DNA of 30,001 nt. Source: a virus. Taxonomy: Duplodnaviria; Caudoviricetes. The stretch is taken from IMG/VR virus record IMGVR_UViG_3300033407_000090, positions 1 to 30,001 of that record, one strand, 5' to 3'. The notes under the pieces are model-generated. The model worked only from the letters and a program-made list of their open reading frames with translations. It had not been told where the DNA came from and made no database searches. The position numbers and the translations under genes are program-made. Shown in pieces: positions 1 to 30,001 of the stretch. Every line of letters begins with the position of its first letter. Within the stretch, counting starts at the first letter, position 1.

Positions 1-585
1 CTCGACCCGGGTCTCCAGTTCGAGCCGTGGTCGCCGACGCATCCCACGGAAGCGTTTGGCGAGTTTTCCAAGGCGATGCTCCGCTCGATTGCTGCGGGAC
101 TGGGCATCAGCTATTCTGCGCTCTCCCAAGATCTCTCGGACGTGAACTTCTCGTCGATCCGCGCGGGCATCCTGGATGAGCGGGACGTCTATCGTGCGCT
201 CCAGACGTGGCTCATCGCCCACCTGCACACACGCGTCTATCGGGCGTGGGTGCGGATGGCGATGCTGGCGGGCGTCCTCGATAGTCGCCTCGACCAGCAG
301 AGCTATCATGCGGTGCAGTGGCACGCGCGCGGCTGGGCGTGGGTCGACCCGGAAAAAGATGCCAGGGCGGCCATGATGGCCGTCGAGCACGGTCTCGACA
401 GCCGGACACGTCAGGCCGCTCGGCAGGGCCGTGATTTTTACGACGTTATCCGCGAGCGGGCGGCGGAGGAGGCTTTCGCGCAGCAGCTCGGTGTCACCCT
501 CCGCACGCGGACCGAGCCGAGATCCAAGCCAGACATCGAAAGCGCGAAGGCAGCCGCCCCACACGGGAACGGGAGGAGATGGTGA
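1..585 (+). CDS. Phage portal protein, lambda family (C-terminal part, 5' truncated by window)
   Basis: Frame open from base 1; motifs SYSALSQDLSDVNFSSIRAG and WAWVDPEKDA typical of lambda gpB-like portals; directly upstream of the protease. Confidence 0.9.
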   Translation, partial: LDPGLQFEPWSPTHPTEAFGEFSKAMLRSIAAGLGISYSALSQDLSDVNFSSIRAGILDERDVYRALQTWLIAHLHTRVYRAWVRMAMLAGVLDSRLDQQSYHAVQWHARGWAWVDPEKDARAAMMAVEHGLDSRTRQAARQGRDFYDVIRERAAEEAFAQQLGVTLRTRTEPRSKPDIESAKAAAPHGNGRRW

Positions 586-2945
586 CGCATCGCGTCGGCG
601 CACACCTCGTCGAGTACGCGCTCGGGACGCCGTGGGCGATCCTGCCCGACACGCTCGGATTCCTCCTGCGCGTGATTCATCGGGACTACAGCGAGGAGGA
701 GGCCGCCGCCGTCGCGGCACGCCTGGGTATCCCCCTCGACAATGCGCGCGCGGTGACGGTGCGCGATGGCGTGGCGACGATCCCGGTGAGCGGCCCGATG
801 TTCCGGTACGCGAACCTGCTGACGGAAATCAGCGGCGCCACGTCGTATGCAGTGCTCGCCACCGACCTCACGGCAGCCCTGGATGACGATGCCGTGAAGG
901 GCATCCTCCTCGCGGTGGATTCGCCCGGCGGTGACGTCAATGGCGTGTCCGATCTCGCGCAACTCATCTGTGCCGCGCGGGAGCGGAAACCCATCGTCGC
1001 GCATATCGGCGGGTTTGGCGCGAGTGCCGCGTTCTGGCTCGCGACCGCCGCGCACCAGGTTGTCGTCTCGGATACCGCGCTCGTGGGCTCCATCGGGGTC
1101 GTGATGAGCGCCGTCCACGATGATCCCGAGACCGCGGAGCGCCATATCGAGTTCGTCTCGAGTCAGACGCCGGACAAGCTCATCGACGCCTCGACGAAGT
1201 CAGGCCGCGCGCGCTACCAGGCGATCGTCGATCAGCTGGCGGGCGTTTTCGTCGCGGCGGTGGCACGACACCGGAAGACCGACGAGGCGACGGTGCTGGC
1301 CGACTACGGGAGGGGCGGGATCCTGATCGGGCAGTCCGCCGTCGCGGCCGGCATGGCCGATCACGTGGCCACCTTCGAGGAGACGCACACGATGCTCGCC
1401 GAGACCGTGGGTGTCCGGTCGAGTACCGCACCGTCGCTGGCCGCGGTCTTGCCGCGGCTCGCCGCCCTGCAGCACGCCGACCGCCAGTGGCTCGCGGCGT
1501 CGTGTGATCTGCGAGGACTCACCGTCCACCTGCCGCCGGCGGTCTCGGCGCGCAGGAACAATCCGATTTTGTCTTTATCACCGGCCCCCCGGGCCACTGC
1601 GGAGACCGTATCCATGCCCACGCCCACGCATCCACCTGTCGCACCTGCCACCGTGACGCCCGCGTCGCCCGATCTGCTGGGCGAGTACAAGGCGTACGTC
1701 GCCGAGGTCTCCACGCTCTGCGATCTGGCGGGGTTCCCCGGGCTCGCGGCGTCGCTGATCCGGGCCGAGACGCCACTCGACGCGATCCGCGAGGATCTCA
1801 CCAAACGCGTGGCCGCACGGGACGCCGCGCGTTTGGTTCCGCCGACTCCCGTGGTGACAGGCGTGACGGACCGTGAGCTCGCCGAGCCGTTCGCCTCGCT
1901 CGGGGAGCAGTGCATGCTCATCCGCGCCGCCGCCGTGACGCCCTCGAGCATCGATCGTCGGCTGCTGCAGACGCACGACCGGATCAAGGCCGCCACCGGC
2001 ATGAGCGGTGTCGTGGATTCGGAGGGCGGATTCTTTCTTGCGCCGACCTTCAGCGATCGCCTGCTCGAGCGGACCTACAGCACGGGCCAGATCCTCCCGC
2101 GCGTCACCCGCACGCCCATCGGCCCCAACAGCAACGCGCTGACGATCAACGGCGTCGACGAGACCAGTCGCGCCACGGGGTCGAGGCAGGGCGGTATTCG
2201 GGGCTACTGGATCAACACCCCGGACGGCGAGGCCATCACGGCGAGCAAGCCGAAATGGACTCAGATCGGCCTCAAGCTGCAGGGTCTCGGCGCCGCGGTC
2301 TACGCGACCGAAGACGAGCTCGAGGACGTCGTGGCACTCAACGCCCGCCTGAACCGCGCCGTCCCGATCGAGCTGAATTTCATGCTCGAGGATGCGCTGT
2401 TCAACGGCACCGGCGCCGGCATGCCGAAAGGGATCCTCCAAGCTGGATGTCTCATCTCGGTCGCCAAAGAGACCGGTCAGCAAGCGAACACCGTGACGGT
2501 GGAAAACATCGTCACCATGTACGCGCGGTCGTGGGGGGCGGGCAGGACCGGCGCGGTGTGGCACATCAATCAGGACATCGAGCCGCAATTGTTCACCATG
2601 GGCATCACCTTCGGCACGGGCGGGCAGGCGATCTACATGCCGCCCGGCGGCCTGAGCGCGGCGCCCTTCGCGACGCTCCTCGGGCTGCCCGTCATCCCCG
2701 TGGAGTACTGTGAGACTCTCGGGACCGTGGGGGACATCGTGCTCGCCCAATGGGGCGCGTACGAAATGATCACGAAAGGCGGCGTCAAAGCGGCCGAATC
2801 GATTTCGGTGAAGTTTCTCGAGAACGAACGCACGTTCCGCTTTACGCTGCGGACCGACGGACAGCCCTCATGGCGGGTCGCACTGACGCCGTTCAAGGGC
2901 ACCGTCACGCAATCGCCGTACGTCGCGTTGGCGACGCGCGCCTAA
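579..2945 (+). CDS. S49 (SppA/lambda gpC-like) prohead protease fused to HK97-fold major capsid protein
   Basis: N-terminal S49 motifs LLAVDSPGG, ASAAFWLA, VGSIGV; C-terminal capsid motifs EGGFFLAP, LFNGTGAGMPKGIL, TLLGLPVI, FRFTLRTDGQP; RBS GGGAGGAG upstream. Confidence 0.9.
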   Translation: MVTHRVGAHLVEYALGTPWAILPDTLGFLLRVIHRDYSEEEAAAVAARLGIPLDNARAVTVRDGVATIPVSGPMFRYANLLTEISGATSYAVLATDLTAALDDDAVKGILLAVDSPGGDVNGVSDLAQLICAARERKPIVAHIGGFGASAAFWLATAAHQVVVSDTALVGSIGVVMSAVHDDPETAERHIEFVSSQTPDKLIDASTKSGRARYQAIVDQLAGVFVAAVARHRKTDEATVLADYGRGGILIGQSAVAAGMADHVATFEETHTMLAETVGVRSSTAPSLAAVLPRLAALQHADRQWLAASCDLRGLTVHLPPAVSARRNNPILSLSPAPRATAETVSMPTPTHPPVAPATVTPASPDLLGEYKAYVAEVSTLCDLAGFPGLAASLIRAETPLDAIREDLTKRVAARDAARLVPPTPVVTGVTDRELAEPFASLGEQCMLIRAAAVTPSSIDRRLLQTHDRIKAATGMSGVVDSEGGFFLAPTFSDRLLERTYSTGQILPRVTRTPIGPNSNALTINGVDETSRATGSRQGGIRGYWINTPDGEAITASKPKWTQIGLKLQGLGAAVYATEDELEDVVALNARLNRAVPIELNFMLEDALFNGTGAGMPKGILQAGCLISVAKETGQQANTVTVENIVTMYARSWGAGRTGAVWHINQDIEPQLFTMGITFGTGGQAIYMPPGGLSAAPFATLLGLPVIPVEYCETLGTVGDIVLAQWGAYEMITKGGVKAAESISVKFLENERTFRFTLRTDGQPSWRVALTPFKGTVTQSPYVALATRA
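1601..1616 (+). promoter_or_regulatory. Putative internal RBS and in-frame ATG (1614) giving a 443-aa capsid protein
   Basis: GGAG-N9-ATG in frame, preceded by an AT-rich patch (about 1555-1580) and a small hairpin GGCCC-CCC-GGGCC. Confidence 0.5.
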
Positions 2946-2965
2946 CCGCGGAGGAGAGAGGGACC

Positions 2966-3433
2966 ATGATCTTCACTGAGCGCAACCATCTGGTAGTGGG
3001 CCTCGATCCGGTCGCGGACGCGTTCGCGGGCACGGTGTCGAGTGACGTCGTGAGCCTTAAAGACTATCATCACGCGACGTTCATCGTGTGGTGGGGGGTT
3101 GGGGCCACGGGCACCACTCTGATCACGGTCGAGGCGTGTGACGATACCACCCCGACCACCACCACCGCCGTCGCGTTCCGCTATCGGCGCTATACGTCGG
3201 CCGACACGGCCGCAGCGCTGACGGCGGCGGCGGCGGCCGGATTCACGACCACGGCGGGCTCCGCGCAGCGCTACGTGGTCGAGGTGGACAGCGACGCGCT
3301 GGCCCCGACCGGATATAGCTACGCCCGGCTGACGTGTGTCGAGGATGTCAACTCTCCGATTCTGGGGGGGATCCTGATCATCCTGAGCGAGCCGCGGTAT
3401 GCGACCACGAGCCCGGGCACGGCGGTCACCTAA
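2966..3433 (+). CDS. Probable capsid decoration/cement protein (155 aa)
   Basis: Strong RBS (GGAGGAGAGAGGG) before ATG 2966; follows the capsid gene; Thr/Ala/Val-rich beta-type sequence. Confidence 0.6.
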   Translation: MIFTERNHLVVGLDPVADAFAGTVSSDVVSLKDYHHATFIVWWGVGATGTTLITVEACDDTTPTTTTAVAFRYRRYTSADTAAALTAAAAAGFTTTAGSAQRYVVEVDSDALAPTGYSYARLTCVEDVNSPILGGILIILSEPRYATTSPGTAVT

Positions 3434-3444
3434 GGGTTGTCGGA

Positions 3445-3476
3445 GACGTGAGAGTCGGCGCATCGGCTCTCACGTC
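3445..3476 (+). terminator. 14-bp stem-loop after capsid/decoration genes (terminator or mRNA stabiliser)
   Basis: GACGTGAGAGTCGG-CGCA-TCGGCTCTCACGTC with two G.U pairs; only a weak U-tract follows. Confidence 0.55.
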
Positions 3477-3544
3477 CCCCTTGCTACCACTTCCGTCCAC
3501 CACAGGGCGGCGGCCGATGGTCGCCGGAGAGGGAGCGTGACACC

Positions 3545-4258
3545 ATGAGCACCAAGGCGCGGTACCACAACGGCATCCTGGAGTACTACGACTCGCAGAC
3601 ACATGAGCGCGTGGCGCCGTTCGCGCCCGTGGTCTACGCCGAGGATTTTCTCGGCGACGGCACCATCCCGGCTGCGTGGACGGCGATCGATGTCTCGTCC
3701 GCCGGCGATACGACGCCGCTCATCGCCGCCGACGTGGCGAATGGAGTATGCCGGATGCCGCTCGATGTGACGTCGGAGGCGCAGGAGTCCGGTCTGACGT
3801 GGGGCGATCAGCGGCCGCTGATCCTGAATCAGGGGCTCGTGATCGAAATGCGCGTCGCGCTCCAAACACTGCCGACCCTGCTCGCCGAAGCCGTCTGGGG
3901 GTTGGCGGGCGACAAGAACGCCGTCGCCGACACAGTGGCGGAATCGATCTGGTTCAAGGCGGACGGGAACGGCGCGATCGTCGTCGAGAATGACGATGCG
4001 ACGAACACGAACGACGACATCAGCACCGGCACGACGCTGACGGCGGGGACCTTCGCGATCTTCCGGATCGACTGCACCACGATCGCGGACTGCAAGTTTT
4101 ACGTCGATGGCGCGGCCGTCGCCACCGGGACGACGTTCGACATGTCCGACGTCGCCGGCCTGAAGCTGCAGCCCTATTGTCACATCGCGAAGGCGAGCGG
4201 TGCGGGACTCGGCGTGCTCGATGTCGACTACGTGCGAGTCTGGCAGACGCGGAGCTAG
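3545..4258 (+). CDS. Virion structural protein, probable ConA/lectin-like beta-sandwich
   Basis: RBS GAGGGAG; lies in head module; C-terminal FYVDG...LDVDYVRVWQ resembles ConA-like folds. Confidence 0.55.
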   Translation: MSTKARYHNGILEYYDSQTHERVAPFAPVVYAEDFLGDGTIPAAWTAIDVSSAGDTTPLIAADVANGVCRMPLDVTSEAQESGLTWGDQRPLILNQGLVIEMRVALQTLPTLLAEAVWGLAGDKNAVADTVAESIWFKADGNGAIVVENDDATNTNDDISTGTTLTAGTFAIFRIDCTTIADCKFYVDGAAVATGTTFDMSDVAGLKLQPYCHIAKASGAGLGVLDVDYVRVWQTRS

Positions 4259-4264
4259 TGGAGG

Positions 4265-4555
4265 GTGTTCGCGTCCGATCTGCCCGCGCTGCTGGCGACC
4301 GGCGAGCTCGTGACGTGCGGTGTGCTGTCCGCCCGAGGATTCTTCGACGTGCGGCAGGAGATCCGGATGGGGGGCGACGGGATCGAGAAAGTGATCACCC
4401 GTGCGGTGCTGACCCTCCGCACGACGGATTTCCCGCTGCTCACGCGTGACAGTGTCCTGGTCCGGGCGAGTGACGAGGTGAGTTACAGTGTCCGCGACAT
4501 CCAGCGCATCGAGGATGGCGCGCTGAAAGAGGTGACGGTGGCGGTGGTCACATGA
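4265..4555 (+). CDS. Head-tail joining protein (gpFII-like)
   Basis: GTG start with GGAGG RBS; 96 aa; position; YSVRDIQRIEDG pattern typical of head-tail joining proteins. Confidence 0.6.
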   Translation: MFASDLPALLATGELVTCGVLSARGFFDVRQEIRMGGDGIEKVITRAVLTLRTTDFPLLTRDSVLVRASDEVSYSVRDIQRIEDGALKEVTVAVVT

Positions 4556-5064
4556 TCGAGCCCGTGCGCATCTGCGCGGATTATTTCGCTGATGGGACGA
4601 CGGGCGTCAACGCGCTCCTCGCGGCGGTCGATCTCGACACGGGCGACACGGTGCCGCCCGACCTCGCGCAGGTCTTGGACGATACGCGCTATGGCGTCGT
4701 CGCCCGCCGTCGGTGGAACGCGTCGCTCGAAACGGCGCCCTCACTCCTCGTGTACGATGCGGGCGCGCAGTGGCAGGCCCCGCATGTCGGGAAGCAGGAT
4801 GGGACGGCGCGGGTGGGTGTCTATTATCTGGTCGAGGACAGCGACTCCGCTGCGGGGGTCGAGGATGCACACTACACGCTGCGGGCCGTGCGTCAGGCGG
4901 TGTCGGATCTCGCGGGGGCCACGAGCGCGGCACGCACGCGGAACGGCATCATCGTGACCGATCTCCAGACGGTCGAGGACATGCCCGCGGACGTCGAGAT
5001 AGACGGTGTGCTCATCGCCGGCGCGATGCGGATCACGTGGCGCGTCAGGGATACGGCCCCATGA
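4552..5064 (+). CDS. Probable tail completion/terminator protein
   Basis: ATGA overlap; 170 aa; lies between head-tail joining and tail tube genes. Confidence 0.5.
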   Translation: MIEPVRICADYFADGTTGVNALLAAVDLDTGDTVPPDLAQVLDDTRYGVVARRRWNASLETAPSLLVYDAGAQWQAPHVGKQDGTARVGVYYLVEDSDSAAGVEDAHYTLRAVRQAVSDLAGATSAARTRNGIIVTDLQTVEDMPADVEIDGVLIAGAMRITWRVRDTAP

Positions 5065-5279
5065 TCGACCCCACGGTCCCTGATCGCACGGCGCGAGACC
5101 GACCAGACCTGGCCGAGCTCCGGAGCCGGCGTGCTCGTGGCCGTCCGTTGGCACCGGAGCTCGTGGCGCTGCTCGAGGCCGCCGACGAGGACACACCCCC
5201 GCCCCCCGCGCATGACGCACCGCGCCGGCACCGCGCGGCACACCCGGTGAGAGCCGAAAGGATCGACGACGATGGCTGA
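5061..5279 (+). CDS. Small hypothetical protein (72 aa)
   Basis: ATGA overlap with the upstream stop; fills the gap to the tail tube gene. Confidence 0.55.
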   Translation: MIDPTVPDRTARDRPDLAELRSRRARGRPLAPELVALLEAADEDTPPPPAHDAPRRHRAAHPVRAERIDDDG

Positions 5280-6234
5280 GAATCCCATCCGCATCGAGGG
5301 CCTGCTGTGCAAGATCGAGTCGGTCTATGGGACCGATCCCACGCCCACCGCCGCCGCCAATGGCATCCGCATCAGTGAACGCCTCTGGGCGCAGATCAGT
5401 TTCGAGTACGCGTTCAGCAACCTGCGCGACGAGGTGGTGACCGGGACACTCCTGCCTCTCGGCGCCGGCCCCAAACGCGGCTGGATTGCGACCCTCGACT
5501 TCGGCGTCGAGCTGACCGGCTTCGGGGCGGCCTACTCGGCGACGGATCTTCCGTCAGTCCACCCGCTGATTCGCTCGTCGGGCTGCTCGCAGACGGTCGT
5601 CACGACGGGCGGAGCGGAGACGGTCACATACACGCTCGAGGACACCGGGCATGAGAGCTGCACCATCTGGGCCTACGGCGCGGGAAATATTTACAAAATC
5701 GTCGGCTGTCGTGGCGAGCTGACGTGGCCGTTCACTCCGGGCGAGCTGGGCCTCATGCGCTTCCGTGTGCAGGGCCTCGTCGCGTCGGTGGCCACCGGCG
5801 CGCTGCCGGCGATCACCTATACGGCCGAGGTCCCACCGCCGATGGTGGGGCTGGCCCTGACCGTCGGCGGCTGGACCCCGACCCGGGTGTCGGGTGAGTT
5901 TACCACCGGGGCGACCATCGTGCGGCGGGATTCGGCCCAGGCCGCGGATGGCGTCACGGCGTTCTCGATCAGCCGCTTCGATCCGCACTTCCGCCTGACC
6001 GCCGAGACCGACGCGCTCGCCACCGCGAACCCCTACGACGATGCGAAGCCCGCGGCGGGTGGTGTCCCGACGAACCGGACGATCGACCTCACGCTGGGGA
6101 GCGCGCAGTATCAGCGCGCCAAGCTCGACGTCGACAACGCGACGGTCGAAAGCATCAGTCACCAGGACCTCGACGGATTCGCCGGGTGGGAGATTCTGTA
6201 TCGGGTGACCGCGGCGTCGATCGTCTTCGATTGA
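5272..6234 (+). CDS. Major tail tube protein
   Basis: N-terminal KIESVYGTDPTP motif, ESCTIW and GCRG motifs typical of phage tube proteins; upstream of chaperone and tape measure. Confidence 0.8.
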   Translation: MAENPIRIEGLLCKIESVYGTDPTPTAAANGIRISERLWAQISFEYAFSNLRDEVVTGTLLPLGAGPKRGWIATLDFGVELTGFGAAYSATDLPSVHPLIRSSGCSQTVVTTGGAETVTYTLEDTGHESCTIWAYGAGNIYKIVGCRGELTWPFTPGELGLMRFRVQGLVASVATGALPAITYTAEVPPPMVGLALTVGGWTPTRVSGEFTTGATIVRRDSAQAADGVTAFSISRFDPHFRLTAETDALATANPYDDAKPAAGGVPTNRTIDLTLGSAQYQRAKLDVDNATVESISHQDLDGFAGWEILYRVTAASIVFD

Positions 6235-6269
6235 TCGATAGGCCGGGCAGAATGTGTCCGGCCCATCGA
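6235..6269 (+). terminator. Stem-loop directly after tail tube gene
   Basis: TCGAT-A-GGCCGGGCA-GAATG-TGTCCGGCC-C-ATCGA; no U-tract. Confidence 0.45.
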
Positions 6270-6312
6270 GGCGGCACCACACAGTCTCCGACAAGTGAAA
6301 GGGAGGGTTCCG

Positions 6313-6648
6313 ATGGCGCGCGACCTGGTCACCGCGGCGTGTGTGGGACTCGATCTCCCGCTGCCGTCCGGACGGAGCGTCCATGTCCGGACGATGCCGC
6401 TGCGTGAGGCGGCGCGCTACCTCGCGCTGCTCGAGTCCGCTGAAGACACGGACGGCGGTGGGGCGGCGAAAGCGATGATCGCCCTCATGGAGGAGTTCCC
6501 CGACGCGATCGGCCTCGAGGAGGAGTTGTTGCCGATGGAGCTGTTTGACGTCGTCCGCGCGTTTTTTTCCCACCGGAGGCCGATGCCCGCGACGCCTCCG
6601 GCGTCACCGAGACCTCCCGCCGCACCGCATGGATCGACGACCTCCTGA
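6313..6648 (+). CDS. Tail assembly chaperone (gpG-like)
   Basis: RBS GGGAGGG; lies between tube and tape measure genes; contains slippery G TTT TTT. Confidence 0.75.
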   Translation: MARDLVTAACVGLDLPLPSGRSVHVRTMPLREAARYLALLESAEDTDGGGAAKAMIALMEEFPDAIGLEEELLPMELFDVVRAFFSHRRPMPATPPASPRPPAAPHGSTTS

Positions 6649-6908
6649 TCGAGTATGCGACATGGTACGGTCCCCCGGACCTCGCGATGTCCTGGCATCT
6701 CTTTTGGCTGCTCGCGAGGTCCGGGGGACAGCGCGAGGCGCGCGAGCAGCTGCGGTGGACGTATGCGGTGGCACAGGGGATCGGCGTGGCCTTCGGGGCA
6801 TCGGGTGCGCGGACGATCGAGATGCTTCGGCGCCGCGCGTTCCCGGCGGCGGCGGCCCGCCGCCCGGATCTCCTCGTGAACAGGGCGGCGGGGACTGATG
6901 GCCACTGA
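6313..6908 (+). CDS. Tail assembly chaperone frameshift product (gpGT-like), -1 slip at 6561-6567
   Basis: The -1 frame from GTTTTTT is open to TGA at 6906-6908 (…FPPEADARDASGVTETSRRTAWIDDLLIEYATWYGPPDLAMSWHLFW…) and overlaps the tape measure start. Confidence 0.75.
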
Positions 6909-8661
6909 ACAGGTTTCGATCATCATCCGGGCACGCGATCTCGCGAGCAGCGTGCTCGGCAAGATCCGCAACAATTTCGGATCGATCATCATCGTCGCCA
7001 ACCAAGCGGCGGCGCTGTTCGGCAAACTCGTGCGCGTCGCGGGTCAGGTGTCGTCGGGTTTTGCCGATCTCCTCCGGCGCGGCAGGGATCTGACCGTCGT
7101 GCAGAGCGCGTTCAACCGTGCCGCCGGGACAGGTACGTCCGCCCTGCGTGCCCTCCGCGAGTCCACCCAGGGGCTCGTGAGAGATTACGATTTGATGGTG
7201 GGGTTCAATCGCGCGGTGACGCTGGGCGCGGTGCAGACGACGCAGGAGTTCGGCGATCTCACACAGACGGCGATTGCGCTGGGGAGGGCGATGGGACTGG
7301 ATGCGTCGGTCGCGATCGATAAAATGACGTTGGGATTGGCGCGGCTCAGTCCCAAACTCCTCGACGATGTGGGCCTCACCGTCTCGGCGGGCGAGGCCAA
7401 CGTGCGATACGCGGCGGCGCTCGGCGTGGCGGTCAGCGCGCTGACCGACGCCCAGCGACGCGAGGCGTTTCGCGCCGCCGCGATCGATGCGAGCCGGGTC
7501 GCGCTCGCCAAGCTCGGGAAGACGGCGCTGGGCGCGGGCGACACGATGCAGACGCTCCGGGTCCAGGTCGAAAATGCCGTGGACTCGATCGGCAAAAAAA
7601 TCAACGAGAGTGATTTTTTTGCGGGGATCCTCAGTCGTGCGACGAGTTTCGTGGAGGACCTGGCGGACATCTTCATGGCGGATAGCGGGACGATTCGCGA
7701 GGTGTTCGACGCGCTCGGGACCCTGGCCGGTCATGCCTTCATGGCCGCGCTCATCGCCCCGCTGCCCTTTGTCTCTGCCGAGACCGAGATCGCGGGGATG
7801 GAGGCGTCTGTCAAACGGATCCAATCGCTAGCCAGCGGGGCCAGGGCCGAGCGTCGCGCGGACGAAATCCGGCAGACGCCCGCGTTTCTCGAGGCGCGAC
7901 TGGGCGTCCTGCGAGCCCAGCGTGCTGCGCTGATGGCTCGGCCGGTGACGTCGCCGGAGGGGGAGGGGAATCCGTTGCTGCGTCTCCGCTCCGAGCGCGA
8001 CCTCATGGCGACCATGCGCGAGGTGGTCGCGGTGACAGACGACATCGTGCGCCTCGACCACGAGATCAGCGAGACGATGACGGCGCTCGTCGAGGCGCGG
8101 AAACGGCTGCGCCAGACGAGCGCCGTCACCGTGCGACGCCCGACGGCCGCGGAGGCCGCGGCGTTCGCCGCGTCCGCCCGCGAGCGGGACGTGGTAGACA
8201 TTCCGACGCCCCTCCCCCTGCGCCCCTTTGTCCCTCGCGAGGTCGAGCAGTCGGTTCAGGTGTTCGAGGAGGCCGGGGCCGCGATCTCCGATATGGCCCT
8301 CACGGTCGGCCGTGAGTTTGCCTTCATGGCGGCGTCGGTGCTGCGCGGCACCGACGACGTAGTGCAGTCTGTGCTCAACATGATCTCGCGGATCGCCGGT
8401 CAGAGTGGTGGGACAGTCGGCTCGATCGTGAGCATCCTCGCCGATGTCGCCAGCCTGGTGGTCGGTCGGGGTGACCCTGCGCCGACGCACGTCCGCATCG
8501 ACTCCTATGCGGATCGTGCGCTCGACCAGATGCGGCAGGCCCAAGGCGAGGTGACCATCTCCCTCCAGGGTTTTAGCCCGGACGACACCGCGGCCGTCGA
8601 GCGGCTCGCCGCTCGACTCGACGCGCTCCGCGGGCGCCGCATCAACCTCCGGCTCACATGA
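6898..8661 (+). CDS. Tail tape measure protein (587 aa)
   Basis: Begins EQVSIIIRARDLAS; Ala-rich helical; GLARLSPKLLDDVGL motif; canonical position. Confidence 0.88.
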   Translation: MATEQVSIIIRARDLASSVLGKIRNNFGSIIIVANQAAALFGKLVRVAGQVSSGFADLLRRGRDLTVVQSAFNRAAGTGTSALRALRESTQGLVRDYDLMVGFNRAVTLGAVQTTQEFGDLTQTAIALGRAMGLDASVAIDKMTLGLARLSPKLLDDVGLTVSAGEANVRYAAALGVAVSALTDAQRREAFRAAAIDASRVALAKLGKTALGAGDTMQTLRVQVENAVDSIGKKINESDFFAGILSRATSFVEDLADIFMADSGTIREVFDALGTLAGHAFMAALIAPLPFVSAETEIAGMEASVKRIQSLASGARAERRADEIRQTPAFLEARLGVLRAQRAALMARPVTSPEGEGNPLLRLRSERDLMATMREVVAVTDDIVRLDHEISETMTALVEARKRLRQTSAVTVRRPTAAEAAAFAASARERDVVDIPTPLPLRPFVPREVEQSVQVFEEAGAAISDMALTVGREFAFMAASVLRGTDDVVQSVLNMISRIAGQSGGTVGSIVSILADVASLVVGRGDPAPTHVRIDSYADRALDQMRQAQGEVTISLQGFSPDDTAAVERLAARLDALRGRRINLRLT

Positions 8662-10346
8662 GCGGCGCCCTGTACTCGGCCCTGCACTGGGGCACGGAGT
8701 CGGCCAACGAACTCGTGATGGCCGTGCCCCTGCAAGACGTCGTGACGGATCGGGTCGCCCGCGCGGGATCCGAATGGGTGCAGGGCGCGAGCGGCACAGA
8801 GGATGCGTGGATCACGGGCTGGGACTATACGCTCACGGTGCGTCAGCGGTATATCCCGGACCGGCTGAGCAGCAGCACCAGCGACACATTCTTTGCCGGC
8901 TCGCGGAGCTGGCAGGAGTTCCTGGATTGGGCGCGCGACAAGCAGAGCTTCCGCTTTATCCCTGACCGCGATTACCCGGACTTTTATATCCCCGACTGCT
9001 ACCTCGTCGAGCCGCTGCGCGGCGGTGGCGTCCCGTCGTCCTCCGGGCAGGACCGGGATATCGAGATCACGATCCGTAATGCGACCTACGATTTCGCGCT
9101 CGCGCTCCGCGGCCTCATGGTCGAGTATCGCGCGGGGGGGGCCACCGCCGGCGTCTGGACCTACACCCGCGCAGGGACCGCGCTCTACCACGGTCCGACG
9201 GGTGTGGCGACGGCGGCGGTCGATACGGTACGCGACCGGCATTTCTGGGGAGACGAGCGGGTCACACTCATCGAGAGGGAAGGGGAGAACGTCGTGCTCC
9301 ATTCCCAGCAGTTCGACGACGCGGATTGGACCGTCGCGCAGGCGACGATCAGCGCGAATGCCGCGACGGCCCCCGACGGCACGACGACGGCGGACCATCT
9401 CATCGAGGACGCCACGGCTGCCACCAGTCACCGCCTCCAACAGGATATCGTGATCGGGGCGGGCAACGATGTGGTCTGGAGCGTCTATGCCTTCGCGGGG
9501 ACACGCTCATGGCTCCGGCTGGCGCTCGACGCGACGGTCGGCGGGTCGGCGCAGACGGCGTGGTTCGACCTCGCGACCGGCGCGCTCGGGTCCACCTCGG
9601 GCGCCAACGTCGTGTACTCGGCCATCGAGCCCGTGCGCGGATACACCGGCTGGTACCGCTGTATCCTCTGTGCGAGCATCGGCGGTGCGTTCGGGACGAT
9701 GCGGTGCCACGCGGCTCTCGCGACGCAGGACGCCGAGATCGCCTATGATGGGGACGGCGCCGGGTATCTCGTGCTCTGGCAGGCGCAGGCCGAGGTCGCG
9801 GTGACGTCCGTGTCGTCGCCGATCCTGACGACGACGGCCGCCGCCAGTCGCGTGGCGCATGCGGGCTTCACGCGGGCGTTTGTCTGGCGGCCCCAGCCGC
9901 TGTGGATCTACCTGCGGTATGTCGAGACCGGCACCCTCCATCTCGGCGCGGCAAAAAATCTCGCATTGATCGGGGGGCCAGGGTCGTCGTCGAACCCACG
10001 GCTGCGGGTGTTCCTCGGCTCGAGCGGGAGCTACACGGTGACCTATGATGATGGGATCACGTTGCGGTCGGCGGCGCTCGCGCTGGCGCCAGCCATCGGT
10101 CAGGTGGTCGAGCTACTCGTCCGCGTCGGGGCCAGCGGACTGGAGATGCGTGGGAGCGTGGCGGAGGGGGGCGAGAGCAGCGCGAGCGACGCCGCGTCTA
10201 CGTTCCCGCTCGCGTGGTCCGCTGCGAGCGTGTCTCTCGGTGGCACCCCGAGCGGCGGTTCCGCAGACGTCGCGGCCATCGAGGTGCTCACGATCGGCGC
10301 GCGTGTCGCGGAGGTCACGACCATCGCGCAGGCGCGGTCCACATGA
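8658..10346 (+). CDS. Distal tail-like protein with C-terminal carbohydrate-binding/spike-type domain
   Basis: Follows tape measure; the NVVLHSQQFDDADW…APDGTTTAD…GWYRC…WQAQAE…TTAAASR signature recurs in phage fibre/spike CBM domains. Confidence 0.65.
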   Translation: MSGALYSALHWGTESANELVMAVPLQDVVTDRVARAGSEWVQGASGTEDAWITGWDYTLTVRQRYIPDRLSSSTSDTFFAGSRSWQEFLDWARDKQSFRFIPDRDYPDFYIPDCYLVEPLRGGGVPSSSGQDRDIEITIRNATYDFALALRGLMVEYRAGGATAGVWTYTRAGTALYHGPTGVATAAVDTVRDRHFWGDERVTLIEREGENVVLHSQQFDDADWTVAQATISANAATAPDGTTTADHLIEDATAATSHRLQQDIVIGAGNDVVWSVYAFAGTRSWLRLALDATVGGSAQTAWFDLATGALGSTSGANVVYSAIEPVRGYTGWYRCILCASIGGAFGTMRCHAALATQDAEIAYDGDGAGYLVLWQAQAEVAVTSVSSPILTTTAAASRVAHAGFTRAFVWRPQPLWIYLRYVETGTLHLGAAKNLALIGGPGSSSNPRLRVFLGSSGSYTVTYDDGITLRSAALALAPAIGQVVELLVRVGASGLEMRGSVAEGGESSASDAASTFPLAWSAASVSLGGTPSGGSADVAAIEVLTIGARVAEVTTIAQARST

Positions 10347-13300
10347 GTACGTATGACGTCCTCTACCGCGCCACGGTGTATAAGCCCCGGTCGGTCAGCG
10401 GGGGGGACACGGACCCGCTCGTCGGGGCGACACACGGAGAGGATTTCCAGGTCACGACACAGGATGGGGTCGCAGGCTGGGCGCCGTACCTGGACCGGGT
10501 GACCGGGCGCTTCGGGCGGCTGGATCCGCTGACCGGTCGCACGGATACAGGTGAGATGACGCTCCGGGTGGTGGACGCGCGCGAGGGCGTGTCGAATACG
10601 GCGCGGTGGCTTAGTGAGTTTACGGGCGACGTCGGCGATCGTCCGCACCTGGTCGGCTGCAAGGTGTTTATCGAGCGCTCGCTCGATGACGGCGCGACCT
10701 GGAGTAGTTATTTCACCGGCCGCGTCCATCGCGTCGCCCTCTCCTCGGGGTCGCGCATCTGGTGGGACATCGTGGTCCGCGACATGGCCGACGGTCTCCG
10801 GCGGCGCATCTTCACCGGCCGACCACACGCCGATGTCACCTACGCGAGCCCCGCGCTCCTCCTGCCGCATGGGTTCGTCGCGGGCATCAGCACCTACGGG
10901 GGATTCCCGCTCGACGGCAAGACGACCGGCACGAGTTACGCGCTCGGGACCGGGGGCGAGGCGAATCGGTTCGGCGTCCAGCTCGAGACCGACCAGGCGA
11001 GCCGCTGGAATACCGCCGTGGGCGCCGCACTCGACCTGCTGCTGAAGCGCGGTCGGCGCTGGCGGCATCTGGATCAGGTGGATGTCTCGGCGCTCGGCCG
11101 CGCGGTGATCCAGCGCAGTCCCTCGGGTCAGGTGACCGGCGTCGTCCCGCAGGCCTACGCGCCCTGGGACGCGATCATCCTCCCGGCGAGCGTCGCGCGG
11201 GGCGTGCGCCTGCGGATCACCCACACGTCCGGGGCCTCGTCGGGCAGCACGGGGACCTACGAGCTGCGCGGCATGGCGGTGGTCACGCTCGACTCGGCCC
11301 CGACCGTGGTGGTGTGGTCGCTGGATGCCCACCCGCTCCGGACGGCGCATGGGGGGCTGGATACCGGACACGCCGAGTATCTGGCGGCGCCGGCCGATGA
11401 TGTGACGGTGGAACTGACGCTCGCGTGGGACACGACGCCTGAGCCCGAGGCCCCGCTCTATATCGATGACGTGCATCCGGCGACGCTCTGGCGCGATCTC
11501 CTCGACGGCGAGTACTCGACCCTCGCAAGCGACGGGACGCCCGCCTTTGCCGTGGCGTATGACAGCGCCACGGCGTCCGCCGGTGTCGGACATGGCCCGG
11601 TGGGATTCACCGCCCTGATCGCGGATACCAGGCTGGCGACCTCCCGCTATCTCGCCGACGGTCCCGCCGATCGGGCGGAGTGGGTCGATCAGTATATCTG
11701 TCAGCCGCACAGACTCGGCTACCGCTTCGACGGTGACGGCCAGCTCGTGCCGCTGGACCTGCGCATGCCCATCGACCTCACGGGCGTGCTGACGATCACC
11801 GACGCCGACCTCGCCGAGGACGGGTCGGCGCCCCTCTGGGCTAATGACGCGACGCAGGCGCTGAGCGGTGTCGAGGTCGCCACGTATACCGAGGCCATCC
11901 CGCGCGAGCGCGGGTTGCAGCCCCTGGTCATGGCCACACAGCTGACCCACCTCGTGCCGTTTGCGGGTGACGATGCGAGGGTGCTGGACCACGGCGAAAA
12001 CGACTGGCGCGTCGACGCGCTCGGGCTCCGCTCCCGCGCGGGCGAGCTCATCAACACCGTGCAGTCCCGCGCCGCGTGGGTCGCGAATCGCGCGCGGCTG
12101 ATCGCGGAATCCCTGCGCTCGACCTATAGCCATGCGCCGCAGGTCGTCGTCCTCGCCTGTCGCAGGACGACGAATACGAGTACGTGTGCCGCCGGCGATC
12201 TGCGGATCGTGTCTGTGTCCGAGATCCCCGACCCCCAGACGAACGCGCGCGGGGGCACGCGCATCATGCGCTGCCTCGGAGTGGTCGACGACGGTCCACG
12301 GATCGCGATCGAGTTGTTGGATCTCGGGGTCAACGTGGTGGCGGAGTCCCCGACCGTGGCGGCCCCCGCGCAGGAAGCGGGCAACACGAAACACGGCGTC
12401 ACCGCGCTCGTCACGCTGAACGGGGCGGGCGATCCGGCGCGCGTGGAATACGCGATCACCGATACGGGTACGGGGAGTGTCGCGGAGGGCTCGGACCGGT
12501 GGCAGCATGCTGCGCGGATCACGGCGACGGGCACCGTGACCATCGCGCCCGTCCCGTCTGACCGGCGCGTGTGGGTGCGTGCCGTCAGTGACCCCGCGGG
12601 GCCGACCCTCCCGAGTGTGTATGCGGTGGCCGGGGGCGTGGGCTACGTGGCGACGGCGGCGATCACGACGCCATCGAGCGTCCTCGTCGACCAGGAGGAG
12701 GCCACGCGCGCGCGGGGCACGTGGGTGAACGGCGATACGAGCTACGGGATCGAGGTGTTGTTGGATACCGTGCGCCTGGCGCTGCTGCCGCCCATCCAGC
12801 AGCTCGGGCCGGGGACCGAGCACTGGATGAAAAATCTCACCGCGAGCACGACGTACAACAGCCCGGGGTTCGGCGTGCGCCACTATGATCCGTGGGGCGG
12901 GGTCAGTGCCACAGCGAGCGATGCCTTCGCGACGACGGCGACGCAGGCGACGGCGGATGATCCGGCGGGACCGCTCTATGTCATCATCGGCAATACGACA
13001 GCGGGTCCGTCGCGTTCGACGGACGCCGACGGGAATCTGCACACGGGGATTAAGCTGGGATGGCGGCTCAATGACGCGACGATCGGTCTCGGCACCGAAC
13101 TCCAGCGGGCCCCCGATAGCGCCGGTGCGCCGGGGACGTGGGCGCGACTCGTCGAGCTCGATCCAGGGACGATCACCTACACGGACATGCTGCCGCCCGG
13201 CGGGCTCTACTGGTACCGACACCGACACATCGACGACAGTCTCCTCGACGGGGATTTTACGGACTCGATCGGACCGATTGGTCCGGCGGTGTTGCCGCGG

Positions 13301-14200
13301 CCGGACCTCGACATCGATGGGCGACAGCGCAAGCGGAGCGATCCGTTCGACGACGGCGAACACGCGGCGTCGGGCGATGTCGGCGGGGACATCGCGTCCG
13401 GAGTCCGGATCTATGAGGGGACGACGCTGTATGCCCTGGGCAGACACATCGAGACGGGTAGCGCGCGGGACGGGGACGCCGTGACCTTTGGCTCTGCCTA
13501 TGCCGCGCCGCCCGACATCATCCTCGTGCCCGAGTCGGTGGTGGTCTTCGACACGAGCTTCGGATCGGGCTCGGACCAAGAGGTGCGACTGCTCGCGTCG
13601 GACAAGAGCACCACCGGATTTACGGCCTACGCGAAAATTGTGCAGGCGGGGACCGTGACCAGCCGCGCGGTGGACTTCCCCGCGGCCAACAGCCTGACGG
13701 CCGTCGACGCCACGACGGAGGTAGCGCTCGGCGCGAACGCGCCGTCAGTGGACGACAGCTACACCCTACACTATGATGTGACCCTCGAGGCCATCGTGGA
13801 TCTCGGGGCGGGGCCGTCCGAGAAAACGACCGTGTCGGCCACCGTCGCCGTGGAATCGGATGACACGGGGCTCGGGGCGTGGGAGACCAGGGAGACGGCG
13901 CTCTACACGTGCGCGCAAACCGGAGTGGGGACGAATCTATGTTCGTTCGCGGATCGATCGGTGTCGTTGACGCACCCAGGCTCGTCGTCTGCGACGGAGG
14001 TCCGTATCCGCATCCACGCGATCACATCGATGATCGCGCCCACGGGAGGGAGCGTCACGGTGACGGTGCACGGCCATAATGCGGCGACGGACGGGGATAG
14101 CCCGGACGGCGTGACATGGGAGACGGCGACCGATACGGTCGCCAGCGCGACACCGCAGGCGTCGAACCGCGTGCGGTGGTTCGCGGTGGAGTCCACATGA
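10343..14200 (+). CDS. Tail tip / baseplate hub and central fibre protein (1285 aa)
   Basis: ATGA overlap at 10343; large; FN3-like segments (LGWR…ELQRAPD…YTD…YWYRHR); canonical position. Confidence 0.75.
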   Translation: MSTYDVLYRATVYKPRSVSGGDTDPLVGATHGEDFQVTTQDGVAGWAPYLDRVTGRFGRLDPLTGRTDTGEMTLRVVDAREGVSNTARWLSEFTGDVGDRPHLVGCKVFIERSLDDGATWSSYFTGRVHRVALSSGSRIWWDIVVRDMADGLRRRIFTGRPHADVTYASPALLLPHGFVAGISTYGGFPLDGKTTGTSYALGTGGEANRFGVQLETDQASRWNTAVGAALDLLLKRGRRWRHLDQVDVSALGRAVIQRSPSGQVTGVVPQAYAPWDAIILPASVARGVRLRITHTSGASSGSTGTYELRGMAVVTLDSAPTVVVWSLDAHPLRTAHGGLDTGHAEYLAAPADDVTVELTLAWDTTPEPEAPLYIDDVHPATLWRDLLDGEYSTLASDGTPAFAVAYDSATASAGVGHGPVGFTALIADTRLATSRYLADGPADRAEWVDQYICQPHRLGYRFDGDGQLVPLDLRMPIDLTGVLTITDADLAEDGSAPLWANDATQALSGVEVATYTEAIPRERGLQPLVMATQLTHLVPFAGDDARVLDHGENDWRVDALGLRSRAGELINTVQSRAAWVANRARLIAESLRSTYSHAPQVVVLACRRTTNTSTCAAGDLRIVSVSEIPDPQTNARGGTRIMRCLGVVDDGPRIAIELLDLGVNVVAESPTVAAPAQEAGNTKHGVTALVTLNGAGDPARVEYAITDTGTGSVAEGSDRWQHAARITATGTVTIAPVPSDRRVWVRAVSDPAGPTLPSVYAVAGGVGYVATAAITTPSSVLVDQEEATRARGTWVNGDTSYGIEVLLDTVRLALLPPIQQLGPGTEHWMKNLTASTTYNSPGFGVRHYDPWGGVSATASDAFATTATQATADDPAGPLYVIIGNTTAGPSRSTDADGNLHTGIKLGWRLNDATIGLGTELQRAPDSAGAPGTWARLVELDPGTITYTDMLPPGGLYWYRHRHIDDSLLDGDFTDSIGPIGPAVLPRPDLDIDGRQRKRSDPFDDGEHAASGDVGGDIASGVRIYEGTTLYALGRHIETGSARDGDAVTFGSAYAAPPDIILVPESVVVFDTSFGSGSDQEVRLLASDKSTTGFTAYAKIVQAGTVTSRAVDFPAANSLTAVDATTEVALGANAPSVDDSYTLHYDVTLEAIVDLGAGPSEKTTVSATVAVESDDTGLGAWETRETALYTCAQTGVGTNLCSFADRSVSLTHPGSSSATEVRIRIHAITSMIAPTGGSVTVTVHGHNAATDGDSPDGVTWETATDTVASATPQASNRVRWFAVEST

Positions 14201-14556
14201 TGCACGCCCTCCTCGCGCAACTCGGGGCCGACGCGGCCCTCCTGGGTCAGAGTGCGATTGTGCAGATCGGGGCCGCCCTCGGTGCGCTGATGGGGCTCGG
14301 GCTGCCGGGCACCGCGATCGCGTGGAAGGTGGTCCGGAACGGCCGGAAGAACGGCAACGGCGTCGCGCTGGGCCGCATCGAGCGCATGGATGCGCAGCAC
14401 GCCGCGCTGTGCGATCGGGTGACGGAGATGAGCGAGCAGAGCGCCCGGGCGATCGCGGACCTACGGCGCGAGGTGCGGGAGGACTTGGGCACGGTGCGCG
14501 AGTCCGTGAGCAAGGTCCATGCGCGTATCGACGTGCTCGTCCGGGGTGGACCATGA
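14197..14556 (+). CDS. Membrane protein, TM helix plus coiled coil (holin/antiholin-like)
   Basis: ATGA overlap; hydrophobic AIVQIGAALGALMGLGLPGTAIAW, then a basic patch and heptad-like C-terminus ending HARIDVL. Confidence 0.6.
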   Translation: MMHALLAQLGADAALLGQSAIVQIGAALGALMGLGLPGTAIAWKVVRNGRKNGNGVALGRIERMDAQHAALCDRVTEMSEQSARAIADLRREVREDLGTVRESVSKVHARIDVLVRGGP

Positions 14557-14903
14557 GGGTCCTGGTGGTCGAGGACCACGACAGCCAGCGCGCGCTGTAC
14601 GCGGAGGCACTCCAGGAGGCGGGCCATGAGGTCGTCGCCGTCGCGAGTGTGCGCGAGGTCGTGCATCACCCCGGCGTGCTGGTGCCGAGGCCGGACGTGC
14701 TGGTGCTCGATCACACGCTCGGCGACGGAACACACGAGGACGTGGTGCGTCTCCTGCCGGGCGTGCGGTATCTTGTCGTCTCCGGGGCTCCGCCCCCGGA
14801 ACACTTCATCGGGTGCTGGCTGTGTAAGCCCGTGAGCGGGCGCCAGCTCGCGCAGTGTGTGCGGCACTTTCTGTCGGAGCAGAGGGAGGGAGGAGGACGA
14901 TGA
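14553..14903 (+). CDS. Stand-alone response-regulator receiver (CheY-like) protein, 116 aa
   Basis: MRVLVVEDH acidic pocket, PDVLVLD phospho-acceptor Asp, LVVSG Ser, CKP Lys-Pro; ATGA-coupled on both sides. Confidence 0.88.
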   Translation: MRVLVVEDHDSQRALYAEALQEAGHEVVAVASVREVVHHPGVLVPRPDVLVLDHTLGDGTHEDVVRLLPGVRYLVVSGAPPPEHFIGCWLCKPVSGRQLAQCVRHFLSEQREGGGR

Positions 14904-15250
14904 CGATCCACGACGCGGGTAAGACGAGCGCCACGCTGCGCGCGATGGGCGTGCCGACGGACAAGATCCCCGCCAAGACGCGGAGTATCGACGACGGACT
15001 CCGGGTCGCGTTGCTCGGCCTGGTGTTCCTCCTGCTCGGCGCGGGGCTGGTGCTCGTGCCGATGCTTGTGCTCGGGCAGATCCCGGGGATTCCGTTCCTG
15101 CTGTTCGCCGGGCTGTTCGTGCTCGGCGGGCTGTTCGTTGTTTTCGTCGGCGGGCACGTGGTGAGCGAAGAGGGCGCGCGGGCGGCGGGCGGGTTGTTCC
15201 GCGCGCTCGCCAAGAGCGCGAGCCTGATCCGGCGGGGCGGACGAGCATGA
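14900..15250 (+). CDS. Two-TM membrane protein, holin candidate
   Basis: RBS GGAGGA; two long hydrophobic segments and basic C-terminus (LIRRGGRA). Confidence 0.6.
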   Translation: MTIHDAGKTSATLRAMGVPTDKIPAKTRSIDDGLRVALLGLVFLLLGAGLVLVPMLVLGQIPGIPFLLFAGLFVLGGLFVVFVGGHVVSEEGARAAGGLFRALAKSASLIRRGGRA

Positions 15251-15269
15251 GAGGAGCGAGGAAAAAACG

Positions 15270-15443
15270 ATGATGGGTACATCGTGGGGGAGGTTCTGGT
15301 GTGTTTGCGGATTGCATCGCTGGGGCGCATGGCGCGCGGTGCTCGACTGCGAGCCTCTGGTGCAGACGTGGTGGAGAGCGTGCCGACGGCCTCGATGCAT
15401 GGAGACCGACACGCAGGTCACTAGGGCGCGGGGTGGAAGGTGA
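15270..15443 (+). CDS. Small Cys/His zinc-finger-like protein (57 aa; below ORF-track cutoff)
   Basis: MMGTSWGRFWCVCGLHRW…RACRRPRC; purine-rich upstream; stop overlaps the next GTG. Confidence 0.55.
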   Translation: MMGTSWGRFWCVCGLHRWGAWRAVLDCEPLVQTWWRACRRPRCMETDTQVTRARGGR

Positions 15444-15727
15444 TCCTGGACGAGTGGCTGGCGGCGAATCCGCTGCCGCCGATGACACGCCTCGAGGCGC
15501 TCGGCGCCGCGCTCCGCGGGTTGCGCGCCGTGCGCCAGGTGTCGCAGGTCGAGTTGTGCGCGCGGGTGAACATGGAGCCGGGCGTCAGCCTGAGCCCGGC
15601 CCGGCTCGGTGACGCGGAGCGCGGCGTGCCGCCGGGCCTCCGGGTTGCGGAGGTCCTGACCATCTGCACGGCGCTCTCCGTGGACCGCGTGATGGCGTGG
15701 AATCTCGTGATGGGGCTCGATCCGTGA
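15440..15727 (+). CDS. XRE/Cro-C1 family HTH protein
   Basis: LGAALRGLRAVRQVSQVELCARV…LGDAERG…VLTICTALSV matches the XRE pattern. Confidence 0.75.
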   Translation: MILDEWLAANPLPPMTRLEALGAALRGLRAVRQVSQVELCARVNMEPGVSLSPARLGDAERGVPPGLRVAEVLTICTALSVDRVMAWNLVMGLDP

Positions 15728-16143
15728 GTCGCGTGAAAGCGGCGCTGACTGATCTCCTCGGTCGGACCCTCGACGCGATCGACCTCCAGCAGGAGGAGGG
15801 CGTGCTCGTGATCCGTGCGACAGATGGGTACACCCTCGTGCTGCGTGTGCCTGAGTCCGCCCGGGCCGCGCAGTGGGTCGTGCGCGTGCGGGGCGTCGAT
15901 GCCGTCCTGGGTCGACCGGTCGTCGGGTGGGCCGGCACGAACCTGGGCGATCACGACGCCGCGGCGGCGACGCACCGCTTCACCGGCACAGCGCACGTCA
16001 CCCTTTTCTCGGCGCGCGGAGCCTGCCGCATCGAGATGGCTAATCCGGATCGCGCCTATCGCGGGGGGTGGGGTGGTGTCGTGCCCGCGTCCGATCTCCC
16101 GCGCACGATGACGCTCACCCGTCTCCGCGCGGACCTCGACTGA
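15724..16143 (+). CDS. Hypothetical phage protein (139 aa)
   Basis: GTGA overlap; GC3-biased codons. Confidence 0.6.
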   Translation: MSRVKAALTDLLGRTLDAIDLQQEEGVLVIRATDGYTLVLRVPESARAAQWVVRVRGVDAVLGRPVVGWAGTNLGDHDAAAATHRFTGTAHVTLFSARGACRIEMANPDRAYRGGWGGVVPASDLPRTMTLTRLRADLD

Positions 16144-16144
16144 G

Positions 16145-16870
16145 ATGTCCGTCATCTACGAGGGTCACTATACGGGCCTCGGCACCTCGCATGCCATCCC
16201 TGTGGCCGCGAGCGGGAATCCGACAGCGGGCCACCGCATCACGCTGATCGTCGGCGCGAATATCGATTTCAGCACGATCACCTGGCCGAGCGGCTTCAGC
16301 GAGATCGGACGGAACAACCCCGGCACCACGGATCCCATCTTCCTCGCCGAGAAGACGGCTGTGGGCGATGAGGGGACGACGGTCACCGTGGAGACGGGAG
16401 CGAGTATCCGCGTCGCCGCGCAGAGCTACGTCATGGACGAGCAGGACACCGACACGGCGGTCGAGGTCGCGTTTGCGCACGAAATCGTCACGGCAGATGA
16501 CCAGCCGGACCCGCCGTCGATCTCGCACAGCTGGGGATCGGAAGCGGGGACGACGATCATCGCGGCCGCCAACCAGAGCGTGGGAAGTAATATTAGTTTC
16601 ACCGCATACCCGGCATCGTATACCGACGGGTCGGAAGATTCCGTGGCGGCGGGCGGCGGGGGGACATCGATCGGGACGGCGCGGCGCGTCATCGAGGCGA
16701 CAAGCGAAGACCCCGGCGTCTTCACGATGGACGGGGCGGATTTTTGGAACACGGCGACGATCGCACTGCGAGGTGCTGCGGTAGGTGGTGGAGATCCTGA
16801 GGGTCCGCTCGTCGGCGACGGGAAATTGGTCGGTGGTGGTCTACTCCTCTCCGGGAGGCTCGTCGCATGA
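16145..16870 (+). CDS. Putative virion-associated beta-rich protein
   Basis: Thr/Gly/Ser/Asp-rich acidic 241 aa; coupled to neighbours. Confidence 0.55.
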   Translation: MSVIYEGHYTGLGTSHAIPVAASGNPTAGHRITLIVGANIDFSTITWPSGFSEIGRNNPGTTDPIFLAEKTAVGDEGTTVTVETGASIRVAAQSYVMDEQDTDTAVEVAFAHEIVTADDQPDPPSISHSWGSEAGTTIIAAANQSVGSNISFTAYPASYTDGSEDSVAAGGGGTSIGTARRVIEATSEDPGVFTMDGADFWNTATIALRGAAVGGGDPEGPLVGDGKLVGGGLLLSGRLVA

Positions 16871-18294
16871 GCTATCCAGTGTACTATGTCGAGGCAGGCG
16901 ACACGCTGCCGATTTTATTCGCGTCCTACGACGGGGGAACCGGCGCCAGCGTGACGATGACCGGGCTCGCCGTGACGGATGTCGAGGTCTACAAAGACGG
17001 ATCGGTGACCCAGCGCGCGAGTGATGCAGGCTATGTGCTGCTCGATACCGACGGGATTGATTTCGACGGGCTGACAGGGATCCATGGGATCAGTCTCGAT
17101 CTGAGCGATGACACCGATGCGGGATTCTACGCCGTCGGGTCGTGGTACCACGTCGTCGTCTCGTCCATCACGGTCGATGCCCAGACGGTGAGTTTTGTTG
17201 CCGCGGCATTCCGCGTTGTGTCGGCGACGCGCGGGCTCGCCGGGACGGCCCTCCCCGATGCGGCTGCTGATGCAGCGGGTGGCCTCGCCATCTCTGACGC
17301 GGGCGGCGTGGATCTCGACGCGCAGCGCAGCGACGTGGCGGCGATCCTCGTGGACACGGGGACGACACTGCAGGCGGAGCTCGACGGCATCCAAGCCGAC
17401 ACCGAGGACCTGCAGACTCGTGTGCCGGCGGCTCTGGTGTCTGGACGTATCGATGCGAGCGTGGGGGCGATGGCGGCCGATGTGATGACGGCCGCCGCAG
17501 CTGCGGCGGACCTGACGACCGAACTACAGTCCGGCCTCGCCACCGCGGCCGCGCTCACCACGGTCGAGGGCAAGATCGATACCCTCGACGCAAACGTCGA
17601 CACGCTGCTGACGCGGATCACGGGTGCGCTGTTCGGCGGCATCACAAGCCTCGCCGAATGGCTCGGGCTGCTCGGCGGCAAACAAACAGCCGACGCCACT
17701 GCGCGCACGGAGATGCGCGCGACCGGCGCCGGATCGGGGACGTATGACGAGACCACGGACTCGCACGAGGCACTCCGCGACACGCAGGGGACGCCAGCGG
17801 GTGCCTCGGTGAGCGCCGATGTCGCTGCGATCCAGACCGTCGTCGACGCCGTGCTCGTGGACACGGGGACGACGCTCCCCGACCAGATCGACACCCTGGA
17901 CGCCGTGGCCGATGCGATCCTCCTGGATACGGGGACCGACGGCGTGGTCGTCGCCGCGGCGAGTAAGGCCGGCTATGCCCTGTCAGCGGCGGGAGTGGAT
18001 GCGCTCTGGGATGAGGCGCGCAGCGGCCACGCGACTGCGGGCACCTTCGGCGAATCCTTTGCCGGGATCGTGGCGGGGGTGGCGGAAGTGGGGACGCTCT
18101 CGATCACGCAGATGACGAGTGACCTGGCTGAGGCCACCGATGACCACTACATCGGTCGGACGATCGTCTGGGTGACGGGTGTCCTGGCAGGGCAGGCATC
18201 GGACGTCACCGATTATGCTGGTACGACGGGGCTCCTGACCTACACCGCGATCACGGAGGCACCCGGGGTCGGTGACCGGTTCGTGATCGTCTAG
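16867..18294 (+). CDS. Putative virion structural protein (475 aa) with internal (I/V)L(V/L)DTGT repeats
   Basis: ATGA overlap; Ala/Thr/Asp-rich; repeats ILVDTGTTL, VLVDTGTTL, ILLDTGTD. Confidence 0.6.
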   Translation: MSYPVYYVEAGDTLPILFASYDGGTGASVTMTGLAVTDVEVYKDGSVTQRASDAGYVLLDTDGIDFDGLTGIHGISLDLSDDTDAGFYAVGSWYHVVVSSITVDAQTVSFVAAAFRVVSATRGLAGTALPDAAADAAGGLAISDAGGVDLDAQRSDVAAILVDTGTTLQAELDGIQADTEDLQTRVPAALVSGRIDASVGAMAADVMTAAAAAADLTTELQSGLATAAALTTVEGKIDTLDANVDTLLTRITGALFGGITSLAEWLGLLGGKQTADATARTEMRATGAGSGTYDETTDSHEALRDTQGTPAGASVSADVAAIQTVVDAVLVDTGTTLPDQIDTLDAVADAILLDTGTDGVVVAAASKAGYALSAAGVDALWDEARSGHATAGTFGESFAGIVAGVAEVGTLSITQMTSDLAEATDDHYIGRTIVWVTGVLAGQASDVTDYAGTTGLLTYTAITEAPGVGDRFVIV

Positions 18295-18491
18295 TGCGTA
18301 CCGCACTCGGACTCTGCGGCACGAGCCGCGGCGGGCCGTTTGGTTCGCACGCCGGCAAGATCGAGTCGGTGGCGGTGCGCTACGAGCTCGCCCGCCGTGG
18401 TGGACTGCGCTACGGCGTGACGACGCGGGTGGGCGCGCGGTACGCGATCACCGGTCGTCCGGGACCACGATACGAGGTGACTGACACATGA
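18294..18491 (+). CDS. Small hypothetical protein (65 aa)
   Basis: GTG overlapping the upstream TAG; stop overlaps the next ATG; repeated RY motifs. Confidence 0.5.
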   Translation: MRTALGLCGTSRGGPFGSHAGKIESVAVRYELARRGGLRYGVTTRVGARYAITGRPGPRYEVTDT

Positions 18492-18835
18492 GCCTACCTG
18501 AGATCGCGCTCGACAATGATTTCGAGCCCGAGTACGACGTGACGCGCAAGGCCAGCGCGACGGGGCTCGCGGAAGCGGCCACCGGGCTGACGGGGCTGAC
18601 GGCACACATCGCCGCGACGGACGAGGGCGCGACGATCGACGCCTCGCTGAGCGTCAGCGCGAGTGAGCGCAGCGCCACGGCGGGGCGATACTACGCAGTC
18701 ATTCCCGGCGCAGATCTCCGCACGCATCTGGCCGGCTACATCGGTCGCAAGGTCTGGGTGATCTTCGGCGACGACGCGACGCTGGACGTATCGGACCCGC
18801 ACCTGGTGATCGCCGGCCGCCGGAGCGCGTCGTGA
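18488..18835 (+). CDS. Hypothetical protein (115 aa), possibly Ig-like structural
   Basis: RBS GAGGT; ATGA coupling. Confidence 0.55.
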   Translation: MSLPEIALDNDFEPEYDVTRKASATGLAEAATGLTGLTAHIAATDEGATIDASLSVSASERSATAGRYYAVIPGADLRTHLAGYIGRKVWVIFGDDATLDVSDPHLVIAGRRSAS

Positions 18836-19332
18836 GCCTCGACGACCTCCGCCTGGTCCGGCTCTCGACCCATTTCACCGCGATGGAGATGATCCGCAGC
18901 GCAACGGGCGAGGCGCTCGGCATGCAGAATGTCCCCGGTGCGCAGCAACTCGTGCACCTGGCGCGCCTGAGCGCGCAACTCGAAATCGTGCGGCAGGACG
19001 TGTTCGAGGGCCGACCTCTCCGCATCACCTCCGGGTACCGGTCGCCCGCGCTCAACGCGGCGGTCGGCGGCGCCGCGAACTCCTGGCACATAGACGGCTG
19101 CGCGGCGGACTTCCAGCCCCCACCCGGCATGTCCCACGACGAGTGCCAGCACCGCATCGCGGGCGCGGGACGCATCCTGTTCGATCTCCTCCTGGAGGAG
19201 TGGACCGCTGATGGTCTCCACCGCTGGATACACTTCCAGGTCCCGCAGATTGGCGAACCTCTCCGACGGCTCGTGCGAGATGCGTCCATCGCCCGGCTCG
19301 GTGCGCCCGTCACCAGGACGGTGCCGGGATGA
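18832..19332 (+). CDS. Endolysin, peptidase M15A family
   Basis: LSTHFTAMEM, ITSGYRSPALNAAVGGAANSWH…AADF, WIH Zn-binding motifs. Confidence 0.9.
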   Translation: MSLDDLRLVRLSTHFTAMEMIRSATGEALGMQNVPGAQQLVHLARLSAQLEIVRQDVFEGRPLRITSGYRSPALNAAVGGAANSWHIDGCAADFQPPPGMSHDECQHRIAGAGRILFDLLLEEWTADGLHRWIHFQVPQIGEPLRRLVRDASIARLGAPVTRTVPG

Positions 19333-19925
19333 TCCGATTTCTCGTCGGCGCCTGCCTCGTCGCCGCCCTGCTCTGGGGCGTGCTCGGTCAGGTCCGTGCT
19401 GGTCGGGCGCTGGCGCGCGCGGACATGACGCGCGACAGCCTGACGCTCGTGCGGACGGCGCTGGACGCTGACCACGCGCGGCGGGTCGTTCATGATCGTG
19501 AGGATGCCGAGCGGGCGCGCGCGTATCGCGACACGGTGGTCTCAGTCCGTGCTCGCCTCGATGCGCTGGATCGTGAGGTCGCGCAGCGGGTCGCGCACCT
19601 CGACACGGTGCTCGCGGAGGACACGACGATCACGCCAGGGGTTCGGGATGCCGCTCTTGCGGCGGTGTCCGTCCTCACCGCCGCCGGCGAGGCCTGTCGG
19701 GTCGGGTGGATGGCATGCGACTCCGTGTCTGCCCTCGCGGCGCGGCGCCTGACGCGAGCCGACTCGACGGTGGCCGAGCAGGCGGCGGTGATTCACGCGC
19801 TCGATGTGCTGGTGTCCGACTACCGGCGCCTCGCGTCGCCGCCGTGGTACGAGCAGGTCCGGCGCGCGCTGCCGTGGGTGGCACTGTCGGCGACGCTCGG
19901 GCTGACGCTCGGGCTGGCGATCTGA
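19329..19925 (+). CDS. Spanin-like (Rz-like) protein
   Basis: Directly after endolysin; N-terminal TM, long Ala-rich coiled coil, second hydrophobic segment at the C-terminus. Confidence 0.55.
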   Translation: MIRFLVGACLVAALLWGVLGQVRAGRALARADMTRDSLTLVRTALDADHARRVVHDREDAERARAYRDTVVSVRARLDALDREVAQRVAHLDTVLAEDTTITPGVRDAALAAVSVLTAAGEACRVGWMACDSVSALAARRLTRADSTVAEQAAVIHALDVLVSDYRRLASPPWYEQVRRALPWVALSATLGLTLGLAI

Positions 19926-19936
19926 TCTGGCAGGCT

Positions 19937-20001
19937 CCTGCGTCCTACGGATTCCCCGCCCCCGGTGTCATCCGAGCGCAGGGCGGATACTACTCTGCCT
20001 C
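19937..20001 (-). repeat. Cassette element R1: distal half (hairpin arm plus core)
   Basis: 64/65 nt identical to 21083-21147. Confidence 0.95.
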
Positions 20002-20609
20002 TGGCCGTCGCGATAGAGCTCCCGGACGACGACACCGCTGGGGTAGCGGTGAACTCGCGACCCGTGGAGCTGGCCGTCGCGATAGCGCTCCCGGACGACG
20101 CCCCCAGGGTAGCGGTGCACTCGCGACCCGTGGAGCTGGCCGTCGCGATAGCGCTCCCGGACGACGCCCCCGTCGGCGAGCTGTGTGACCCGGAGCCCCG
20201 TCGTGCGTCGCGCCCGCACGACGACATCCGCATCCGGATAGCGGGCGCGGATCGCGTCTGCGATGCTCGGCGCCGTGGTGATGATCTGGTCGATGATCTG
20301 GCGCTCGACCCGCGCGCCCGTCTCGCCGACCACGGCGCGGCCGTAGCCGCGCACCAAGCACACGGCCTCATCCCGCCGGTAGGGGACGAGCCGATCCAGG
20401 TGGTCGGGTCGCCAAATACCGTGTAGCCCGCACCGCCCGAGGACGGCCGCGTCATCCGACCAGCTGTCCGCTGTGAGGGCGAGACGGGGCCAGGGAGTCC
20501 CCATCGACGGGGATGTCAGTAGCCCGTCGTGGCCGACACAGCAGACGCGCGACAGGAGCAGCCCGCCGTCCCCACTCAGCCGGTCGGGCCGGACGGTGCG
20601 GAGTGTCAT
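19968..20609 (-). CDS. Cassette 3 ORF E: uncharacterised N-terminal domain plus MORN-variant repeats (213 aa)
   Basis: ATGA-coupled to ORF D; repeats GVVRERYRDGQLHGSRVHRYP resemble MORN-variant/YwqK repeats; stop lies inside R1. Confidence 0.7.
   Translation of the reverse strand: MTLRTVRPDRLSGDGGLLLSRVCCVGHDGLLTSPSMGTPWPRLALTADSWSDDAAVLGRCGLHGIWRPDHLDRLVPYRRDEAVCLVRGYGRAVVGETGARVERQIIDQIITTAPSIADAIRARYPDADVVVRARRTTGLRVTQLADGGVVRERYRDGQLHGSRVHRYPGGVVRERYRDGQLHGSRVHRYPSGVVVRELYRDGQRQSSIRPALG
20001..20171. repeat. Tandem coding repeat, about 2.5 units of 69/66 bp (MORN-like)
   Basis: Units start at 20001, 20070 and 20136 with CTGGCCGTCGCGATAG(A/C)GCTCCCGGACGACG. Confidence 0.9.
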
Positions 20610-20731
20610 GCGGGCACCGCCGCGGGCACGGTGGCCGGCACGGTGGCCGGTGTGGCCGGTACGGGCTCGCGTTCAGCGGGGTGGCGCTCCGGCACCACCT
20701 CGCCGACCTCGATGATCTCGCCTATCCGCAT
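20606..20731 (-). CDS. Cassette 3 ORF D: 41-aa Pro-rich peptide (below ORF-track cutoff)
   Basis: MRIGEIIEVGEVVPERHPAEREPVPATPATVPATVPAAVPA*; overlaps the ORF C stop; its TGA overlaps the ORF E ATG. Confidence 0.65.
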   Translation of the reverse strand: MRIGEIIEVGEVVPERHPAEREPVPATPATVPATVPAAVPA

Positions 20732-21036
20732 GGCTCGGAGGCGCGGAAACGCCACCCCCCCAACCGTGACGTCTCCATCGCGTCGAGGACGATCGGCGCC
20801 ACGTCAGCGACCCGACAAACTGAGTACTCGTCGATCCCCTCGATCCCCTCGAGTGTGACCTCGGTGACTCTGTGGCACCACGCCGCCAGGCGCAGTGGTA
20901 CGACTCCGAGGACGTGGCGTCCTCGCACGTCATTCGGAGTCGCATGGGGGACGATCGGGGTGTCATCTGCGATGACACCCCGCGCTCGGAGGTACGCCAC
21001 GAGCGCGGGGTGTCTGGTGACTACGAGGTCGATCAT
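20722..21036 (-). CDS. Cassette 3 ORF C: Csx16 (Cas_VVA1548)-like protein, candidate ring nuclease/anti-CRISPR
   Basis: VVTRHPALVAYL…HATPNDVRGRHVLGVVPLRLAA matches the Csx16 pattern (T/S)RH…H…V(I/L)G.(L/V)P..LAA; GAGGGAGG RBS from the repeat. Confidence 0.62.
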   Translation of the reverse strand: MIDLVVTRHPALVAYLRARGVIADDTPIVPHATPNDVRGRHVLGVVPLRLAAWCHRVTEVTLEGIEGIDEYSVCRVADVAPIVLDAMETSRLGGWRFRASEPCG

Positions 21037-21147
21037 ACGGTCCCTCCCTCTGGTGCCCCTGAGTCAGCCCCGAGGCGCGGGCCCTGCGTCCTACGGATTC
21101 CCCGCGCCCGGTGTCATCCGAGCGCAGGGCGGATACTACTCTGCCTC
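21033..21147 (-). repeat. Cassette element R2: full element (hairpin arm, core, 5'UTR/RBS arm)
   Basis: 21033-21089 identical (57/57) to 21778-21834; 21083-21147 matches R1 at 64/65. Confidence 0.95.
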
Positions 21148-21423
21148 CGTCAGCCGGGCGACCTCGGCTGGGGAGTAGCCCCAGCCCAGGAGATACGCCC
21201 GGGCCTCGGCCAGGGCGAGCTCCTGGGCTGGTTCGACGGGGTGGTCACGCCACACCCCGTCGCCATCCCGGCGGTCGTACGATCCTCTACTACCGCCGTT
21301 GGCGTGTCGGTAGTAGTACTCCGCGCCGACGCGCACTATCGATTCTGTGCTCCACTCCGACGCTAGCTCTGCTAGCGTCTCGCCCGTCTCGCAGGCGCCG
21401 TCCAGATCCACGTCGTACTCCAT
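21136..21423 (-). CDS. Cassette 2 ORF B: acidic hypothetical protein (95 aa)
   Basis: RBS GAGGGAGG from R3; fills the space between R3 and R2 exactly. Confidence 0.75.
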   Translation of the reverse strand: MEYDVDLDGACETGETLAELASEWSTESIVRVGAEYYYRHANGGSRGSYDRRDGDGVWRDHPVEPAQELALAEARAYLLGWGYSPAEVARLTEAE

Positions 21424-21429
21424 GGTGGT

Positions 21430-21522
21430 CCTCCCTCTGGTGCCCCTGAGTCAGCCCCGAGGCGCGGGCCCTGCCGGTCCTTCGATTCCCTGCGCCCGGT
21501 GTCACCCGAGCGCAGGGCGGAT
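21430..21522 (-). repeat. Cassette element R3: full, slightly diverged element
   Basis: 45 nt (21430-21474) identical to 21043-21087 and 21788-21832; hairpin arm conserved with a few substitutions and indels. Confidence 0.93.
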
Positions 21523-21529
21523 GGTGGTG

Positions 21530-21781
21530 CTACTCCTCCGTCTGGGCGACCTGACGGCGGACGACAGCGTACTCCTCCGCCGTGTAGATGACCCGGCCGG
21601 CGGGGGAGACGATCGCTACCCCCTCGGGCCCATGGAGGCTGTAGTCCTCCGCGAGGACCAGCGCCTCGCGGAGGCTCCGCGCCGTAGCGCAGGGTTCGGC
21701 GCTGAGATGGAGGCCGTCCATCTCGACGCTCGCGGCGTGGAGCCGCCAGCGACGCGCGGATCGGTGTGGGTGATTGGTCAT
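21530..21781 (-). CDS. Cassette 1 ORF A: hypothetical protein (83 aa)
   Basis: RBS GAGGGAGG from R4; fills the space between R4 and R3. Confidence 0.75.
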   Translation of the reverse strand: MTNHPHRSARRWRLHAASVEMDGLHLSAEPCATARSLREALVLAEDYSLHGPEGVAIVSPAGRVIYTAEEYAVVRRQVAQTEE

Positions 21782-21834
21782 ACGGTCCCTCCCTCTGGTG
21801 CCCCTGAGTCAGCCCCGAGGCGCGGGCCCTGCGT
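21778..21834 (-). repeat. Cassette element R4: proximal half (core plus 5'UTR/RBS arm)
   Basis: 57/57 identical to 21033-21089; abuts a TAGATT (-10-like) hexamer at 21835-21840. Confidence 0.95.
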
Positions 21835-21919
21835 AATCTATCCTCGATACGTTGCACTATCCGTGCCGGCAGGAAAATCGTAGGGATCATGCGGTAGTTC
21901 GGATAATCTTCGGGGCGGT

Positions 21920-21956
21920 AGGGTCGTGCAAACTGCGAAGGATCGTGCACACTGCG
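21920..21956. repeat. Tandem 18-bp direct repeat (possible operator) upstream of the cassette array
   Basis: AGGGTCGTGCAAACTGCG (21920-21937) and AGGATCGTGCACACTGCG (21939-21956), 16/18. Confidence 0.6.
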
Positions 21957-21964
21957 GTACCGGC

Positions 21965-22165
21965 TTAGTCGTCGATCGTGGGCCCATCTGACGTCGGAAG
22001 GATCTCCCATCGGGCCGACCAGCGCCACCCGCGGCCCCGGAGGATCTGCCAGATGCGGCTCGGCGAGAGTCCCGTCTCGCGGCTCAGCTCGCGCAGCGAC
22101 AGCGACGGGCGGTCCCGCACGATGCGCACGAGGCGGTCCGGGTCCATGAGACGAGGGGGTGCCAT
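21965..22165 (-). CDS. Small HTH DNA-binding protein (repressor/regulator)
   Basis: PSLSLRELSRETGLSPSRIWQILR is a classic HTH; divergent from the early operon. Confidence 0.8.
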   Translation of the reverse strand: MAPPRLMDPDRLVRIVRDRPSLSLRELSRETGLSPSRIWQILRGRGWRWSARWEILPTSDGPTIDD

Positions 22166-22170
22166 GCCAT

Positions 22171-22199
22171 ACGGTACGGTGTGCGGCCCGCCCGCGCAA
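22171..22199 (-). promoter_or_regulatory. Putative leftward sigma70-type promoter TTGCGC-N17-TACCGT
   Basis: The -10 ends 5 nt before the HTH ATG (possibly leaderless); mirrors the rightward promoter. Confidence 0.5.
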
Positions 22200-22238
22200 G
22201 TGACAGGTTTTGCAGGCGGACTGCAAGAACATGCACAC

Positions 22239-22268
22239 TTGCGCCGGCGCCGGCGTCACCCGTATACT
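22239..22268 (+). promoter_or_regulatory. Putative rightward sigma70-type promoter TTGCGC-N18-TATACT
   Basis: Near-consensus hexamers upstream of the AGGAG RBS and GTG at 22298. Confidence 0.65.
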
Positions 22269-22297
22269 GCCGCAGACATCCACCCAGGAGAGGGACG

Positions 22298-22466
22298 GTG
22301 GCGAGACACTCGACGGACCTGCGGCCGGTGGTCAGTACCCGGGTGAGTCCCGAGGACCTGCGGGAGATCGACGCCGTGGCCGACCGCATGCAGGCCGGCC
22401 GCGCGGAGGTTGCTGTATCGGGCGATCATGCAGTACGTGCGGCGTGTCCTGCAGGATCCGGCCTGA
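22298..22466 (+). pseudogene. Ribbon-helix-helix (CopG/Arc-like) protein with an apparent 1-bp insertion at 22410-22411
   Basis: VVSTRVSPEDLREIDAVADRMQAGRAEV continues in the +1 frame as LYRAIMQYVRRVLQDPA*, ending in a TGATG overlap with the next gene. Confidence 0.65.
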
Positions 22467-22561
22467 TGCGTACCCTCGGGGACATCCTCCTGGTGTGGGT
22501 GGTGGTGGACACCCTGATCCTGGTCTGGTGGGCGCACCGATTCGCGCGGCCGCGCCGATGA
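22466..22561 (+). CDS. 31-aa single-TM peptide
   Basis: MRTLGDILLVWVVVDTLILVWWAHRFARPRR*; TGATG and ATGA overlaps. Confidence 0.5.
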   Translation: MRTLGDILLVWVVVDTLILVWWAHRFARPRR

Positions 22562-22983
22562 CACGACCTGAGGCCGGCGCCGTCAGGATCGCGGAGCGGC
22601 TATGGCGCCGGGGCCTGACGGCGCCGGCGATCGCGCGACGGCTCGAGGTCCACGTCGGGACCGTCTATGAGTGGCGCCAGAGGCACGCATGGCCGCGGCA
22701 CGCGCTGTCTTCGAAGCCGACCCAGGGCCAGATGGCCGCGGCCCTCGCGCTCTGGGTGGAGGGCCGGCCGGTGCTCGACATCGCCTCCATCACTCGCCTG
22801 GCGCATGCGACCATCTACCGATGGAGCCGGGTCTACGACTGGCCGCCGCACCCGCGGAAGCGCCCGAAGAGATCCGACGCCCACCGGTCAGACTACCGCG
22901 CGTGCTGGCGGCGCTGTCAGGCGTGTGAGCAGCTGACCCCGGGGCTCGCGCCGTGCCAGGCGTGCGGCGAGGCGAGGACATGA
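22558..22983 (+). CDS. Tandem HTH protein with C-terminal zinc ribbon
   Basis: Two HTH units (APAIARRLEVHVGTVYEW; LDIASITRLAHATIYRW), then CQAC…CQAC. Confidence 0.7.
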   Translation: MTRPEAGAVRIAERLWRRGLTAPAIARRLEVHVGTVYEWRQRHAWPRHALSSKPTQGQMAAALALWVEGRPVLDIASITRLAHATIYRWSRVYDWPPHPRKRPKRSDAHRSDYRACWRRCQACEQLTPGLAPCQACGEART

Positions 22984-23004
22984 CACCCCCTATGGGAGGA
23001 CCCC

Positions 23005-23349
23005 ATGACATCGACCGGTATCTCGACTCGTGCGGCGGTCCGTGCCGCACTCCGCAGCGTGCAGGACGCGGAGCGGGCAGCCCCGCCCTGCGTGCACTGT
23101 GGCCGACCGATCATCACGGCCCGGCTCGCCCTCGATCCCGTCGTGCAGACGGGCCGGCGCTACGTCACGACGCGCATCGAGACGTCGGCGGATCTCGGCG
23201 CGTGCGACTGCGCCGAGCGTGCGGGCTGGGATGAGACGCGGGAGCACTGGCAGCGACCGGCCGGCGATACGGGACCGTGCCCGCAGTGCCGGAGCACGAC
23301 GTGCCCGGGCTGGTACGCGCCCGACGCCGACCACGACCTGGCCTTCTGA
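23005..23349 (+). CDS. Cys-rich hypothetical protein
   Basis: GGGAGGA RBS; CVHC, CDC and CPQC motifs. Confidence 0.6.
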   Translation: MTSTGISTRAAVRAALRSVQDAERAAPPCVHCGRPIITARLALDPVVQTGRRYVTTRIETSADLGACDCAERAGWDETREHWQRPAGDTGPCPQCRSTTCPGWYAPDADHDLAF

Positions 23350-24116
23350 TGACACACACATCCGAAGACGCACCTGCGCCCGAGGATGCCACGGCACTCG
23401 CCGTGCACCGTACGACCGACGACCCGATCGCGGGCATGCTCCGGCTCGCGATCGAAAAGGACATGAGCGTCGAGGGCATCGAGAAGCTGGTGGCGCTCCA
23501 CGAGAGGATGGCGGATCGGCTGGCGGAGCAGCAGCTCGGGGCCGCGCTCTCGCAGTTCCAGGGCGCGTGTCCCCCCATTGCCAAAACCAGCGTCGCCAAC
23601 ATCCTCTCAAAAAAAACGGGTGCGCGCTACAGCTATACCTACGCCGAGCTCGACGAGATCGCGCGCACCGCCGGCCCGTGGCTCCACCGGCTGGGACTCT
23701 CGTATGGGTGGGATACTGTGATGACGGACCGCGAGCTCCGGTGCACGTGCACACTCCGGCACGCTGCCGGGGGGAGGGCGACGGCGACGTTCGCGTGCCC
23801 CGTCGTCGAGTCCGACTCGATGAGCGCGCCGCAGCGCGTGGCAGCCGCCCTCACATACGCGCGCCGGCAGTCCCTCATTCAGGTCCTCGGGCTCACCACC
23901 GCCGAGCCCGACGCCGACGGGACGACGCACGAGCCGATCAGTGAGGACCAGGTGGCGCAGCTCGAGGGCTTGCTCGCGGGCGTCACTATGAGCAAGGCGC
24001 GGCTCCTCCGGCTCCTGGGCGTGGAGCGGGTCGGGGACATCCCCGCGCCACTCTACGACGTCGCCGTCAATGCGATCGAGGCCAAGCGTCGCGCGCAGCA
24101 GGGCTCGGCACCATGA
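23349..24116 (+). CDS. ERF-family single-strand annealing protein
   Basis: IEKLVALHER, YTYAELDEI, CTLRH, AALTYARR…DADG motifs; adjacent to exonuclease. Confidence 0.85.
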   Translation: MTHTSEDAPAPEDATALAVHRTTDDPIAGMLRLAIEKDMSVEGIEKLVALHERMADRLAEQQLGAALSQFQGACPPIAKTSVANILSKKTGARYSYTYAELDEIARTAGPWLHRLGLSYGWDTVMTDRELRCTCTLRHAAGGRATATFACPVVESDSMSAPQRVAAALTYARRQSLIQVLGLTTAEPDADGTTHEPISEDQVAQLEGLLAGVTMSKARLLRLLGVERVGDIPAPLYDVAVNAIEAKRRAQQGSAP

Positions 24117-24802
24117 TCGTCGTCGACTGCGAGCAGGGCTCGCCCGAGTGGGTGGCGGCGCGGCTCGGCGTGCCGACGGCCTCGGCATTCCACCGGCTCA
24201 TCACGCCGAAGACGGCGAAAGAGAGTGCCGCGTCCGAGGGCTACCTCGCCGAGCTCGTGGCGGAGTGGCTCCTCGGTGAGCCGCTCGACCCCGATGTCTC
24301 GGGGTTCATGACGCGCGGGACGGAGCTCGAGCAGACAGCCATCCGCTTCTACGAGCTCCAGCGCGACGTCGATGTGGCGCGTGTGGGCTTCGTGCTCGCC
24401 GACGATTCCGGGTACGGGTGTTCGCCCGACGGGCTCGTGGGCGAGGACGGCGGCCTGGAGCTCAAGTGTCCGGGCCCCGCCGCGCACGTCCGCCACCTGC
24501 TCGCGCTCGAATACGAGGCGCAGCCGACCGAGTACTACGCGCAGGTGCAAGGGTCGATGTACGTGACCGGTCGCGCGTGGTGGGATTTTTTATCGTACCA
24601 CCCGACGCTGCCGCCGGCCCTCGTCCGATACGCGCGCGACGATGTGTTTTGCGGCAGCCTCGCGGGCATATTGGGCGACTTCTGCGCGCGGCTCGCCGAG
24701 GCAAAAGAAAAGATGATCGCGCGCGGCTATCACCCTCCGGATGGCGCCGTGTCCGGCTGGCTGCGTGCGGCGCTGGAGCGCTCCGTGCAGGCACAGACGT
24801 GA
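24113..24802 (+). CDS. YqaJ / lambda exonuclease family protein
   Basis: QGSPEW…RLG..TAS, MTRGTELE, GCSPDGLV…LELKCP, YYAQVQG.M…WWDF. Confidence 0.93.
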   Translation: MIVVDCEQGSPEWVAARLGVPTASAFHRLITPKTAKESAASEGYLAELVAEWLLGEPLDPDVSGFMTRGTELEQTAIRFYELQRDVDVARVGFVLADDSGYGCSPDGLVGEDGGLELKCPGPAAHVRHLLALEYEAQPTEYYAQVQGSMYVTGRAWWDFLSYHPTLPPALVRYARDDVFCGSLAGILGDFCARLAEAKEKMIARGYHPPDGAVSGWLRAALERSVQAQT

Positions 24803-25401
24803 GCCATCCCCTCGTGTACCTCGACCTCGAATCCACCGGCCTCGACATCGAGACCGCGCGCATCGTCGAGATCGCCCTGCTGCGCGACGATGGCGACACG
24901 CTCGTGAGCGTCGTCCATCCTGGGCGCCCTATCCCGCCGGAGGCGACGGCGGTCCACGGCGTCGCGGACGGCGACGTGGAGATGGCACCCCGCTTCGCCG
25001 AGATCGCCGCGACCGTCCAGGTGTTCCTCGACGGCGCCGTCCTCGTCGGCTACGGCTCGCGGCGGTTTGACGTGCCCCTCCTGGACGCGGAGTTGCGGCG
25101 CGCGGGCCAGCTGGGCATCGACCTCGATACGTCGCGCGAGATCGATCTCTACGAGGTCTGGCGGGCACTGGAGCCGCGCACGCTGGTGGGCGCGATGACC
25201 CACTATCTCGGTATCGTGCTCGCGGGCGCACACGGCGCACTGGCGGACGCCGACGCCGTGCGGGACCTCATGCCGGCCATGATGGCACAGCACGCGGCGA
25301 CCGTCGAGCAGCTGATGGCGCTGAGCCGACCAGCGACGGCGACACGACGCGGGCGCTGCGATCGCTGGGTGCGCACGAGGAGGGCAACCAATGACGAATG
25401 A
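24799..25401 (+). CDS. DnaQ-like DEDDh 3'-5' exonuclease
   Basis: LDLESTGLD, RIVEIA, A.AVHG, RFDVPLL, HGALADA. Confidence 0.9.
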   Translation: MSHPLVYLDLESTGLDIETARIVEIALLRDDGDTLVSVVHPGRPIPPEATAVHGVADGDVEMAPRFAEIAATVQVFLDGAVLVGYGSRRFDVPLLDAELRRAGQLGIDLDTSREIDLYEVWRALEPRTLVGAMTHYLGIVLAGAHGALADADAVRDLMPAMMAQHAATVEQLMALSRPATATRRGRCDRWVRTRRATNDE

Positions 25402-25834
25402 CTCGCGAGCACGAGTGCCGCCCACCATGCGCGGCCTGATCTACGCGGTCGCGGATGTCGCACCCGATGTGCTGGCTGGCGCGATCAGCCGCCCGCACAC
25501 GCCGGAGCGGTGGACGACCATAGAGGGAGACGAACTCCACCATGACTGTCTCCCGTACTGCGGGTGTTTCATCGGATCTCTCGCGATCGCGTGGGCCGAG
25601 CGTGATGGTGATGACTTTGGCTACCCCGGTGGGTATTGGGGTATTTGGTTCGGCGCAGGCGGAGACTCGGCGTTCGACTACGTGCGACAGAAGCTGTACG
25701 CACTCGATTGGGTCTGTGACCCCTGGTGTGCTGGCATAGTGTGCACCACAGACACAGAGGACGCCGCGGCGGTCGAGTATGCGCTCGACGTGCTGGACGC
25801 GAGGGCACACCGGACTCAAGGAGGGCGGGTCTGA
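25391..25834 (+). CDS. Hypothetical protein (147 aa)
   Basis: GGAG RBS; overlaps flanking genes. Confidence 0.6.
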   Translation: MTNDSRARVPPTMRGLIYAVADVAPDVLAGAISRPHTPERWTTIEGDELHHDCLPYCGCFIGSLAIAWAERDGDDFGYPGGYWGIWFGAGGDSAFDYVRQKLYALDWVCDPWCAGIVCTTDTEDAAAVEYALDVLDARAHRTQGGRV

Positions 25835-26679
25835 TGGGTGACCGGTCTGCCATCGAGTGGACAGACGCCACCTGGAATCCCACAGCCGGCTGCACGCGCG
25901 TCAGCGCCGGATGCGACCATTGCTACGCCGCGCGCCTCGCGGCCACGCGACTGCGGCACACCGCGCAGTACGGGGGGCTCGCGACGATCACTCCCAGCGG
26001 GCGCGCGGCGTTCACCGGCGAGGTCCGCCTGCTCCCCGACCGCCTGACGCAGCCGCTCCGGTGGCGGAAGAGGCGCCGCGTGTTCGTCGACTCCATGAGC
26101 GACCTGTTCCATCCGGCGGTGCCGGATGACTACATCGCACAGGTCTTCGCGGTGATGCACCGCGCGAATAGGCACACGTTTCAGGTGCTGACCAAGCGGC
26201 CCGAGCGCATGGCGGCCTGGCTGCGACGCTACGTCATCAGTCTGCCTCACGTCTGGCTCGGCACGTCGTGTGAGACTCAGGCGACAGCGGAGGAGCGCAT
26301 CCCGTGGCTGCTGTGGACGGCGGCGGCGGTGCGGTTCCTGTCGCTCGAACCACTACTCGGACCGATCGACCTGACGGCGGCGCTGGGCTCTCTGTCAGCC
26401 CGCGGTGTGCTCAGCGATGATCCCGGCTATGCCATCGGCAATCTGCGGGACTCGGGGCTCTCGTGGGTGATCGTCGGCGGCGAAAGCGGCCCTAGTGCGC
26501 GGCCATGCGATGTCGAGTGGGTGCGATCGATCATCGACCAGTGCGGACGCGCGGGGATCGCGGTCTTTGTGAAGCAGCTCGGGTCGGCGGGGCTCAAGTC
26601 GCCTCACGGGTCAGATCCGGAGGAGTGGCCGCACGATCTGCGCGTGAGGGACTGGCCAAAAAAGTTGGAGCAAGAATGA
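25834..26679 (+). CDS. DUF5131 / phage Gp37Gp68 family protein
   Basis: IEWTDATWNPTAGCTRVSAGCDHCYA, FVDSMSDLFH, LTKRP, FLSLEPLLG, WVIVGGESG, FVKQLG. Confidence 0.93.
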   Translation: MGDRSAIEWTDATWNPTAGCTRVSAGCDHCYAARLAATRLRHTAQYGGLATITPSGRAAFTGEVRLLPDRLTQPLRWRKRRRVFVDSMSDLFHPAVPDDYIAQVFAVMHRANRHTFQVLTKRPERMAAWLRRYVISLPHVWLGTSCETQATAEERIPWLLWTAAAVRFLSLEPLLGPIDLTAALGSLSARGVLSDDPGYAIGNLRDSGLSWVIVGGESGPSARPCDVEWVRSIIDQCGRAGIAVFVKQLGSAGLKSPHGSDPEEWPHDLRVRDWPKKLEQE

Positions 26680-26828
26680 CGAATGAAACCGAATCGGCAA
26701 GCGAGCCATGTGGTGGCGTGTGCTGTAACTGTGGCTATGGAGGGGCGGCGGAAACGCCATGCCCTTATCGAGACGACGACAGTCATTGCGAGCATTGGTG
26801 GGACGGGACGGACCATGACGAGGAATAA
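26676..26828 (+). CDS. Small Cys/His-rich protein (50 aa)
   Basis: ATGA overlap; CCNCG…CP…HCEHWW. Confidence 0.5.
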   Translation: MTNETESASEPCGGVCCNCGYGGAAETPCPYRDDDSHCEHWWDGTDHDEE

Positions 26829-27147
26829 CGAGACTGCAAGGGAGCATGTGCGCAACGCGCTCCAGCTCCTGATCTGTGAGCCCGCTGCTCCGCTGACATC
26901 GGCTGAGCGCACCGCCATCATTGCACGATTGAGGACGGCGTTACCGCTGATGGTGGAGAATCCCACAGACGTCCCGGACTCGCTGTACCGAGAGGTGTCC
27001 ATCGACTCCGTCATGCGGTACCGTGCTGAGGCGTTCCGCGTACAGGGAAAAATCGTGGATCATGACTACTTCATCGACGTCCACAAGGGCGTTGTGATCT
27101 TCCGGATCTACGTCGTGACCGACGACGAGGCCGACGAGGATGCGTAG
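26815..27147 (+). CDS. Hypothetical protein (110 aa)
   Basis: Overlapping starts and stops; acidic tail. Confidence 0.55.
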   Translation: MTRNNETAREHVRNALQLLICEPAAPLTSAERTAIIARLRTALPLMVENPTDVPDSLYREVSIDSVMRYRAEAFRVQGKIVDHDYFIDVHKGVVIFRIYVVTDDEADEDA

Positions 27148-27418
27148 CCCGTGGCGACAGGTCCCGCGATGGCTCATCGCCGGTGCCGCCTTTTTCGCGG
27201 CCATCGCCTGGCTGCGCACGGCAGACCGGCAGACGTGGGAGTCCGCGCGCGCGCACGGCCGCGCGCTCGCGCTCGCCGAGGCGACACATCTGCTCGCGGT
27301 GCTCGACACGATCCGCACCGGACTGCCGGTGTGTGTGCATCCGGAGGACGAGACGGAGTGGTGGCTGCGGCTGGACCCGCGCACGCTCCCGCCCACAGGC
27401 GGCGAGCGACTACCCTAG
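27140..27418 (+). CDS. Hypothetical protein with N-terminal TM segment
   Basis: GAGG RBS; WLIAGAAFFAAIAWL hydrophobic stretch. Confidence 0.5.
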   Translation: MRSPWRQVPRWLIAGAAFFAAIAWLRTADRQTWESARAHGRALALAEATHLLAVLDTIRTGLPVCVHPEDETEWWLRLDPRTLPPTGGERLP

Positions 27419-27526
27419 AGGATCATCGATGTGCCCGATGGGTCGATGCAGATCTCTGCCGCCGGCACCTTCCCAGTGCCCGATGGAGAGGTGCGCTCGG
27501 AGGTTCCAGTTCACCGAGCTCGGCCC

Positions 27527-28072
27527 ATGAGTGACGTCCTCGTCGCCTGGGACCCCGGGCTCGACTGCTCCGGATACGCGGCCTATTCACGCCGCTGTCT
27601 CGGCACGGGAGTCACAATCGAGGAGCGGGCGGGACCGGCCCTCATCCTCGCGGGGTCGCTGAGCACACAACCCGGCACGGAGCTCGGCGAGCGCATCGAT
27701 CGCTTGTGCCGGCGGGCGCGCGGGCTCTCCCTCGCGCTGCCGCCGGACCAGCTATGGGTCATCGAGCAGCCGGCCAAGAAAGCGGTCTACGCGCGGCATC
27801 GTGCCGCGGGCAGTGTCGCCATGCACCAGTCGCTGATGCTGTGCTCGATGGTGGTCGGCGCGCTCGGCGCGGTGGCGTCGCAGGTCACGGGGCGCCCGCC
27901 GGTCTATGTGCGGGCAGCGCGCGTCCGGAAGGAGATCAAGCAGGCGCTGGGCGCGCGGATCCTGGCGTCGTCGTCGTCGCTGGCGCAGCGGAGCAACGCG
28001 GACACGCGGGACGCGATCTATGTGGGCGCCTGCGCGCTACTGGATGGGTGGGGCAGGACGGGGACGGGATGA
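27527..28072 (+). CDS. RuvC-like Holliday junction resolvase
   Basis: LVAWDPGL..SGYA, WVIEQP, NADTRDA acidic catalytic motifs. Confidence 0.8.
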   Translation: MSDVLVAWDPGLDCSGYAAYSRRCLGTGVTIEERAGPALILAGSLSTQPGTELGERIDRLCRRARGLSLALPPDQLWVIEQPAKKAVYARHRAAGSVAMHQSLMLCSMVVGALGAVASQVTGRPPVYVRAARVRKEIKQALGARILASSSSLAQRSNADTRDAIYVGACALLDGWGRTGTG

Positions 28073-28497
28073 TGAGCCGGGTGCTTTTTTCGGCGCAGTC
28101 GGTACACCACGCCACACCGACCGCCCTCTATGCCGACTTGGATCGCGAGTTCCACTTCACCTTCGACCCGTGCCCGTTGCGATCGGCGGCGCACGACGGA
28201 CTAGCCCGGTCGTGGAAGGGGCATCGCGTGTTCTGCAATCCGCCCTATGGCCGCGGGGTCGGTCAGTGGCTGGCCAAGTCCCGTGAGCCCGACGTGGCGG
28301 TCTACCTGCTGCCAGCACGGACCGATACGCGATGGTGGCACGATTACGCGATGCGGGCCGATGAGATTCGTTTCCTCCGCGGGCGTCTACGATTCGGCGG
28401 GCACAAAGGGAACGCGCCGTTCCCGTCCGTCGTCTTGGTCTACTCCCGGCCCGACTTGCCGCCAGTGACGATATTCCGTAATATACCGACACCATGA
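28069..28497 (+). CDS. Phage N6-adenine DNA methyltransferase (Dam family)
   Basis: ATP, FDPC, FCNPPYG, LLPARTDTRWWH, FLRGRLRF, APFPS. Confidence 0.92.
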   Translation: MMSRVLFSAQSVHHATPTALYADLDREFHFTFDPCPLRSAAHDGLARSWKGHRVFCNPPYGRGVGQWLAKSREPDVAVYLLPARTDTRWWHDYAMRADEIRFLRGRLRFGGHKGNAPFPSVVLVYSRPDLPPVTIFRNIPTP

Positions 28498-28727
28498 CCC
28501 CGGATACTCCTCCCACCCCGATCGTGCGAGATATCGCGATATATCGCCACCAGACGCCCTGTGCGGACCGACACGGCCGGCCCCGCGTCACCGTGTCCGT
28601 CGCCATCGGCATCGAGCTCGCCAGCGCGCTCGATAACGTCGCTCGCCGTCGCTACCTCACGCGCGCGGAGATGCTGCGCGAGATCATCTGCGAATACCTG
28701 GCGGGCGTCGCCGGCCGCGGTGGATAG
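28494..28727 (+). CDS. Ribbon-helix-helix (CopG-like) protein
   Basis: VTVSVAIGIELASALDNVARRRYLTRAEMLREII. Confidence 0.7.
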   Translation: MTPDTPPTPIVRDIAIYRHQTPCADRHGRPRVTVSVAIGIELASALDNVARRRYLTRAEMLREIICEYLAGVAGRGG

Positions 28728-28729
28728 CC

Positions 28730-28879
28730 ATGCCAGACGAGAGCCCCGTCACGGTGTACGCGACGCTGACGACGTGTCCGTCGTGCGGCGGGACGGGTGA
28801 GGCGCCGTCGAGGATGGGCTACTGGGTTCTGTGGTGTGGGCGCTGCCATGGCTTCGGCGTGATTTCGACGCCGGTGTAA
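28730..28879 (+). CDS. 49-aa DnaJ-type zinc-finger protein (below ORF-track cutoff)
   Basis: CPSCGGTG…CGRCHGFG (two CxxCxGxG motifs). Confidence 0.7.
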   Translation: MPDESPVTVYATLTTCPSCGGTGEAPSRMGYWVLWCGRCHGFGVISTPV

Positions 28880-28884
28880 GTGAT

Positions 28885-29781
28885 ATGGCTTACAGTAATC
28901 AAATGACAGGATTCACGAAGCTGTTTACGGGCATCGTCTTTTCGACGGTGTGGCAGGAGCCGCTGCACACGAGGGTCGTCTGGGTCACGATGCTGGCGCT
29001 CGCCGACCGGATGGGCCGGGTGCTCGTCTCGCAACCCGGACTCGCCAAAGCGTCCGGCGTGACGATGGAGCAGTGCACCGAGGCACTCGACTGCTTTCTC
29101 GCGCCGGATCCGTGGTCCCGGACGAAGGCGCACGATGGTCGTCGTATCGAGGAGATCGACGGCGGCTGGCTCCTCCTCAACTACATCGCGTACCGCGAGT
29201 TACGCGATTCCGACGAGCGGCGGATCGCGAACCGTGAGCACGTCCGCGAGCACCGCGCGCGCAAGCGGAAAAAGCCGCATGTAAGCGATGTAAGCGATGT
29301 AAGCAATGTAAGGGCTAGTAAGCCGCATGTAAGCGATGTAAGCAATATACGAGTTAGTAAGCCCAATGCAGATGCAGAAGCAGAAGCAGATGCAGAAGCA
29401 GTAACAGCTCTCTCTCACGCACGCGCGCGCGAGCGCGAGGAAACTGAGCCCCCGCCCGAGCTGACCGATCCCCTGCACCGGAGCGCATGGACCGGGCTCT
29501 GTCGGGCTAGTCCGAATCCGTCCGCATGGGTCGCGTCTGTCCGCGCCGTGACAGACGGGCTGCACCCGCCCGTGTACCCGTGGCCCGTCGTCGGCCAAGC
29601 CCTCGCGGACATCGCGGGCAACGGGCAGGGGCCGAACGTGGCTCTGCTGCGCGCCTGCTGTCGCCGACTCGTCGAGCCGCAGCGTCCCACCGCCGCACAA
29701 AGCCTGACACCGAAACAGCAGCTCGAGCAGCTACGCCAGGATATCGCGGCGGAGAAGGCGGCAGGCGCGCGTCATGCTTGA
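28885..29781 (+). CDS. Phage replication initiator (O-like / replisome organiser)
   Basis: FTKLF..I..STVW…WVTMLALAD, PDPWSR…GRRI…GGWLLLNY..YR N-terminal domain; internal iterons; EAEADAEA linker. Confidence 0.8.
   Translation: MAYSNQMTGFTKLFTGIVFSTVWQEPLHTRVVWVTMLALADRMGRVLVSQPGLAKASGVTMEQCTEALDCFLAPDPWSRTKAHDGRRIEEIDGGWLLLNYIAYRELRDSDERRIANREHVREHRARKRKKPHVSDVSDVSNVRASKPHVSDVSNIRVSKPNADAEAEADAEAVTALSHARAREREETEPPPELTDPLHRSAWTGLCRASPNPSAWVASVRAVTDGLHPPVYPWPVVGQALADIAGNGQGPNVALLRACCRRLVEPQRPTAAQSLTPKQQLEQLRQDIAAEKAAGARHA
29272..29400. repeat. Iteron-like repeats / probable replication origin inside the initiator gene
   Basis: GTAAG at 29281, 29290, 29299, 29308, 29318, 29329, 29338 and 29357 (9-bp ATGTAAGCR units) in an AT-rich patch, followed by GCAGA(A/T) hexamers. 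Confidence 0.75.
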
Positions 29782-30001
29782 CCGCTCCGTCATCGTGGAT
29801 GTCATCGGCGAGATTGGCGAGGTGTTCCCGCTCCGGGCTGACGCGACCATCGGCAGGCTCGCCGCCACATGGGCACGGGTGCTGCACGACGTGCCGGCCG
29901 AGGCGCTGCGGAGAGCGGCGAGGGCCTATCTCTCCTCAGACGCCCGATGGTTTCCCACCCCGGGCCAACTGCGGTCGCTGGCCCTCTCGGGCTGCGATCC
30001 C
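29774..30001 (+). CDS. Probable helicase loader/inhibitor (P-like/G39P-like), 3' truncated by window
   Basis: MLDRSVIV…WARVLHDVPAEALRRAARAYL…WFPTPGQLR; directly follows the initiator. Confidence 0.65.
   Translation, partial: MLDRSVIVDVIGEIGEVFPLRADATIGRLAATWARVLHDVPAEALRRAARAYLSSDARWFPTPGQLRSLALSGCDP

Follow-up and report, generated by a model that had tools for sequence, protein, structure and literature searches.

The small genes in the leftward operon of this tailed phage are connected by a repeated element that we consider quite likely to be a promoterless, PeSL-like expression joint, whose hybrid internal form would have arisen from a join at a microhomology and whose block would be reshuffled by way of homologous recombination, with the ERF protein and exonuclease of the phage as its probable agents. 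The window, that is, the whole stretch of DNA analysed, is a linear virus record of 30,001 nt that is about 45% complete. A rightward block reaching 19925 carries portal, capsid, tail and endolysin genes; the leftward block occupies 19968-22165; and after it the early genes run rightward, encoding ERF, a YqaJ exonuclease, a DEDDh exonuclease, DUF5131, a RuvC-like protein, Dam and a replication protein. The ERF single-strand annealing protein and the YqaJ exonuclease (23277..24802, plus strand), whose genes lie 1.5-3 kb from the array, are candidates for the homologous-recombination machinery. The viral contigs searched with the ERF query contained no relative.

Four copies of the element, R1 to R4, lie on the minus strand. 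The first in the operon, R4 (21778..21834), consists of the ribosome-binding-site (RBS)/leader arm only; it is identical to positions 21033-21089 of R2 (57/57), and the match does not extend by even one base. At the leftward end of the operon, facing the stop codon (19925) of the last lysis-side gene, R1 (19937..20001) consists of the hairpin arm only and matches 21083-21147 of R2 at 64/65, again without extension by a single base. R2 (21033..21147) is a complete joint, with a 12-bp hairpin (21100-21129), a 7-nt overlap of the two arms (CCTGCGT, 21083-21089), the leader core (21068-21081), a Shine-Dalgarno sequence and the ATG of gene C. R3 (21420..21541), the complete joint before gene B, has its hairpin at 21488-21517 and an overlap cut to CCTGC. 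Both complete copies share a 45-nt core (45/45) and the same layout: stop codon, 12-bp GC-rich hairpin, short linker, leader, Shine-Dalgarno sequence, ATG. Re-alignment confirmed the coordinates, identities and overlaps given in the preliminary description of this DNA, and the anatomy agrees with its claim that each unit brings its own RBS and 3' hairpin. The dyad it had placed at the junctions does exist, but it is imperfect, and the overlap forms its right arm rather than a spacer between arms. The 57- and 65-nt near-perfect matches top the repeat list of the window and are far beyond chance. The inner hairpin of R1 spans 19954-19983, and its final 12 nt are the last codons and the stop of B; the R1/R2 identity takes in the last three codons of B and its stop, and thus exceeds the element and enters coding sequence.

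The cargo genes are all co-oriented on the minus strand, as had been claimed. A (21530..21781) encodes 83 aa and B (21136..21423) 95 aa, with an N-terminus shortened relative to homologs of 160-177 aa. C (20722..21036, 104 aa) is a homolog of Csx16 (Cas_VVA1548; Pfam E 2e-08), D (20606..20731, 41 aa) overlaps the stop of C and the start of E, and E (19968..20609, 213 aa) combines an unnamed N-terminal domain with 22-aa (66-nt) tandem repeats. In the window, E ends in the tail of B read out of frame and then runs into the R1 hairpin loop. No named family was found for A, D or E, and D matched no family at E≤0.1; the Atlas matches of A were all below 0.9, while E had no homolog outside its own cluster and only unnamed clusters in the Atlas.

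Csx16 degrades cA4 and was found in two of 28,114 phage genomes surveyed, according to the part of the study drawn on here (10.1101/2024.09.24.614671). Like these cA4 ring nucleases, C matches Pfam Cas_VVA1548; unlike them, it is short of about 17 residues in the second half of the family, residues that are conserved in an alignment of C with 15 homologs. It covers positions 2-57 of the 91 in the profile, not its full length, whereas the homologs P0003 and P0004 cover 2-89/90. Activity of C as a cA4 ring nuclease is doubtful because these conserved residues are absent. Its structure model has a pLDDT of 77.6 and is weak after residue 60, and the fold search gave no PDB match at E≤0.001. By analogy with AcrIII-1, the phage location of C suggests use against type III CRISPR, and, judging from C alone, the whole block may have a counter-defence role.

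As RNA, the hairpins fold with modest z-scores (-1.2 to -1.4 for R1-R3), and no U-tract was found after the hairpin; for these two reasons an RNA role of the hairpin is unproven. Rfam gave no match at the element or the leader. A hammerhead or other ribozyme, a REP element, a CRISPR array and an intrinsic U-tract terminator were rejected from the sequence, given the consensus of each and the lack of an Rfam match. A standard scan of 19800-22400 found no sigma-70 promoter. A looser scan with a custom motif placed sites only upstream of R4, including a possible leftward promoter, TTGCAC-17-GATTAT (21903..21931, minus strand), and none in the internal copies.

The closest known counterpart is the PeSL of T4-type phages. 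In the parts of the two reports considered here (PMC2839356, PMC4122927), PeSL is a conserved element of about 100 bp, with a stem-loop, that extends from a stop codon to a Shine-Dalgarno sequence and start, is surrounded by small variable genes and occurs in chimeric copies, all of which recalls the present element; genes are gained and lost through recombination between copies, and recombination of the cassettes yields chimeras as well as mini-circles (PMC2839356). The differences are that the internal copies here have neither a sigma-70 promoter nor an AT-rich block, and that T4-type phages hold about 50 PeSLs per genome, whereas this tailed phage, small and GC-rich, has three or four copies, all in a single operon. 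Our element has a stem-loop, with a Shine-Dalgarno sequence and start codon at its 3' end, and lies among small uncharacterised genes in a variable region; nevertheless, we do not class it as PeSL because the promoter test failed. No earlier description of it was listed in the literature searched, namely the main texts of openly accessible papers.

Soil strains show how the array varies. The best-matching public runs, X1-X3, are soil metagenomes from three studies, with X1 as the possible source of the window, and X4 was also compared, while a further run, X5, yielded no contig; the strain evidence consists of short contigs at depths of 2-13, and depth serves as a rough guide only. Chimeric copies of the element exist in these natural strains. 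In X2, the copy after B equals R2 of the window over 21083-21116 and continues with the loop base (21117) and tail of R3. X2 and X4, as well as one minor contig of X1, have an R3-like RBS spacer before A, where the window has the R2 type. From 21577 onward, the C-terminus of A is swapped in X2 and P0024. In three of the six members of the E cluster, the window included, E takes up B's final three codons and stop out of frame and runs on into the hairpin, and the other three have the native end DGHRVE. The exchange points fall throughout the element, some of them in the ends of coding sequences, and are not fixed at the overlap. Cargo and gene pairing vary among relatives, as the preliminary description had expected.

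Might these mosaics be a product of assembly? A mixed population collapsed via short repeats could leave what we see in X1, the probable source run: depth that differs between genes (A 7.1, B 5.2, C 12.4) and junctions represented by alternative contigs. Gene order itself rests on assembly because none of the contigs listed crosses the whole array. Even so, contigs of X1 and X2 alike cross both ends of the array (17000-19990 and 21805-23319 in X1, 17000-20052 and 21577-25812 in X2), X1, X2 and X3 each have single contigs that contain a complete junction, and for A, B, C and E alike the longest contig listed among the variants is one of 37,979 nt, so that an artefact is scarcely credible.

Another reading takes the repeat to be purely regulatory: the same leader and 3' hairpin would be selected at each gene, for instance for RNA processing to single-gene messages or for translational control, and the mosaics would be incidental gene conversions with no role in gene gain or loss. 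Every resolved mosaic is indeed a small conversion, and a precedent exists in the start-associated sequences (SAS/ESAS) of cluster K mycobacteriophages, made of 13 bp and 17-bp repeats scattered over the genome (PMC3203893). These share with our element a conserved, oriented Shine-Dalgarno motif before the starts of non-structural genes and an upstream inverted repeat; their sequence is unrelated, and the passages of that report considered here give no account of them as cassette joints (PMC3203893). What speaks against this reading among the strains is the coverage, again as a rough guide: X3 has no contig over A except a 34-nt chance piece, with B at a depth of 3.3 vs 9.4 for C, and in X2 B and C are near 6 vs 12-13 for their neighbours A and D-E. 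Coverage and depth thus suggest whole-gene loss. Neither a clean loss of one cassette nor a circle turned up among the contigs, which end at these repeats and could not have revealed either. We regard a purely regulatory repeat as possible but on the improbable side.

The preliminary description had read the array as attL-attP-attP-attR, left by tandem site-specific integration of circles through a tyrosine recombinase. A simple site of this kind consists of a 6-8-bp overlap between inverted binding arms. Around the overlap, 11-nt flanks gave 1, 4 and 5 of 11 matches for R1, R2 and R4, and the predicted empty site gave 4/11; when the core is shifted, the best position reaches 6-7 of 11, which is also the background mode of the window (6-7). 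In attC sites, the R'' box is RYYYAAC. Neither this box nor the R' box, which is GTTRRRY in the relevant part of a report on phage CALINs (PMC9892861), occurs at any of the four junctions on either strand. In keeping with the earlier statement that the window holds no recombinase, neither PF00589 (tyrosine) nor PF00239 (serine) matched in the 30-kb contig, about 45% of the genome. The search for the empty site returned no R1-to-R4 joint among the contigs listed in any of the four runs, where contigs show presence only; cargo does vary among relatives, and the identical, fixed gene content that would have spoken against the earlier reading is not what they have, but the empty site that it also called for is not listed. 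Crossovers are not confined to the overlap, and gene ends do not travel with their gene, as the mosaic copy, the swapped RBS spacers and the swapped coding tails demonstrate. R3, moreover, breaks the overlap. The integron-like reading is poorly supported, and the strain exchange points are best fitted by homologous shuffling, which had been named as its alternative.

In integron arrays and phage CALINs, as described in the portion of the report considered (PMC9892861), co-oriented small genes also lie between imperfect palindromes, with a partial first site and a last site followed by flank; here, there is no GTTRRRY or RYYYAAC box and no integrase in a contig that is about 45% complete. A further difference is the conserved 50-nt leader that follows the junction here. 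Integron cassettes are variable just after the junction. For site-specific capture to hold, a recombinase encoded by the host or by the half of the genome that is missing here would have to insert circles at the 7-nt overlap; the hairpin arm could then serve as an attC-like fold of non-canonical type, with the crossover in its 3' stem, and the copies would have been blurred afterwards by homologous exchange. The end copies are exact complementary halves, and as single-stranded DNA R1 and R2 form a long imperfect, bulged hairpin closed by the overlap (z -1.8 and -1.9) that is more stable on the minus strand; CCTGC and its complement are also spaced 36-37 nt from each other at every one of the four junctions, a pattern picked out post hoc. 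R3, however, forms a different hairpin, and R4 folds no better than shuffles. With the leaders and tails separating from their genes in the strains, we judge site-specific capture to be unlikely. Its fullest form is likewise unlikely: here the recombinase would cut where the 7 nt close the hairpin stem, and counter-defence genes, Csx16 among them, would accumulate downstream of a single promoter, every one bringing a standard translation leader that may be pseudoknotted.

One allele of X3 bears on both the promoter and the capture question. A 76-nt contig (depth 3.3, free of differences on both sides) fuses 21835 to 22175 and so lacks 339 nt (21836-22174), including the HTH gene (21965..22165, minus strand). 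In the window, a leftward promoter-like site, TTGCGC-17-TACCGT (22171..22199, minus strand), has a divergent rightward partner, TTGCGC-18-TATACT (22239..22268, plus strand). In the X3 allele, the -10 of the leftward site is TATACT and the site abuts the R4 arm; read by hand, the joint puts TTGCGC-17-TATACT, which resembles the rightward promoter-like site of the phage, four bases ahead of the overlap. The predicted transcription start would then fall within the overlap, coinciding with the boundary of the R4 arm, and this would explain where that arm begins. Only one base separates the X3 breakpoint from the overlap, a position also expected from the site-specific model, and the single 76-nt contig is its sole evidence; the unit dropped there has neither hairpin arm nor RBS arm, which does not suit site-specific capture.

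The leader is not confined to this phage. A search with the B alignment yielded one viral locus, L063 (1/47 candidate stretches), whose block sits between lysis-like and exonuclease genes as in the window. It carries two 152-bp repeats composed of TTGCAT-16-TATACT, a hairpin, the same 14-nt core, a Shine-Dalgarno sequence and an ATG, one ahead of a full-length B homolog and the other ahead of a different gene. The second leader-led unit of L063, about 1 kb long, recurs at 99.6% identity in L089 and L090, where it follows a terminase gene; such a unit at different genome positions speaks against a purely regulatory repeat, which is in turn favoured by the leader core standing as a single copy before unrelated genes. 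The core CCCGCGCCTCGGGG with a Shine-Dalgarno sequence precedes other genes in L063 (twice), L089/L090 and three bacterial loci, L091-L093. These bacterial carriers are a Burkholderiales MAG, a Mesorhizobium MAG, in which the leader precedes an HTH gene adjoining a Gp49-like gene, and Methylobacterium aquaticum. All three matches of the stricter leader pattern in bacterial genomes lie directly before ORFs, against a rough estimate of 1-4 possible chance matches; L091-L093 are likely, though not certain, relatives of the leader because all three have GAGGCAGGAG at positions that the pattern left free. The element had been proposed to occur around different cargo, and its RBS-arm core does precede different genes both in a second phage family and in the three bacterial genomes. 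The overlap and the hairpin arm are absent from all these other carriers, a further point against site-specific capture at the overlap. The leader motif could adopt a small pseudoknot of the H type just ahead of the ribosome site, with stems preset by the search patterns; it matched no Rfam family, and the core string appears in no paper of the literature searched.

Exact RBS-arm patterns matched nothing in viral or genome contigs, collections from which very close records may be missing. The hairpin-arm 20-mer hit eight loci in metagenome contigs: two are the window's own contig, and six are due to chance, since nothing else of the element accompanies them. A loose hairpin pattern hit 21 loci in viral contigs, again with no other part of the element. 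Two of the six viral loci of the leader pattern (L086, L087) were due to chance. The 40 loci of a relaxed leader pattern comprised 35 from a single unrelated phage family, in which a plain hairpin stands ahead of the RBS, one chance match and four already known. The bare 13-mer core is common in GC-rich DNA, and six of its eight places in two genomes (G008/G009) were chance matches.

Viral Csx16 loci show how arrays of this design look elsewhere. The alignment of C and its homologs, used as query, retrieved 54 such loci. The 120 nt before the Csx16 match recur elsewhere in the locus in 10/53 loci compared with 6/134 control starts, and at least two further copies occur in 7/53 compared with 3/134; these counts are indicative only, with L060 left out as too near an end, loci not de-duplicated and controls dominated by one phage family. 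The recurrence in L014/L015 is a gene duplication. The repeats are unrelated in sequence and alike in design, and they are often incomplete: in L027, four of 16 copies have the RBS part only and three are without it, and in L019 two of 11 copies keep only the upstream half and one only the downstream half. The half-site layout, taken earlier as a sign of a recombinase, is not diagnostic because half copies are frequent in such unrelated phage expression-repeat arrays. Neither PF00589 nor PF00239 matched in five array-bearing records, that of L063 included, of which only one is complete, namely the 261-kb record with L019.

Returning to the promoterless expression joint, we might picture its history as follows. 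Each joint would place a GC-rich hairpin after a stop and a fixed Shine-Dalgarno leader before the next start. R4 would be the original 5' leader behind the operon promoter and R1 the original hairpin at the operon end, and a one-time join of the two at the 7-nt microhomology would have given the hybrid internal copy. The 57-65 nt of identity would then let genes be dropped, added and re-paired, each retaining a ribosome site and a 3' hairpin, through homologous recombination that probably uses the phage's own ERF and exonuclease. The origin of the hairpin arm on unrelated genes is not accounted for by this explanation.

Our results add a promoterless form of the PeSL-type expression joint, carried by a soil phage that is small and GC-rich and whose natural strains record how the copies are mixed. 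They also indicate that a half-site layout by itself is no sign of a recombinase. If the site-specific reading were true, the array would be a new phage analogue of the integron. The leader motif, common to phages and mobile DNA of Proteobacteria and without an Rfam match, may matter more, together with the viral Csx16 homologs: their presence in 54 viral loci, often in arrays, vs two in the survey of cultured phages points to a common anti-CRISPR cargo.

The leader motif that precedes the ribosome sites of the array has the consensus CCC-GC-GCCTC-GGG-N-GAGGC-AGGAG-ATG, and its window copies lie on the minus strand at 21068-21081, 21455-21468 and 21813-21826. The motif could form an H-type pseudoknot immediately 5' of the ribosome site; no family matching it was found in Rfam. 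Further copies occur in other viral loci (L063 at 7693 and 9572, L089 at 6001, L090 at 2983) and, probably, in bacterial-genome loci (L091 at 382 and L092 at 7039, both on the minus strand, and L093 at 7001). At L091, sRNA-Xcc1 exceeds the Rfam cut-off at 765-850 (minus strand), with two tRNA genes alongside and the leader motif nearby.

The same three viral loci share a promoter-led 1-kb unit with a DUF5710 gene (L063 9413-10420; L089 5843-6849; L090 2825-3831), being 99.6% identical across two different phage positions, that of L063 versus that of L089 and L090. One adjoining gene lies upstream of the unit in L063 and downstream in L090.

Cargo genes of the window also vary. The number of 66-nt repeats in E (20001-20172) differs among strains, one repeat being skipped in the soil metagenome run X2, and E proteins range from 184 to 250 aa. 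P0017, a 146-aa relative of C (20722-21036), carries a 42-residue duplication at its C-terminus.

Elsewhere in the window, a divergent promoter-like pair (22170-22270) encloses the inverted repeat TTGCAG-N5-CTGCAA, a possible operator; short motifs of a similar kind reappear at 21925-21960. Short 9-nt tandem repeats within the replication gene (29279-29365) are possibly origin iterons.

Csx16 homologs are encoded in 54 viral loci, many of them within small-gene arrays led by repeats. A complete 261-kb phage (L019, 4400-12255) has an array with Macro, NADAR, DprA-like and DUF1848 genes besides two Csx16 domains, most of them preceded by one ~100-nt repeat. In L027 (444-8095), small genes are led by a ~190-nt terminator-plus-RBS element that is present in ~16 copies. 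Viral Csx16 is likely to be an anti-type III CRISPR cargo that is probably commoner than counted so far.
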